The notes beneath the pieces are model-generated. The model did no database searches. It had not been told where the DNA came from and worked only from the letters and a program-made list of their open reading frames with translations. The position numbers were made by a program, and so were the translations under genes. This document shows positions 1 to 41,009 of a stretch of DNA of 41,009 nt, in pieces; the first letter of the stretch is position 1, and each line of letters starts with the position of its first letter. The stretch is taken from NCBI GenBank assembly GCA_026396205.1, contig JAPLXF010000066.1, forward strand, positions 1 through 41,009. The letters are read 5' to 3'. This stretch comes from Candidatus Moraniibacteriota bacterium (GTDB taxonomy: Bacteria; Patescibacteriota; Minisyncoccia; Moranbacterales; UBA2206).

Positions 1-101
1 TTTTCAGAGGCAATAAGTTCCATGCCTTCTTGTTGTCTTTTAATTTCTCCCTGCAACGCTTTCCAAATTTTTGGATCTTGTTTTTTGATGTTGTTTGCCA
101 T
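1..101 (-). CDS. glyA: Serine hydroxymethyltransferase, N-terminal fragment (gene continues past window start)
   Basis: Reverse complement of 1-101 reads MANNIKKQDPKIWKALQGEIKRQQEGMELIASE, the conserved SHMT N-terminus ending in the ELIASEN motif; too short for the ORF track. Confidence 0.7.
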   Translation of the reverse strand, partial: MANNIKKQDPKIWKALQGEIKRQQEGMELIASE

Positions 102-264
102 TTTTGTCCGCGAATTATATGAGCGGGAACAAAAATGAGCATCCCGTGCCAATTCGCAGTTAAATATTTAATTAAACCGTATCTAAGCCGCAGGCGTTTC
201 CGTGGATAAAATTTTACATTACTGCAAATCTTATCCGGAATTGGCACTGGGATTCATAGCTATC
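102..264 (-). repeat. Type-A structured leader element, copy 1 (abuts glyA AUG)
   Basis: Closing stem 141-155 pairs with 238-253; conserved GCCGCAGGCG box at 187-196 (+ strand); terminal hairpin whose last arm ACAAAAAUG contains the glyA start codon. Confidence 0.8.
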
Positions 265-309
265 TTTAGTAAATAAAAAGGGTCTTAGATTCCCCCTTAA
301 CGCTTCTTT

Positions 310-338
310 ATTTTAATAGATTTATACGGGGGAGTCAA
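310..338 (-). promoter_or_regulatory. Candidate sigma70-type promoter for glyA leader (TTGACT-17-TAAAAT)
   Basis: Minus strand reads TTGACT (333-338), 17-nt spacer, TAAAAT (310-315), about 45 nt upstream of type-A copy 1. Confidence 0.45.
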
Positions 339-397
339 AAAGAAAAAAAGCCCCGGATTTCACACCGCGACTTTTATAAACTCTTAACTTTGCACTT

Positions 398-1069
398 TTA
401 ACTTTTAATTTTTATCCCCGCTCCCATAGTTGAACAAACTGTAATGCTAGAAATAAATTTGCCTTTCAGCCCGGCGGGTTTGGACTTTTCAAAATGCTCT
501 ATAAAAGCTTTGATATTTTCCGCCAGTTTAGTTTCCTCAAAAGAAATTTTGCCGACTACGGTATGTACATTGCCCGAATCGTCATTTTTATAAGCCAACT
601 TGCCTTTCTTGAGCGCTTCTACGGTTTCTTTAATTTTGGTGGTTACTGTTTCGGTTTTCGGATTTGGCATTAAGCCTTTGGGTCCTAAAATTTTGGCCAC
701 CTTGGCCAGCTTCGGCATCATTTCCGGCGTGGCTACCAAAACATCAAAATTAATTTTCTTGGCGAATTTTTCAATCATTTCCTCCCCGCCGACCAAATCG
801 GCTCCGGCTTTTTTGGCTTCATCCTGGGCCGTGGAAGTTATGACGGCGATTTTTTTGGATTTACCGGTTCCATTCGGGAGCACTACCGTTCCGCGCACTT
901 GCTGCTCGCCCTTTTTCGGATCAATATTGGTTTTGATATGCACTTCGATTGATTCGTCAAACTTGGCTATTTTATTGGCTTGGATTAATTGGACAGCTTC
1001 TTCAATGGAATAGGTTTTATTCTGATCAACTTTTTCGGACATCGCCCGATATTTTTTTCCGTGTTGCAT
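398..1069 (-). CDS. rplA: 50S ribosomal protein L1 (uL1)
   Basis: 223-aa ORF with typical uL1 sequence (GTVVLPNGTGKSKKIAV...); directly downstream of rplK as in the conserved L11-L1 cluster. Confidence 0.95.
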   Translation of the reverse strand: MQHGKKYRAMSEKVDQNKTYSIEEAVQLIQANKIAKFDESIEVHIKTNIDPKKGEQQVRGTVVLPNGTGKSKKIAVITSTAQDEAKKAGADLVGGEEMIEKFAKKINFDVLVATPEMMPKLAKVAKILGPKGLMPNPKTETVTTKIKETVEALKKGKLAYKNDDSGNVHTVVGKISFEETKLAENIKAFIEHFEKSKPAGLKGKFISSITVCSTMGAGIKIKS

Positions 1070-1119
1070 ATATTTTCGCGGTGCAAACGATTTTTAGTCT
1101 CCCGCAAATTAAAAAATTA

Positions 1120-1542
1120 TTATTCTATGGTAATCCCCATGCTTCTGGCCGTTCCGGCAACAATTTTTTCCGCCGCTTCTACATCATTGGCATTCAAATC
1201 CGCCATTTTCTTCTCGGCAATTTCCCTAAGCTGGGCTTTGGTTATTTTTCCGACCTTATCCTTTAGGGGATTTCCCGCTCCTTTTTGAACTTTAGCCGCT
1301 TTTCGCAGTAAATCAGAGGCTGGCGGAGTCTTTAGGACAAAAGTAAAACTTCTATCTTCAAAAATAGTTATTTCCGCCGGAATAATATCACCCATCTTAT
1401 CTTTGGTCGCTTCGTTGAATTTGACGCAAAATTCCTGGATATTCAAACCGTGTTGTCCCAAAGCCGGACCGACCGGCGGCGCCGGATTAGCCTTGCCGGC
1501 TTCAATTTGTAATTTAACCATTGTTTTAATTTTCTTCGCCAT
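1120..1542 (-). CDS. rplK: 50S ribosomal protein L11 (uL11)
   Basis: 140-aa [35 protein letters not shown], canonical uL11 N-terminal domain. Confidence 0.95.
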
Positions 1543-1708
1543 AATTGTCTTCGAGCTTTAGCGAGAAGCTACAATTATGAGCGTCCCGTAAAAATTCGAT
1601 GATTTAACTTTATATTATTGCTATTTTAAGCCGAAGGCGAATCCGCAAGCAAATTATTCTATAACATAGAAGCTTGTTTGGAATTTTTACTGGGATGTCA
1701 TAGCCATC
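1543..1708 (-). repeat. Type-A structured leader element, copy 2 (fills nusG-rplK spacer)
   Basis: Divergent copy: closing stem GUAAAAAUU/AAUUUUUAC, box GCCGAAGGCG, terminal hairpin CAUAAUUGU/ACAAUUAUG containing the rplK AUG. Confidence 0.7.
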
Positions 1709-1710
1709 AA

Positions 1711-2256
1711 CTATATTTTGTTAATTTGGAGAAAGTCCAGTTCCACCGGCGTCTCTCTCCCAAATATAGAAATTAGTACTTTGACTTTGCCCTTGGATTC
1801 ATCCACGCTGTCAACTTTGCCATCAAAATCTTTGAAAGGTCCGTCCACAATTTTTACCGCATCGCCAAATTTAACGTCAATTTTATATTTTGGTTCGTCC
1901 ATGCCCATTTTCTTTTTCAGCATTTCAATCTCCGCAGGATCAACTGGCGTCGGCGTAATTCCTAAACCGATAAATCCGGTAACATTCGGCGTATTGCGCA
2001 CCACATACCAGGAAGCATCCGTCACAATCATTTCTACCAGCACATAGCCAGGATAAATCCTTTCTTCGATTACGGTTCTTTTTCCGGCTTTTATTTTAAT
2101 CTTTTTTTCCGTCGGCACCATCACATCAAAAATCAGATCTTGCATATCCATAGATTCAATTCTTTGCCGGAGGTTCCTGGCTACATTGTCTTCATAACCT
2201 GAATAGGTATGGATAACATACCAAGCCCGTCCATGATGTTGTGTTTGTTTCGCCAT
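1711..2256 (-). CDS. nusG: Transcription termination/antitermination factor NusG
   Basis: 181-aa ORF, WYVIHTYSGYEDNV N-terminal NGN domain and C-terminal KOW (GDAVKIVDGPFKDFDGKV); secE-nusG-rplK synteny. Confidence 0.93.
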   Translation of the reverse strand: MAKQTQHHGRAWYVIHTYSGYEDNVARNLRQRIESMDMQDLIFDVMVPTEKKIKIKAGKRTVIEERIYPGYVLVEMIVTDASWYVVRNTPNVTGFIGLGITPTPVDPAEIEMLKKKMGMDEPKYKIDVKFGDAVKIVDGPFKDFDGKVDSVDESKGKVKVLISIFGRETPVELDFLQINKI

Positions 2257-2339
2257 ATTCTAATTTTTATCCTAATTATATCCGAATTTTATCCGAATAT
2301 TCGTGCTTGATTCGGATTTAATTCGAATTATAATTCGTA
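2257..2339 (-). repeat. Type-B stop-to-start spacer, copy 1 (secE-nusG)
   Basis: + strand begins ATTCTAATTTTTATCCTAATTATATCCGAATT immediately after the nusG CAT; CGAATTA/TAATTCG word series through to the secE stop. Confidence 0.75.
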
Positions 2340-2525
2340 TCATTTAATAATAAATGTTTTCAAAATGTAGGAAAATAGATAGTCAAGTATCCCCAGAAAA
2401 ACTGCTACCGCAATGCTGATACCGATTACCGTGGCGGTGTAATTGATAATTTGTTTTTTGTTCGGCCAATTGACTTTCAAAAGTTCTTGCTTGGCTTCCT
2501 TCAAAAAATTTATAAGTTTATTCAT
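2340..2525 (-). CDS. secE: Preprotein translocase subunit SecE
   Basis: 61-aa ORF with single C-terminal TM helix and KVNWP motif; position upstream of nusG. Confidence 0.85.
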   Translation of the reverse strand: MNKLINFLKEAKQELLKVNWPNKKQIINYTATVIGISIAVAVFLGILDYLFSYILKTFIIK

Positions 2526-2575
2526 TGTATTTTTTGGGTTTTTTAAAAAGCCTTTCGGGGCTTTTTCTTGGTTTA

Positions 2576-2604
2576 ATTCTATAGTATACTGTATTTTCTG
2601 TCAA
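2576..2604 (-). promoter_or_regulatory. Candidate promoter for secE-nusG (TTGACA-17-TAGAAT)
   Basis: Minus strand TTGACA at 2599-2604, 17-nt spacer, TAGAAT at 2576-2581; back to back with the tRNA promoter. Confidence 0.45.
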
Positions 2605-2607
2605 ATG

Positions 2608-2636
2608 TGGACAAATTCAGCTTTATTGTATATAAT
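2608..2636 (+). promoter_or_regulatory. Candidate promoter for tRNA-Ala/tRNA-Ile (TGGACA-17-TATAAT)
   Basis: TGGACA at 2608-2613, 17-nt spacer, TATAAT at 2631-2636, 21 nt upstream of tRNA-Ala. Confidence 0.5.
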
Positions 2637-2657
2637 AAACTTCAGTTTAAGAATATC

Positions 2658-2730
2658 GGGCCGATAGCTCAGCTGGTAGAGCATCTGTTTTGCATACAGA
2701 AGGTCTGGGGTTCGAATCCCCATCGGTCCA
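2658..2730 (+). tRNA. tRNA-Ala (anticodon UGC)
   Basis: Cloverleaf folded by eye: acceptor GGGCCGA/TCGGTCC with G3:U70, D arm GCTC/GAGC, anticodon stem TCTGT/ACAGA with loop TTTGCAT, T arm TGGGG-TTCGAAT-CCCCA; CCA not encoded. Confidence 0.9.
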
Positions 2731-2798
2731 CCGCATAAAATAAATTTTATAAAATTTTCATTTTATGCGATACTTGAAACACAGGCAGGGAGCGTTCA

Positions 2799-2934
2799 TC
2801 CCGCACTAAAAATTCAAGAAATATTTGGGCGCGTAGCTCAGTTGGTTAGAGCGCGTCACTGATAATGACGAGGTCGGAGGTTCGAATCCTCCCGCGCCCA
2901 CAGAATAAAACACTACTTGAATTTTAGTGCGGGA
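2799..2934. repeat. 19-bp inverted repeat bracketing tRNA-Ile
   Basis: TCCCGCACTAAAAATTCAAG (2799-2818) is the reverse complement of CTTGAATTTTAGTGCGGGA (2916-2934) apart from one bulged T. Confidence 0.85.
2827..2900 (+). tRNA. tRNA-Ile (anticodon GAU)
   Basis: Acceptor GGGCGCG/CGCGCCC, anticodon stem CGTCA/TGACG with loop CTGATAA, T arm GGAGG-TTCGAAT-CCTCC. Confidence 0.9.
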
Positions 2935-2990
2935 CAAGCTGATAATGACGAGGCTTGCCCCGCACCGAACTCTGTTCTGGTGCTGGGGTC

Positions 2991-3026
2991 GGAGATTCCC
3001 TGCCTGCCGGCAGGCAGGGAATCTTC
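2991..3026. other. GC-rich 18-bp perfect-core palindrome/hairpin downstream of tRNA-Ile
   Basis: ATTCCCTGCCTGCCGGCAGGCAGGGAAT (2995-3022) is a perfect palindrome, extendable to 2991-3026; its left arm can alternatively pair with CAGGCAGGGA at 2783-2792. Confidence 0.8.
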
Positions 3027-3040
3027 CATTGCCCACTAAT

Positions 3041-3075
3041 AAAACAGCTTACATAAAAAAGCTGTTTTTATTTTA
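3041..3075. terminator. Bidirectional intrinsic terminator (tRNA transcript / murD)
   Basis: Stem AACAGCTT (3043-3050) / AAGCTGTT (3059-3066) flanked by A-run on one side and T-run on the other; sits between convergent tRNAs (+) and murD (-). Confidence 0.6.
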
Positions 3076-4462
3076 AATTATTCACCGCTTCTTTGAATTG
3101 GTTGCCCCGGTCAAATTCGTTCTGAAACATTCCAAAACTGGTCGCGCCGGGTGAAAGCAGCACCACATCTCCGCTTGAAGCTTCATTGCTGGCAATTTCT
3201 ACCGCCTTAGTCATAGATTCCACTACCCGGAAATCCTCATTTTCCCGGCCAGTTATTTTCCTAATCTTTTCAATTAATTTTTCCGTGGCTGAACCTTTGA
3301 GAAAAATGATGCCCTTGGCTTTCTGATTAATGGTTTCTGCCAGCCCTGTTATATCCAACTTTTTATCTGTTCCCCCGCCAATTAGAATCAGCGGTTCGGC
3401 AAAAGATCGGATTCCAAAAATAGCGCTTTCCGGAGTGGTCGCTGCCGTATCGTTGTAATATTTAACGCCGTTTATTTCTCTGATAAATTCCAGCCGGTGC
3501 TGGAGGCCTTTGAATTCTCTTAAAGCTTTGGCAATAATTTTTAGTTCGATTCCCATGGCGCAAGCGGCGCCGACGGCCGCCATCACATTTTCTAAATTAT
3601 GTCCGCCGCGAAGCTTAACATCGCTGGCCTCTATTATTTTTTTCTCATCCACTCCGTCGTTCCAGTAGGCAGCGTCGTTTACTAAATAGACGGCTTTGCT
3701 GTTTTCGATTTTCTGCCTGGAAAATCTGATAATTTTCGATTTTATTTCCGGTTCAAATTTATTTAAAACTTTGTCATCCCAATTAATAACGCAAAAATCT
3801 TCCGGCTTTTGGCTGGAAAAAATAAATTTTTTGTCCTTGATATAGCTTTCCATTCCGGAATAATAATTCAGGTGGTCCGGATAAATATTGGTCAGCACTG
3901 CGCCTTGCGGGCTTATTCCGTAGCGCCCCAAAGCTGAAAGCCGCCAGCTGGAAAGTTCGAATACCACCCAACTGTCTTTTTTTATTTCTTTTAATTTATC
4001 CATCACTGAAACCTGGCCGATGCCGGCTTTGACCGGATTTTTTCCGGCGGCCTTTAAAATTTCATAGATCAGCGTGGAGGTGGTTGTTTTCCCCTTAGTT
4101 CCGGTAATGCCGATAATCGGATTTTTGCAAAATTTGAAAAAAAGGCTGGCATCCACTTCTACTGGAATATTTTTTTTGAGCGCCAATTCAATATATTTGT
4201 TATTCCAAGCCACGCCGGGTGTTTTGACAACTAGATCGGTATGCGTAAAATCCTCGCTCCGGTGCTGGCCCAAAACATATTCAATGCCTCTTAAGTCTTT
4301 CAGCGCCAGCAGCGAAGGCGCCAGCTCTTCCTTGGATTTCATGTCCGTCACCACCAATCTGGCTCCCAAAGCATGAAAAAAACGAACGGTGCCGATACCG
4401 CCGCTATTGAGGCCAAGCCCCATAACCGTTACCTTCTTACCTTTGAAATCTTCCGGTTTCAT
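3068..4462 (-). CDS. murD: UDP-N-acetylmuramoylalanine--D-glutamate ligase
   Basis: 464-aa ORF, N-terminal Rossmann GLGLNSGG and Mur ligase P-loop GITGTKGKTTT. Confidence 0.85.
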   Translation of the reverse strand: MKPEDFKGKKVTVMGLGLNSGGIGTVRFFHALGARLVVTDMKSKEELAPSLLALKDLRGIEYVLGQHRSEDFTHTDLVVKTPGVAWNNKYIELALKKNIPVEVDASLFFKFCKNPIIGITGTKGKTTTSTLIYEILKAAGKNPVKAGIGQVSVMDKLKEIKKDSWVVFELSSWRLSALGRYGISPQGAVLTNIYPDHLNYYSGMESYIKDKKFIFSSQKPEDFCVINWDDKVLNKFEPEIKSKIIRFSRQKIENSKAVYLVNDAAYWNDGVDEKKIIEASDVKLRGGHNLENVMAAVGAACAMGIELKIIAKALREFKGLQHRLEFIREINGVKYYNDTAATTPESAIFGIRSFAEPLILIGGGTDKKLDITGLAETINQKAKGIIFLKGSATEKLIEKIRKITGRENEDFRVVESMTKAVEIASNEASSGDVVLLSPGATSFGMFQNEFDRGNQFKEAVNNLK

Positions 4463-4463
4463 T

Positions 4464-6035
4464 TTAAGATTTTATTATTTCACCGTTTTTGGTTTGATTC
4501 AGAATACCATCTTGAAGCGCTATTTGTCCATTGATAACAACCGCCTTTATTCCTTGGCTGTATTGGTAGGGATTTTCTACCGTGGCCAAGTCCTGAATAT
4601 TTTCCGGATCAATTACCGTGATGTCGGCAAAATATCCTTCTTTGAGCTTCCCGCGCCTCTTAATGCCGAATTTTTCCGCCGGCATTTGGGTCATTTTTTT
4701 TACGGCTTCTTCCCAGCTTAAAATTTTCTTTTCTTTTACATAATAGGAAAGCACCTTGGAAAAAGTTCCGAAACACCGCGGATGGACCATCTCGCCGGTA
4801 TCTTTATGGTTGAGATTGTAACCGGATCCATTGGTGGAAATTATGGCCAGCGGATGCCGGACGGCTTTTTCAATATTTTCTTCGTTCAATATTTCTACGG
4901 AAGTAATCACCCGGCCTTCAGAAGCTACTAAAATGTCAATGATTGCTTCTTCAACGGATTTTTCCTGCGAAACAGCAATTTCCGTTATTCTTTTCCGGCC
5001 CAGCGTCCGATTGAGGTTGGAAATTGCAATATCGATTTTGGAATAATCAAAATCTGATTGTTTCATTTCTTCGATCACTTTCATTTTTATCAAAGGGTTG
5101 CGTAGCCGTCCCAGCATCATTTTCTTGCCGCCGTCGGAAACCCAGCGCGGTAAAAGCGTATAGAGAACTGAACCAATATTGGTGTAGGGGAAAATATCAA
5201 AAGAAATGTCCAGCTCTTTGTTATTGGCTTCGTTTATAAGTTTCAGCGCTTCGTCCATCAGCTTCCAGTATTTTTCTCCGACTGCTTTTAAATGGGAGAT
5301 ATGGATTTTTACGCCGGAAGCTTCGGCTATTTTTATAATCTCCTTCACTGAATTAACTAAATCTTTGCCTTCATCCCGCATATGAGAAACGTAAACACCG
5401 CCATATTCTTTGACCATTTTGGCCAGACTTACTAATTCATCAAAAGTAGCCGAGCGGGCGTGGACATAAACCAAACCGGTAGAAAGACCCAGCCCGCCTT
5501 CTTTGAGGGCTTTTTTCAACCGGCCTTCAATAAATTCCAATTCCTCTTTTTTCAGTTCGCGCATTTTATCTTTAAGCAGGCCTCGGCGCAGCGTTCCGTG
5601 TCCGACCAACGTTCCGAAATTAACCGCCAGTTTTTTTCTTTCCAGAGTTTTAAGAAATTCATCCATCGTCAGCCAATTGAAATTAATCCGGTTGAGATCC
5701 ATCCATTTTTGGATGGACTCCATAGTTTTGGCGTCAGTTAGGGGCGCCAAAGAAGAGCCGCAATTGCCGCCGATGATTGTCGTTATGCCTTGATATAAAA
5801 GGCTTTCCAAATTGGGATTTAAAAATATCTGCCAAAAAGCGTCGCTGTGGTTGTTGACATCCACAAAGCCCGGGCAAATATATTTGCCCGTGGCATCTAT
5901 TTCAATCTCGCCTTTTTCATTCTGCAATTTTCCAATTTTAGAAATCTTTTCTTCATCAATTCCTACATCCGCCAAAAACATCGGTTTCCCCGTGCCATCA
6001 ATAACTGTGCCATTTTTGATTAGAATATCAAACAT
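4464..6035 (-). CDS. Amidohydrolase, D-aminoacylase-like
   Basis: MFDILIKNGTVIDGTG...PGFVDVNNHSD metal-binding N-terminus typical of the N-acyl-D-amino-acid deacylase/amidohydrolase-3 family; ATG at 6035 preferred over upstream TTG at 6068. Confidence 0.7.
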   Translation of the reverse strand: MFDILIKNGTVIDGTGKPMFLADVGIDEEKISKIGKLQNEKGEIEIDATGKYICPGFVDVNNHSDAFWQIFLNPNLESLLYQGITTIIGGNCGSSLAPLTDAKTMESIQKWMDLNRINFNWLTMDEFLKTLERKKLAVNFGTLVGHGTLRRGLLKDKMRELKKEELEFIEGRLKKALKEGGLGLSTGLVYVHARSATFDELVSLAKMVKEYGGVYVSHMRDEGKDLVNSVKEIIKIAEASGVKIHISHLKAVGEKYWKLMDEALKLINEANNKELDISFDIFPYTNIGSVLYTLLPRWVSDGGKKMMLGRLRNPLIKMKVIEEMKQSDFDYSKIDIAISNLNRTLGRKRITEIAVSQEKSVEEAIIDILVASEGRVITSVEILNEENIEKAVRHPLAIISTNGSGYNLNHKDTGEMVHPRCFGTFSKVLSYYVKEKKILSWEEAVKKMTQMPAEKFGIKRRGKLKEGYFADITVIDPENIQDLATVENPYQYSQGIKAVVINGQIALQDGILNQTKNGEIIKS

Positions 6036-6173
6036 AAAAAAATTCAAAATGCAAAGTTCAAAAATCAAAACTACAATTCAAAATTAAAAATTAATTAATT
6101 GTAAATTGTTTAGAAATTAAAAATTAGAAATTAAAAATTGAATACTTCTGATTTTGCGATTCAGAAAAAGCTT

Positions 6174-7160
6174 TTATTTACTAATGAACTGCGACATCTC
6201 TACCAGTCTATTGGCGTATCCCCATTCATTGTCATACCAGCCGACAACTTTGGCCAGATTGCCATTGGCCATGGTTAAAGATAAATCGACAATCGCTGAA
6301 TGCGAATCGCCTTTAAAATCCATAGAAACCAATTGCTCATCCGTAACGGCTAAAATTCCCTGCATACTATTCTTAGAGGCTTCTATAAAGGCTTCGTTTA
6401 TTTCTTCGGCGCTGGCTTCTTTTTTAAGCGTGCAGATGAAATCCACGATGGAAACTACCGGCGTTGGAACACGCAGAGATATGCCGTCTAATTTTCCTTC
6501 CAAATGTTTCAAAACTTTACCGACCGTTTTAGCTGCACCGGTAGTGGTTGGAATTATATTTAACGCTGCTGCTCTGGCCCGCCTTAAATCTTTATGCGGC
6601 AGATCCAAAACTCTTTGGTCATTGGTATAGGAATGCGTGGTCGTCATAAAGCCTTTTTCCACGCCGAATTTGTCGTCCAGAACTTTTATCATCGGCGCCA
6701 GGCAGTTGGTGGTGCAGGAAGCGTTGGAAATAATCGCTTCGCCTTTGTATTCTTTTTCATTGACGCCCAGAAGATAAACCGGCATATCGTCCTTGGCGGG
6801 CGCTGAAATTACCACTTTTTTGGCGCCGGCAGCAATATGCGCCTGATTTTTTTCCGTATTCTCAAAAACGCCCGTACATTCCAAAACTACATCCACACCT
6901 AAATCTCCCCATGGTAATTTTGTTGGATCCGCTTCGCTCAAATATTTTATCTTTTTCCCGTCAATTGTTATTTCCGACGTAGCTTCGTCAATGGAAACTT
7001 CTTTGCCATATCGGCCATAAGAAGAATCATATTTTAATAAATGCGCCGCGGTTTTAAGGTCCGTTAAATCATTGATAGCGACGACTTCCAAACCTTTCTC
7101 CATGGCGATTTTCAGCGCCGGCCGTCCAATGCGGCCAAAACCATTGATAGCTAACTTCAT
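6174..7160 (-). CDS. gap: Glyceraldehyde-3-phosphate dehydrogenase, type I
   Basis: 328-aa ORF, NGFGRIGR NAD-binding motif and active-site SNASCTTNCLAP. Confidence 0.95.
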   Translation of the reverse strand: MKLAINGFGRIGRPALKIAMEKGLEVVAINDLTDLKTAAHLLKYDSSYGRYGKEVSIDEATSEITIDGKKIKYLSEADPTKLPWGDLGVDVVLECTGVFENTEKNQAHIAAGAKKVVISAPAKDDMPVYLLGVNEKEYKGEAIISNASCTTNCLAPMIKVLDDKFGVEKGFMTTTHSYTNDQRVLDLPHKDLRRARAAALNIIPTTTGAAKTVGKVLKHLEGKLDGISLRVPTPVVSIVDFICTLKKEASAEEINEAFIEASKNSMQGILAVTDEQLVSMDFKGDSHSAIVDLSLTMANGNLAKVVGWYDNEWGYANRLVEMSQFISK

Positions 7161-7173
7161 AAGTTTATGTTTT

Positions 7174-7193
7174 CATCGGAGCTCAACTCCGAT
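7174..7193. repeat. REP-like 20-mer CATCGGAGCTCAACTCCGAT (self-hairpin) downstream of the RAYT gene
   Basis: Identical to 7653-7672; internal stem ATCGGAG/CTCCGAT. Confidence 0.75.
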
Positions 7194-7206
7194 TTTTTAT
7201 TATTAT

Positions 7207-7848
7207 TTATTCCAAAAGTAATTTTTCCATTTCTTTCTTTTTCCTCATTTCTTCTGCATTTATTTTAGCATACTTTTTATATTCTTCTAAGTCCTTAAAT
7301 TGGCCTAAAATAATTTCTTTGTTGCACAATACTCTGTTTCTTTTGCCGATATAATCAGGAAAACTGCACCATTTATAATCCGATGCTTTAGCAATTTTAT
7401 GTATTTCACTGTTAAGATTCACATAAGCCGAAAGGTATAACAGATATTCATTGGAATTTATATGTATAGACTTATATCTGCCTTGAAATAATGCACCCGA
7501 TCGCTCATTTTTTTGATTAAAATAATTGGTATATCCCGTACTTAATTTGTGCATGAATTTTTCTATTCCATTGTCGGTGAGTTGTTGCAAAATAAAATGG
7601 TAGTGATTTGGATTAAGACAATAACAAACAACATTAACCAATTTTTCAGGCTCATCGGAGCTCAACTCCGATTCGGAGTTGAGCTCCGATGCTCTTAATC
7701 TTTCTTCTCTAGTTAAATTATTGTTAAATTCTTTTATGTCTTTAAGAAATCTGAAATAATAATTTCCGTCCAAAAATATCTCGCGCTTATCTACGCCGCG
7801 ATTATAAATATGGTAATATTCTCCGTTGGCAAGCTCAGTTTTACGCAC
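7207..7848 (-). CDS. REP-associated tyrosine transposase-like (IS200/Y1 HUH family)
   Basis: GEYYHIYNRG N-terminus, HUH motif NHYHFIL, catalytic-Tyr region LYLSAYVNLN; GTG start overlapping the upstream ORF by 8 nt. Confidence 0.75.
   Translation of the reverse strand: MRKTELANGEYYHIYNRGVDKREIFLDGNYYFRFLKDIKEFNNNLTREERLRASELNSESELSSDEPEKLVNVVCYCLNPNHYHFILQQLTDNGIEKFMHKLSTGYTNYFNQKNERSGALFQGRYKSIHINSNEYLLYLSAYVNLNSEIHKIAKASDYKWCSFPDYIGKRNRVLCNKEIILGQFKDLEEYKKYAKINAEEMRKKKEMEKLLLE
7653..7691. repeat. REP doublet (REPIN-like 39-nt palindrome) inside the RAYT coding sequence
   Basis: CATCGGAGCTCAACTCCGA-T-TCGGAGTTGAGCTCCGATG; two inverted copies of the 7174-7193 unit, 13 codons, in frame (encodes SELNSESELSSDE). 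Confidence 0.85.
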
Positions 7849-8098
7849 TTATTTTATTTATTCTCCAATTGTTTCCAGAAACCTTTTTAATCCTAAATTC
7901 AGCCTTTTCCAAAGCCGTATTTTTGGCAATATTTTTGAGTCCAAACTCCAAATTTTCCAGATTTATATCTTCCGTATGATCAGTATGAGTAATCATTCCA
8001 ATTTCAATATCTACGCTTTTAACTTTAATTATCCCTTTGTTAAGGGCAATTTTTTTTAACGTTTCAATTATTTCTTTGGCTAGTAAAAAATCGTGCAT
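7841..8098 (-). CDS. hypA: HypA-like hydrogenase nickel-insertion protein, N-terminal domain only (no Zn-finger)
   Basis: Starts MHDFLLAKEII (MHE-type Ni motif), then KVKSVDIEIG; 85 aa with no Cys, so CxxC...CxxC is missing; ATG at 8098 because upstream codons read through type-A copy 3. Confidence 0.5.
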   Translation of the reverse strand: MHDFLLAKEIIETLKKIALNKGIIKVKSVDIEIGMITHTDHTEDINLENLEFGLKNIAKNTALEKAEFRIKKVSGNNWRINKISA

Positions 8099-8268
8099 GC
8101 CAATTTTGTCTGCGAGCGTAGTGAGCAGGAACAAAATTGAGCATCCCGCACCAATTCGCAGTATAAACTTCTTGTTAAATTAAACTTAAGCCGCAGGCGA
8201 CAACGCACACAAAACTATAAACTATAACCAGCCTTTGTTGGAATTTGGTGCTGGGATACTATAATTAT
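8099..8268 (-). repeat. Type-A structured leader element, copy 3 (ends 2 nt before hypA AUG)
   Basis: Near-identical in its conserved blocks to copy 4; closing stem 8143-8157 / 8240-8257, box GCCGCAGGCG, terminal hairpin CAAUUUUGU/ACAAAAUUG. Confidence 0.8.
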
Positions 8269-8287
8269 AACCTAAATATCATTTACT

Positions 8288-9193
8288 TCAAAAAGGCGTT
8301 TTCTTCAAAATATCCGTCTTGATTTTGTTCGTATTCCCATGTTTTAATAGACCAAAAAAATAAGAATTTATTGTTTCCGGCGCAGGATTTTCTCTTATTC
8401 TTTTTATCATTCTTTTCTTTGTTTTTGTTCGCAAAACTCTATGATCAGAAAAGTTTACCCAACCGAGAAAATCTACTCCGGAATTAAGCGTTTTTATATA
8501 AACTTTATCCGGATGCAATTCCAACTTTAATTCGTCTTTTAAGAATTTACTAATTATTTCAATTTGTTTTTCCAGCCAAGTTCTATCTTTGGAAAAAATT
8601 ACGAAATCATCGGCATAACGGATATAATATTTGACTTTTAATTTATGCTTTACGAACTGGTCAAATTTATTCATATAGATATTCACGAAAAGCTGGGAGG
8701 TTAAGTTGCCTAAAGGCAAGCCAATACTGTTAATATCCTTCTCATTTCTAAGGAGAGGGTGGGGTAAGGTAAAACTTTCTATAACATTTTCCAAAAGCCA
8801 AACAATATTTTCATCTGAAATATACTCTTTCAAAATACTAACTAGAACTTTGTGATCTATATTAGCGAAAAATTTTCTAATGTCGCATTTAAGAATCCAG
8901 CAGGTTTTAGTATTGTTTTTGCTGACAATATGGGCAAATTGGCGAAATCTATTAATGGCTTTGTGCGTGCCTTTGTTGTTCCGGCAGGAATACGAATCGG
9001 CAATGAAAATTCTGTCAAAAAATGGGTAAAGTTTCCGGTAAATGGCGTGATGCAACAATCTGTCCCGGACTGTCGCTTTATGAATATCTCTGGGTTTCGG
9101 ATCATTGATTTTAAAGGCTTGATACCCGCCGTGTTTGTAGGTATGATTTAAAAGTTCGCTGTGAAGCAAAAATATGTTATCCATCAGACGCAT
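8288..9193 (-). CDS. DGR reverse transcriptase
   Basis: RT motifs PKPRDIHKA, ILKCDIRKFF, GLPLGNLTSQLFVNIY (DGR-type motif 4), YIRYADDFVIF, GVDFLGW; adjacent TR/VR pair. Confidence 0.9.
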   Translation of the reverse strand: MRLMDNIFLLHSELLNHTYKHGGYQAFKINDPKPRDIHKATVRDRLLHHAIYRKLYPFFDRIFIADSYSCRNNKGTHKAINRFRQFAHIVSKNNTKTCWILKCDIRKFFANIDHKVLVSILKEYISDENIVWLLENVIESFTLPHPLLRNEKDINSIGLPLGNLTSQLFVNIYMNKFDQFVKHKLKVKYYIRYADDFVIFSKDRTWLEKQIEIISKFLKDELKLELHPDKVYIKTLNSGVDFLGWVNFSDHRVLRTKTKKRMIKRIRENPAPETINSYFFGLLKHGNTNKIKTDILKKTPF

Positions 9194-9219
9194 AGAAAAT
9201 TCCTGAACATCTTTTTTGA

Positions 9220-9561
9220 GTAATTTTAAAAGAGAAAGAAGCTTATCAATTTTGGTTAGTTTTACATCGTGATTTTCCCAAAACCGAACGCTACGGATTA
9301 GGCAGAAGAATTGATACTCTTTTTCTGGAAGTTTTGGAATTGAGTTTTACCGCTTCATATCTGCCGCCTGAACCTAAAATAATTCTTCTTGGCAAAGCTA
9401 TATCGCGGCTAGATATTCTCAAATTCTTTGCGCAAATTGCTTGGGAAAACAAATTAATCCACACTGAAAGATACGCCAATCTTTCGCAAAGACTGGAAGA
9501 AATCGGCCGAATGCTTGGAGGCTGGAGAAAGGGACTACAAAAGAAAACTCTCACCCGATAA
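9220..9561 (+). CDS. avd: Avd-like four-helix-bundle protein (23S rRNA IVS protein family), no canonical start codon
   Basis: Open frame from 9220 reads VILKEKEAYQFWLVLHRDFPKTERYGLGRRIDTLFLEVLELSF...LSQRLEEIGRMLGGWRKGL, typical of the four-helix-bundle family that includes DGR Avd; first in-frame ATG/GTG/TTG is TTG at 9334; ATT at 9223. Confidence 0.65.
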   Translation, partial: VILKEKEAYQFWLVLHRDFPKTERYGLGRRIDTLFLEVLELSFTASYLPPEPKIILLGKAISRLDILKFFAQIAWENKLIHTERYANLSQRLEEIGRMLGGWRKGLQKKTLTR

Positions 9562-9575
9562 TGGATGAGAGAAAA

Positions 9576-9701
9576 AAGCAAGTTTCGGAACAACAATCCG
9601 ATGGCGATCCTCGGCACTCCAGACATTGTCGTTCTCGAACCTGTTGACATTGACCTTGAGCTTGTCATCGGAGTTGAAGTTCACGTTGGCAACGAAGAAA
9701 T
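9576..9701 (-). repeat. DGR template repeat (TR)
   Basis: 126 bp matching 10002-10127 at offset 426; at all 10 internal mismatches this copy carries A on the minus strand; intergenic. Confidence 0.9.
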
Positions 9702-9921
9702 GTGCGACAAGCCATCTGCGCCACCATCCATTGAATACTCTCTGGATTGAATCTTATGCGGAACCTAAAAGTTCTCCAGCCTATCGCACCAACTGGCTAT
9801 TTTTTATTTTGAAAAAACGCATCCACTCTTCCGCAAGACATATCCAGCGAAATTCTCAAATGCAGTTTTCAGCAACTTTGATTTGAAGCCGTAGCCGCAA
9901 ATTATTCCGAGCTGCTTTATT

Positions 9922-9949
9922 ATTATACAAAAAAATCCCCTGGATTCAA
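9922..9949 (-). promoter_or_regulatory. Candidate promoter for the TR transcript (TTGAAT-16-TATAAT)
   Basis: Minus strand TTGAAT (9944-9949), 16-nt spacer, TATAAT (9922-9927), overlapping the 3' arm of the post-VR hairpin. Confidence 0.35.
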
Positions 9950-9971
9950 AGTATCAAAGAATCCAAGGGAT
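9929..9971 (-). terminator. Hairpin plus U-run 28 nt downstream of VR (target-gene terminator and/or DGR homing hairpin)
   Basis: 13-bp stem ATCCCTTGGATTC / GAATCCAGGGGAT (one G-U), 11-nt loop, followed by T7 on the minus strand. Confidence 0.7.
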
Positions 9972-9999
9972 TAAGGTTTAAAGAACAAAGGGGAAAGGG

Positions 10000-10686
10000 T
10001 TAAGCCAGTTGCGGAACAACAAGCCGACGGCGAACCTCGGCACTCCAGACAATGTCGTTCTCGAACCTGTTGACATTGACCTCGAGCTTGTCACCGGAGT
10101 AGAAGTGCACGTAGGCAACGAAGAAATTATCATCTGCGTCCTTCGTTTCATCCTTTTTAAATAAAAAGAATGTCGCATAGCCATCAGTTCTGAGCCATTT
10201 GCTGTGTTTTTTTACAAACTTTTTGATCTGTGATTGCTTTAGGCAAAGTTTTTTTCGCTCTGTTGAAAACGAATTAAACATTTGCCGAAAGGTCGCATCC
10301 TCTGACATTTCAAAAACCTGAACGGGAGTTTTGCCTGTAGCTGATGCTTTTTTATCAAGGCCCCAATTTTTGAAATCAGAATCAATGTAAGCAAAAACAT
10401 CTTTTGCGTCTGCCAGCGTTTCTGTCCCGTCACATTCATCAATAATGATGGTTTCGCTGCCGGAAATGAGTTTGAGAAATTTGTTCTCAGTTTTTTTCAC
10501 TCCCTCGACAATGATGCGAGCAATTTTTTCCAGCGTTTTACTTCCGTCAGGAGTTGCTAAGCGATAGATATTTTCCATTGATCCGCCGAATTTTTTTACA
10601 AGCTCAACGAGATTGGAAATAAACGCCATAAAAACTCCCATACCCGATACGATTGCCTCTACATCTTTCTTGCTTCTCGTGCTCAT
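10000..10686 (-). CDS. DGR target (variable) protein, function unknown
   Basis: 228-aa ORF with VR at its extreme C-terminus; strong SD GAGGAG 7 nt upstream of the ATG. Confidence 0.85.
   Translation of the reverse strand: MSTRSKKDVEAIVSGMGVFMAFISNLVELVKKFGGSMENIYRLATPDGSKTLEKIARIIVEGVKKTENKFLKLISGSETIIIDECDGTETLADAKDVFAYIDSDFKNWGLDKKASATGKTPVQVFEMSEDATFRQMFNSFSTERKKLCLKQSQIKKFVKKHSKWLRTDGYATFFLFKKDETKDADDNFFVAYVHFYSGDKLEVNVNRFENDIVWSAEVRRRLVVPQLA
10002..10127 (-). repeat. DGR variable repeat (VR)
   Basis: Last 41 codons plus stop of ORF 10000-10686; differs from TR only at TR-adenine positions plus one T/G mismatch next to the 3' end. Confidence 0.9.
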
Positions 10687-10772
10687 TTTATCTCTCCTCT
10701 TATTTTGGCTTGTCCCTCGCTTCGACCCAATGCCGAAGTCCCAGACTTGCCGGTTTAAAAGTACAATATATT

Positions 10773-10801
10773 AGCATACACCCAAAAGTGTATTTTGTCA
10801 A
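10773..10801 (-). promoter_or_regulatory. Candidate promoter of DGR target gene (TTGACA-17-TATGCT)
   Basis: Minus strand TTGACA at 10796-10801, 17-nt spacer, TATGCT at 10773-10778. Confidence 0.5.
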
Positions 10802-10848
10802 ACGCAAAAGTCAGTTTTTGGCTTAAATAAAGGTTTATATAGAAAAAA

Positions 10849-12108
10849 TCAGTGCACTGCGCAGGAAATACATGGGTCATACGCCCGAATAAAGGCCCGT
10901 AATTTTTTTTCTTTGATTTTATCGTCCAAATTCATAATGCTGGGAATATAAGCTTTGATGTCATCTTCCAGATTGGCTAAAAATTGGGCAGTGGGCGTGA
11001 TGATGTTTACATTTTTTATATAGCCTTTGCCGTCAACTTCCACATGATAATATAAAGTGCCCCGCGGAGCTTCGACAGCCGCGACACCAATTCCTTCTTT
11101 GATTTCATATTTTTTGCTCAACGCTTGGTTTAAATCCGAGTGCAAAAGTTCTTTGGTGATTTTTACCGACTCTTCGATGCAATGAATGACTTCCACCATC
11201 TGGAAAAGAATATTGTGGAAAGGATTATAGTCCGGAAATTTATAATTCAGGCTTTCCAGATATTTGTGGGCCTCCATATTCAATTTGCCCCGGTTGATAT
11301 TCACCCGCGCAATGGCGCCGACCATATAGCTTTGGCCGTTATGTTCCAGAGTTTTTATCACTTGATTTTGTTTTTGGATTTCCTGGAAATTGGTTTCAAA
11401 TTTTTCCACCGGCAAGATTGTGCTTTTGGAAGAAACAATATCGCAATCATAGACGGCATAGGTTCCGCTTTTGGCCAGGCAGACATATTCCGTTTCCCGG
11501 GAAAATTCGGGAATCTTTATTTTCCGGAAAAATTCTCCCAGTTCCAAGGCGATTTTTAAAACTTCGTCGCTTTTTTCCACAAGATTTTTTAGTTCTTCCG
11601 GCTTCGGCACTTTTTTGAATCCACCGACTTCGTTGGTCAAAGGATGGACGACCCGCCCGCCGATTATTCTGACGATATCCATTCCAAATTCCCGGATCTT
11701 AATGGCTTTTCTGGTTTCTTCTGGATATTCTTTAACCAGCTGAATATCATTGTCCATATCCAAAAAATCGGCCAGTGACAGGAAAAACAAATGCAAGGCG
11801 TGGGAATGGATAATCTGCCCGAATTCCATGAGCGTCCGCAATTTTTCGGTTTCCGGAGTAATTTTGACGCCAAAAGCGTTTTCTACCGCTTTGACTGCCG
11901 TCAGATTATGCACCACCGGGCAAATGCCGCAAATCCGCTGCGCCACTACCGGCATATCGGTATAATATCTGCCAATCAAAACGCCTTCAATCAAGCGTAT
12001 GCCTTCCTGAATCTCCAACTTGGCCGACTTGACATCGCCTTGTAAAACACTGGCCATAAATCCGGCGTGTCCTTCCATTTTCGCGATATGATTGATACGA
12101 ATATTCAT
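10849..12108 (-). CDS. [NiFe]-hydrogenase large (alpha) subunit, group-3-like
   Basis: N-terminal RICGICPVVH and C-terminal DPCISCAVH Ni-Fe ligand motifs; ATG 12108 preferred to GTG 12132, which reads through spacer words. Confidence 0.88.
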   Translation of the reverse strand: MNIRINHIAKMEGHAGFMASVLQGDVKSAKLEIQEGIRLIEGVLIGRYYTDMPVVAQRICGICPVVHNLTAVKAVENAFGVKITPETEKLRTLMEFGQIIHSHALHLFFLSLADFLDMDNDIQLVKEYPEETRKAIKIREFGMDIVRIIGGRVVHPLTNEVGGFKKVPKPEELKNLVEKSDEVLKIALELGEFFRKIKIPEFSRETEYVCLAKSGTYAVYDCDIVSSKSTILPVEKFETNFQEIQKQNQVIKTLEHNGQSYMVGAIARVNINRGKLNMEAHKYLESLNYKFPDYNPFHNILFQMVEVIHCIEESVKITKELLHSDLNQALSKKYEIKEGIGVAAVEAPRGTLYYHVEVDGKGYIKNVNIITPTAQFLANLEDDIKAYIPSIMNLDDKIKEKKLRAFIRAYDPCISCAVH

Positions 12109-12135
12109 ACAAATTAAATCCGAATTATTCACGAA

Positions 12136-12513
12136 TTATTTTTTATTTAGAATCCTTTTTGGCTTTAAAGTTGTTTCAGAAAAATTCACTATTATTCCGA
12201 GTTCTCTATTTGAAGCTTTTAGGTATCTTTTCATCTGAACATAATCTTTTGTGGTAATTTCTTTTTTACATTTTATATCCAGAACTATTTTGTCATCTAT
12301 CAGAAAATCAAGTATATTTCCGGTTAGTTTTATTCCTTCAAACTCTATGGGTATCTCGATCTCTCTTTTATAATTTATTTTTTCTTTTTTTAATATTACT
12401 TCGAATGCATCGCAATATTGCTTATGATTACAAAATCTCCCTAATTTATTATGAATATCAAATAAAATTCCATTTATTTTATAAGAAAACTCTTTATATA
12501 AAATTTCTACCAT
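12136..12513 (-). CDS. GxxExxY protein (PD-(D/E)XK-like small nuclease family)
   Basis: 125-aa ORF with the family layout ...EIPIEFEGIKLTGNILDFLIDDKIVLDIKCKKEIT...YLKASNRELGIIVNF; inserted between hydrogenase subunit genes. Confidence 0.65.
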   Translation of the reverse strand: MVEILYKEFSYKINGILFDIHNKLGRFCNHKQYCDAFEVILKKEKINYKREIEIPIEFEGIKLTGNILDFLIDDKIVLDIKCKKEITTKDYVQMKRYLKASNRELGIIVNFSETTLKPKRILNKK

Positions 12514-12567
12514 AAAAATTCGTATTTAATTCAGATGTAATTCGGATTCAAATTCGTATATTTGGAT

Positions 12568-13359
12568 TTAATTCGGATATAATTTGGATTCCCATTCGGA
12601 TATGTCATCTCGGAGACCGTATATCTCCGAAACATTTTCAAGCTCCTCATCTGTCATCATATTTTTGAGCGCAGCGCGCATGGCTTTGACATTGCCTTTC
12701 GGTCGCAGTCCCCGGCAGCCTTGGCACATCATCCGCGAAGTCGGACAGACGGCATCACAGCCGCCCAAAATCATCGGCCCGAAACAGGGTTTTTTATCCA
12801 AAAGCAAACAGCGGTTTCCGCGCGCTTTGCATTCTACACAAACCGGCTGGTCAGGTATTACCGGTATTTTACCCTCAAGTAGTTCCGGCATATATTTTAA
12901 AAATTCTTCGGCATTGATAGGACAGCCGGGAAAAGTAAAATCCACTTTGACGAAATTATCCACTTCTTTGATTTCCGTATTTTTGATTCCCTGGACATAT
13001 TTATAGACATGCTTGATGGTGTTCATACCTTCCTGATAATTTTTGATTTCCGGAATGCCGCCCATGGCCGCGCAATTTCCCAAAACCGCTAAAATCTTAC
13101 TTCTTTCCCTCAGTTTTTTTAAAGTTTCAATATTTTCATCCGTCATCGGATTGCCCTCTACAATTCCAATGTCAATTTTTTCGCCTTTATCTTCTTCATC
13201 TTCCAGAAGCCGGAAATCTACCATTTCAATTTGCGAAACGAAATCCAAAAAACATTCGCCCAAGTCCAAAAGCGCGAACTGGCAGCCTTCGCAGGAAGTC
13301 AAGGAAACTATGGCTATCTTGGGCTTTTTCTTAAAAAAATCTTTAAAATGCTCCAGCAT
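12568..13359 (-). CDS. [NiFe]-hydrogenase small (delta) subunit, group-3-like
   Basis: KIAIVSLTSCEGCQ proximal cluster motif, GNCAAMGG, C-terminal Cys-rich FeS segment CVECKARGNRC...CFGP...GGCDAVCP...CQGC. Confidence 0.85.
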   Translation of the reverse strand: MLEHFKDFFKKKPKIAIVSLTSCEGCQFALLDLGECFLDFVSQIEMVDFRLLEDEEDKGEKIDIGIVEGNPMTDENIETLKKLRERSKILAVLGNCAAMGGIPEIKNYQEGMNTIKHVYKYVQGIKNTEIKEVDNFVKVDFTFPGCPINAEEFLKYMPELLEGKIPVIPDQPVCVECKARGNRCLLLDKKPCFGPMILGGCDAVCPTSRMMCQGCRGLRPKGNVKAMRAALKNMMTDEELENVSEIYGLRDDISEWESKLYPN

Positions 13360-14070
13360 TTATTTTTTATTTATGGCAACCAGTGTTTTTTGGTTGTATT
13401 TTATAATATTTTTTAGTTTTTCTTTATTTAAAATTTCTATGGCAGTATTCCAATGAATGGAAACCCAATCGCCTTTTTTTATTTCCGGCAATATGTTCCG
13501 ATTCCAGCTGATTATTTTTTTCTCCGCTTTCCCCAGTATTATTTTTTTTGAAAATTGCAGCGGCTGCCGGATTACTTCTATTTTATTGGGAAAAATATTG
13601 TTAATTTTTCCCCAGCTGATCCGGCAAAAATCCAATCCTTTTTTAGTTTCCTGAAACCTTCCGGTTACCGAACCGATAGCCAAAACGTGAAAATTATGCA
13701 AAGAAATGGCTTTCTTGGGCAGTTTTTTAATTCTGGCCTCCGGCACTTTTCCTAGTGGCAAAAATTCTTTGGCCATCATTTTTTTGAAATCGGAAACTTT
13801 CACTTTATCCAATAGCGGATTTCCCAGCCAATAGGCTTCTACAACTTTTTGATTCAGCGAATCGGTAATTTTATTGGAGCGCGCGATTAATTGATAGTAG
13901 GGATAAGCACCTTTAAACTCTTTGAGTATTTTTTTAATTCTGCCTTTTAATTTTTTTTCTCCGTTTAAAAAGCGATTGATTATTTTTTTCCGTTCTTTAT
14001 CTTTCGGGCCGCAGAGCCCCAATTTGCAAGGCACATAGCCATATCTGATTGCCAGTTTAACTCCGGACAT
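13360..14070 (-). CDS. Conserved hypothetical protein with HypC-like C-terminal segment
   Basis: N-terminus YGYVPCKLGLCGP; C-terminal FCRISWGKI...KKGDWVSIHWNTAIEIL parallels this window's HypC (MCLTIPKKV...KKGDWVLTQNNFIIDKI); its stop abuts the small-subunit ATG. Confidence 0.5.
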   Translation of the reverse strand: MSGVKLAIRYGYVPCKLGLCGPKDKERKKIINRFLNGEKKLKGRIKKILKEFKGAYPYYQLIARSNKITDSLNQKVVEAYWLGNPLLDKVKVSDFKKMMAKEFLPLGKVPEARIKKLPKKAISLHNFHVLAIGSVTGRFQETKKGLDFCRISWGKINNIFPNKIEVIRQPLQFSKKIILGKAEKKIISWNRNILPEIKKGDWVSIHWNTAIEILNKEKLKNIIKYNQKTLVAINKK

Positions 14071-14953
14071 AGGCCAATTTTAATTTCTTAATAATCTCCA
14101 GACCAAAAGCCACGGCTACTGCCAAAATTACCAAAGCTAGAGCAATATATTCTTTCATGGCTACCGGTTTTAAAAAGGCCATTGATAAAAGCGTGGTTAC
14201 AGGCGAGCCCAGCATCAAAATTATGGCCGCTTCGGAAACTTTAATTTGCTTTAGCCCGGCATACCAACTGGAAACATAGCCCAAAAGTAGAACGCCGGTA
14301 AAAAATATCCAGGCCAGCTGATGAGAATTTATTTTAGCTATCGGTGTTATTTGATGGGTGAATAATAGGAATATCAAAATAAAAATTGAGCCAAAAAACA
14401 TCCGCGCCCACATAACAGTTTTAGCCGGGAGTTCTGCCAGAGCGTATTTGGAAATCACATTTTCTAACGCCCAAAAAAGCGTGGCGATAAAAATCAAAAA
14501 AGTTCCCCAGCCTAAGCGGATGTCGGAAAAATTCAAAAGCAGGATATTGGACAGCATCAAAATCATCCCGGCCAAAAGCAAATTTTTCGTAATTTTTTCT
14601 TTCAAATATACGGCCGCTAAGATAAAAATCCAAATAAACATGGTTTTTTGGATAAAAGAAGCTTCTGCCGCTGTCGTCAGCGACAAGCCTTTAAAAAACA
14701 AAAGAAACGGCACGCTGCCGCCAATCAGGCCGATGGATAAAAGCAGCAGCCATTGTTTTTTCTTGATAATTTTAAAAGATTTAAAATTCCAGGCGCCAAA
14801 AATAATGGCGGTCAAAAATAAGGCTACCAAAGAATTTTTGAGGAAAGTAAAAATATAGGGATTAGCTATAGCCACCGCAAATTTATTCATAAAAATTGAG
14901 AATCCGGAAATAAAAGCCGTGAATAATACTAAAAAATATCCTTTATTTTTCAT
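14057..14953 (-). CDS. EamA/DMT-family transporter
   Basis: 298-aa ORF, about 10 predicted TM helices in two EamA-like halves; overlaps both neighbours (operon-coupled). Confidence 0.7.
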   Translation of the reverse strand: MKNKGYFLVLFTAFISGFSIFMNKFAVAIANPYIFTFLKNSLVALFLTAIIFGAWNFKSFKIIKKKQWLLLLSIGLIGGSVPFLLFFKGLSLTTAAEASFIQKTMFIWIFILAAVYLKEKITKNLLLAGMILMLSNILLLNFSDIRLGWGTFLIFIATLFWALENVISKYALAELPAKTVMWARMFFGSIFILIFLLFTHQITPIAKINSHQLAWIFFTGVLLLGYVSSWYAGLKQIKVSEAAIILMLGSPVTTLLSMAFLKPVAMKEYIALALVILAVAVAFGLEIIKKLKLAYVRS

Positions 14954-15153
14954 TTTTGCTTGCTAAATAATTTTTTAATTTCTAAGGCCTGTTTTGAGGT
15001 AATTTTATCAATGATAAAATTATTCTGGGTTAAAACCCAATCTCCCTTTTTCACTTTTATTAAAGCGCCTACTGATTGCCTTCCCTTTTCTGAATTAACT
15101 GTAATGGAACCATTTTTAACCGAGAGTACTTTTTTAGGAATAGTCAGGCACAT
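14950..15153 (-). CDS. hypC: Hydrogenase assembly chaperone HypC/HupF
   Basis: Begins MCLTIPKKV (invariant N-terminal Met-Cys), GDWVL motif; ATG at 15153, because upstream codons of the track ORF read through type-A copy 4. Confidence 0.8.
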   Translation of the reverse strand: MCLTIPKKVLSVKNGSITVNSEKGRQSVGALIKVKKGDWVLTQNNFIIDKITSKQALEIKKLFSKQK

Positions 15154-15316
15154 GCCAATTTTGTCCGCGAAGTATGAGCGGGAACAAAATTGAGCATCCC
15201 GCACCAATTCGCAGTATAAAATTTTTATTAAATTAACCTTAAGCCGCAGGCGACAACGCACACAAAACCAAAAATTATATGAAAACTTTATTGGAATTTG
15301 GTGCTGGGATAGCTAC
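15154..15316 (-). repeat. Type-A structured leader element, copy 4 (fills fba-hypC spacer)
   Basis: Closing stem 15196-15210 / 15293-15310, box GCCGCAGGCG, terminal hairpin CAAUUUUGU/ACAAAAUUG ending 2 nt before the hypC AUG. Confidence 0.8.
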
Positions 15317-15320
15317 TTCT

Positions 15321-16184
15321 TTACGCTTTGCCGTCGCTTCCAAAAAACTTTATTTTTCTCTTGACTGTTTCTTTGACAGCTTCCCGGGCCGAACCCAAAA
15401 GTTTCCGGATATCAAAGCCAACATTGCCTTGATTTTTTACTGAATTTATAAGGTTATTGATGAAAGCCATGCGAATAGCTGTATCTACATTAAAGCAAGT
15501 CACGCCGCGATTAATAACTTCCTTAACTTTTCCATTTTCCCAGTCTGAAGCGCCATGGAGAATGAGCGGTATATTGCAAATTTTATTTATTTTTTCCAGC
15601 CTTTCCAAATCCGGGGTTTCGCGCTCTTTGAAAAAGTCGTGGGCATTGCCAATAGCTATGGCCAATGAATCCACTTTGGTTTCCTGTATAAAATTGCCAG
15701 CTTGTTCAGGGTCGGTCATATAATCTTCCCATTTTATCTGGCCGGCTTCAAATTCTCCCAAATAAGGGACACTGCCCAGTTCCGCTTGAACATTTATTTC
15801 TTTTCCGTGGCAAAATTCCACGATTTTTTTCGTCATACTAAGATTGTCGGTATATTTCTTGCGCGAACCGTCATACATAACTGACTTAAATCCGATTTCC
15901 ACCGCCCTTTCAATTATTTCAAAACTATGGCCGTGATCCAGATGAATGCCCACTGGAATTTCCGGCGCATAAAATTCCGCGTCATTTTTAACTAAATTAA
16001 AAATGCCCCGCCCGCCGGCATATTCCATAGTTTTTTCCGTGATTTGGACGATGACCGGCGAACGCATTTCTTTAGCGGCTTCAATGATAGCGCGGGTGGT
16101 TTCCAGATTGACAGTATTGAAAGCGCCGACGGCATAACCGCCTTCTTTGGCTTTGGCTAAAATTTCTTTGACACTAACAATCAT
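15321..16184 (-). CDS. fba: Fructose-bisphosphate aldolase, class II
   Basis: GGYAVGAFN N-terminus, HLDHG zinc site, 287 aa. Confidence 0.9.
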   Translation of the reverse strand: MIVSVKEILAKAKEGGYAVGAFNTVNLETTRAIIEAAKEMRSPVIVQITEKTMEYAGGRGIFNLVKNDAEFYAPEIPVGIHLDHGHSFEIIERAVEIGFKSVMYDGSRKKYTDNLSMTKKIVEFCHGKEINVQAELGSVPYLGEFEAGQIKWEDYMTDPEQAGNFIQETKVDSLAIAIGNAHDFFKERETPDLERLEKINKICNIPLILHGASDWENGKVKEVINRGVTCFNVDTAIRMAFINNLINSVKNQGNVGFDIRKLLGSAREAVKETVKRKIKFFGSDGKA

Positions 16185-16198
16185 TTTTTTATTATCTA

Positions 16199-16258
16199 TT
16201 AACGAGCTAACGTGTTCACGAGTTAAATTTTAACCCGTTAACTTTTTAACTCGTTAAC
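16199..16258 (-). repeat. Type-D GTTAAC-word spacer, copy 1 (tpiA-fba)
   Basis: 59/60 identical to 18372-18431; internal inverted GTTAACGAGTTAA / TTAACTCGTTAAC words. Confidence 0.85.
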
Positions 16259-16261
16259 TGA

Positions 16262-17026
16262 TTAATAATTGTTTATTATCTCTGCTATTTTCAAAAATTC
16301 ATAGGGTGTAAGGCTTTCCCGCCCGACCAGCGCGCCGTCCATTCCCGGCTCTACGCAAACTTGTTCAACTGTCCGCGCATTGACACTGCCGCCGTAAAGA
16401 ATGGCTACTTTTTCGGCGCTGGGCCGGCCGAACATTCCTACTAATATTTTTCGGATCAGCACCTTGGCTTCCATAATATCATTGGCAGGCGGCACCTCAT
16501 CGGTGCCAACCGCCCAAATCGGCTCATAAGCAATCACAATTTTTTCCATCTTGGTCCGGCTGACTCCAAACAGGCATTCTTTAACTTGATCGGTAATTAC
16601 TTGAAGCGTTGCCTGATTTTCTTTTTCCGTTTGGCTTTCTCCCACGCAGATAATCGGCTTCAAGCCCACTTTCAGCGCCGCCATTACTTTAAGATTTATC
16701 TCTTCGTTTTTTTCCAGAAAATAGCGCCGCCTTTCGCTGTGGCCTAAAATCACGTAATCGCAGCCTGCATTTTTTACCATTGCCGGCGAAATTTCTCCGG
16801 TATAAGAACCTTTCATTTCCGCAAACATATTCTGCGCTCCGACAGCCAGTTTTTTACCTGCCCAATTTTTAAAAGCTTCTAAATAAACAAAAGGCGGGCA
16901 AAGCACGATTTCAATATTATCCAGTTCTTTATTTGCGCTTTCTTTGTCAAAAAATTCAAAATACTTCTCGCGTTCTAGCGGAGATAAAAGGTTCATTTTT
17001 AAATTGCCAACAACTAATCTTTTCAT
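16262..17026 (-). CDS. tpiA: Triose-phosphate isomerase
   Basis: 254-aa ORF, VVGNLKMN, ILGHSERR and AYEPIWAVGT catalytic motifs. Confidence 0.93.
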   Translation of the reverse strand: MKRLVVGNLKMNLLSPLEREKYFEFFDKESANKELDNIEIVLCPPFVYLEAFKNWAGKKLAVGAQNMFAEMKGSYTGEISPAMVKNAGCDYVILGHSERRRYFLEKNEEINLKVMAALKVGLKPIICVGESQTEKENQATLQVITDQVKECLFGVSRTKMEKIVIAYEPIWAVGTDEVPPANDIMEAKVLIRKILVGMFGRPSAEKVAILYGGSVNARTVEQVCVEPGMDGALVGRESLTPYEFLKIAEIINNY

Positions 17027-17140
17027 ATTTTATAATTTTCAATTATCAATTACCAATTTTCAATCAATGATCAATTTATCAATTTTGAAAATTCAATCAT
17101 TGAAAATTTATTGAAAATTGAAAATTGTAAATTGTAAATT

Positions 17141-17620
17141 TTATATAGATATTGTCAAAAATAACACAATCAGCCCCGATAACATAGTCCCCGTTAGTAA
17201 TAGCGGCAATGACTTTTTAAGCGGCACGCCGAAGACGAAAGCCGCTAAAGCGCCGGTCATTCCGCCTAAAAACGGAATTGGAATGGCCGCCAGAATAAAT
17301 ATAGCCCAAGCGCCGTATTTCTGCATCTTTTGTTCCGTCCGTTTCCGGGTATGTTCGAACAGCCAGTCAAAAAACTTTTTAAAAAATCCGATATGCTTGG
17401 AAAGGAATTGGGCAATCGGATCCAGCAGCAGAACAATAATAACCATGGTAAAAAAAGTGCCCAGAACCGACCATAGCCAAGCGGAAAAAGCTGACAAGCC
17501 GTAAACTTTATAGGCCAAGGGCAGGGCCGCCCGCAGTTCCGTGACCGGAATCATGGAAATAATAAAAGTGGCCAGCCATTTGGGAAAACCGATAAACCAA
17601 CTAAAAATTATTGCATTCAA
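17141..17620 (-). CDS. Small membrane protein, COG2426/small multidrug export-like
   Basis: 159-aa, four TM segments, IPVTELRAALPLA motif; only a TTG start, 10 nt from the IS end. Confidence 0.5.
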   Translation of the reverse strand: MNAIIFSWFIGFPKWLATFIISMIPVTELRAALPLAYKVYGLSAFSAWLWSVLGTFFTMVIIVLLLDPIAQFLSKHIGFFKKFFDWLFEHTRKRTEQKMQKYGAWAIFILAAIPIPFLGGMTGALAAFVFGVPLKKSLPLLLTGTMLSGLIVLFLTISI

Positions 17621-17630
17621 ATATTTTTTT

Positions 17631-18364
17631 AGGCTCTAGACCATCATAAGCTATGGTAAAATAGCGATATGGTGCTCAAGAAAGCCAAATTAAGTAATTA
17701 CAAAATTAAAAAAATTATTAACTGTTTTTGTTTGGATCTAACCGCGACTCAGACCAGCAAACTTTTAAAACAACTCAATCGCAAGACAATCAATGAATAT
17801 TATATCACATTCCGATGCGCTATCGCTCTTAATCAGCATGATGAGTTTGAAAAGTTTGTCGGTATGGTAGAATTAGATGAGAGCTATTTCGGAGCCAGAA
17901 GAATACGGGGATTCCATGGCAAACTGAAACGCGGCAGAGGAACTTACAAGCAACCGGTATTCGGGATATTTGAAAGAAATGGCCGAGTGTATACCGAAAT
18001 CGTGCCTGACTGCAAAAAACGCACTCTGCAGCCGGTTATACTGGGAAAAGTGAGCAAAGACACAGTTATTTATTCTGATGGCTGGCGCGGATACAATGGT
18101 TTGGTTTCAGTGGGTTACGACAAACATTACCGGGTCAATCACGGAGAAAACGAATTTGCAAAGAACAAACATATTCATATTAACGGCATTGAATCTTTCT
18201 GGTCTTTTACTAAACGCAGACTGGGAAAATTCAATGGCGTTAAAAAATATTTCTATTTGCATTTGAAAGAGTGCGAATGGAGATGGAAAAGAAATGAAAT
18301 GGAATTGCAGAAAAGTTTGGTAAAAATTCTTAATAAATTTAATTAGTCTGCTGGTCTAGAGCCT
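17631..18364 (+). mobile_element. IS1595-family insertion sequence (IS1016-size, 734 bp)
   Basis: 16-bp terminal inverted repeats AGGCTCTAGACCATCA (17631-17646) / TGCTGGTCTAGAGCCT (18349-18364), one mismatch; single transposase ORF; T-tracts on both flanks. Confidence 0.85.
17669..18346 (+). CDS. IS1595-family (ISXO2-like DDE) transposase
   Basis: VELDESYFG...GRGTYKQPVFGIFERNGRVYTEIVPD...IYSDGWRGYNGL...HYRVNHGENEFA...HINGIESFWSFTKRRLGKFNG. Confidence 0.88.
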   Translation: MVLKKAKLSNYKIKKIINCFCLDLTATQTSKLLKQLNRKTINEYYITFRCAIALNQHDEFEKFVGMVELDESYFGARRIRGFHGKLKRGRGTYKQPVFGIFERNGRVYTEIVPDCKKRTLQPVILGKVSKDTVIYSDGWRGYNGLVSVGYDKHYRVNHGENEFAKNKHIHINGIESFWSFTKRRLGKFNGVKKYFYLHLKECEWRWKRNEMELQKSLVKILNKFN

Positions 18365-18371
18365 TTTTTTA

Positions 18372-18431
18372 TTAACGAGTTAACGTGTTCACGAGTTAAA
18401 TTTTAACCCGTTAACTTTTTAACTCGTTAAC
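18372..18431 (-). repeat. Type-D GTTAAC-word spacer, copy 2 (after galT, interrupted downstream by the IS)
   Basis: 59/60 identical to 16199-16258; similarity continues about 12 nt into the last codons of galT and tpiA. Confidence 0.85.
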
Positions 18432-19453
18432 TAATTAATATTTCTAAGATATTCGGCTGCGATTTCCGGCTGGATGGTAGAGATTTCAATGCCGGTGGAA
18501 AGTTCGAAGCCCGCCCAAGTGGCCGTGTGCGGCAAAATTTCAATGTGCCAATGGTAATGCAGATAATCCTTGCCGTCGCAGGGAGCGGTGTGGATATAGA
18601 AATTGTAAGCCGGATCTTTAAGCGCCTTGAAAATCCGATTGAGCGATTCCTGCAGCGCTTCGCCACAGGCTAATTTTTCTTCGCTGTTCGTTCTTTCAAA
18701 ATAGGGCTTGTGTTTTTTGGGAACCACCCAAACTTCAAAGGCAGCGCGCGAAGCAAACGGGCAGAAAGCCACAAATTCTTCGTTTTCAAAAACTACTCTT
18801 TTCTGGTCTTCGCACTCCCATTCATTCATCGTGCAATAAACGCATTCTTTGGTGGAGCGGTAATAAGTTTCTGCACCTTCCAGCTCGCCTTTAATATACG
18901 GCGAAACTACTGGAATAGCCATCAGCTGGGAATGCGGATGTTTTATGGATGCGCCGGCTTCCTTGCCGTGGTTATGAAAAATTTCAATGTAGTTGACGCT
19001 TTTGCGGTTCATCAAATCGATGTAGCGTTCCTGATAAGCATCCAATACTTCCGCTACTTCCATCGGATTCATAAGGGCCATTTGTTTAATGTGGTCGCGC
19101 GTGACAATCACTTCATGATAGCCGATGCCGTCCATCGCGAAATAGGGACCTTCCTCAAAATGTTTCGGCGTCCGGCTTCTGGCAAAAGCCGGAAATTTAT
19201 TGGGGAAAACTCGCAGGCTCCAATCACCCTCCTGATCTTGGTACATGAGCACGTCTTTTTCCTGCCCGGTTTCTTCCGGATGGCAAAAAACGCAGGCTTT
19301 GCCGAAATCATCTTCCTCTATTGCCCTTTCGCTAGCCGCAAAATCTTCCGGCCGCCGGGCACGCCCGGTGGCAATTACCACCCAGTCGCCGGTTACCAGA
19401 TCTTGCCGCAGTTCTGATATTTTTGATTGTTTTTTTGTCTTCTCCTTTTCCAT
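18431..19453 (-). CDS. galT: Galactose-1-phosphate uridylyltransferase
   Basis: 340-aa ORF, CVFC zinc motif and HPHSQL active-site His-Pro-His. Confidence 0.85.
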   Translation of the reverse strand: MEKEKTKKQSKISELRQDLVTGDWVVIATGRARRPEDFAASERAIEEDDFGKACVFCHPEETGQEKDVLMYQDQEGDWSLRVFPNKFPAFARSRTPKHFEEGPYFAMDGIGYHEVIVTRDHIKQMALMNPMEVAEVLDAYQERYIDLMNRKSVNYIEIFHNHGKEAGASIKHPHSQLMAIPVVSPYIKGELEGAETYYRSTKECVYCTMNEWECEDQKRVVFENEEFVAFCPFASRAAFEVWVVPKKHKPYFERTNSEEKLACGEALQESLNRIFKALKDPAYNFYIHTAPCDGKDYLHYHWHIEILPHTATWAGFELSTGIEISTIQPEIAAEYLRNIN

Positions 19454-19483
19454 TTTTATTTCCGCTTTTTTTATTTCTCTTTT

Positions 19484-19741
19484 TTACCCAGTCAAATACG
19501 ATTTGAGCCTGTTTTTTAAAAACATTTTACCGTAATATCTTTTTAAATACTTTTCTCTGTGAGTTGCATCTTGTTGGCTAAGACAGGTTTCGTAATAAAT
19601 CAGTTTTAATGGCTTTCTGTCTTTTGTGGAATTAACCAGTCCTTTGTTATGTTGCTCAAATCGTAATTTTAAATTTTTCGTATAACCTGTATAGAGTTTC
19701 CCGTCTTTTTTAGATTTCAACACATAAACATAATGAAACAT
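19484..19741 (-). CDS. GIY-YIG nuclease-domain protein (stand-alone)
   Basis: 85 aa, YVYVLKS...GKLYTGYTKNL...R...HN pattern. Confidence 0.8.
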   Translation of the reverse strand: MFHYVYVLKSKKDGKLYTGYTKNLKLRFEQHNKGLVNSTKDRKPLKLIYYETCLSQQDATHREKYLKRYYGKMFLKNRLKSYLTG

Positions 19742-19761
19742 TGATTGTGAAAAATTTAAAA

Positions 19762-20517
19762 TTATTTGACGGGGTGAATCTTATATTTGCCAGTCATCAA
19801 CCGCCATTTAGTTTTAAATAAATCTATAAGCACTTGGGTAAAGCCGTTTTTACCGGTCAGGCTGACGGTTGAACCTTCTTCATTCAGCCAGCGAACCGGC
19901 ATTTGTTTGATTTTAAAACCTAATTTTTTAGCCAGAATAATAAGCTCAAAGTCAAATCCGAAACGATCCACCAACATTCTTTTGGCTACCGCTTCTGCCG
20001 CTTTCCCGGAAATCATTTTGAATCCGCATTGCGTGTCCGGAAAACTCCAAAGCCCCAAAACAATCCGAATCAGCCAGTTGCCCATGTCGCCCATAATCTC
20101 GCGGTATTTCGGCTGGTGGATTTGGACATAAGCGCCTTCAATGTCGCGCGAACCGATAACCACATCAAAGCCGCCTTCCAGTTCCGGCAGGAAAGAATTG
20201 ATATGGGTGATGGAAGTTGAGCCGTCGGCATCCAAAAAAACCCGCACTTCGCCTTGGGCTTCCAAGAGTCCTTGGCGCACTACATAGCCCTTGCCGTGAT
20301 TTTCGGGATTATTTATGACTTTTAAATTTTTTATTCTGTCTTTATATTTTTTGGCAATTTCCGCCGTATTGTCCGGCGAACCGTCCACCACCACTAAAAC
20401 TTCATAGGAAAAATCTTTGGAATCCAGATATTCTTTGATTTCCATGAGATTTTTTCCAATCCGCTCGCCTTCTTTATAAGAAGGGATGATAACCGAAAGA
20501 TATGGTTTTTCGTCCAT
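19762..20517 (-). CDS. Family 2 glycosyltransferase (polyprenyl-phosphate sugar transferase-like)
   Basis: LSVIIPSYKE, VVDGSPDNT, FLDADG (DxD) motifs. Confidence 0.8.
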   Translation of the reverse strand: MDEKPYLSVIIPSYKEGERIGKNLMEIKEYLDSKDFSYEVLVVVDGSPDNTAEIAKKYKDRIKNLKVINNPENHGKGYVVRQGLLEAQGEVRVFLDADGSTSITHINSFLPELEGGFDVVIGSRDIEGAYVQIHQPKYREIMGDMGNWLIRIVLGLWSFPDTQCGFKMISGKAAEAVAKRMLVDRFGFDFELIILAKKLGFKIKQMPVRWLNEEGSTVSLTGKNGFTQVLIDLFKTKWRLMTGKYKIHPVK

Positions 20518-20596
20518 TGGGTTCGACTTATCCTATTATTTCGCTGATCTTATTATAACACCTGATTTGCAAAATCCCAAATCTACCTTTTGCTAC

Positions 20597-20620
20597 ATGT
20601 TCCGTGTTCCATGTTATGTG
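20597..20620 (-). repeat. Type-C spacer word block, copy 1
   Basis: ATGTTCCGTGTTCCATGTTATGTG, identical to 22490-22513; supplies the last codons and stop of ruvX. Confidence 0.8.
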
Positions 20621-21033
20621 CTATGGGCATCCAGCCATGACTGCAGGATAATCCGCGCCGCCTCCTGATTATCAAATCTTTTAATGTTTTTGATGCCTGT
20701 TTCTTTGATATTATCCTGCGCCATTTTGGTCGTGAACATTTCATTCTGGTATTCCACTGGCAGGCCTAATTTATCCTTAAGCATTTCGCCGAATTTTTTC
20801 TTTTCATCTGCCTGATTGTTATATTCGGTTACGCCTAGAATTATTTTATTTATTTCTTTTTCCCGGATAATTTCCGCCAGTTCAGCCAGTAATTTATCGT
20901 TATTTTCTAAAGTTTTATAAGCCGAAGCAATTTTAGTCTCCAAATCAGCCACGGCTAAACCAATTTTGGCTTCTCCAAAATCTATACCCAATATATGGCT
21001 TATTTCAGCCGAATTTTGAGGGTCTATTGACAT
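20614..21033 (-). CDS. ruvX: Holliday-junction resolvase-like YqgF/RuvX
   Basis: ILGIDFGEAKIGLAVAD N-terminal motif; ATG 21033 preferred over TTG 21078. Confidence 0.75.
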   Translation of the reverse strand: MSIDPQNSAEISHILGIDFGEAKIGLAVADLETKIASAYKTLENNDKLLAELAEIIREKEINKIILGVTEYNNQADEKKKFGEMLKDKLGLPVEYQNEMFTTKMAQDNIKETGIKNIKRFDNQEAARIILQSWLDAHST

Positions 21034-21118
21034 TGGGTTAATTTTATGATAGGATTGGAAGTTAGTATTTAAATCCAACGAGATTTATTTTTTAAAAACA
21101 AAATAAGGAGGAACGATC

Positions 21119-21493
21119 ATGAATAAAAATGTCTGGTATTTGGTTTTATTGGTAACAATAATAACAATGGTTTCTTTTCTTTATTGTCCCTATTTTAAAC
21201 CTGCCCCGCTGACTGAAAAAGAAATAAGTGAATTTAAGCAGTGGTATAGGGAAAATGCTCGGATACATTATAGCAATGGTAAGATGGAAGTAGAATTACC
21301 TATTTTCAAAATACCTCAAAAGAAACCGGTATTTGAATTTCTTGAAATTTTAATTTACAGCAAGACGGACAACTTCCAATCGCATTCACGAAGTTTTGAC
21401 TTTCGAACTTACTTCAGTTTTAGCGATTGGATCCGCACCTGGTACGAAAAGAGACTGAAAAATAAACTCAATTCAACCGCAACCGGAAAATAA
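21119..21493 (+). CDS. Hypothetical membrane-anchored protein
   Basis: 124-aa ORF, N-terminal TM helix, strong SD AAGGAGG 6 nt upstream, followed by an intrinsic terminator; no family recognised. Confidence 0.6.
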   Translation: MNKNVWYLVLLVTIITMVSFLYCPYFKPAPLTEKEISEFKQWYRENARIHYSNGKMEVELPIFKIPQKKPVFEFLEILIYSKTDNFQSHSRSFDFRTYFSFSDWIRTWYEKRLKNKLNSTATGK

Positions 21494-21537
21494 AACCGCC
21501 TAAAAATAGGCATAACTATCCTACGATTTATCAACTA

Positions 21538-21573
21538 AGCCTTGGTTTTTAGCAAAGATCAAGGCTTTTTTAT
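21538..21573 (+). terminator. Intrinsic terminator of ORF 21119-21493
   Basis: Stem AGCCTTG / CAAGGCT with 15-nt loop, followed by TTTTTTATTTT. Confidence 0.7.
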
Positions 21574-21609
21574 TTTCAAAAAAACTTAATCCAAATTTTA
21601 CTTACTACC

Positions 21610-21641
21610 TTATAAGGTTATGAGGTTATAAGGTTATAAGG
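21610..21641. repeat. 4 x 8-bp tandem repeat TTATAAGG (one TTATGAGG)
   Basis: Read directly; intergenic between the convergent + ORF and map. Confidence 0.8.
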
Positions 21642-21716
21642 TAGCGTCAGTTTTCACTTCCATTATATATGCATTATGTATGGTTGAATTATTTTTTTCC
21701 ATAATTTGTAAGCCAG

Positions 21717-22484
21717 CTATAAAATTGTTAAGACTTCCACTCCTTTTTCAGTTATTAAAACCGTATTTTCATAATGGGCGGAGAGTTTTCCGTCTTTGGT
21801 TTTGAAAACCCAGCCGTCGCTGCCTAAAACTGTTTCAGATGTTCCCTCGTTAATCATCGGCTCCAGCGCCAAGGTCATGCCGGCAATCAGACGGATATCG
21901 GAGTATTTGCGGTTGTAATAATTGGGCACCGATGGATCTTCATGCAGCTGCCGGCCGACGCCGTGGCCGACCAGATTACGCACCACCGAAAAACCATTGG
22001 CTTCCGCGTATTTTTGGACAACCCTGGAATAATCGCTTAACATTTTGCCGACGGCTAAATTCTGAATGCCTTCCCAAAAAGATTGCTCGGTAACTTCAAT
22101 CAGTTTTTGGGCTGCCGAAGAAATTTTTCCCACACTGAAAGCGCGGGCCATATCAGTATGTAAACCTTGGTATTTCATGCCGATATCAACGCTTACGATA
22201 TCACCTTCGTGGATAATCTTATTCTCTTTCGGAATGCCGTGCACAACTTCCTCGTTGATGGAAATGCAAACCGTCGCTGGAAAAGGTTTCCCTATTCCGT
22301 TTTTATAGCCTTTGAACGCCGGCGTTCCTCCAAATGCAAGAACAAGCTCTTCAGCGAGCTTGTCCAAAGACAATGTGTCTGTGTTCGGAACAATGTGTTC
22401 GGCGATTTTATCCATAATTTCCGTCAGCCGTTTTCCGCCTTCCCGCATCGCCCTTATTTCTTTTTCCGTTTTAATCGTAATCAT
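21717..22484 (-). CDS. map: Methionine aminopeptidase, type I
   Basis: 255-aa ORF with VCISINEEVVHGIP, DIGMKY.G.H.D, GHGVGRQLHE and LALEPM metal-site motifs. Confidence 0.93.
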   Translation of the reverse strand: MITIKTEKEIRAMREGGKRLTEIMDKIAEHIVPNTDTLSLDKLAEELVLAFGGTPAFKGYKNGIGKPFPATVCISINEEVVHGIPKENKIIHEGDIVSVDIGMKYQGLHTDMARAFSVGKISSAAQKLIEVTEQSFWEGIQNLAVGKMLSDYSRVVQKYAEANGFSVVRNLVGHGVGRQLHEDPSVPNYYNRKYSDIRLIAGMTLALEPMINEGTSETVLGSDGWVFKTKDGKLSAHYENTVLITEKGVEVLTIL

Positions 22485-22487
22485 TTT

Positions 22488-23153
22488 TTATGTTCCGTGT
22501 TCCATGTTATGTGTAATGTGATTTTGTATATCTGCGAACACTTTTTCAATCGGCTGTTCGCCGTTTATTTCCAAAACCAGGTCTTGCTTTTTGTAATATT
22601 CAATCACCGGCAAGGTTTCTTCTTTAAAAACTTCTAGTCTCTTTTTGACTCCTTCCGGCGTATCATCAGCGCGCTGGGAAATTTGTCCGCCGCATTTCGG
22701 ACAGAGATCTTTTTCCCTTTTTACATCTAATCCCATAATGAAAGTATTATGGCAGCTTTGGCAGATCCAGCGCTTGGAAATCCTTTCTACCGCCTCGGCA
22801 TCGGAAATATTCACGAAAATAACTTTGTCAATTTTTCTGCCAGTTTCCAAAAGCGCTTCTTCCAAATTCTTAATCTGATCTTTCATCCGCGGAGCGCCGT
22901 CAACAATCGTTCCTTGTTCTCGGGAAAGCAACGCCAGCTTCAGCTTGAATACCTTTTCAAAAATTTCATTGGGAACCAGCGTTCTTTTAACATTCAATAT
23001 TTCATAGATTTCCTTACCCAAAGGCGTTTTTAATTTGGCCGCTTCCCGCAGCGTCTTTCCGACATCAATATGCTCTAAATTGTATTTTTGGGCCAAGAGT
23101 TCGGCTTGCGTGCCCTTGCCAGAACCTTGAGGACCCAAAATTATAATATTCAT
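22488..23153 (-). CDS. adk: Adenylate kinase (zinc-lid type)
   Basis: MNIIILGPQGSGKGTQ P-loop; lid CQSC...CPKCGG; ATG 23153 preferred, because the track N-terminus MFRVPCF reads through type-C words. Confidence 0.92.
   Translation of the reverse strand: MNIIILGPQGSGKGTQAELLAQKYNLEHIDVGKTLREAAKLKTPLGKEIYEILNVKRTLVPNEIFEKVFKLKLALLSREQGTIVDGAPRMKDQIKNLEEALLETGRKIDKVIFVNISDAEAVERISKRWICQSCHNTFIMGLDVKREKDLCPKCGGQISQRADDTPEGVKKRLEVFKEETLPVIEYYKKQDLVLEINGEQPIEKVFADIQNHITHNMEHGT
22490..22513 (-). repeat. Type-C spacer word block, copy 2
   Basis: ATGTTCCGTGTTCCATGTTATGTG; encodes the adk C-terminal residues and stop, and ends 5 nt before the map ATG. Confidence 0.8.
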
Positions 23154-23233
23154 GAAACATGGAACACGGAACACGGAACAAATTTTATTTTTTCATTCCC
23201 ATGTTCTATGCTATGTGCTATGTGTTATGTGAG
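23154..23233 (-). repeat. Type-C spacer, copy 3 (composite, contains inverted and direct word blocks)
   Basis: ACATGGAACACGGAACACGGAACA (23157-23180) is the inverted form; CCATGTTCTATGCTATGTGCTATGTGTTATGTG (23200-23232) is the direct, degenerate form. Confidence 0.7.
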
Positions 23234-31491: not shown

Positions 31492-32328
31492 CTATTTTCT
31501 TTTCTCTCTGCGTTTTACAATAAATTTATTGCTGTATCTTTGTTTTTTTCTGGTTTTCTTGCCCAGCGCCGGTTTGCCCCAAGGAGTTTTCGGATGTTTG
31601 AGGCCGATGCCCTGCCGTCCTTCGCCTCCGCCATGCGGGTGATCAACTGGATTCATAGCCGAACCTCTGACTCCCGGACGAATTCCCAGCCAGCGGCTTT
31701 TTCCGGCTTTGCCAATGCGGATTGCACTGTGCTCAAAATTGCTGACTTGCCCAATGGTAGCATAACATTCATTGCTGACTATTCTGATCTCTCCGGAACT
31801 TAATTTCACCTGCGCGTTGCCATCTTCACCTACAGCCGTCAATATGGCTCCGGAACCGGCACTGCGAACCGCTTGTCCGCCGCGTCCGGGAAAAATTTCC
31901 AGATTGGAAATAATGGTGCCGATGGGAATATTTTTAACTTTCAAACGATTGCCTGATTTAATCGGCGCATTTTCCGCGCAAATAATTTCCTGGCCCGTTT
32001 TCATATCGCTCGAAGCCAGAATGTAGCGTTTTTCCCCGTCCCGGTAATTTACCAGAGCGATAAAAGCGCTGCGGTTGGGATCTTTTTCAATAGCTGTAAT
32101 TCTACCCGGAATGCCGAATTTGTCCATGCGGAAATCAATAATCCGGTAGCGTTGCTTGTGGCCGCCGCCCTGATGGCGCACGGAAATTTTGCCCTGCGAA
32201 CGGCCGGCTTGGCTGCTTTTTTTCGCCAAGAGAGATTTTTCCGGAGACTTATTTGTAATCAATTCTGATTTTACTATCGACATTCCACGCCGTCCGGCTG
32301 TATTTTTTTTATAAATTTTTATTGCCAT
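31492..32328 (-). CDS. rplB: 50S ribosomal protein L2 (uL2)
   Basis: 278-aa ORF, GRNNxG-like GRRGMS..., [18 protein letters not shown]. Confidence 0.96.
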
Positions 32329-32330
32329 AA

Positions 32331-32663
32331 TTACGCTTTCTTAAATATCTCAATGGAATCGCCGGCTTTCAAAGTAACAATCGCTTTTTTAAATCCGGAG
32401 ACCCAGCCCGGAGTCCGGCCGTATTGCCGGAGTTTTTTCGGAATTCTGACAGTGTGGACCTTAAGTACCGTAACTTTATAAAGTTCTTCCACCGCTTTTT
32501 TAATTTCCCGCTTGGCTGCTCCGCCGGCTACTTTAAAAACATATTTGTTCAGCGCCGCCAGAGTGGTGGAAGCTTCCGTCACTACAGGCTTAATCAAAAT
32601 CCGGCTGGCCAGCAGGCTGCTTCCTAAAACTTCCTCAACTTTTTCTTTTTTTTCTTCAACCAT
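32331..32663 (-). CDS. rplW: 50S ribosomal protein L23 (uL23)
   Basis: 110-aa [28 protein letters not shown]; position between rplD and rplB. Confidence 0.9.
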
Positions 32664-32664
32664 A

Positions 32665-33297
32665 TTATTTCTTCCCGTATTTATTTTCCAAATATTGGAC
32701 TGATTCTTTGCTCATAATGATATTTTTGTGATTGAGCATATCTAAAACATTCAATTGACTGGTTAAAATATTCTTGGCTTGGGCTATATTTCTGGCGGCG
32801 CGCGCTGAATCTTTTTCCGAATCGGCCAAGGTGATTAAAGCGCTGCCTTTAATTTTTAAATTCTTGACAGCGGTAGCTACTTTTTTGGTTTTTATTTCTG
32901 GAAGCTTCCATGTGTCCACTATCTTCAATTCTCCGTCCCGGAATTTTCCGCTTAAAACTGCCAGAATAGCTTTTATATTCATTTTTTTAGGAATATCTTT
33001 TTTGAAATTGCGGTCATTAGTGGGGCCGAAAGCGATTCCGCCTTTGCGCCAAATTGGTGACCGGACGGATCCAACCCGGGCGCGGCCGGTGCCTTTCTGC
33101 TTCCAAGGTTTGATGCCGGAACCAGCCCGTTCGCCGCGAGTTTTGGTATGCGCCAAAACTTGCCTTTGGTTGGAACGGATTGATTCGAATACCTGATGGA
33201 CCAGCGCGTCATTTTCCGCAATTTCGAAAACTGCTTTGGATAACTCCAGCTCTTCCACTTTTTTTCCCTGTAAATTGTAAACTGCTATTTTAGCCAT
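32665..33297 (-). CDS. rplD: 50S ribosomal protein L4 (uL4)
   Basis: 210-aa ORF, KPWKQKGTGRARVGSVRSPIWRKGG. Confidence 0.95.
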   Translation of the reverse strand: MAKIAVYNLQGKKVEELELSKAVFEIAENDALVHQVFESIRSNQRQVLAHTKTRGERAGSGIKPWKQKGTGRARVGSVRSPIWRKGGIAFGPTNDRNFKKDIPKKMNIKAILAVLSGKFRDGELKIVDTWKLPEIKTKKVATAVKNLKIKGSALITLADSEKDSARAARNIAQAKNILTSQLNVLDMLNHKNIIMSKESVQYLENKYGKK

Positions 33298-33857
33298 TAT
33301 TTTTGATAAATTTCTATAATCGAACCGGGTATGCCTGGCACCGGGCCTTTCAAGCCTAAAACTTGCTTTTCTTTATCAATAAAAACTATCTGGATGTTCC
33401 GGCTGGTCGCTCTTTTTCCGCCCATTCGGCCCGCCATTCTCTTGCCTTTCAAAACATGTTCGGGAAATCCGGAACCGATCGAACCGGGTTTTCTCATATC
33501 ATGCTTTCTTCCGTGGGAACTGGGCGCTCCCGCAAATCCATGGCGTTTGACTACACCCTGAAAGCCCTTGGCTTTGGAAGTGCCGCTGACTTGGACGATA
33601 TCGCCGATGGCAAAATTTTCAACTTTCACTTCATCGCCGGATTTCAATTCCGTATTTTCCACTCTGAATTCTTTTTTAACTTTCCGGTTTTTGGTTTTTT
33701 CCATTTCCACCTGAACGGCTGAATAGCCATCGCGTTCTTTATTGCGAACGAGCGCTACTTTTCCACTGCAAACCGCCAGCGTCATATTCTGCGCTACGCC
33801 GGTTTCGTTATAAAGGGTGGTCATGCCCATCTTTTTCCCTAAAATAAACTTGCTCAT
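33297..33857 (-). CDS. rplC: 50S ribosomal protein L3 (uL3)
   Basis: 186-aa ORF, ILGKKMGMT...SKAKGFQGVVKRHGF. Confidence 0.93.
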   Translation of the reverse strand: MSKFILGKKMGMTTLYNETGVAQNMTLAVCSGKVALVRNKERDGYSAVQVEMEKTKNRKVKKEFRVENTELKSGDEVKVENFAIGDIVQVSGTSKAKGFQGVVKRHGFAGAPSSHGRKHDMRKPGSIGSGFPEHVLKGKRMAGRMGGKRATSRNIQIVFIDKEKQVLGLKGPVPGIPGSIIEIYQK

Positions 33858-33945
33858 ATAAATGGCTACGAAATACTAATCTTTTACCAATATACGAATT
33901 CGTAATTTGTATATTCGTATTCAATTCGTAATTCGTAGAGTATAA

Positions 33946-33970
33946 CAAAAAAACCGGCCTCAAAAGCCAG
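33946..33970 (-). terminator. Intrinsic-terminator-like hairpin plus U-run inside the rpsJ-rplC spacer
   Basis: Minus strand CUGGC-UUUUGA-GCCGG (one G-U) followed by UUUUUUU. Confidence 0.4.
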
Positions 33971-34042
33971 CTTCCTTTCTGCGCAGAATCATCTTTTGCA
34001 GCCTGGCTAGTTGAGTATCCCGCTCAGCGGGACTTTAACTAG
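33954..34042 (-). ncRNA. Unclassified GC-richer structured segment in the rpsJ-rplC spacer
   Basis: Minus strand CTAGTT-AAAG-TCCCGC-TGA-GCGGGA-TACTC-AACTAG nested hairpin, then CCAGGCTGC...TCTGCGCAGA...GCTGGC; stands out from surrounding AT-rich word repeats. Confidence 0.35.
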
Positions 34043-34140
34043 TATGCGAATTTGAATCCGAATTATTCCCGAATTTCATCCAAATTAAATTAGCTAAATT
34101 CGGATAATAATTTGGATATAATTCGTATTCCAATTCGAAT

Positions 34141-34476
34141 CTACATTTTAATCTCCACATCCACTCCGGCCGGCAGGTCCAAATTGGTCAGATTATCAAT
34201 GGTCTTGGGTGTCGGATTCCAAATATCAATCAAGCGCTTGTGCATCCGCATTTCGTACTGGTCGCGCGCATCTTTATGGACAAATGTTGAACGATTGACA
34301 GTGAATTTGCGAATCTCCGTCGGCAAGGGAACCGGACCGGTAATACTGGCGCCGGATCGCTGCGCTGTTTCCACAATCTGCTTGGCCGACTGGTCAATGA
34401 TTTTGTGGTCATACGCCTTAATCTTAATCCGAATCCTCGATTTTACTTCCTCTTCTTGTTCTTGCTTCTTAACCAT
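34141..34476 (-). CDS. rpsJ: 30S ribosomal protein S10 (uS10)
   Basis: 111-aa [27 protein letters not shown]... Confidence 0.95.
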
Positions 34477-34547
34477 TTTTAAATATAGTTTTTCGAATGT
34501 GCTCTAAAGAACACTCCGCCTACTATCTGCTATTATTTATAAATTTA

Positions 34548-34648
34548 CCCAGCACTAACTTTTACAATTTTTAAAACACGCCACTAATAACTTCTCCGAA
34601 AAAAATAATATTATACAACTTATTAAAATTACAAAAGTTAGTGCTGGG
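34548..34648. repeat. 16-bp perfect inverted repeat in the tuf-rpsJ spacer
   Basis: CCCAGCACTAACTTTT (34548-34563) / AAAAGTTAGTGCTGGG (34633-34648), 69-nt loop containing TATAAT on the minus strand (34610-34615). Confidence 0.8.
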
Positions 34649-34702
34649 TTTACTCTATTGCCCAGCCCTTTAAAAAAGAGCTGGTCTAAGAATAAATTTG
34701 AT

Positions 34703-35896
34703 TTATTTGGTAATCTTGGTAACCACTCCGGCTCCGACTGTACGTCCGCCTTCTCGAATGGCAAAGCGCATGCCTTCTTCCATGGCTACCGGAGCAATTA
34801 GTTTGATGTTGAGGTTAACAGTGTCTCCCGGCATTACCATTTCCGTTCCTTCCGGCAAAATCACTTCGCCGGTAACATCCGTGGTTCGAACGTAAAATTG
34901 AGGCTTGTAACCTTTAAAAAATGGAGTGTGCCGTCCGCCTTCTTCTTTGGTCAAAATATAAACTTCGCCTTCAAATTCAGTGTGCGGAGTAATAGTTCCC
35001 GGCTTGGCCAAAACTTGTCCGCGCTCGACATCTTCTTTCTTGGTTCCGCGCAATAGCACTCCGGCATTGTCTCCGGCCTGGCCTTTGTCCAAAGTTTTAT
35101 TGAACATTTCGATTCCAGTGACGGTTGTTTTGCTGGTCGGGCGGATGCCGACGATTTCCACTTCCTCGTTGACATTAACGATTCCGCGTTCAATTCTACC
35201 GGTTACGACTGTGCCGCGGCCTTCAATGGAAAAAATATCTTCAATCGGCATTAAAAACGGCTTATCGGTTTCGCGGACCGGTTCCGGAATTTTGGTATCC
35301 AAAGCGTTAAGCAGATCCCAGATTGGCTTAGCTGCTTCATCTTCAGCTGTTTTGGCTTCCAGTGCTTTAAGAGCACTGCCGCGGATAATCGCCGCGTTTT
35401 CTCCGTCAAATTGATACTTAGTTAAAAGTTCCCTGACTTCCGCTTCCACCAAATCAATCAGTTCCGGATCATCTACCATATCAACTTTATTAAGGAAGAC
35501 TACAATCTGCGGCACGCCGACTTGATAAGCTAAAAGAATGTGCTCGCGGGTTTGCGGCATTGGGCCGTCAGTGGCCGCCACGACTAAAATGGCGCCGTCC
35601 ATTTGAGCGGCTCCTGTAATCATATTTTTTATGTAGTCGGCGTGTCCCGGGCAGTCAACATGCGCGTAGTGGCGTTTTTCCGATTCATACTCGCAGTGAG
35701 CGGTCGCGATAGTAATGCCGCGCTCGCGTTCCTCCGGAGCTTTATCGATTTCGTCCACGCCTTTGGGTTTGGCCCAACCTTTAAAACTCAGCACATGCAG
35801 AATCGCCGCGGTTAAAGTTGTTTTACCGTGGTCTACATGACCGATAGTGCCCACATTAACATGGGGTTTGGTTCTTTGGAATTGTTCGGCAGCCAT
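34703..35896 (-). CDS. tuf: Elongation factor Tu
   Basis: 397-aa [25 protein letters not shown] GTPase motifs. Confidence 0.98.
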
Positions 35897-35993
35897 ATTT
35901 TTTTGTTTGCGCCGCGTTGTGTTGTTTAGAAATAAAACACATTCGCAAGCGAATTACGAATTTTAAAATTATTGAATTAACTCTACAAAACTT

Positions 35994-36022
35994 ATCTTAA
36001 TACAAATCGGTTTTTTTGGCAA
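35994..36022 (-). promoter_or_regulatory. Candidate tuf promoter (TTGCCA-17-TAAGAT)
   Basis: Minus strand TTGCCA at 36017-36022, 17-nt spacer, TAAGAT at 35994-35999. Confidence 0.4.
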
Positions 36023-36043
36023 GGGCTAATTTTACAACTAGGC

Positions 36044-36331
36044 CTAAACTTCGGTTTTTTCGTATCTGACTTCATCCGATTCAATTTCCTGCTTGGCCAT
36101 TTCGCCGAGATCCATCTCGGAGATTTTTTCCTCTTCCTGAACCACTTTCCATGCCGCGATATCGTTGTTTATTCTATCAACCAGCTCTTGCTTTGTCAAG
36201 CCTCCGATGGCTTCCTGGCGCAGTTTCTTGAATTCGCGCAGGGTCATGAGGATATAATACTGGTTTTCCTCCTTAAGAATCGCCCGCCCACCAATGAGCT
36301 CCAGTGCTTCTTTGAGTTTCTTGTCAATCAT
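36044..36331 (-). CDS. Hypothetical small acidic protein
   Basis: ORF; ATG at 36331 (MIDKKLKEALELIGG...) preferred over TTG at 36385; no family recognised. Confidence 0.5.
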   Translation of the reverse strand: MIDKKLKEALELIGGRAILKEENQYYILMTLREFKKLRQEAIGGLTKQELVDRINNDIAAWKVVQEEEKISEMDLGEMAKQEIESDEVRYEKTEV

Positions 36332-36355
36332 AAATTTTGCATTATTTAGACTTCT

Positions 36356-36385
36356 ATAATAACCTGGTTGGCATTTTCTTGTCAA
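36356..36385 (-). promoter_or_regulatory. Candidate promoter (TTGACA-18-TATTAT) for ORF 36044-36331
   Basis: Minus strand TTGACA at 36380-36385; TATTAT at 36356-36361. Confidence 0.35.
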
Positions 36386-36392
36386 TAATAAA

Positions 36393-37583
36393 TTAGAAAC
36401 TTTTAATCAGCAGGTTGTAGCGATCCACTTTTTTGTTGTATTCATTGACATCGGCATTATAGGCGGAAATGTTTGCCTGATAAACTTTTACCATTTTATT
36501 ATATTCCGGAACCAGTTTGTTGTAAGCATTAATGGCTTCGTCTTTTTTCAGTTTTTCCATTTTTTTAGCCGCATCATCAATTTCTTTTTTTTGTGCGTTG
36601 ATTTGCGCTTGGGAAGCTACAAGGTTTTGGCTCAAAGAATTTACTTCCTGCTTGAGCGTATCAATTTCCTTGGCAATCTGGACGCTGGTTTTTATGCCTT
36701 CGTAAGTTTTCCCTGAAGTTTTCAGAAAAATTTGCGCCGTTCCCAATTTGGATACATCAAATTTATTCACTTGATTATCCTCGAAGTGGCTGAAAGCTTG
36801 CGGCGTGACCGCGTTTCTTTTAGCCGGATCGATGTCGGGAATAACTCCGATGCGAAAGCCCGGGGAAGTCGTTTCCGCGTAGCAATAGCCGGACTCGTAG
36901 CTGGAATATTTTTCCGGGCATTGGATGCCGACCGCCATATGTTTTTCCGCGTCATAGGTAAAAAGCGCAGTGCCGTAGCCTAATTCTTGTAAAAGCGCCA
37001 CGGTCAAAAAACTCTTGTCATTGCAAACTCCTTTTTTCTCGAAAAGGACTTCGTAGGAATAGCTGGCCGGCGCTCCGGCTTTATCCGAAAGTATTTGCGC
37101 GGCCTTGATATCGTCGTAACTGATATTTTGGACGAAAGACAAAGTTAATTCAACCAGTTGGTCGTCGCTCATTTTTTTCTGGGAGGCGATTTTTTTGAGT
37201 TCCCCGGCTAGTTCCGTGATGGATTTATCCGACGGATTTTTTCTGAAAAACATTTGGTAAAAATCCGTCTCCCAGTTGGCCGGCAATTCGCCTTCATAAA
37301 CAAAAGACTTGGGAGCGTTTTTATAAAAATTATAGAGGGACTGGTAGAGCGTCAGTGAAACTTCATAGGCTGCGCCGTTGTATTTCCATTGGTAAGTCAT
37401 TTTCGCCGGTCCAGCCAGTTCCACTGCCTTCCATTCAGCTTCTTTTTTATTTTGCTGGACCAGCGGGTTCTGCAGAAAAGAAAAATTTTTATTTCCCAAA
37501 TATCGGTCCCGAACCCACAGAGCCAAAATTGCCAAAACGGCAATTAGAAGCAGATTGAAGATAATTTTCAGCAAAGTTTTCAT
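36393..37583 (-). CDS. Membrane-anchored transglutaminase-like protein with C-terminal coiled coil
   Basis: N-terminal TM helix; core KGVCNDKSFLTVALLQELGYGTALF...KHMAVGI resembles the Cys-His transglutaminase-like fold; the last ~100 aa have heptad-like KKEIDDAAKKMEKLKKDE repeats. Confidence 0.5.
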   Translation of the reverse strand: MKTLLKIIFNLLLIAVLAILALWVRDRYLGNKNFSFLQNPLVQQNKKEAEWKAVELAGPAKMTYQWKYNGAAYEVSLTLYQSLYNFYKNAPKSFVYEGELPANWETDFYQMFFRKNPSDKSITELAGELKKIASQKKMSDDQLVELTLSFVQNISYDDIKAAQILSDKAGAPASYSYEVLFEKKGVCNDKSFLTVALLQELGYGTALFTYDAEKHMAVGIQCPEKYSSYESGYCYAETTSPGFRIGVIPDIDPAKRNAVTPQAFSHFEDNQVNKFDVSKLGTAQIFLKTSGKTYEGIKTSVQIAKEIDTLKQEVNSLSQNLVASQAQINAQKKEIDDAAKKMEKLKKDEAINAYNKLVPEYNKMVKVYQANISAYNADVNEYNKKVDRYNLLIKSF

Positions 37584-37640
37584 AATCTAATTATACCATT
37601 AAAAAAACTATCGGATAATGCCAATGGATTTTTTACAACT

Positions 37641-37674
37641 AAAAAGGCGGTGAAAATCACAGTTTTCACCGCCC
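37641..37674 (-). terminator. Intrinsic terminator
   Basis: Minus strand stem GGCGGTGAAAA / TTTTCACCGCC (11 bp) followed by TTTTT. Confidence 0.7.
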
Positions 37675-37700
37675 GTTTTAAATACTTAGAACTAGCATCA

Positions 37701-37988
37701 TTATCCTTTTAAAATCCTCACAGCTTTATGCAGATATTTTTCTGCTTCAGCTACATCCAGATGATCGCCTTCGTTCCGCAGCGCTCCTTGCGCATCAATA
37801 GATATGCTGGGAAATTTTTCCACGATTGGCTTGATACTCGGTAGCTTTTTAACTGACAAGCCCCCGGCAATTACAAACTGCAATTCCGGATGCTGCCGCC
37901 GGCAAAGTCCCGCTTGGGCTATTCCCAAAAGTATATTGGAGATAAAGATCGGATCAAGAGCCTTATTTGTTAAAAGACAAGTTATCAA
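37701..37988 (-). pseudogene. Possible TIM-barrel C-terminal fragment (TrpF-like), TTG start only
   Basis: 95-aa ORF; FVIAGGLSVKKL...ISIDAQGALRNEGDHLD loosely resembles the last beta/alpha units of phosphoribosylanthranilate isomerase; no N-terminal part present. Confidence 0.25.
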
Positions 37989-38073
37989 AGAATAGCTTGA
38001 AAAGCCTATTGTGTCAATAATACTATACTTTGGATTTAATATTTCGCAAAGTAAAATGTACTAATAAAATTAT

Positions 38074-38685
38074 TTATATTTTTCGAATTTTATCCATACG
38101 AAAAGAATAGCTTTTTTTGTTAGAGGGAGCTTTGATATATGTATCATCAAACCAGTAATTATATATTTTTCTAGGTGATTTATCTTGATAGTAGTAAAAT
38201 TTTATCGGCTGACCGAGTGATTTTTGTTTTTTAAGATAACCCTTTATTATTTCTAAATCAACCTCTCTTTTAAATTCAGCTATTTGTTTATCTGTTATAG
38301 CTAGTATTCTCTTATTTGGCTCATGAGTATGTTGTTTTTTAATTTTATTATTTTTGATTTTGTGAAATAAGTTTGCCTTAAAATTATTTTCTTTTTTAGT
38401 TACTTGTTTATTTGTTAAATTTTTTTTATTATTTTTTTCTTGTAAGAATGAATAAATATAAATGTCAGAACCTATGCTAAATACAAAACTAAGAAACAAC
38501 ACGAAGTCTCTTGGACCAGTATCAACACCGCCATGGTGGGAACACGCTCCCTGACGACCAATTGATAACGAATGCCATCCATCCTTACAACGAATGGGTC
38601 CTGCTATATCATTTCCTACAAAAATCGTTGTAAAAAATACAATGATTCCAAATATAAACGGCGTTAATTTTTTTATATTCTTCAT
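38074..38685 (-). CDS. Membrane-anchored protein with DUF3761-like Cys motif
   Basis: TM helix, then CKDGWHSLSIGRQGACSHHGGV motif; ATG 38685 preferred over GTG 38706. Confidence 0.5.
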   Translation of the reverse strand: MKNIKKLTPFIFGIIVFFTTIFVGNDIAGPIRCKDGWHSLSIGRQGACSHHGGVDTGPRDFVLFLSFVFSIGSDIYIYSFLQEKNNKKNLTNKQVTKKENNFKANLFHKIKNNKIKKQHTHEPNKRILAITDKQIAEFKREVDLEIIKGYLKKQKSLGQPIKFYYYQDKSPRKIYNYWFDDTYIKAPSNKKSYSFRMDKIRKI

Positions 38686-38810
38686 AAGTAAAATATCAAA
38701 AAACACAATTATGACCTTAGTTTTGCGTTTTTTAAAAACTAGTTCTTCATATTTTTACAAAATAAACCTCCCAAAAAAATACTTCTTTAAAAAACTTTAA
38801 AAAAACCACT

Positions 38811-38852
38811 AGACACTATTCTGGTATTCTTGAGAATACCAGAATAGTGTCT
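38811..38852. promoter_or_regulatory. 42-bp palindrome (20-bp arms) sharing the core of the ArsR-gene operator
   Basis: AGACACTATTCTGGTATTCT-TG-AGAATACCAGAATAGTGTCT; 34 nt after the ArsR-like stop and ~125 nt upstream of the next gene's preferred ATG at 38685. Confidence 0.6.
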
Positions 38853-38886
38853 GAGATAAATTCTAAACTACGTTGAGTACCGGGAA

Positions 38887-39195
38887 TTATGAATATGAAA
38901 ATGATTTCAGGAATTTCATGAATTTTTTTCCATAGGGAGTCAGTTCATGGGCCACTGTTTGGCTCCGGTAATGTTTTTTAATTAAACCCGCTTGGGTCAG
39001 CCGCCGGGCGTGTTCCGACAAAGTTTTCAGATTTCCGCCCAGCTTTTCGGCAATATCATCCATGCCGATGCCTTTATTGTCGGCTACCAAAAAAAGTATT
39101 TCAATCCGCCAATGGTTGGCAACACCTTTGAGATGCCTCTCCATCTGCCTGGATGTTTTTTGTTTTTTTTCAACTTTTCTTTTTTTCGCTAACAT
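38887..39195 (-). CDS. ArsR/SmtB-like winged-helix transcriptional regulator
   Basis: 102-aa ORF, ...GIGMDDIAEKLGGNLKTLSEHARRLTQAGLIKK... HTH plus wing. Confidence 0.65.
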   Translation of the reverse strand: MLAKKRKVEKKQKTSRQMERHLKGVANHWRIEILFLVADNKGIGMDDIAEKLGGNLKTLSEHARRLTQAGLIKKHYRSQTVAHELTPYGKKFMKFLKSFSYS

Positions 39196-39236
39196 ATATT
39201 TTTATTTTAAAATTTATTTTCTTTATCCCTGCTACA

Positions 39237-39278
39237 ATTATAACACATTATTCTGGTATTCTTAAGAATACCAGAATA
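39237..39278 (-). promoter_or_regulatory. 30-bp perfect palindrome overlapping candidate promoter of the ArsR-like gene
   Basis: TATTCTGGTATTCTTAAGAATACCAGAATA (39249-39278); minus-strand TATAAT at 39237-39242 and TTAAGA (-35, 17-nt spacer) at the dyad centre 39260-39265. Confidence 0.55.
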
Positions 39279-39352
39279 CACCTGTGGTTTAATGATGTTT
39301 AAAAAATTAAATTTAAAAAAACCGTCTCTAAAATAAGTTGGATTTTTTTGTC

Positions 39353-39387
39353 AAAAAAAGGCCTGTTCTGATGTTGCTAGAACAGGC
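39353..39387 (-). terminator. Intrinsic terminator of ORF 39419-39889
   Basis: Minus strand stem GCCTGTTCT / AGAACAGGC (9 bp) followed by CTTTTTTT. Confidence 0.7.
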
Positions 39388-39418
39388 TCTTATTTAGGCA
39401 CCGAAAAACCTATTTAAT

Positions 39419-39889
39419 TTATCTTGATTCGCTCTGCAAATGCCAAACATAGGCATGATCCATTCCGTATCTTTGGAAAATAATACCTTTTTCATTTAGA
39501 TAATGTTCAAGAGCGTCCGCCAGTAAATAATTTTTTTTAACATACTCTGGCCCAAAAAATACAGGCGGAAAGCCTTTCTTGTATGTTTTATCAATCCAAT
39601 GATACGAATGAAAAACGATGCCATTCTCGACAGGCGGAAGATGGAATGAATAAAGCTCCTGAATATCAACATCTTCTGTATTAATATGAATAGGACCGAT
39701 CCATCCCGTTGAAATTGCCAAATCCCCAGGGCAAAAATACGTTTCCTTTTTAAAAAATTCCTTTAGAAGTTCAAGAATGAAACACTTATATTCAGATCTT
39801 TCAAGTTTAGAGGGTAAATTAAATTTTGTAACAGGTTCCCAAGGTTTTAGACTTTCCATCGTTCTTTCTGGCAAATTTGGTACTTGCAT
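39419..39889 (-). CDS. Hypothetical protein
   Basis: 156-aa ORF with strong SD GGAGG 5 nt upstream and its own terminator; no family recognised. Confidence 0.6.
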   Translation of the reverse strand: MQVPNLPERTMESLKPWEPVTKFNLPSKLERSEYKCFILELLKEFFKKETYFCPGDLAISTGWIGPIHINTEDVDIQELYSFHLPPVENGIVFHSYHWIDKTYKKGFPPVFFGPEYVKKNYLLADALEHYLNEKGIIFQRYGMDHAYVWHLQSESR

Positions 39890-40020
39890 AAGAGCCTCCT
39901 ATTTAAGGTTATATTCAATTTTTCGCGAACTAAACAATTAAAACTAGCATTGATAATTGTTTTTGTCAAACAAAAAACCAGCTTTGTGATAAACTGGCTT
40001 TTTAAAAAAATTCTTACCTA

Positions 40021-40050
40021 GAAAAAACGCCTTATTTAAAAAATAAGGCG
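40021..40050 (-). terminator. Intrinsic terminator
   Basis: Minus strand stem CGCCTTATTT / AAATAAGGCG (10 bp) followed by TTTTTTC. Confidence 0.7.
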
Positions 40051-40086
40051 CTGGATAGATAATAGATATCCAATTTAATCTTCCAG

Positions 40087-40447
40087 TTATCTCCCGGGAA
40101 CAAATCCGAATTCCAATCCCTTGATTAATTCTTCGCGGGAAATTTCAAAAGGAAATTCCAGTGTCAGCTCATCGCCTACTTGAAAATCGGAAGAAAAAAT
40201 GATGTCCCTGGCTATATTATTTGGATAGATTTTTTCTAATCCGAAAAAAACAAGCGCAGGCAGCATGGGTTCCGTATTCATTAATTCTAGCTTGTGCAAG
40301 AATTTCCTCACCTCTTTTTATCATCAAGGAACCCTTTAAATCCCCAAAAGAAAGCAACTCCGCGTGAATTTTTTCAAAAAATAAATCTTCAAATTGAAAA
40401 AAATTACTACCCTCATTAAGAACTACGAGCATATTTATTTTTTTCAT
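40087..40447 (-). pseudogene. Hypothetical gene split into two overlapping frames (40217-40447 and 40087-40311)
   Basis: The two ORFs overlap by 95 nt in +1 relation; the junction lies near AAAAAGAGGTGAGGAAATTC; joined product would be about 120 aa. Confidence 0.35.
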
Positions 40448-40471
40448 GAACTATCCTCCTTATATTGTATT

Positions 40472-41009
40472 TTATTTTTTCTCTCCGCTAATAATCGCTT
40501 CAGCCACATTTTTGGGAACTTCTTCATAATGTCCGAATTCCATCGTATAGCTGGCGCGGCCCTGGGTCATGGAACGCAGCTGCGTGGCGTAGCCGAACAT
40601 GGAAGCCAATGGCACTTCGGCGTCAATTACTTTGACGCGCGCGTTGCCTTCTCCGCGGTCGCCCATTTCTTTTATAATTCCTCTCTTGGAATTCAAATCG
40701 CCGACTACATCACCCATAAAATTTTCCGAAGTAATCACCTGCACTTTCATAATCGGCTCCAGAATAATCGGGTTGGCGCGGCGGCAGGCTTCTTTAAAAC
40801 CCATGGAACCGGCAATCTTGAAAGCGGCTTCGGATGAATCCACATCATGGTAAGAGCCATCATAAACCGTGGCCTTAACATCCACCATCGGATAGCCCGC
40901 CAGAACGCCGTTATCCAAAGATTCTTTGATTCCTTTTTCGATGGCGGGAATAAATTCTTGCGGGATAACTCCCCCTTTAATTTCGCTAATAAATTCAAAA
41001 CCTTTGCCC
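40472..41009 (-). CDS. fusA: Elongation factor G, C-terminal part (gene continues past window end)
   Basis: Frame open to the window edge: [60 protein letters not shown]...[18 protein letters not shown]. Confidence 0.93.

Follow-up and report, generated by a model that had tools for sequence, protein, structure and literature searches.

We found that a RAYT-like Y1/HUH transposase gene in the genome of a Candidatus Moraniibacteriota bacterium, an uncultured and ultra-small member of the CPR/Patescibacteria, carries, within its own coding sequence, an inverted dimer of the short hairpin that lies just downstream of it. The gene, the downstream hairpin and the internal palindrome probably constitute together a REPtron of a CPR type, in which the enzyme gene hosts a dimer of its cognate hairpin in a permissive loop. 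The locus is a new form of the familiar REP/RAYT and intragenic-REP biology, the hairpin dimer being inside the enzyme gene itself. The features of the window, which here means the whole 41,009-nt stretch of DNA analysed, are collected in Table 1.

Table 1. Features at the RAYT-like locus (positions in the window)
Feature	Position	Strand	Remarks
RAYT-like Y1/HUH single-strand DNA transposase gene	7207..7848	-	213 aa, GTG start; from the list of open reading frames and Pfam
HUH motif codons (His82-Tyr83-His84)	7597..7605	-	H82 and H84 invariant in 40 homologues
Codon of Tyr142 (AYVNxN motif), putatively catalytic	7423..7425	-	Y142, N144 and N146 invariant in 40 homologues
hypA-like gene, upstream context	7841..8098	-	Pfam HypA
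GAPDH gene, directly downstream, syntenic with locus L174	6174..7160	-	From translation of the open reading frame; L174 counterpart Gp_dh_N/C
Internal palindrome, 39 nt, perfect	7653..7691	.	19-bp stem and 1 central base
Solo downstream hairpin, 7-bp stem and 5-nt loop	7175..7193	.	13 nt past the RAYT-like stop, 14 nt before the GAPDH start

The host gene and its product

The RAYT-like protein was matched by Pfam PF01797 (Y1_Tnp) with 30.1 bits against a cut-off of 23, the alignment covering residues 69-144 only. An AF2 model of the protein (pLDDT 90.6) was compared with known structures using Foldseek, and the top PDB match was 4ER8_A, the E. coli RAYT bound to REP (E = 1.2e-7, TM 0.65). The matches to 4ER8, 2VJV, 2XMA and 2F4F had E values from 1e-7 to 4e-4, the IS608 and ISDra2 TnpA proteins ranking after 4ER8, and the model and these matches together place the protein in the HUH nuclease fold. 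A PDB search by sequence alone with the family profile gave no match, and only the fold search succeeded. The protein scored 28 bits against the NCBIfam RAYT equivalog NF047646, far under its cut-off of 80. By analogy with the Y1_Tnp family, Tyr142 would be the catalytic tyrosine. The initial annotation had called the gene RAYT-like, and the Pfam match above cut-off, the best structural match to 4ER8 and the invariance of the HUH histidines and Tyr142 all bear this out. Homologues of the protein (n = 4787) are mostly named as Patescibacteria/Parcubacteria transposase or RayT, and the family comprises 1389 clusters (50% identity, E <= 1e-30); no relative was found in the viral contigs searched.

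The RAYT-like gene is present in one copy per contig. Its start overlaps the stop of the hypA-like gene by 8 nt, and the spacer between its stop and the GAPDH start is 46 nt. The window shares with L174 the gene order NiFe-hydrogenase, hypA, RAYT, GAPDH, amidohydrolase, murD and L1, extending over more than 10 genes at ~67% protein identity, and the same 8-nt overlap is found in both. Two further loci, L003 and L005, are also syntenic (NUDIX, radical-SAM, RAYT).

The internal palindrome and the downstream hairpin

The 20-mer CATCGGAGCTCAACTCCGAT occurs on the + strand at 7174-7193 and 7653-7672, and with one mismatch on the - strand at 7672-7691, while none of 100 shuffles gave a match. The internal palindrome contains the hairpin TCGGAG-CTCAA-CTCCGA twice, in inverted orientation (7655-7671 and 7673-7689), and encodes residues 53-66, ASELNSESELSSDE, between YHIYNRG and the HUH motif NHYHFIL, with the frame preserved. 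These matches, the 19-bp stem and the kept frame confirmed the initial annotation in its description of a 20-mer beside the gene and an inverted pair forming a 39-nt palindrome within it. Its gap of 14 nt from the stop to the hairpin was found to be 13 nt, and its figure of 13 codons for the insert holds as a length, but the palindrome is not aligned to the codons. The loop encoded by the palindrome was modelled by AF2 with low confidence (pLDDT <50 at residues 61-63) and is thus likely to be disordered. Two of the three frames of the palindrome DNA are free of stops in both orientations, coding for SELNSESELSSD or GAQLRxGVELR.

The downstream hairpin shares 22 nt exactly with the internal copy and is the only flanking hairpin in the window, where the gene is bordered at one end only. 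A role as terminator of the RAYT-like transcript was rejected, since the T-run after the stem is found only on the + strand, opposite to the gene. When up to four mismatches were allowed, the 41-kb window held no further copies of the hairpin, giving a total of three copies, all at the gene; with the hairpin so confined, a genome-wide REP family is not established from 41 kb. The GTAG guide tetranucleotide of classical REPs was not found at the hairpin feet. The window copies are flanked by ...TTTTCA-TCGGAG and ...GGCTCA-TCGGAG, and the copies in homologues are bordered by A and T runs. Rfam, run over the whole window, returned two tRNAs only and no match at the palindrome.

The same site in homologues

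Of the 16 homologous loci for which DNA was available, 12 have at residues ~53-76 a perfect palindrome or hairpin, the stem being 7-27 bp long. Four loci were without a perfect internal palindrome (L173, L177, L180, and L001 with a single hairpin only). The stems in these homologous loci are strictly Watson-Crick on both strands, with no G-T wobble, and the symmetry is perfect over 33-56 nt in proteins that have diverged by 35-45%. At the protein level, the loop peptide was compatible with a stem of >=16 bp in 76/111 close homologues, against 5/111 after shuffling and 0/111 for a control region. Among representatives at 50% identity the corresponding figures were 13/51, 3/51 and 0/47, the signal being weaker when homologues are distant. 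Judged from these comparisons, close relatives commonly have the internal palindrome, which also recurs across the wider family and is no accident of one genome.

The sequence of the palindrome motif varies among genomes (GGAGCTnAnCTCC, GGCTCTAAGAGCC, GGGACTTAGTCCC, GGGAGTTCAACTCCC, GGAGTTCGACTCC), GGCTCTAAGAGCC being the L174-type hairpin. The syntenic L174 orthologue carries a different 46-nt palindrome at the same codons, and the closest relatives of the window protein display three different palindrome families. In one homologue (P0073) a second, clean dimer insertion of 15 aa is present in a different loop. An insertion had been proposed from the window alone, and the alignment agrees with it, the loop region being indel-rich and the segment missing from the shortest homologues; the loops that do exist are palindromic, and equivalent loops free of palindromic DNA, which would have spoken against a REP insertion, were not what the homologues displayed. 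The initial annotation had gone on to call the insertion odd and to suggest a regulatory hairpin, a self-targeting scar or the first step of inactivation. An odd, one-off event, a scar or incipient inactivation was not supported, since most close homologues have a palindrome there and its sequence changes between lineages and tracks the flanking hairpins; an incipient pseudogene was rejected likewise.

Relation to flanking hairpins

The internal copy was compared with hairpins lying <=150 nt from the ends of its own gene, and exact identity over >=20 nt was found in 8 of 15 loci, whereas the rest of the gene, used as a control, shares <=12 nt with the flanking hairpins. Genome-specific exact matches between internal and flanking copies reach 40 nt. 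Of the hairpin cores in the 15 homologous loci, 26 fall within the RAYT-like genes and 28 no more than 200 nt away, with 3 in the remaining 194 kb. Many of these loci have hairpins at both gene ends, 0-40 nt from the start and stop; with their A-run and T-run, the flanking hairpins could simply be terminators. Comparison of the loci indicates that the palindrome is fixed in position and that its sequence turns over between lineages, yet is matched to the flanking hairpins.

Dispersed doublets in related CPR metagenomes

An unbiased metagenome scan returned 56 doublets on 49 stretches, and long ORFs contain ~33 of these doublets. Pfam was run on 20 host ORFs, which include LeuRS (at two different sites), MetRS, MurG, Mur ligase and RecG, as well as an RsmI-like methylase, RNase HII, ParB and Asn synthase. 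Seven doublets lie in RAYT-like genes and 3 more within 100 nt of such genes. In one related metagenome, 12 of 22 doublets carry an exact 36-nt core that is found both in and beside the RAYT-like gene. The dimer is thus shown to be a dispersed coding palindrome, inserted in frame in other genes of related CPR genomes, and the same dimer DNA also occurs in intergenic positions and in another reading frame. RNase HII orthologues that are 75% identical share the insertion site of the dimer and differ by a loop altered in both arms, and their comparison indicates that the symmetry of the palindrome is maintained. Neither a target-site duplication nor a conserved target motif was found around the 56 dispersed doublets.

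When GTDB genomes were scanned with the hairpin 17-mer TCGGAGCTCAACTCCGA, at least 117 stretches were matched, and ~90% of those listed were 16S rRNA genes from many phyla. The hairpin 17-mer is identical to a 16S rRNA helix and so misleads k-mer counts.

Proposed explanation

In the REPtron explanation, the enzyme would be a vertically inherited (domesticated) Y1/HUH protein of the RAYT kind, paired with the short hairpin that it most likely recognises. The 39-nt palindrome would be a head-to-head dimer of this cognate hairpin, a minimal REPIN-like unit, housed in a disordered, permissive loop on the protein surface, after the N-terminal helices and ahead of the HUH-bearing beta-strands. Hairpins extruded on single-stranded DNA would be bound by the enzyme, then cut and rejoined as by E. 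coli TnpA-REP and IS608 TnpA; the fold and family of the protein suggest such recognition and cleavage. New copies would land mostly near the gene, a cis preference that may arise because bacteria synthesise a protein close to the gene that encodes it, and within the gene the survivors would be those copies that fall in a tolerant loop and a stop-free frame. A function for the internal copy is plausible: its mRNA or ssDNA hairpin, being very stable, may put a brake on expression, or the copy may serve as a privileged ('master') donor. In its stronger form, which we put forward tentatively and with more doubt than confidence, the palindrome would be a working cis-element, the enzyme using the dimer of its own gene as the master donor that seeds and homogenises flanking and dispersed copies, or limiting its expression by self-cleavage or self-binding. 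If this cis-element reading is true, each gene carries a record of the DNA specificity of its enzyme, co-evolving with the protein.

Alternative explanations

Transposases are commonly self-limited, and the alternative that survives best, although we consider it a minority possibility, is a selected regulatory hairpin, where a very stable mRNA or DNA stem throttles translation, invites RNase III-type cleavage or blocks RNA polymerase and so keeps the transposase low, the likeness to flanking hairpins reflecting origin only. The 39-nt palindrome folds with -37.7 kcal/mol as RNA (z = -7.7) and -23 kcal/mol as ssDNA (z = -8.9), and perfect stems of 16-27 bp are retained in many lineages. REP hairpins have also been suggested to down-regulate RAYT or IS200 expression (PMC3733652). 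However, the same dimers are found in the essential LeuRS, MetRS, MurG and RecG, where throttling is unlikely to be useful and where translation evidently copes with the stem. The strict Watson-Crick pairing without G-T wobble points instead to a process at the DNA level, and regulation leaves unexplained why the internal copy tracks the sequence of the flanking hairpins. Such a role is compatible with the REPtron explanation and does not exclude it.

An autonomous IS200/IS605-like insertion sequence, whose left and right subterminal ends would be the flanking hairpins and whose nested miniature derivative would be the internal palindrome, is improbable. The arrangement of hairpins close to the start and stop in homologous loci is indeed that of IS200/IS605, IS608 and ISDra2 TnpA are also among the fold matches, and the inverted dimer resembles a left-end/right-end junction. 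Instead of several mobile copies with hairpins at both ends, however, the window displayed conserved synteny and a single-sided hairpin. The shared gene order with L174 (and between L003 and L005), the single copy per contig, the overlap with the hypA stop in both genomes and a domesticated RAYT as best structural match all argue against it.

A passive relic, i.e. one ancient in-frame insertion that was inherited vertically, is neutral and keeps no tie to the enzyme or flanking hairpins, is very improbable and largely refuted. The palindrome families carry phylogenetic signal (45 Fitch changes over the 111 leaves of the tree against ~71 expected at random), and decayed versions occur in some homologues, e.g. 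SESDSESESDSD in P0014, and the P0008 loop. A relic does not, however, account for perfect symmetry persisting at such protein divergence, for several unrelated palindromes at one site, even in the closest relatives and the syntenic orthologue, or for genome-specific exact matches to the flanks.

Selection at the protein level for the acidic, serine-rich loop (e.g. as a DNA mimic or flexible linker), with incidental palindromy, was rejected as hardly credible: the SELNSESELSSD peptide is nearly unchanged in several homologues, but the loops of other lineages are chemically unrelated (KLSFGYPKLSF, GLSP..RDLVP, LGSKSPIGLLEPKS, NLGVQLPR) with palindrome compatibility as their sole common trait, the loop is likely disordered, and the same DNA is found intergenically and in another frame. 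Palindromic chimeras can arise in metagenome assemblies, but an assembly or amplification artefact, the least credible alternative of all, was rejected because the same architecture is present in independent ENA, JGI, NCBI and Logan assemblies, always in frame and at the same codon position, with the same proteins on several contigs.

Comparison with known systems

The closest known system is the REPtron of the E. coli and Pseudomonas type, a RAYT (TnpA-REP) gene flanked by REP/BIME hairpins (Nunvar 2010; Ton-Hoang 2012, PMC3333891; Messing 2012, PDB 4ER8). The present locus resembles it in its Y1/HUH fold, nearest to 4ER8, in its syntenic gene, single on its contig, and in having lineage-specific hairpins of one family by the gene ends (one in the window, both ends in many homologous loci). 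It differs in that the coding sequence itself also contains a hairpin dimer, in a loop of fixed position, in lacking the GTAG tag, in the score of the protein far under that of the curated RAYT model and in its CPR/Patescibacteria host. The many dispersed cognate REPs of RAYT systems, present there in hundreds of copies, were also not found, the hairpins here being few and concentrated at the gene (0 further copies in the window, 3 in the 194 kb of flanks of the 15 loci).

REPINs, in which two inverted REPs form the repeated unit (Bertels and Rainey 2011, PMC3116915), likewise share the inverted hairpin pair, and in one related metagenome the 'master' sequence that dominates the population is identical to that of the RAYT-linked copies. 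In contrast to REPINs, the spacer here is of 1-6 nt, so that the whole unit is a perfect palindrome of 33-52 nt, many copies lie in coding sequence, and no population was seen in the 41-kb window.

The IS200/IS605 elements and their miniature derivatives have in common with the locus the subterminal hairpins bordering the gene, the HUH/Tyr chemistry on single-stranded DNA and the IS608/ISDra2 TnpA fold, but here there is no sign of gene mobility (synteny), no tnpB is present and an internal hairpin dimer is.

Rickettsia palindromic elements (RPE) were reportedly described by Ogata in 2000. Intragenic REPs are palindromic repeats in coding genes (Di Nocera 2013, PMC3733652). As in both of these, the present palindromic repeats are frequently dimers and sit in frame in housekeeping genes (tRNA synthetases, repair, replication) that they do not destroy, orthologues using the same site. 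In the RAYT-like gene, too, frame and catalytic residues are intact, the loop is tolerant and the segment is missing from the shortest homologues. The difference is that the host is here the presumed mobilising enzyme, recurring across relatives, and that the units are shorter than RPE-1. In the literature found, CPR bacteria were not among the reported hosts of intragenic REP/RPE, and literature searches on CPR members with RAYT or REPIN, and on RAYT genes containing REPs, found nothing.

Significance

The palindrome-coded loop accounts for much of the length variation and for low-complexity 'SELNSESELSS' peptides in the annotation of these proteins. CPR/Patescibacteria, whose genomes are very small, tolerate mobile coding palindromes in essential genes such as those for LeuRS, MetRS, MurG and RecG, where coding palindromes had previously been described mainly in Rickettsia and a few other bacteria (PMC3733652). 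The combination of a fixed site with a fast turnover of sequence matched to the flanks lends itself directly to studying the co-evolution of REP-RAYT pairs and a possible preference of these elements for acting in cis. HUH enzymes serve as sequence-specific tags for coupling ssDNA to proteins. Should every RAYT-like gene carry its cognate hairpin in its own coding sequence, enzymes and their targets could be paired straight from gene sequences, and the 1389 clusters would then offer natural training data for the DNA-recognition code of HUH enzymes.

The RAYT-like protein and its palindrome

The RAYT-like protein scored 30.1 bits against Pfam Y1_Tnp (cut-off 23), aligning at residues 69-144 only, and 28 bits against the NCBI curated RAYT model, far under the cut-off of 80. 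Homologues numbered 4787 at E <= 1e-5, those with names being 'transposase' of Patescibacteria, Parcubacteria, Moranbacteria or Paceibacteria, or JGI 'REP element-mobilizing transposase RayT', and a full-library profile search (E <= 1e-30) gave a family of 1389 clusters at 50% identity. H82 and H84 (HUH) and Y142 (AYVNxN) were invariant among 40 aligned homologues. The AlphaFold model was confident (pLDDT 90.6), its weak part lying around residues 51-70 with pLDDT < 50 at 61-63, and this stretch coincided exactly with the palindrome-encoded loop. The top PDB structural match was 4ER8_A, the E. coli RAYT in complex with its REP hairpin (E = 1.2e-7, TM 0.65), followed by the IS608, ISDra2 and IS200 transposases. 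Together, the Pfam, motif and structural matches indicate a predicted RAYT/IS200 fold with its catalytic motifs, and place the insert in a surface loop.

The 20-mer CATCGGAGCTCAACTCCGAT, for which chance predicts no copy in the window, was found at 7174-7193, at 7653-7672 and, inverted with one mismatch, at 7672-7691. The intragenic palindrome is perfect, its 19-bp stem closing on a single central base, and folded at -37.7 kcal/mol as single-stranded RNA (z = -7.7) and at -23 kcal/mol as DNA (z = -8.9). The residues that it encodes come after the YHIYNRG strand and before the HUH motif NHYHFIL. The hairpin and in-gene doublet were correctly described in the initial annotation. Its label of a 'REP family' is not supported for this genome by a search with up to four mismatches, which found no further copy in the 41 kb. 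The abundant repeat of the window is an 11-nt-periodic array (ATCCGAATT / AATTCGGAT), present as at least nine imperfect palindromes of 80-90 nt, and not the GGAGCTCAACTCC hairpin.

Features of the window and of the homologous loci compared
Feature	Locus	Position	Strand	Description
RAYT-like ORF	window	7207..7848	minus	213 aa
Intragenic palindrome	window	7653-7691	within minus-strand ORF	encodes residues 53-66, ASELNSESELSSDE
Solo hairpin	window	7175-7193		13 nt past RAYT-like stop codon, in 46-nt spacer ahead of GAPDH start
hypA-like stop/RAYT-like start overlap	window	7841-7848		8 nt
hypA-like stop/RAYT-like start overlap	L174	10001-10008		8 nt
Reverse-transcriptase gene	window	8288..9193	minus	PF00078
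~170 nt element, five copies	window	70-260, 8075-8290, 15125-15325, 27185-27380, 28208-28400		each directly 3' of a minus-strand gene
11-nt-periodic arrays	window	2254-2341, 12094-12605, 25473-25554, 26459-26540, 26944-27031, 28768-28849, 29670-29751, 30391-30482, 34043-34144		intergenic
Internal palindrome	L174			46-nt, GGACTTAGGCTCTAAGAGCCCAATTGGGCTCTTAGAGCCTAAGTCC
Internal palindrome	L175			56-nt
Internal palindrome	L176			42-nt
Internal hairpin	L178			CTTGGGAGTTCAACTCCCAAG
Internal hairpin	L179			TCGGAGTTCGACTCCGA
Flanking copies	L001			33-nt stretch including hairpin identical in gene and just past stop; further copy 13 nt ahead of start
Flanking copies	L003			hairpins 19 nt ahead of start and directly past stop
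Flanking copies	L178			hairpins 6 nt ahead of start and 2 nt past stop
Flanking copy	L179			41-nt dimer 31 nt past stop
Flanking copy	L163			42-nt dimer 8 nt past stop
Region with the P0061 gene and its flanking hairpins	L177	1000-1900		
LeuRS compared	L131	1260-4160		
LeuRS compared	L160	8296-11541		

Conservation of DNA symmetry in the loop

SELNSESELSS, TELNSEASELSS, KELSSEASELSS and similar peptides occupied the same position in many of the 40 aligned homologues, and among the 120 best matches, 27 had a doublet-type peptide. At the DNA level, a perfect palindrome or hairpin (stems of 7-27 bp) was found at residues ~53-76 in 12 of the 16 homologous loci with DNA, including five whose proteins are without the ELNS peptide (L174, L175, L176, L178 and L179). 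A script was used to ask whether any codon choice could turn the DNA of a peptide into a perfect palindrome, a measure of compatibility and not of the DNA itself; by this test, 76 of 111 close homologues had a variable loop that a stem of 16 bp or longer could encode, against 5/111 when shuffled and 0/111 for a control region of equal length. Where the DNA is known, the stems predicted from peptides matched it. The signal was weaker but still there among representatives at 50% identity (13/51, against 3/51 shuffled and 0/47 control), 51 of 150 being testable and the others having no match to the anchoring motifs. The loop peptides are chemically unrelated among lineages (KLSFGYPKLSF, GLSP..RDLVP, LGSKSPIGLLEPKS); what is conserved in the loop is DNA symmetry, not protein sequence.

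The shortest homologue, P0061, has no internal palindrome. Four copies of a different hairpin family, AGGGACTAAGTCCCT, surround its gene, among them two 35-nt palindromes past the stop, and the flanking layout therefore persists here in the absence of an internal palindrome.

A resident gene with matched hairpins

The window and L174, whose P0003 is ~67% identical to the window protein, have in common the order NiFe-hydrogenase, hypA, RAYT-like gene, GAPDH, amidohydrolase, murD and ribosomal protein L1. The overlap of the hypA-like stop with the RAYT-like start in both genomes suggests co-transcription and translational coupling with the hydrogenase-maturation gene. Likewise, L003 and L005 have NUDIX, radical-SAM and the RAYT-like gene in common. 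Judged by the synteny of both pairs of loci, the RAYT-like gene behaves like a domesticated RAYT, and a hopping IS is unlikely. It is a syntenic gene of RAYT fold, with one hairpin family beside it and, as a dimer, in its probably disordered loop.

One copy of a conserved ~170 nt element, which has long invariant blocks (e.g. TTGGTGCGGGATGCTCA, CGCCTGCGGCTTA) on alignment, adjoins the only reverse-transcriptase gene of the window. L174 has neither this gene nor the element, and the element had no match in Rfam; its candidate identities are an RNA associated with the RT and a repeat derived from a retroelement.

Internal and external copies match in a genome-specific manner. In 8 of 15 loci, loop DNA had an exact run of 20 nt or more in common with the 150-nt flanks of its own gene; for the remainder of the gene, the longest such run did not exceed 12 nt. 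Of the hairpin cores (up to one mismatch), 26 lay in the genes and 28 no more than 200 nt away, leaving 3 for the other 194 kb; the hairpins thus cluster at the RAYT-like gene.

The palindrome turns over at a fixed site, and was replaced at the orthologous position in L174. Three palindrome families occur among the proteins closest to that of the window (P0003, P0004, P0002). On a tree built roughly from the conserved regions, with equally rough family labels, 45 family changes were needed over 111 leaves, against ~71 for random labels. Palindrome families are inherited, yet often replaced. A second permissive site exists in the family: P0073 (L005) carries a clean 15-residue dimer insertion in a modelled loop, where its flanking residues correspond to K185 and D186, and L145 has a single hairpin close to this place.

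Dispersed doublets in related CPR genomes

The hairpin 17-mer TCGGAGCTCAACTCCGA is also identical to a helix of 16S rRNA in many phyla, CPR included (loci L007-L123, e.g. L043, L048 and L051; context gtgaaatcTCGGAGCTCAACTCCGAaactgc), an identity that is probably coincidental. A 17-mer scan of GTDB genomes was swamped by 16S rRNA, and a k-mer census needs rRNA masked. A metagenome scan for the doublet, built to avoid rRNA, returned 56 doublets on 49 stretches (383 kb in total). About 33 of them lay within long ORFs, mostly in the (S/T)ELNS(E/D)xSELSS frame and sometimes in the GAQLRxGxELR frame. A Pfam scan of 20 host ORFs identified LeuRS (two different sites), MetRS, MurG, a Mur ligase, RecG, an RsmI-like methylase, RNase HII, ParB (three times), Asn synthase, a Wzy-type ligase, a methyltransferase and several DUF-domain proteins. 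Among the matches listed for GTDB MAGs, similar in-frame doublets were present in RsmI, RecG and LeuRS; the same dimer is thus dispersed and inserted in frame elsewhere.

On pairwise alignment, the doublet of the L131 LeuRS lay in a segment missing from the L160 LeuRS, and the SELNSDSELSSD doublet of the latter aligned with another quasi-symmetric peptide, KSQINSKFKIQNSKF, in the former; permissive loops of housekeeping proteins may also host other palindrome families. RNase HII orthologues (75% identical) carried the dimer at the same site with the loop altered in both arms, CTCAG/CTGAG versus CTCAA/TTGAG, symmetry thus being maintained through change. Seven of the 56 doublets were in RAYT-like genes and three more at most 100 nt away, far more than expected of a gene 0.65 kb long. 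One exact 36-nt core was common to 12 of the 22 doublets in metagenome Ga0180732, and this core also lay inside and just past the RAYT-like gene of L163. These comparisons indicate that the dimer is probably mobile in related CPR genomes.

The Ga0180732 doublet (L141, L152, L169, L172 and others) forms the centre of a ~70 nt element with conserved non-palindromic ends beyond a perfect 50-nt palindrome, approximately TTGAATATGA ... GCGAAGCATA; no target-site duplication was seen around these elements.

Comparison with known systems and proposed mechanism

REPtrons (RAYT genes with REPs on their flanks), REPINs (REP dimers that move as the unit), and REPs or RPEs in frame within housekeeping genes have all been published (PMC3333891, PMC3116915, PMC3733652). 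Our literature search turned up no description of a REP/RAYT system in CPR, nor of a REP dimer within the RAYT gene itself. In contrast to classical systems, the CPR hairpins are without the GTAG tag, have spacers so short that each unit amounts to a single perfect palindrome of 33-56 nt, and are few when dispersed and concentrated at the gene, while the protein scores poorly on the curated RAYT model. Because of these differences we file the system, by analogy, as one that would work like a REPtron, and do not place its protein among the proven members of the curated RAYT family.

By analogy with the reactions of TnpA-REP and IS608 TnpA (PMC3333891, PMC3479197, PMC8266576), the enzyme would recognise the hairpins on single-stranded DNA, cut and rejoin them. 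Since the protein is produced at its own gene, copies would pile up nearby; inside the gene, only in-frame, stop-free copies in tolerant loops would survive. The internal copy may also act as a brake on expression or as a donor 'master copy'. Since Watson-Crick symmetry is strict on both strands and the same dimers are tolerated in essential genes, we argue for a DNA-level process over RNA-only selection.

Follow-up and report, generated by a model that had tools for sequence, protein, structure and literature searches.

The region studied lies in a contig of 41,009 nt (the window, which is taken here at its full length) from a Candidatus Moraniibacteriota bacterium, and combines a reverse transcriptase (RT) gene, an accessory gene, a template repeat (TR) and a target gene that ends in a variable repeat (VR), that is, the parts of a diversity-generating retroelement (DGR). 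Its genes and sequence features are the following:

8288..9214, minus strand: DGR RT, 5'-truncated; the called ORF, 8288-9193 (301 aa), starts at a conserved internal Met
9212..9222, no strand: deletion junction, with about 150-200 nt fewer than in relatives, from a DNA alignment with 6 relatives
9220..9561, plus strand: avd (accessory variability determinant), on the strand opposite to all other parts; open frame with its 5' end lost
9538..9571, minus strand: terminator-like hairpin and U-tract, arms 9571-9563 and 9556-9548, 5 nt after the TR
9576..9701, minus strand: TR, intergenic, with 32 adenines and an IMH*-like end at 9576-9588
9702..9915, minus strand: structured leader RNA upstream of the TR, about 215 nt and five helices, from covariation in a 55-locus alignment
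9902-9893/9890-9881, minus strand: leader helix P1 (RNAalifold mapping)
9860-9843/9838-9822, minus strand: leader helix P2 (RNAalifold mapping)
9789-9778/9713-9702, minus strand: leader helix P3, a 12-bp long-range helix that abuts the TR
9774-9771/9764-9761, minus strand: leader helix P4 (RNAalifold mapping)
9747-9743/9730-9726, minus strand: leader helix P5 (RNAalifold mapping)
9922..9949, minus strand: promoter-like TTGAAT-16-TATAAT for the TR transcript, by consensus match, with its -10 element 226 nt before the TR
9930..9971, minus strand: hairpin and T-run after the target, arms 9960-9971 and 9937-9948 with an 11-nt loop, from the MFE fold
9942..9999, minus strand: array of about seven 7-8-nt CTT(T/G/A)(G/A) units (CTTKG repeats), directly after the stop codon and beside the VR, not the TR
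10000..10686, minus strand: target (variable protein) gene, 228 aa, an ORF with the VR at its C-terminus
10002..10014, minus strand: IMH-like 3' end of the VR, sense CCGCAACTGGCT, against CCGAAACTTGCT at the TR end
10002..10127, minus strand: VR, the last 41 codons of the target (about codons 187-228) and the first base of its stop codon
10773..10801, minus strand: promoter-like TTGACA-17-TATGCT upstream of the target, by consensus match

A repeat search of the window recovers the TR/VR pair as a 126-nt direct repeat (9576-9701 and 10002-10127) with an offset of 426 and 91% identity, present in two copies only, with no third copy in the window. A first-pass annotation of the sequence had described this pair as part of a complete DGR with an adenine-only mismatch pattern, and re-alignment of both copies bears out the pattern down to the individual positions: there are 11 mismatches, 10 of which fall on minus-strand adenines of the TR, read as T on the plus strand of the 9576-9701 copy (9585, 9597, 9602, 9608, 9626, 9657, 9668, 9675, 9681 and 9687). 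The VR sits in the last 41 codons of ORF 10000-10686, where it had been placed. The TR, for which about 32 sense-strand adenines had been given, contains exactly 32 in its 126 nt, and the probability of finding at least 10 of the 11 mismatches at adenines is 9.4e-6. The codon table returns the same ten single-base changes that had been listed (N>Y, N>H, N>Y, D>G, K>E, N>I, D>V, H>R, I>L and K>Q), all of them nonsynonymous and three of them in AAC codons; the TR aligned with the VR has several AAC or AAT codons. The only remaining mismatch, reported earlier at 9580 and found there, is a T>G change in minus sense that is synonymous (CTT>CTG), and the window pair shows no non-adenine difference beyond this conserved one at the IMH.

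These differences had been taken together as the signature of mutagenic retrohoming, which holds for the adenine-only pattern but not for every site in it. The K>Q change at 9585 is not supported as a fresh product of mutagenesis, since the same A>C substitution occurs in 9 of the 10 loci that carry the target family of the window, and the T>G change at 9580 recurs in about 7 of the same 10. Both have the appearance of IMH/IMH* differences that became fixed or of sites under strong selection. At the 3' end the VR carries CCGCAACTGG and the TR CCGAAACTTG, a difference of the IMH/IMH* kind to which a role in directionality may be attributed from the sequence. The 8-mer CATCTGCG described upstream of both repeats is indeed shared and displaced by 8 nt, but the suggestion that CGCAGATG marks the origin of the TR as a duplication of the target 3' end is not supported, given that the TR-side copy belongs to a conserved block of the structured leader RNA and the VR-side copy to a 6-codon insertion unique to the window genome.

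The RT assignment in the first-pass annotation, based on a DGR-type motif 4 and YADD in ORF 8288-9193, is confirmed by the presence of both GLPLGNLTSQLF (LPLGNLTSQ, with the motif-4 signature [LIV]GxxxSQ) and YADD. The protein matches RVT_1 (E = 2e-25), and its best relative in the PDB is the Bordetella phage enzyme bRT (8ub7, E = 3e-31 over residues 44-284). It could be argued that the locus holds no DGR at all and that an ordinary duplication with a chance excess of adenine differences happens to lie beside an RT of the group II intron or retron type. In favour of this idea, the top-scoring NCBIfam model is the group II intron RT/maturase TIGR04416 and GenBank labels the protein as a 'reverse transcriptase/maturase family protein'. 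Against it, the TIGR04416 score of 143.9 bits is far under the cut-off of 300, as is that of the retron model (55, with a cut-off of 235), group II intron RTs match with E = 1e-19 and are surpassed by bRT by 12 orders of magnitude, an Avd gene adjoins the RT, Rfam finds no group II intron or retron RNA, and the adenine bias recurs in 56 loci. This reading can hardly be entertained, and the DGR identity is upheld by the bRT-like RT, the Avd protein, the recurrent adenine-only pattern and a hypervariable target family.

Related loci, gathered by means of an RT alignment, extend this picture to a whole lineage. Most of the 80 genome loci come from CPR/Patescibacteria, with several under other taxon labels, and in the top 120 RT homologs almost every named source belongs to the same group; the closest homolog (P0122) is 82% identical. 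Every related locus for which upstream sequence is available has the layout of the window, namely TR, reverse-strand avd and RT in this order, with the target upstream on the RT strand. This is the B3 architecture, TR-(avd)-RT, which is typical of CPR DGRs (Wu et al. 2018, PMC5758913). In 56 related loci, 983 of the 1081 TR/VR mismatches (91%) are located at TR adenines, the median being 18 adenine mismatches per locus versus the 10 of the window. The target homologs are hypervariable exactly at the codons that correspond to TR adenines, with a column entropy of 3.24 bits at TR codons with two adenines versus 0.49 at codons without any. A sibling population shows live microdiversity of the VR, with 21 of its 25 variable positions within the last 42 residues.

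[quoted passage not shown] Its product exceeds the cut-off of the bAvd model PF22296 (47 bits, cut-off 40), matches NF033474 DivGenRetAVD with E = 1.4e-17 and 63.9 bits, a score under the cut-off of 80 for that model, and retains 12 of 12 conserved positions. The 5' end is where the gene departs from its relatives, as its frame contains no ATG, GTG or TTG before 9334. Genetic code 25 (UGA = Gly) was considered as a means to rescue the start and discarded, as the RT itself ends at TGA and the avd frame also meets a TAG further upstream. Across the junction, in-frame RT homology (KKDVQEF) continues past Met 9193 up to 9214 without a start codon. Compared with the family consensus, about 40 N-terminal residues of the RT are absent, among them 8 nearly invariant positions, while the remainder keeps 152 of 153 conserved positions. 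A DNA alignment with 6 relatives and a tblastn survey of 85 loci define the junction, and with respect to about 75 related loci the missing segment runs from the start of avd, where relatives have a poly-C tract, through the divergent intergenic region into the RT gene as far as about codon 31. Between the start of the avd open frame (9220) and the first base of RT homology (9211) there are 8 nt, versus a median of 53.5 nt in relatives in addition to the missing coding sequence. The element can therefore not be called complete as had been claimed, since avd was missed, an internal Met was taken as the RT start and a stretch of about 150-200 nt is gone; the window lacks an RT and an avd gene in intact, expressible form, and no missing RT N-terminus, second RT or second avd was found elsewhere in the contig.

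The bearing of this deletion on function admits several readings. The preferred one, considered probable, is that the window holds a chromosomal B3 DGR of Patescibacteria recently broken by the loss of about 150-200 nt from avd and RT, with its VR most likely frozen, given that the RT N-terminal extension (NTE), the start codon of avd and the intergenic region between these divergent genes are gone. In bRT, the NTE binds Avd and its Lys29 contacts the template (bioRxiv 10.1101/2023.10.23.563531). Judging from the sequence, the copy is probably switched off, because the deletion took the starts of both the RT and its helper gene, and since the enzyme genes are clipped the variable protein is probably fixed in the window strain. 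The loss would be very recent, as no decay is seen in the TR/VR pair or in the coding sequence that is left, or it may represent an assembly or population variant. A rather unlikely alternative is a complete DGR that is now diversifying its target gene: every type of component is present, no non-adenine decay affects the TR/VR pair, essentially all conserved residues persist in what remains of RT and Avd, sibling lineages are demonstrably active, and an AGGA (Shine-Dalgarno-like) 7 nt before ATG 9193 means that the truncated RT could be translated. What is left of RT and Avd is conserved to the same degree as in intact relatives, which also fits a still-working element; its activity might depend, for example, on a start codon that escapes recognition, on transcripts reading through from the TR promoter or on complementation by another part of the genome. 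This alternative is at odds with the absent N-terminal residues, the early part of which is covered in every other locus matching a 50-residue N-terminal probe except L055, with the role of the absent subdomain of bRT as Avd interface and template contact, with the lack of a canonical avd start codon, with the shortened avd-RT gap and with the low number of adenine mismatches.

The deletion is known from a single metagenome assembly and might reflect a mistake in assembly or a variant carried by a minority, in which case the dominant genome would carry an intact B3-type DGR. The provenance from one MAG contig, the undecayed state of the remaining sequence and the poly-G/C run of 8-14 nt in the corresponding segment of relatives, which is hard to sequence and assemble, speak for this possibility. 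It is nevertheless judged improbable, as the junction is clean, with homology on both flanks reaching right to it, and as L055 has a second, independent deletion in the same avd/RT region, showing that real deletions do happen there. The recently broken B3 DGR remains the preferred reading, and the locus can be viewed as a natural example of the loss of a mutator. The corresponding annotation, so far an RT/maturase and a 'hypothetical protein', is corrected to a CPR-type DGR with clipped enzyme genes.

The protein labelled hypothetical in GenBank is the target. It consists of an N-terminal hydrophobic helix (residues 12-30, maximum KD hydropathy 1.85) and a C-terminal alpha/beta domain that bears the VR, has no Pfam or NCBIfam match and has 373 CPR-only homologs devoid of Pfam domains; in the protein collection it forms a cluster of one. 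The contig of its closest homolog (P0002) stops 161 nt past the gene, short of TR, avd and RT. AF2 modelled the protein with a pLDDT of 87.8 (93.6 for the VR domain, with a domain pTM of 0.90). The sequence profile retrieved nothing among PDB sequences, and Foldseek gave no match at E <= 0.001 for the full model against PDB and BFVD or for the domain model against PDB; the best 50 listed matches of each fold search include no DGR variable protein of solved structure. The only near-full-length Foldseek alignments are with three C-type lectin-like domains and are weak (TM 0.30-0.45, E about 1), and the order of secondary structure elements in the domain, beta-alpha-alpha-beta-beta-beta-beta, is compatible with the C-type lectin fold. 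Variable residues alternate with conserved hydrophobic ones on the beta-strands. According to the model, the domain could have a fold so far without precedent in DGR variable proteins, and a confidently modelled target domain without structural match bears on the claim of a universal C-type lectin fold in DGR targets.

The non-coding parts of the element are equally shared within the lineage. RNAalifold, applied to a 55-locus alignment (A3), predicts 43 pairs in the leader with compensatory changes in 39 of them. Paired alignment cells amount to 93.6%, versus 66.7% in shuffles and 40-47% in slid alignments, and the covariation score to 0.80, versus 0.28 and 0.14-0.20, respectively; none of 500 shuffles reached the observed values. 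The single-sequence MFE of the window leader gives P1-P5, and its thermodynamic z-score alone (-1.0) is not significant, so that the case for the structure rests on covariation. Rfam yielded no match to the DGR region, either in the whole window at gathering thresholds or in 9150-10150 and eight relatives at permissive ones. When the leader was searched for pairing with the sequence after the TR, only an A-tract:U-tract helix emerged, which is kept as a hypothesis because it holds too little information for a covariation test. The number of promoter-like sites in the region is not above that of shuffles; a TAnAAT element is found 220-250 nt upstream of the TR in about half of 57 loci, and in about 35 within the wider range of -160 to -295. 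Nearly all of the 57 loci have a hairpin and T-run at the post-TR site, with very different stem sequences; in the window, its loop contains the avd stop codon (9559-9561, plus strand).

The CTTKG motifs are concentrated after the VR across the lineage, with 3.5 per 90 nt there, 0.30 after the TR and 0.71 in the rest of the spacer, versus 0.82 (maximum 1.1) in shuffles, and the commonest distance between them is 8 nt. TRF, run on the window by itself, detects only a weak period-8 array at 9946-9967 (score 30). The hairpin at 9930-9971 forms an intrinsic-terminator-like element and is possibly also the DGR hairpin following the IMH, and GC-rich hairpins occupy the matching post-target place in most relatives. 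In the divergent avd-RT intergenic region of relatives, the 5' end of avd has a poly-C tract of variable length (6-14 nt). The option of in-frame Pro codons after an ATG was rejected, as the frame of the tract is random (0:6, 1:9, 2:6) and an ATG is lacking nearby in most loci.

In the mechanism proposed from these elements, a minus-strand RNA of about 390 nt would run from its own promoter (about 9922-9949) to the terminator hairpin (9548-9571), as suggested by the conserved promoter-like and terminator elements, and would comprise the five-helix leader of about 215 nt shown by covariation and, directly against its last helix, the TR of 126 nt. By homology with the Bordetella phage system, an RT-Avd complex would copy the TR into cDNA while misreading adenines, and this cDNA would take the place of the VR in the 3' part of the target gene, a replacement that the sequence pattern shows. 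In the target family, the rewriting hits one face of a beta-hairpin and a loop. The IMH-like end, the CTTKG array and the hairpin would serve to tell the VR from the TR. The window copy worked in this way in the past, leaving 9-10 adenine-directed, all-nonsynonymous changes, before the loss at the avd/RT junction, which would have removed the promoters expected in the intergenic region.

It is tentatively proposed, as a plausible reading held at somewhat less than even confidence, that CPR B3 DGRs are built on apparently undescribed cis-elements, namely a discrete TR transcript, a VR-marking CTTKG array and a poly-C switch. The TR transcript, with its own promoter and terminator, may use the upstream five-helix leader as scaffold in place of a 3' spacer RNA; the CTTKG array, which marks the VR and not the TR, may be a candidate target-recognition signal; and the mutator could be switched by slippage of the poly-C tract that lies at the 5' end of avd. 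The leader RNA, the post-TR terminator and the VR-side repeats provide a testable model for where RT-Avd binds and how the target is recognised, and the same cis-parts define a minimal set for reconstituting or engineering a compact CPR DGR. Outside Paul et al. 2017 and the supplements of Wu et al., no description of the leader, the CTTKG repeats or other B3 cis-elements was found in Rfam 15 or in the searchable literature.

The element is of a known kind, DGRs being already known as frequent among the ultra-small CPR bacteria, to which the most numerous DGRs in nature belong. Avd, found in about 74% of DGRs, is not universal. To our knowledge, all mechanistic knowledge of DGRs derives from one phage element, whose layout is different. 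As regards the target, the VR lies at the extreme C-terminus, as in variable proteins with a C-type lectin fold (Mtd, TvpA and relatives), to which no significant sequence-profile or fold match was obtained. The closest counterparts are the B3 DGRs and probably those of DGR clade 2, which is restricted to Patescibacteria (Roux et al. 2021, PMC8144416): gene order and strands, host group (the close RT and target homologs all come from Patescibacteria MAGs), chromosomal location, a target without recognisable domain and an AAC-rich TR are all alike, the difference being that the window copy lacks the 5' ends of avd and RT and the intergenic region between them.

With the BPP-1 DGR (mtd-avd-TR-brt), the element shares an RT of the same clade, an Avd homolog, an adenine-specific TR/VR pair at the 3' end of the target, IMH-like differences and a hairpin after the VR. 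It differs in the terminator-like hairpin about 5 nt after the TR, which leaves no room for the 140-nt 3' spacer (Sp) RNA, in the conserved structured RNA of about 215 nt that lies upstream of the TR instead, in the 8-nt CTTKG repeats that follow the VR where BPP-1 has a GC-rich IMH, and in a target that is not recognisably Mtd-like. Finally, the RT-10 RNA motif (Weinberg et al.) is likewise a conserved structured RNA adjoining a DGR template, although at permissive thresholds neither the window nor eight relatives gave a hit to it or to another Rfam family. The two RNAs differ in position, the window leader being 5' and RT-10 3' of the TR, and in helix layout, with five helices and the 12-bp long-range helix against the TR in the window; in both cases, the RNA next to the template presumably acts as a scaffold for the RT-Avd complex.

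The diversity-generating retroelement (DGR) of the window, which covers a whole contig (41,009 bp) of a MAG of Candidatus Moranbacteria, is built around a 126-nt direct repeat, the only one of its kind returned by the repeat search, whose template copy (TR, 9576-9701) and variable copy (VR, 10002-10127) lie on the minus strand at an offset of 426 with 91% identity. The 29-nt core of the repeat occurs twice in the window, where zero occurrences are expected. Compared column by column, the two copies differ at 11 positions, ten of which carry a plus-strand T (minus-strand A) in the 9576-9701 copy, while the eleventh is a T>G change in minus sense at 9580. Given the A content of that copy (32/126), the probability of at least 10 of 11 mismatches falling on A by chance is 9.4e-6. 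All ten A-site changes are nonsynonymous, three of them in AAC codons. Re-alignment and tabulation by TR base thus bear out in every detail the repeat pair, mismatch tally and adenine pattern of the first-pass annotation, and reproduce its list of codon changes exactly. The flow of information from TR to VR is adenine-specific, with zero non-adenine differences in the pair besides a conserved one at the 3' end. The same pattern holds in 56 relatives, where 983 of 1081 TR/VR mismatches (91%) fall on adenines of TR (A content 25.5%); with ten A-mismatches, the window ranks low in a family that has a median of 18.

The 3' ends read CCGCAACTGG in VR and CCGAAACTTG in TR. Among ten loci sharing the target family of the window, the A>C difference recurs in nine and the T>G difference in about seven. 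Because both recur, K>Q (9585) and T>G (9580) are read, from sequence comparison, as probable fixed differences like those between IMH and IMH* (the 3'-end motifs of VR and TR, respectively), or as strongly selected sites. The earlier attribution of the mismatches to mutagenesis consequently stands for nine fresh-looking changes, and is weakened for K>Q, the recurrent A>C.

The target of diversification is a 228-aa protein (GenBank MCX6763789.1, locus tag NTZ97_03620) with 373 homologs, all from CPR genomes, and with no domain in Pfam or NCBIfam. Across 59 aligned homologs, the entropy of a column tracks the number of adenines in the corresponding TR codon of the window (no A versus two or more A, P = 1.4e-5), and the variable columns alternate with invariant V, F and L:

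TR codon with no A: mean entropy 0.49 bits
TR codon with one A: mean entropy 2.02 bits
TR codon with two A: mean entropy 3.24 bits

Diversification is live in one sibling population, in which 14 full-length target variants of at least 90% identity differ at 25 positions, 21 of them in the last 42 residues, most adenine-coded and with up to six residues per site. The target protein of the window itself forms a cluster of one. An insertion, KDETKD (residues 178-183; 10135-10152, minus strand), lies immediately upstream of its VR and is found in none of the 58 other aligned homologs.

AlphaFold models the full target with a pLDDT of 87.8, and residues 68-228 with a pLDDT of 93.6 and a pTM of 0.90; in the model, VR is predicted to fold as a beta-hairpin (188-196 and 200-207) followed by a loop and the final strand (221-225). 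Searches of PDB and BFVD with Foldseek returned nothing at E <= 0.001, and the only near-full-length alignments were to three C-type lectin-like domains (TM 0.30-0.45). [quoted passage not shown] Residues 12-30, near the N-terminus, form a conserved hydrophobic helix (KD19 of 1.85; the median of the family is 1.8) with basic residues ahead of it, a composition that may indicate a membrane anchor displaying the variable domain outside the cell; in published surveys, CPR DGR targets are without transmembrane segments (PMC8144416).

The reverse transcriptase (RT) frame at 8288-9193 (minus strand) matches RVT_1, and its best solved relative is a 328-aa reverse transcriptase, PDB 8ub7 (E = 3e-31); RTs of group II introns (1e-19) and of retrons rank behind it. 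We take this entry to be bRT, the DGR RT of Bordetella phage BPP-1, and presume its link to preprint 10.1101/2023.10.23.563531, whose text does not give the entry code. Against the window RT, the group II and retron models of NCBIfam stay well under their cut-offs, and the Rfam search found no intron or retron RNA. The first-pass inventory of parts had overlooked the accessory gene avd, a plus-strand open frame at 9220-9561 that matches PF22296 (47 bits, cut-off 40) and NF033474 (E = 1.4e-17).

The gene layout is conserved, and that of the window is not odd among its relatives. Every fetched related locus that includes upstream sequence, some 75 loci across many CPR phyla, has avd directly upstream of the RT and on the other strand. 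In 56 relatives, no more than a few tens of nt separate the end of TR from the avd 3' end, and one VR per locus is located 230-440 nt upstream, on the strand of the RT. Around the two repeats, three further features were located in the window:

9571-9548, minus strand: GC-rich hairpin and U-tract, 5 nt after TR, with the avd stop codon in the loop
9937-9971, minus strand: terminator-like hairpin and T-run, behind the CTTKG repeats that follow VR
9949-9922, minus strand: promoter-like TTGAAT-16-TATAAT, next after that hairpin

Nearly all loci carry such a hairpin no further than about 25 nt from where TR ends, with widely different stem sequences. A TAnAAT motif is found 220-250 nt upstream of TR in roughly half of 57 loci, and in about 35 when positions -160 to -295 are considered.

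From the promoter-like site to TR extends a leader of roughly 215 nt (9702-9915, minus strand), which is conserved across phyla and folds into five helices. RNAalifold, applied to an alignment of 55 loci (A3), yields 43 pairs, 39 with compensatory changes; paired cells reach 93.6%, against 66.7% in column shuffles and 40-47% with slid partners, and the covariation score 0.80, against 0.28 and 0.14-0.20, respectively, with none of 500 shuffles attaining the observed values. The MFE fold of the window's own leader reproduces the same helices, among them P3, a 12-bp long-range helix (9789-9778 with 9713-9702) that ends exactly at the TR start. Neither in the window nor in eight relatives does the leader match any Rfam family, the RT-1 to RT-19 motifs (Weinberg et al., PMC5737381) among them, and it may represent a so far undescribed class of RNA confined to CPR DGRs. 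The 8-mer CGCAGATG had been taken as a hint that TR arose by duplication of the target 3' end; its TR-side copy belongs to a conserved leader block and its VR-side copy to a 6-codon insertion unique to the genome of the window, and because of these separate contexts it is no evidence of duplication.

Right behind the target stop codon lies an array of 7-8-nt units containing CTT(T/G/A)(G/A), at about 9942-9999 (minus strand) in the window, where TRF detects it weakly. Across 57 loci, the CTTKG motif occurs 3.5 times per 90 nt behind VRs, 0.30 times behind TRs and 0.71 times elsewhere in the spacer, and shuffled sequences give 0.82 (at most 1.1). This is an enrichment of >4-fold over shuffles and >10-fold over the TR flank, and unit spacing peaks at 8 nt. 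On these sequence statistics, the array is a candidate VR-specific recognition signal.

The element had been described as a complete DGR, but relative to its relatives about 150-200 nt are gone from the avd/RT junction. Related RTs are typically 325-345 aa long and begin with MKIQL.H.FE.IIS.ENLLEAWKEFV.GKR.KKDVQ.FSMRLMDNIF; the Met previously annotated as the RT start is the conserved internal Met of FSMRLMDN and not the true N-terminus. In-frame RT homology extends upstream through KKDVQEF only, to 9214, beyond which lies antisense avd without a start codon. With a 50-residue N-terminal RT probe (tblastn), the window matches at residues 34-50 only, and this match lies 8 nt from where the avd open frame begins, while every other matching locus except one (L055) covers the early part. 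DNA alignment with six relatives places a clean gap here, which takes out the opening codons of avd, some 31 codons of the RT and the divergent intergenic region. Owing to this deletion, avd has no ATG, GTG or TTG before codon 39, and the contig holds no displaced RT or avd fragment, second RT or second avd. That the gap is an assembly artefact, or a minority allele rather than the dominant genome, is considered quite improbable. The remainder of the RT keeps 152 of 153 positions of at least 90% conservation (relatives deviate at a median of 5) and Avd keeps 12 of 12; since RT, Avd and the TR/VR pair show no decay, the loss appears to be recent. In the cryo-EM structure of bRT-Avd-RNA, the N-terminal extension is the interface with two Avd protomers, and its conserved Lys29 touches the template at the initiation site (bioRxiv 10.1101/2023.10.23.563531). 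The window RT aligns to bRT at residues 44-284 only and, by analogy, the lost segment should matter.

A similar, independent deletion at the same junction is found in another genome (L055, 3356-3501), in which avd is reduced to its C-terminal half (query residues 63-110) and abuts the RT at residue 18 in the window's numbering, and the junction may be a recurrent break point. The region deleted in the window (junction at about 9212-9222) bears in relatives a run of G, read as poly-C on the sense strand of avd, that is 6-14 nt long (8-11 in most cases), present in 60 of 70 related loci of otherwise AT-rich genomes and located at the avd 5' end in the divergent intergenic region (L006, ~6462-6471; L002, ~6455-6465). 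Its length is equal between independent assemblies of the same strain (10 in L004, L005 and L006; 9 in L002 and L003). An in-frame ATG upstream of avd homology occurs in only 29 of 70 loci, and the frame of an ATG within 15 nt of the run is random (frame 0, 6; frame 1, 9; frame 2, 6). Possible roles of the tract are slippage or phase variation, the spacing of a promoter, or control of the mutator by transcription slippage.

Within the neighbourhood examined (6174-13359), the DGR is flanked on one side by the NiFe hydrogenase genes for the large (10849-12132) and the small subunit (12568-13359), and on the other by a short HypA-like gene (7841-8134), whose match covers only positions 1-70 of a 112-position profile. 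The closest target homolog (L001) also adjoins a NiFeSe hydrogenase large subunit, and the location is therefore syntenic and chromosomal. A neighbouring frame (7207-7848, minus strand) encodes an IS200-like Y1 transposase homolog (PF01797, E = 5.8e-7) and contains a perfect 19+19-nt palindrome with a 1-nt centre (7653-7691). In the whole contig, only two tRNA genes (2658-2730 and 2827-2900, plus strand) reach the Rfam gathering threshold.

From these parts, we propose that transcription of TR would yield a separate RNA, some 390 nt long, comprising leader, TR and terminator, whose leader would be bound by RT-Avd. Synthesis of cDNA would start near the IMH* end and stop at P3, and the cDNA would then replace VR, the recipient being marked by IMH, the CTTKG repeats and the hairpin. 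The leader A-tract may also pair with the U-tract behind TR, joining both TR ends, in a helix of low information content. In the window genome, diversification would have run in the past and has probably since stopped, because the deletion took the Avd-binding subdomain of the RT, the avd start and the promoter region.

The leader RNA, VR-side repeats and poly-C tract have no counterpart in Rfam 15 or the searchable literature, a scope outside which the primary CPR paper (Paul et al. 2017) falls, and their novelty is uncertain. CPR DGRs, their architecture and their domain-less targets are all already published. The layout of the window is that of the B3 architecture (PMC5758913), the published CPR gene order of target/VR, TR, reverse-strand avd and RT, and the element would also fit "DGR clade 2" of Roux et al., which is restricted to Patescibacteria and has targets without recognisable domains (PMC8144416); it is an added, probably disabled, example of this published type. 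In the Bordetella phage DGR, a long 3' spacer RNA wraps bRT, whereas the CPR loci have no room for one because the hairpin and U-tract follow TR so closely, and the leader may be the 5'-side counterpart of that phage Sp RNA.

Follow-up and report, generated by a model that had tools for sequence, protein, structure and literature searches.

The question raised by this locus is what kind of protein has been diversified by a DGR located inside a hydrogenase cluster, and in particular whether its variable domain is of the C-type lectin (CLec) type and whether it resides within the cell. The window, which is the whole analyzed stretch of 41,009 nucleotides, carries on the minus strand a target gene of 228 codons (10000-10686, stop codon at 10000-10002) whose product starts with MSTRSKKDVEAIVSG, as a previous sequence-only reading had described. 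MCX6763789.1, annotated as hypothetical in a Candidatus Moranbacteria MAG, has an identical sequence (100%), and the exact target copy is represented by this one sequence only.

DGR cassette and adenine-directed variation

The region 8288-10686 is, with good confidence, a canonical Patescibacteria-type DGR, with the order target, template repeat (TR), opposite-strand avd and reverse transcriptase (RT). The RT (301 aa, 8288-9193, minus strand) is full length, matches RVT_1 (2.3e-25) and contains the catalytic motifs LGNLTSQ (residues 161-167) and YADD (residues 193-196), the motif [I/L]GxxxSQ being a hallmark of DGR RTs. The bAvd accessory gene (9220-9561) is located on the plus strand, opposite to target, TR and RT, and its product matched bAvd PF22296 above the cut-off (4e-12) and NF033474 below the cut-off of 80 (1.4e-17, 63.9 bits). 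In the avd ORF a TGA codon immediately precedes the conserved VI-KEKEAYQ start region, and no ATG, GTG or TTG is found before codon 39. A canonical start is also absent upstream of the conserved region in roughly one third of 24 relatives with intact cassettes, which favors a non-canonical start over decay and suggests that avd may initiate non-canonically, perhaps at a conserved ATY codon. Relatives lacking the canonical avd start include those at loci L001, L037, L041, L009, L031, L050, L039 and L014.

The variable region (VR, 126 nt, 10002-10127, minus strand) encodes residues 188-228 and closes the target ORF, reaching the stop codon, with the IMH at its 3' end and a stem-loop downstream. 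The TR (126 nt, 9576-9701, minus strand) contains 32 adenines, includes seven AAY codons in the VR frame and is translated in this frame as FFVANVNFNSDDKLKVNVNRFENDNVWSAEDRHRIVVPKLA; a single VR for this TR was present in the window. Both repeats are 91% identical over 126 nt, and 10 of the 11 mismatches are located at TR adenines, the remaining one being T>G (P = 3e-6 for at least 10 of 11 mismatches on A by chance). The recount therefore agreed with the 10 changed adenines out of about 32 counted previously, to which the T>G change has to be added. Mutagenic A-to-N substitutions lie between 10023 and 10113. Two of the changes, A>C in codon 226 (K>Q) and T>G, constitute a recurrent difference between VR and TR (CCGCAACTGG versus CCGAAACTTG) that most of the 25 inspected related loci share; both have consequently been taken as differences between the IMH-like 3' end of the VR (10005-10014, minus strand) and the IMH* within the TR (9579-9588, minus strand), leaving 9 true mutagenic substitutions in the window. 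The 25 related loci show this adenine bias as well, with 426 of 652 mismatches at A, a count in which unaligned flanks are included.

The central NVNRFEND block, highlighted in the sequence-only reading, is indeed free of changes, but its status as a special feature was discarded, as the unmutated run of 11 adenines has a probability of P = 0.06 by shuffling; these positions are hypervariable in relatives. Throughout the family, adenine-templated VR columns are hypervariable and the columns alternating with them are conserved. Column entropies are bimodal, with 2.57 bits for columns whose TR codons carry A as first or second base and 0.56 bits for the other columns (Mann-Whitney p = 7e-8). VR diversification in natural populations was seen in the 90%-identity cluster of the family member P0017, where residues 1-179 are essentially invariant, VR positions are variable and the 5' and 3' halves of the VRs are mosaic. 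A remote orphan copy (L022) was also compared with the TR of L036, from the same MAG, and its derivation from this TR was not convincing because about 19 mismatches were located outside adenines, together with 20 at A.

Several putative RNA elements were found on the minus strand. The hairpin with a T-run located 3' of the target stop codon (AATCCCTTGGATTC ... GAATCCAGGGGATT, 9934-9972) is probably both the terminator and the target-recognition stem-loop, and similar 5'-arm sequences, such as TCCCTTGGACTC and TCCCTTAGATTC, were observed by eye downstream of the VRs in several related loci. A 9-bp hairpin followed by a U-run (9548-9571) is placed 4 nt 3' of the TR end. When each sequence was folded singly, this hairpin was present in 25 of 25 related loci, with variable stem sequences and maintained pairing, whereas RNAalifold applied to a MAFFT alignment of the region recovered the 5 outer pairs only, because loop lengths vary among loci. 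Upstream of the TR, the promoter-like sequence TTGAAT-16-TATAAT (9922-9949) is a candidate promoter for the TR-RNA. The promoter-like TTGACA-17-TATGCT site (10773-10801) and the SD GAGGAG (10694-10699, 7 nt before the ATG) previously assigned to the target gene were both located, the former in a promoter scan that overall was not above chance (8 sites versus 6.3 expected).

Relation to catalogued CPR targets and genomic setting

Searches with the target in Pfam, NCBIfam, PHROG and PADLOC gave zero matches. Its family includes 2,622 clusters at 50% identity (E <= 1e-3), and the members found here come solely from Patescibacteria-type contigs. The family was previously catalogued as an unclassified ('misc') DGR target type, since the member P0036 has the same sequence as t343 of REF_DGR, class 'misc' (family HMM 343.7 bits). 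According to the reference set of Wu 2018, reused by Roux 2021, t343 belongs to LBQD01000003.1 (Candidatus Moranbacteria GW2011_GWE2_35_2-). P0036 is 60% identical to the window target over the full length. The two agree in the N-terminal module, in the framework of the VR (FFVAxVxxxS..LxVxVxR.E...VW.AE.R.R.V.PQL) and in the order of the cassette (target, TR, reversed avd, RT). However, t343 is located in a thrS/dnaE neighborhood instead of a hydrogenase cluster, and in the window protein six additional residues (KDETKD) precede the VR strand.

Profile comparisons add two new relationships. One is homology of the core domain to the 'UVR6' class, as judged by hhalign against UVR6/misc targets (96.1%, E 3.2e-9, 159 columns) and by an independent local domain-only hhalign (86.5%). 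This homology, which extends across the whole core of about 160 aa (targets t339, t342, t348, t352, t353, t356 and t364, among others), comprises the xDGYAxxF strand, the hairpin after it and a conserved Trp. Both groups consist of two-module proteins of about 200 aa with a C-terminal VR and without an assigned fold, but the VR of the UVR6/misc targets is Trp/Gly-rich (...LWAVxxxWxxxGGWxVxAxSVxxPxxWxxGxxVFSR), whereas that of the window target is Val/Phe/Arg-framed and alternating. The other concerns the N-terminal module, which also occurs on 'UVR2' targets (t351, 44.6 bits; hhalign 97.7%); searching with just the N-terminal 67 aa gave a single fragment owing to a word-index limit. Homology to UVR1 has been treated as unproven because hhalign gave 27.6% in one run and 61.6% in the local domain-only run. 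In its account of CPR targets, Wu 2018 left 45 VRs ungrouped, defined six 'UVR' classes without known fold and assigned the architecture 'B3' to 90% of the CPR set. Missing TM and CLec signatures among CPR targets were noted in both Wu 2018 and Roux 2021.

An intracellular DGR scaffold had been considered unusual in the sequence-only reading, a view that does not hold in light of the 'misc' homolog t343, the ungrouped targets of Wu 2018, the CPR clade-2 targets of Roux 2021, which typically have neither TM segments nor known domains and probably represent new C-Lec variants, and the cytoplasmic DGR targets predicted in Thiohalocapsa PB-PSB1 (Dore 2024). For the latter, a role as intracellular binders or sensors is likewise predicted, but they are large and multidomain (STAND NTPase and similar) and display recognizable CLec domains. 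The regulatory DGR targets of cyanobacteria are reportedly of the intracellular binding/sensor type as well; in comparison with the Thiohalocapsa and cyanobacterial proteins, the window target has about 220 aa, with a 65-aa helical module only and no effector domain.

The target gene is flanked, on the side away from the RT, by the gene for the NiFe-hydrogenase large subunit (10849-12132), and hypA (7841-8134) is found beyond the RT. The location in a hydrogenase cluster was thus correctly read, but its relevance was not sustained and the setting is incidental. A functional tie to the hydrogenase was rejected because among about 70 related loci only one other organism has this context (L005/L006, both encoding the same protein, P0113). 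Phage origin was also discarded, with housekeeping genes as neighbors and relatives absent from IMG/VR; the host setting of the DGR is cellular, and a phage is not favored on present evidence. The cassette order of the window is also found in about 25 of 68 related genome loci, but in about 60% of the related loci RT, Avd and TR are all absent within 6 kb. The link between the family and a DGR in cis is therefore not obligatory.

Fold of the variable domain

The target is predicted to consist of an N-terminal helical module (residues 1-65, 10492-10686, minus strand; helices 6-32, 37-44 and 46-63) and an alpha/beta core domain (residues 66-228, 10003-10491, minus strand). The full-length AlphaFold model has a pLDDT of 88.5, and the 163-aa core modeled alone reaches a pLDDT of 94.8 and a pTM of 0.91. 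Predicted elements of the core are a strand (120-127), three helices (133-138, 144-147 and 151-160) and four further strands (172-177, 188-196, 200-207 and 221-225). The variable positions (192, 194, 196, 198, 200, 202, 204, 206, 210-212, 215, 218, 220 and 222) alternate with conserved hydrophobic scaffold residues and would be located on the C-terminal beta-hairpin (188-196, 200-207), in the loop after it and on the last strand.

Full-length and domain-only models were used as Foldseek queries against 350,542 PDB chains. Neither model gave a significant match in PDB (TM < 0.5, E-values of at least 0.4, rmsd about 7 A), and nothing was found by Foldseek among the BFVD viral structures. PDB sequence/profile searches with the family, with the UVR6, UVR1 and UVR2 alignments and with the archaeal 'Clec' target yielded nothing meaningful. 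Confident assignment of the modeled variable domain to any known fold, CLec included, fails, and the earlier doubt about a CLec-type VR is in keeping with the absence of a confident CLec structural match for two high-confidence models. Neither this kind of match nor a secretion signal, the two results that had been named in advance as indicating an ordinary DGR target, was found.

The somewhat favored reading of the fold is that the core is a C-type-lectin-like domain, compact and highly divergent, without the long-loop region, and thus an ordinary CLec target that has drifted past profile detection. This is quite plausible, although short of probable, and the doubt cast on a CLec type in the sequence-only reading was overstated, since the best structural neighbors are still CTLDs and the predicted order beta-alpha-alpha-beta-beta-beta-beta fits a compact CTLD, in which the elements follow one another as beta1-alpha1-alpha2-beta2-beta3-beta4-beta5. 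The top PDB match of the domain-only model was the BDCA2 CTLD (3wbr_G; TMq 0.37, TMt 0.45, E 0.41), aligned over 128 columns to a chain of 127 residues, and the full model was aligned over 124 columns to the CLEC9A CTLD (3vpp_B, TMt 0.41). Intimin, which carries a lectin-like domain, was aligned over 147 columns with the domain-only model. Among the matches listed, the sole near-full-length alignments correspond to C-type lectin domains, the remaining ones being mostly short fragments, often of about 50 residues, or long alignments with very high rmsd. Moreover, the variable residues fall on beta3-beta4 and the next loop, the region used by CTLDs for ligand binding, and a lectin-like core would agree with the prediction of Roux 2021 for CPR targets. 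Against this reading stand the low TM-scores, high E-values and rmsd given above, and also the absence of the solved DGR structures Mtd, TvpA, AvpA and TaqVP and of FGE from the best 50 of 161 and the best 50 of 204 PDB matches (E <= 10). Profile evidence points in the same direction: the CLec-type Pfam families (FGE-sulfatase, DUF1566 and Lectin_C) had no match among 120 members of the family, not even at E <= 1, hhalign of the family against the archaeal 'Clec' class target gave 0.1%, and PDB profile searches were empty. The VR does lack the GGSW...GFR framework, as previously noted, and shows instead a Val/Phe/Arg-framed alternating pattern.

Shared with the targets of known structure, Mtd (Bordetella phage), TvpA (Treponema), AvpA (archaeal) and TaqVP (Thermus), are the C-terminal VR with a 3' IMH, a conserved scaffold interleaved with AAY-templated variable residues and an alpha/beta domain with helices ahead of the C-terminal strands. 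Nevertheless, these proteins have no sequence or profile relationship to the window target, which differs from them in its VR framework, in a very short beta2-beta3 loop and in the lack of signal peptide, lipobox and phage-tail context.

Somewhat more doubtful, yet possible, is that the core is a non-CLec fold independently recruited as a DGR display platform, in which the outward-facing side of a beta-hairpin or small sheet would bear the variability. A model with a pTM of 0.91 and no significant neighbor in the PDB chains and BFVD, and the missing sequence or profile link to CLec families, argue for it, as does the strict i, i+2 pattern in which variable and conserved residues take turns along two consecutive strands, unlike the CLec VR framework, which is Gly/Trp/Asn-rich and loop-type. 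Weak matches to POTRA_2 in 24 of the 120 members (best E 0.0023), which fall on the beta-alpha-alpha part (about residues 105-155 of P0090), hint at a beta-alpha-alpha-beta-beta unit rather than a lectin, and have been kept as a lead only because all of them are below threshold. However, CTLDs remain the best global structural matches, Foldseek is able to overlook distant fold similarity in the libraries searched (PDB and BFVD), and claims of 'Ig-like' DGR VRs were later withdrawn (Roux 2021).

Localization, activity and proposed function

On inspection, the target sequence has neither a cleavable h-region/AXA site nor an L-x-x-C lipobox, Cys residues being present at positions 85 and 148 only. 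The protein differs in this respect from the Legionella lipoprotein LdtA, a secreted/anchored DGR target with a signal peptide/lipobox. The earlier claim of a cytoplasmic protein is upheld in this part, but not with regard to the absence of a TM anchor, since the helix at residues 11-30, hydrophobic and conserved, gives borderline values on three scales: 1.85 for the Kyte-Doolittle mean over 19 residues (threshold 1.6), -3.1 kcal/mol for Wimley-White octanol and, at odds with the other two, +3.6 kcal/mol for the unweighted Hessa sum. A cytoplasmic location is unproven for this reason. We estimate that the target is probably soluble and cytoplasmic, with a clearly smaller chance of association with the membrane through its N-terminal helix.

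In the latter case, residues 11-30 would act as an uncleaved signal-anchor and the variable domain would be displayed extracellularly, like that of classical DGR adhesins, which is rather unlikely. The Kyte-Doolittle and Wimley-White values fit such an anchor, and among 119 close homologs the Kyte-Doolittle value of the helix is at least 1.6 in 65 and at least 2.0 in 31, with Hessa sums <= 0 in some (P0021, P0109), so that by these scores a membrane anchor is plausible for some of them. Basic residues mark the N-terminus (MSTRSKK), and the corresponding module of the UVR2 target t351 looks even more hydrophobic by eye (AIVSALGVLMSIITALVFAV). On the other hand, besides the unfavorable Hessa sum, the hydrophobic run has just 17 residues, located between E10 and E28, and contains N25, one face of the helix is polar or small (E10, S14, G17, A21, S24/N25, E28, K31/K32; hydrophobic moment 1.43), and a conserved KK after the helix makes both flanks basic. 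Homologous N-termini of relatives are clearly non-TM, as in the case of SGAGGSGSFAGALVNEL, and other N-terminal types within the family are clearly soluble. In the AlphaFold model the helix is the first of three, within a confidently modeled N-terminal segment (block pLDDT values of 72-91), and recognizable TM segments are typically missing in CPR clade-2 targets (Roux 2021).

Unlikely as well is that the cassette is decayed and inactive and its VR a frozen product of past homing, a reading suggested by the avd TGA and late start codon, by the substitution of 9 of about 30 templating adenines versus 13-21 in most relatives, by the lack of a nearby RT at about 60% of the family loci and by the warning in Wu 2018 that many genomic DGRs are inactivated, but countered by the equally missing avd start in about one third of the 24 intact-cassette relatives, the full-length RT with its catalytic motifs, the 32 adenines retained in the TR and the intact IMH and hairpins. 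The cassette has the appearance of a working DGR, and the copy in the window is predicted to be active.

In a functional cassette, the TR would be copied by the adenine-error-prone RT and the copy would replace the last 38 or so codons of the target. One sheet face of the conserved alpha/beta domain, together with the loop, would then constitute the diversified ligand-binding surface, as the predicted secondary structure and the alternation of variable residues suggest. The helical N-terminal module of about 65 aa is exchangeable between CPR target classes and may have an adaptor, oligomerization or anchoring role.

The most far-reaching interpretation, which must be regarded as speculative and unlikely, is that the core is a genuinely non-CLec fold and constitutes a further natural DGR scaffold, which thousands of Patescibacteria lineages would use in small proteins without signals, with exchangeable N-terminal modules linking the binder to different cellular partners. 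If such a non-CLec intracellular scaffold were real, it would mean an antibody-like recognition repertoire inside ultra-small bacteria.

The target gene and its cassette

The DGR target is encoded on the minus strand (10000-10686; 228 aa, beginning MSTRSKKDVEAIVSG), and a Candidatus Moranbacteria MAG encodes a hypothetical protein with which it shares 100% identity. The last 126 nt of the ORF constitute the variable region (VR, 10002-10127, minus strand), which is 91% identical to the template repeat (TR) located at 9576-9701 on the same strand; no second VR for this TR was found in the window. On the coding strand VR and TR differ at 11 positions, 10 at template adenines (4 changed to T, 3 to C and 3 to G) and one being a T>G change. 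The probability that at least 10 of the 11 differences fall by chance on the 32 TR adenines is 3e-6. The ORF and the adenine-biased VR/TR pair recognised in the sequence-only reading are confirmed. The TTGACA-17-TATGCT promoter-like site and the GAGGAG Shine-Dalgarno sequence attributed to this gene are also present where that reading had placed them; a promoter scan of the window overall gave a result not above chance. The unchanged central block of the VR, also pointed out in that reading, is nothing special: it is an 11-adenine run, shuffling gives such a run 6% of the time, and the same positions vary freely among relatives.

The 3' ends of the repeats, IMH in the VR (10005-10014) and IMH* in the TR (9579-9588), both on the minus strand, read CCGCAACTGG and CCGAAACTTG, respectively. 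The same VR end, CCGCAACTGG, where the TR reads CCGAAACT(T), is seen in the majority of the 25 related cassettes that were inspected. Because this difference is recurrent, the K226>Q and T>G changes are the fixed IMH/IMH* difference giving homing direction, and not random mutagenesis, which explains why residue 226 is a conserved Q in the VR against K in the TR and why there is a lone non-adenine mismatch. Ten adenines do differ, as had been counted, but the mutagenic substitutions are nine.

A hairpin with a T-run follows the VR, and a second hairpin with a U-run (9548-9571, minus strand) lies 4 nt beyond the TR end. In 25 of 25 cassettes (the window, L001 and L008-L068) a hairpin of 7-10 bp followed by UUUU is found at most about 10 nt 3' of the TR, and its stems change between loci yet pair (CUCUCAUCC/GGGUGAGAG, CCUCCCG/CGGGAGG, CUCCCGC/GCGGGAG and CUCCUGC/GCAGGAG). 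Possibly, the TR RNA is made as a short transcript of its own that ends before antisense read-through of avd; alternatively, this hairpin may be part of a priming structure.

The reverse transcriptase (RT) of 301 aa, with LGNLTSQ and YADD motifs, is encoded downstream on the same strand as the target (8288-9193, minus; RVT_1, 2e-25), and the bAvd gene occupies the TR-RT interval in the opposite orientation (9220-9561, plus; PF22296, 4e-12; NF033474, 1.4e-17). The window avd has no ATG, GTG or TTG until codon 39, and a TGA is found directly upstream of the conserved VI-KEKEAYQ (9190-9340, plus strand). Since roughly a third of the relatives (L001-L068 regions) also carry an avd without a canonical start in an open upstream frame, a non-canonical initiator seems as likely as decay. 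In these avd genes ATY is conserved as codon 2 and Pro-Pro-Pro some 8 codons upstream, a pattern that may correspond to a non-canonical start or to an unrecognised feature.

About 25 of the 68 loci encoding relatives have this cassette as well (target, an interval of about 300 nt, TR, oppositely oriented avd and RT), with RTs 57-74% identical to that of the window and TRs encoding the conserved Asn-rich peptide FFVANVNxNSDGxLNVNVNRFENDNVWNAENRHRxVVPKL. No RT, Avd or TR was detected within 6 kb at about 40 loci (~60%), including L003, L005, L013, L016 and L017. The C-terminal tails encoded at RT-less loci still look diversified, and some of these loci contain TR-like stretches (L005, ...VWNAENRHRLVVPKLA). 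In several MAGs, two or three RT-less family copies occur together (L030/L051, L044/L064). The L068 TR (6861-6977) has only 11 adenines and is nearly identical to its own diversified VR (8 differences; target 6001-6543), as if VR-like sequence had overwritten the template or the template had decayed toward it; the element looks like a burnt-out DGR.

Family size, diversification and genomic setting

A word-indexed search retrieved 373 relatives, nearly all of about 220 aa, with no Pfam domain in any of them and with all named sources belonging to Patescibacteria (CPR). When 1.84 billion representatives were searched exhaustively with a profile, 2,622 clusters at 50% identity were obtained with E <= 1e-3, 2,003 of them with E <= 1e-10. 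Scans of the target against Pfam, NCBIfam, PHROG and PADLOC gave no family match. FGE-sulfatase, DUF1566 and Lectin_C were absent from all 120 aligned members at Pfam E <= 1, POTRA_2 being the only recurrent weak Pfam match (24 of 120 members, best E 0.0023).

The C-terminal consensus of the family is FFVAxVxxxSxGxLxVxVxRFExxxVWxAExRxRxVVPQLA, and mean column entropy is 2.57 bits where the TR codon has A at position 1 or 2 and 0.56 bits in the other columns (p = 7e-8). In the alignment of 15 members of the 90%-identity cluster of the relative P0017, residues 1-179 are essentially invariant and VR positions differ. The VR alleles of this cluster are mosaics, several of them sharing the 5' half (VVLFDSRGGLFVR) and differing in the 3' half, which fits a putative partial VR replacement starting at the IMH end; the whole pattern probably reflects DGRs that are currently active in natural populations, partial replacement included. 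Tandem members with two or three domains also exist (P0121, P0122, P0125, P0131 and P0216), in which the 160-aa domain is repeated along the polypeptide with a separate VR-like ...VVPQL/VVYPKL tail at the end of every copy, some VR-like segments thus being internal.

The DGR cassette of the window lies between a NiFe-hydrogenase large-subunit gene and hypA (region 7207-13359), with a PD-(D/E)XK gene (12136-12513) between the small- and large-subunit genes and an IS200-like Y1 transposase gene (7207-7848) abutting hypA. Hydrogenase genes are found beside a family member in only one other related organism, in which the small- and large-subunit genes are separated by a solo homolog and by M10 peptidase and PaaX-like genes (L005:3203-8337; large subunit 79% identical to that of the window) and the junctions differ from those of the window. 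The hydrogenase operon looks like a repeated insertion site. The neighbourhoods of relatives vary by locus (thrS/dnaE, RNase HII, efflux genes), no relatives were found in IMG/VR viral contigs, and the hydrogenase setting is considered an insertion site that is uninformative on function.

Localisation and predicted fold

By inspection, the window protein has neither a cleavable signal peptide nor a lipobox (Cys occurs only at residues 85 and 148). Residues 11-30 (AIVSGMGVFMAFISNLVELV) form a hydrophobic stretch on which the scales disagree, with a Kyte-Doolittle (KD) 19-residue mean of 1.85 (classical threshold 1.6), a Wimley-White octanol sum of -3.1 kcal/mol and an unweighted Hessa sum of +3.6 kcal/mol. 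Among close homologs, KD 1.6 is passed by 65 of 119 and a Hessa sum of +1 or lower is reached in only 6 of 119. Membrane association through this helix is considered possible but less likely than not, since the unbroken hydrophobic run covers just 17 residues, one helical face is lined by polar and small residues, the residues after the helix include a conserved KK, homologous N-termini of relatives are plainly non-membrane and the other N-terminal types of the family are soluble (maximum KD < 1.3).

The full-length AlphaFold2 model, obtained from a 120-sequence alignment (pLDDT 88.5), predicted N-terminal helices at 6-32, 37-44 and 46-63, a low-confidence linker and an alpha/beta domain. In the domain-only model (residues 66-228; pLDDT 94.8, pTM 0.91), numbered as in the complete protein, two short strands (71-73, 80-82) precede strands 120-127, 172-177, 188-196, 200-207 and 221-225 and helices 133-138, 144-147 and 151-160. 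The variable positions alternate with conserved hydrophobic residues: 192, 194 and 196 fall within strand 188-196, and 200, 202, 204 and 206 within strand 200-207; the loop after it holds 210-212, 215 and 218, with 220 and 222 at the entry to the final strand. The diversified surface would consist of a loop together with a single face of a beta-hairpin or small sheet.

No significant Foldseek neighbour was found in PDB or BFVD. The top domain-only match was the BDCA2 C-type lectin domain (TM 0.37/0.45, E 0.41, probability 0.35; 128 columns on a 127-residue chain), and the full model matched CLEC9A over 124 columns (TMt 0.41). Intimin was aligned over 147 columns with a lower TM (0.27), and most other listed matches were short fragments, often of about 50 residues, or extended alignments of very high rmsd. 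Among the 50 matches listed per search, none was to Mtd, TvpA, AvpA, TaqVP or FGE. From residue 120 the element order is beta-alpha-alpha-beta-beta-beta-beta, the established order of a compact C-type lectin domain without the long-loop region. The core may be a very divergent, compact CLec-like domain, a reading held at slightly less than even odds; a different fold is somewhat less probable, and model error or another known fold accounts for the remainder. Foldseek gave no confident CLec match, which would have refuted the earlier claim of a tail unlike C-type lectins, but this does not establish a non-CLec fold.

Relation to catalogued CPR targets

The relative P0036, 60% identical to the window protein, is the REF_DGR target t343 (LBQD01000003.1), labelled 'misc' in Supplementary Data 8 of Roux et al. 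(2021). The reference DGR set was built by Wu et al. (2018), who left 45 CPR VRs ungrouped. According to Roux et al. (2021), annotated VRs are systematically C-Lec, uncharacterised VRs, mostly from CPR and archaea, are probably new C-Lec variants, and CPR clade-2 targets, typically without recognisable TM or conserved domain, are targets whose genuine non-membrane nature 'remains to be established'; several DGR targets were predicted to be cytoplasmic by Dore et al. (2024). The target described as unusual therefore belongs to a documented open question and not to a new phenomenon.

What is new here is that this 'misc' type is a very large family. Its core domain is also homologous to that of the UVR6/misc group (t339, t342, t348, t352, t353, t356, t363 and t364), with an hhalign value of 96.1% (E 3e-9, 159 columns; 86.5% in a local domain-only run). 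Its N-terminal module is the same as in UVR2-class targets, whose VR domain is unrelated (hhalign 97.7%; family HMM versus t351, 44.6 bits, HMM positions 2-63). Helical N-terminal modules of about 60 aa are common to misc, UVR1, UVR2 and UVR6 targets (window protein versus t351/t346/t347), and by eye other N-terminal types are also common to several classes (P0113 with t342; L059 with t333/t357). This sharing among different VR-domain classes implies domain shuffling between adaptor and binder modules, and CPR DGR targets thus appear to be assembled from two parts, a small N-terminal adaptor and a binder bearing the VR, which fits the modularity proposed by Roux et al. (2021).

In the proposed mechanism, a short TR RNA would be transcribed from a promoter-like site at 9949-9922 and would end at the 9548-9571 hairpin, ahead of an antisense run into avd. 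RT and Avd would copy this RNA, misincorporating at adenines, the cDNA would replace the VR inwards from its IMH end, in some cases only in part, and the resulting protein variants would present different binding faces. The mechanism is an ordinary DGR one, and the target is a further member of a catalogued, structurally unassigned CPR class, a find unsurprising to a specialist. The family lends itself well, as a compact test case, to asking whether every DGR variable region adopts the C-type lectin fold.
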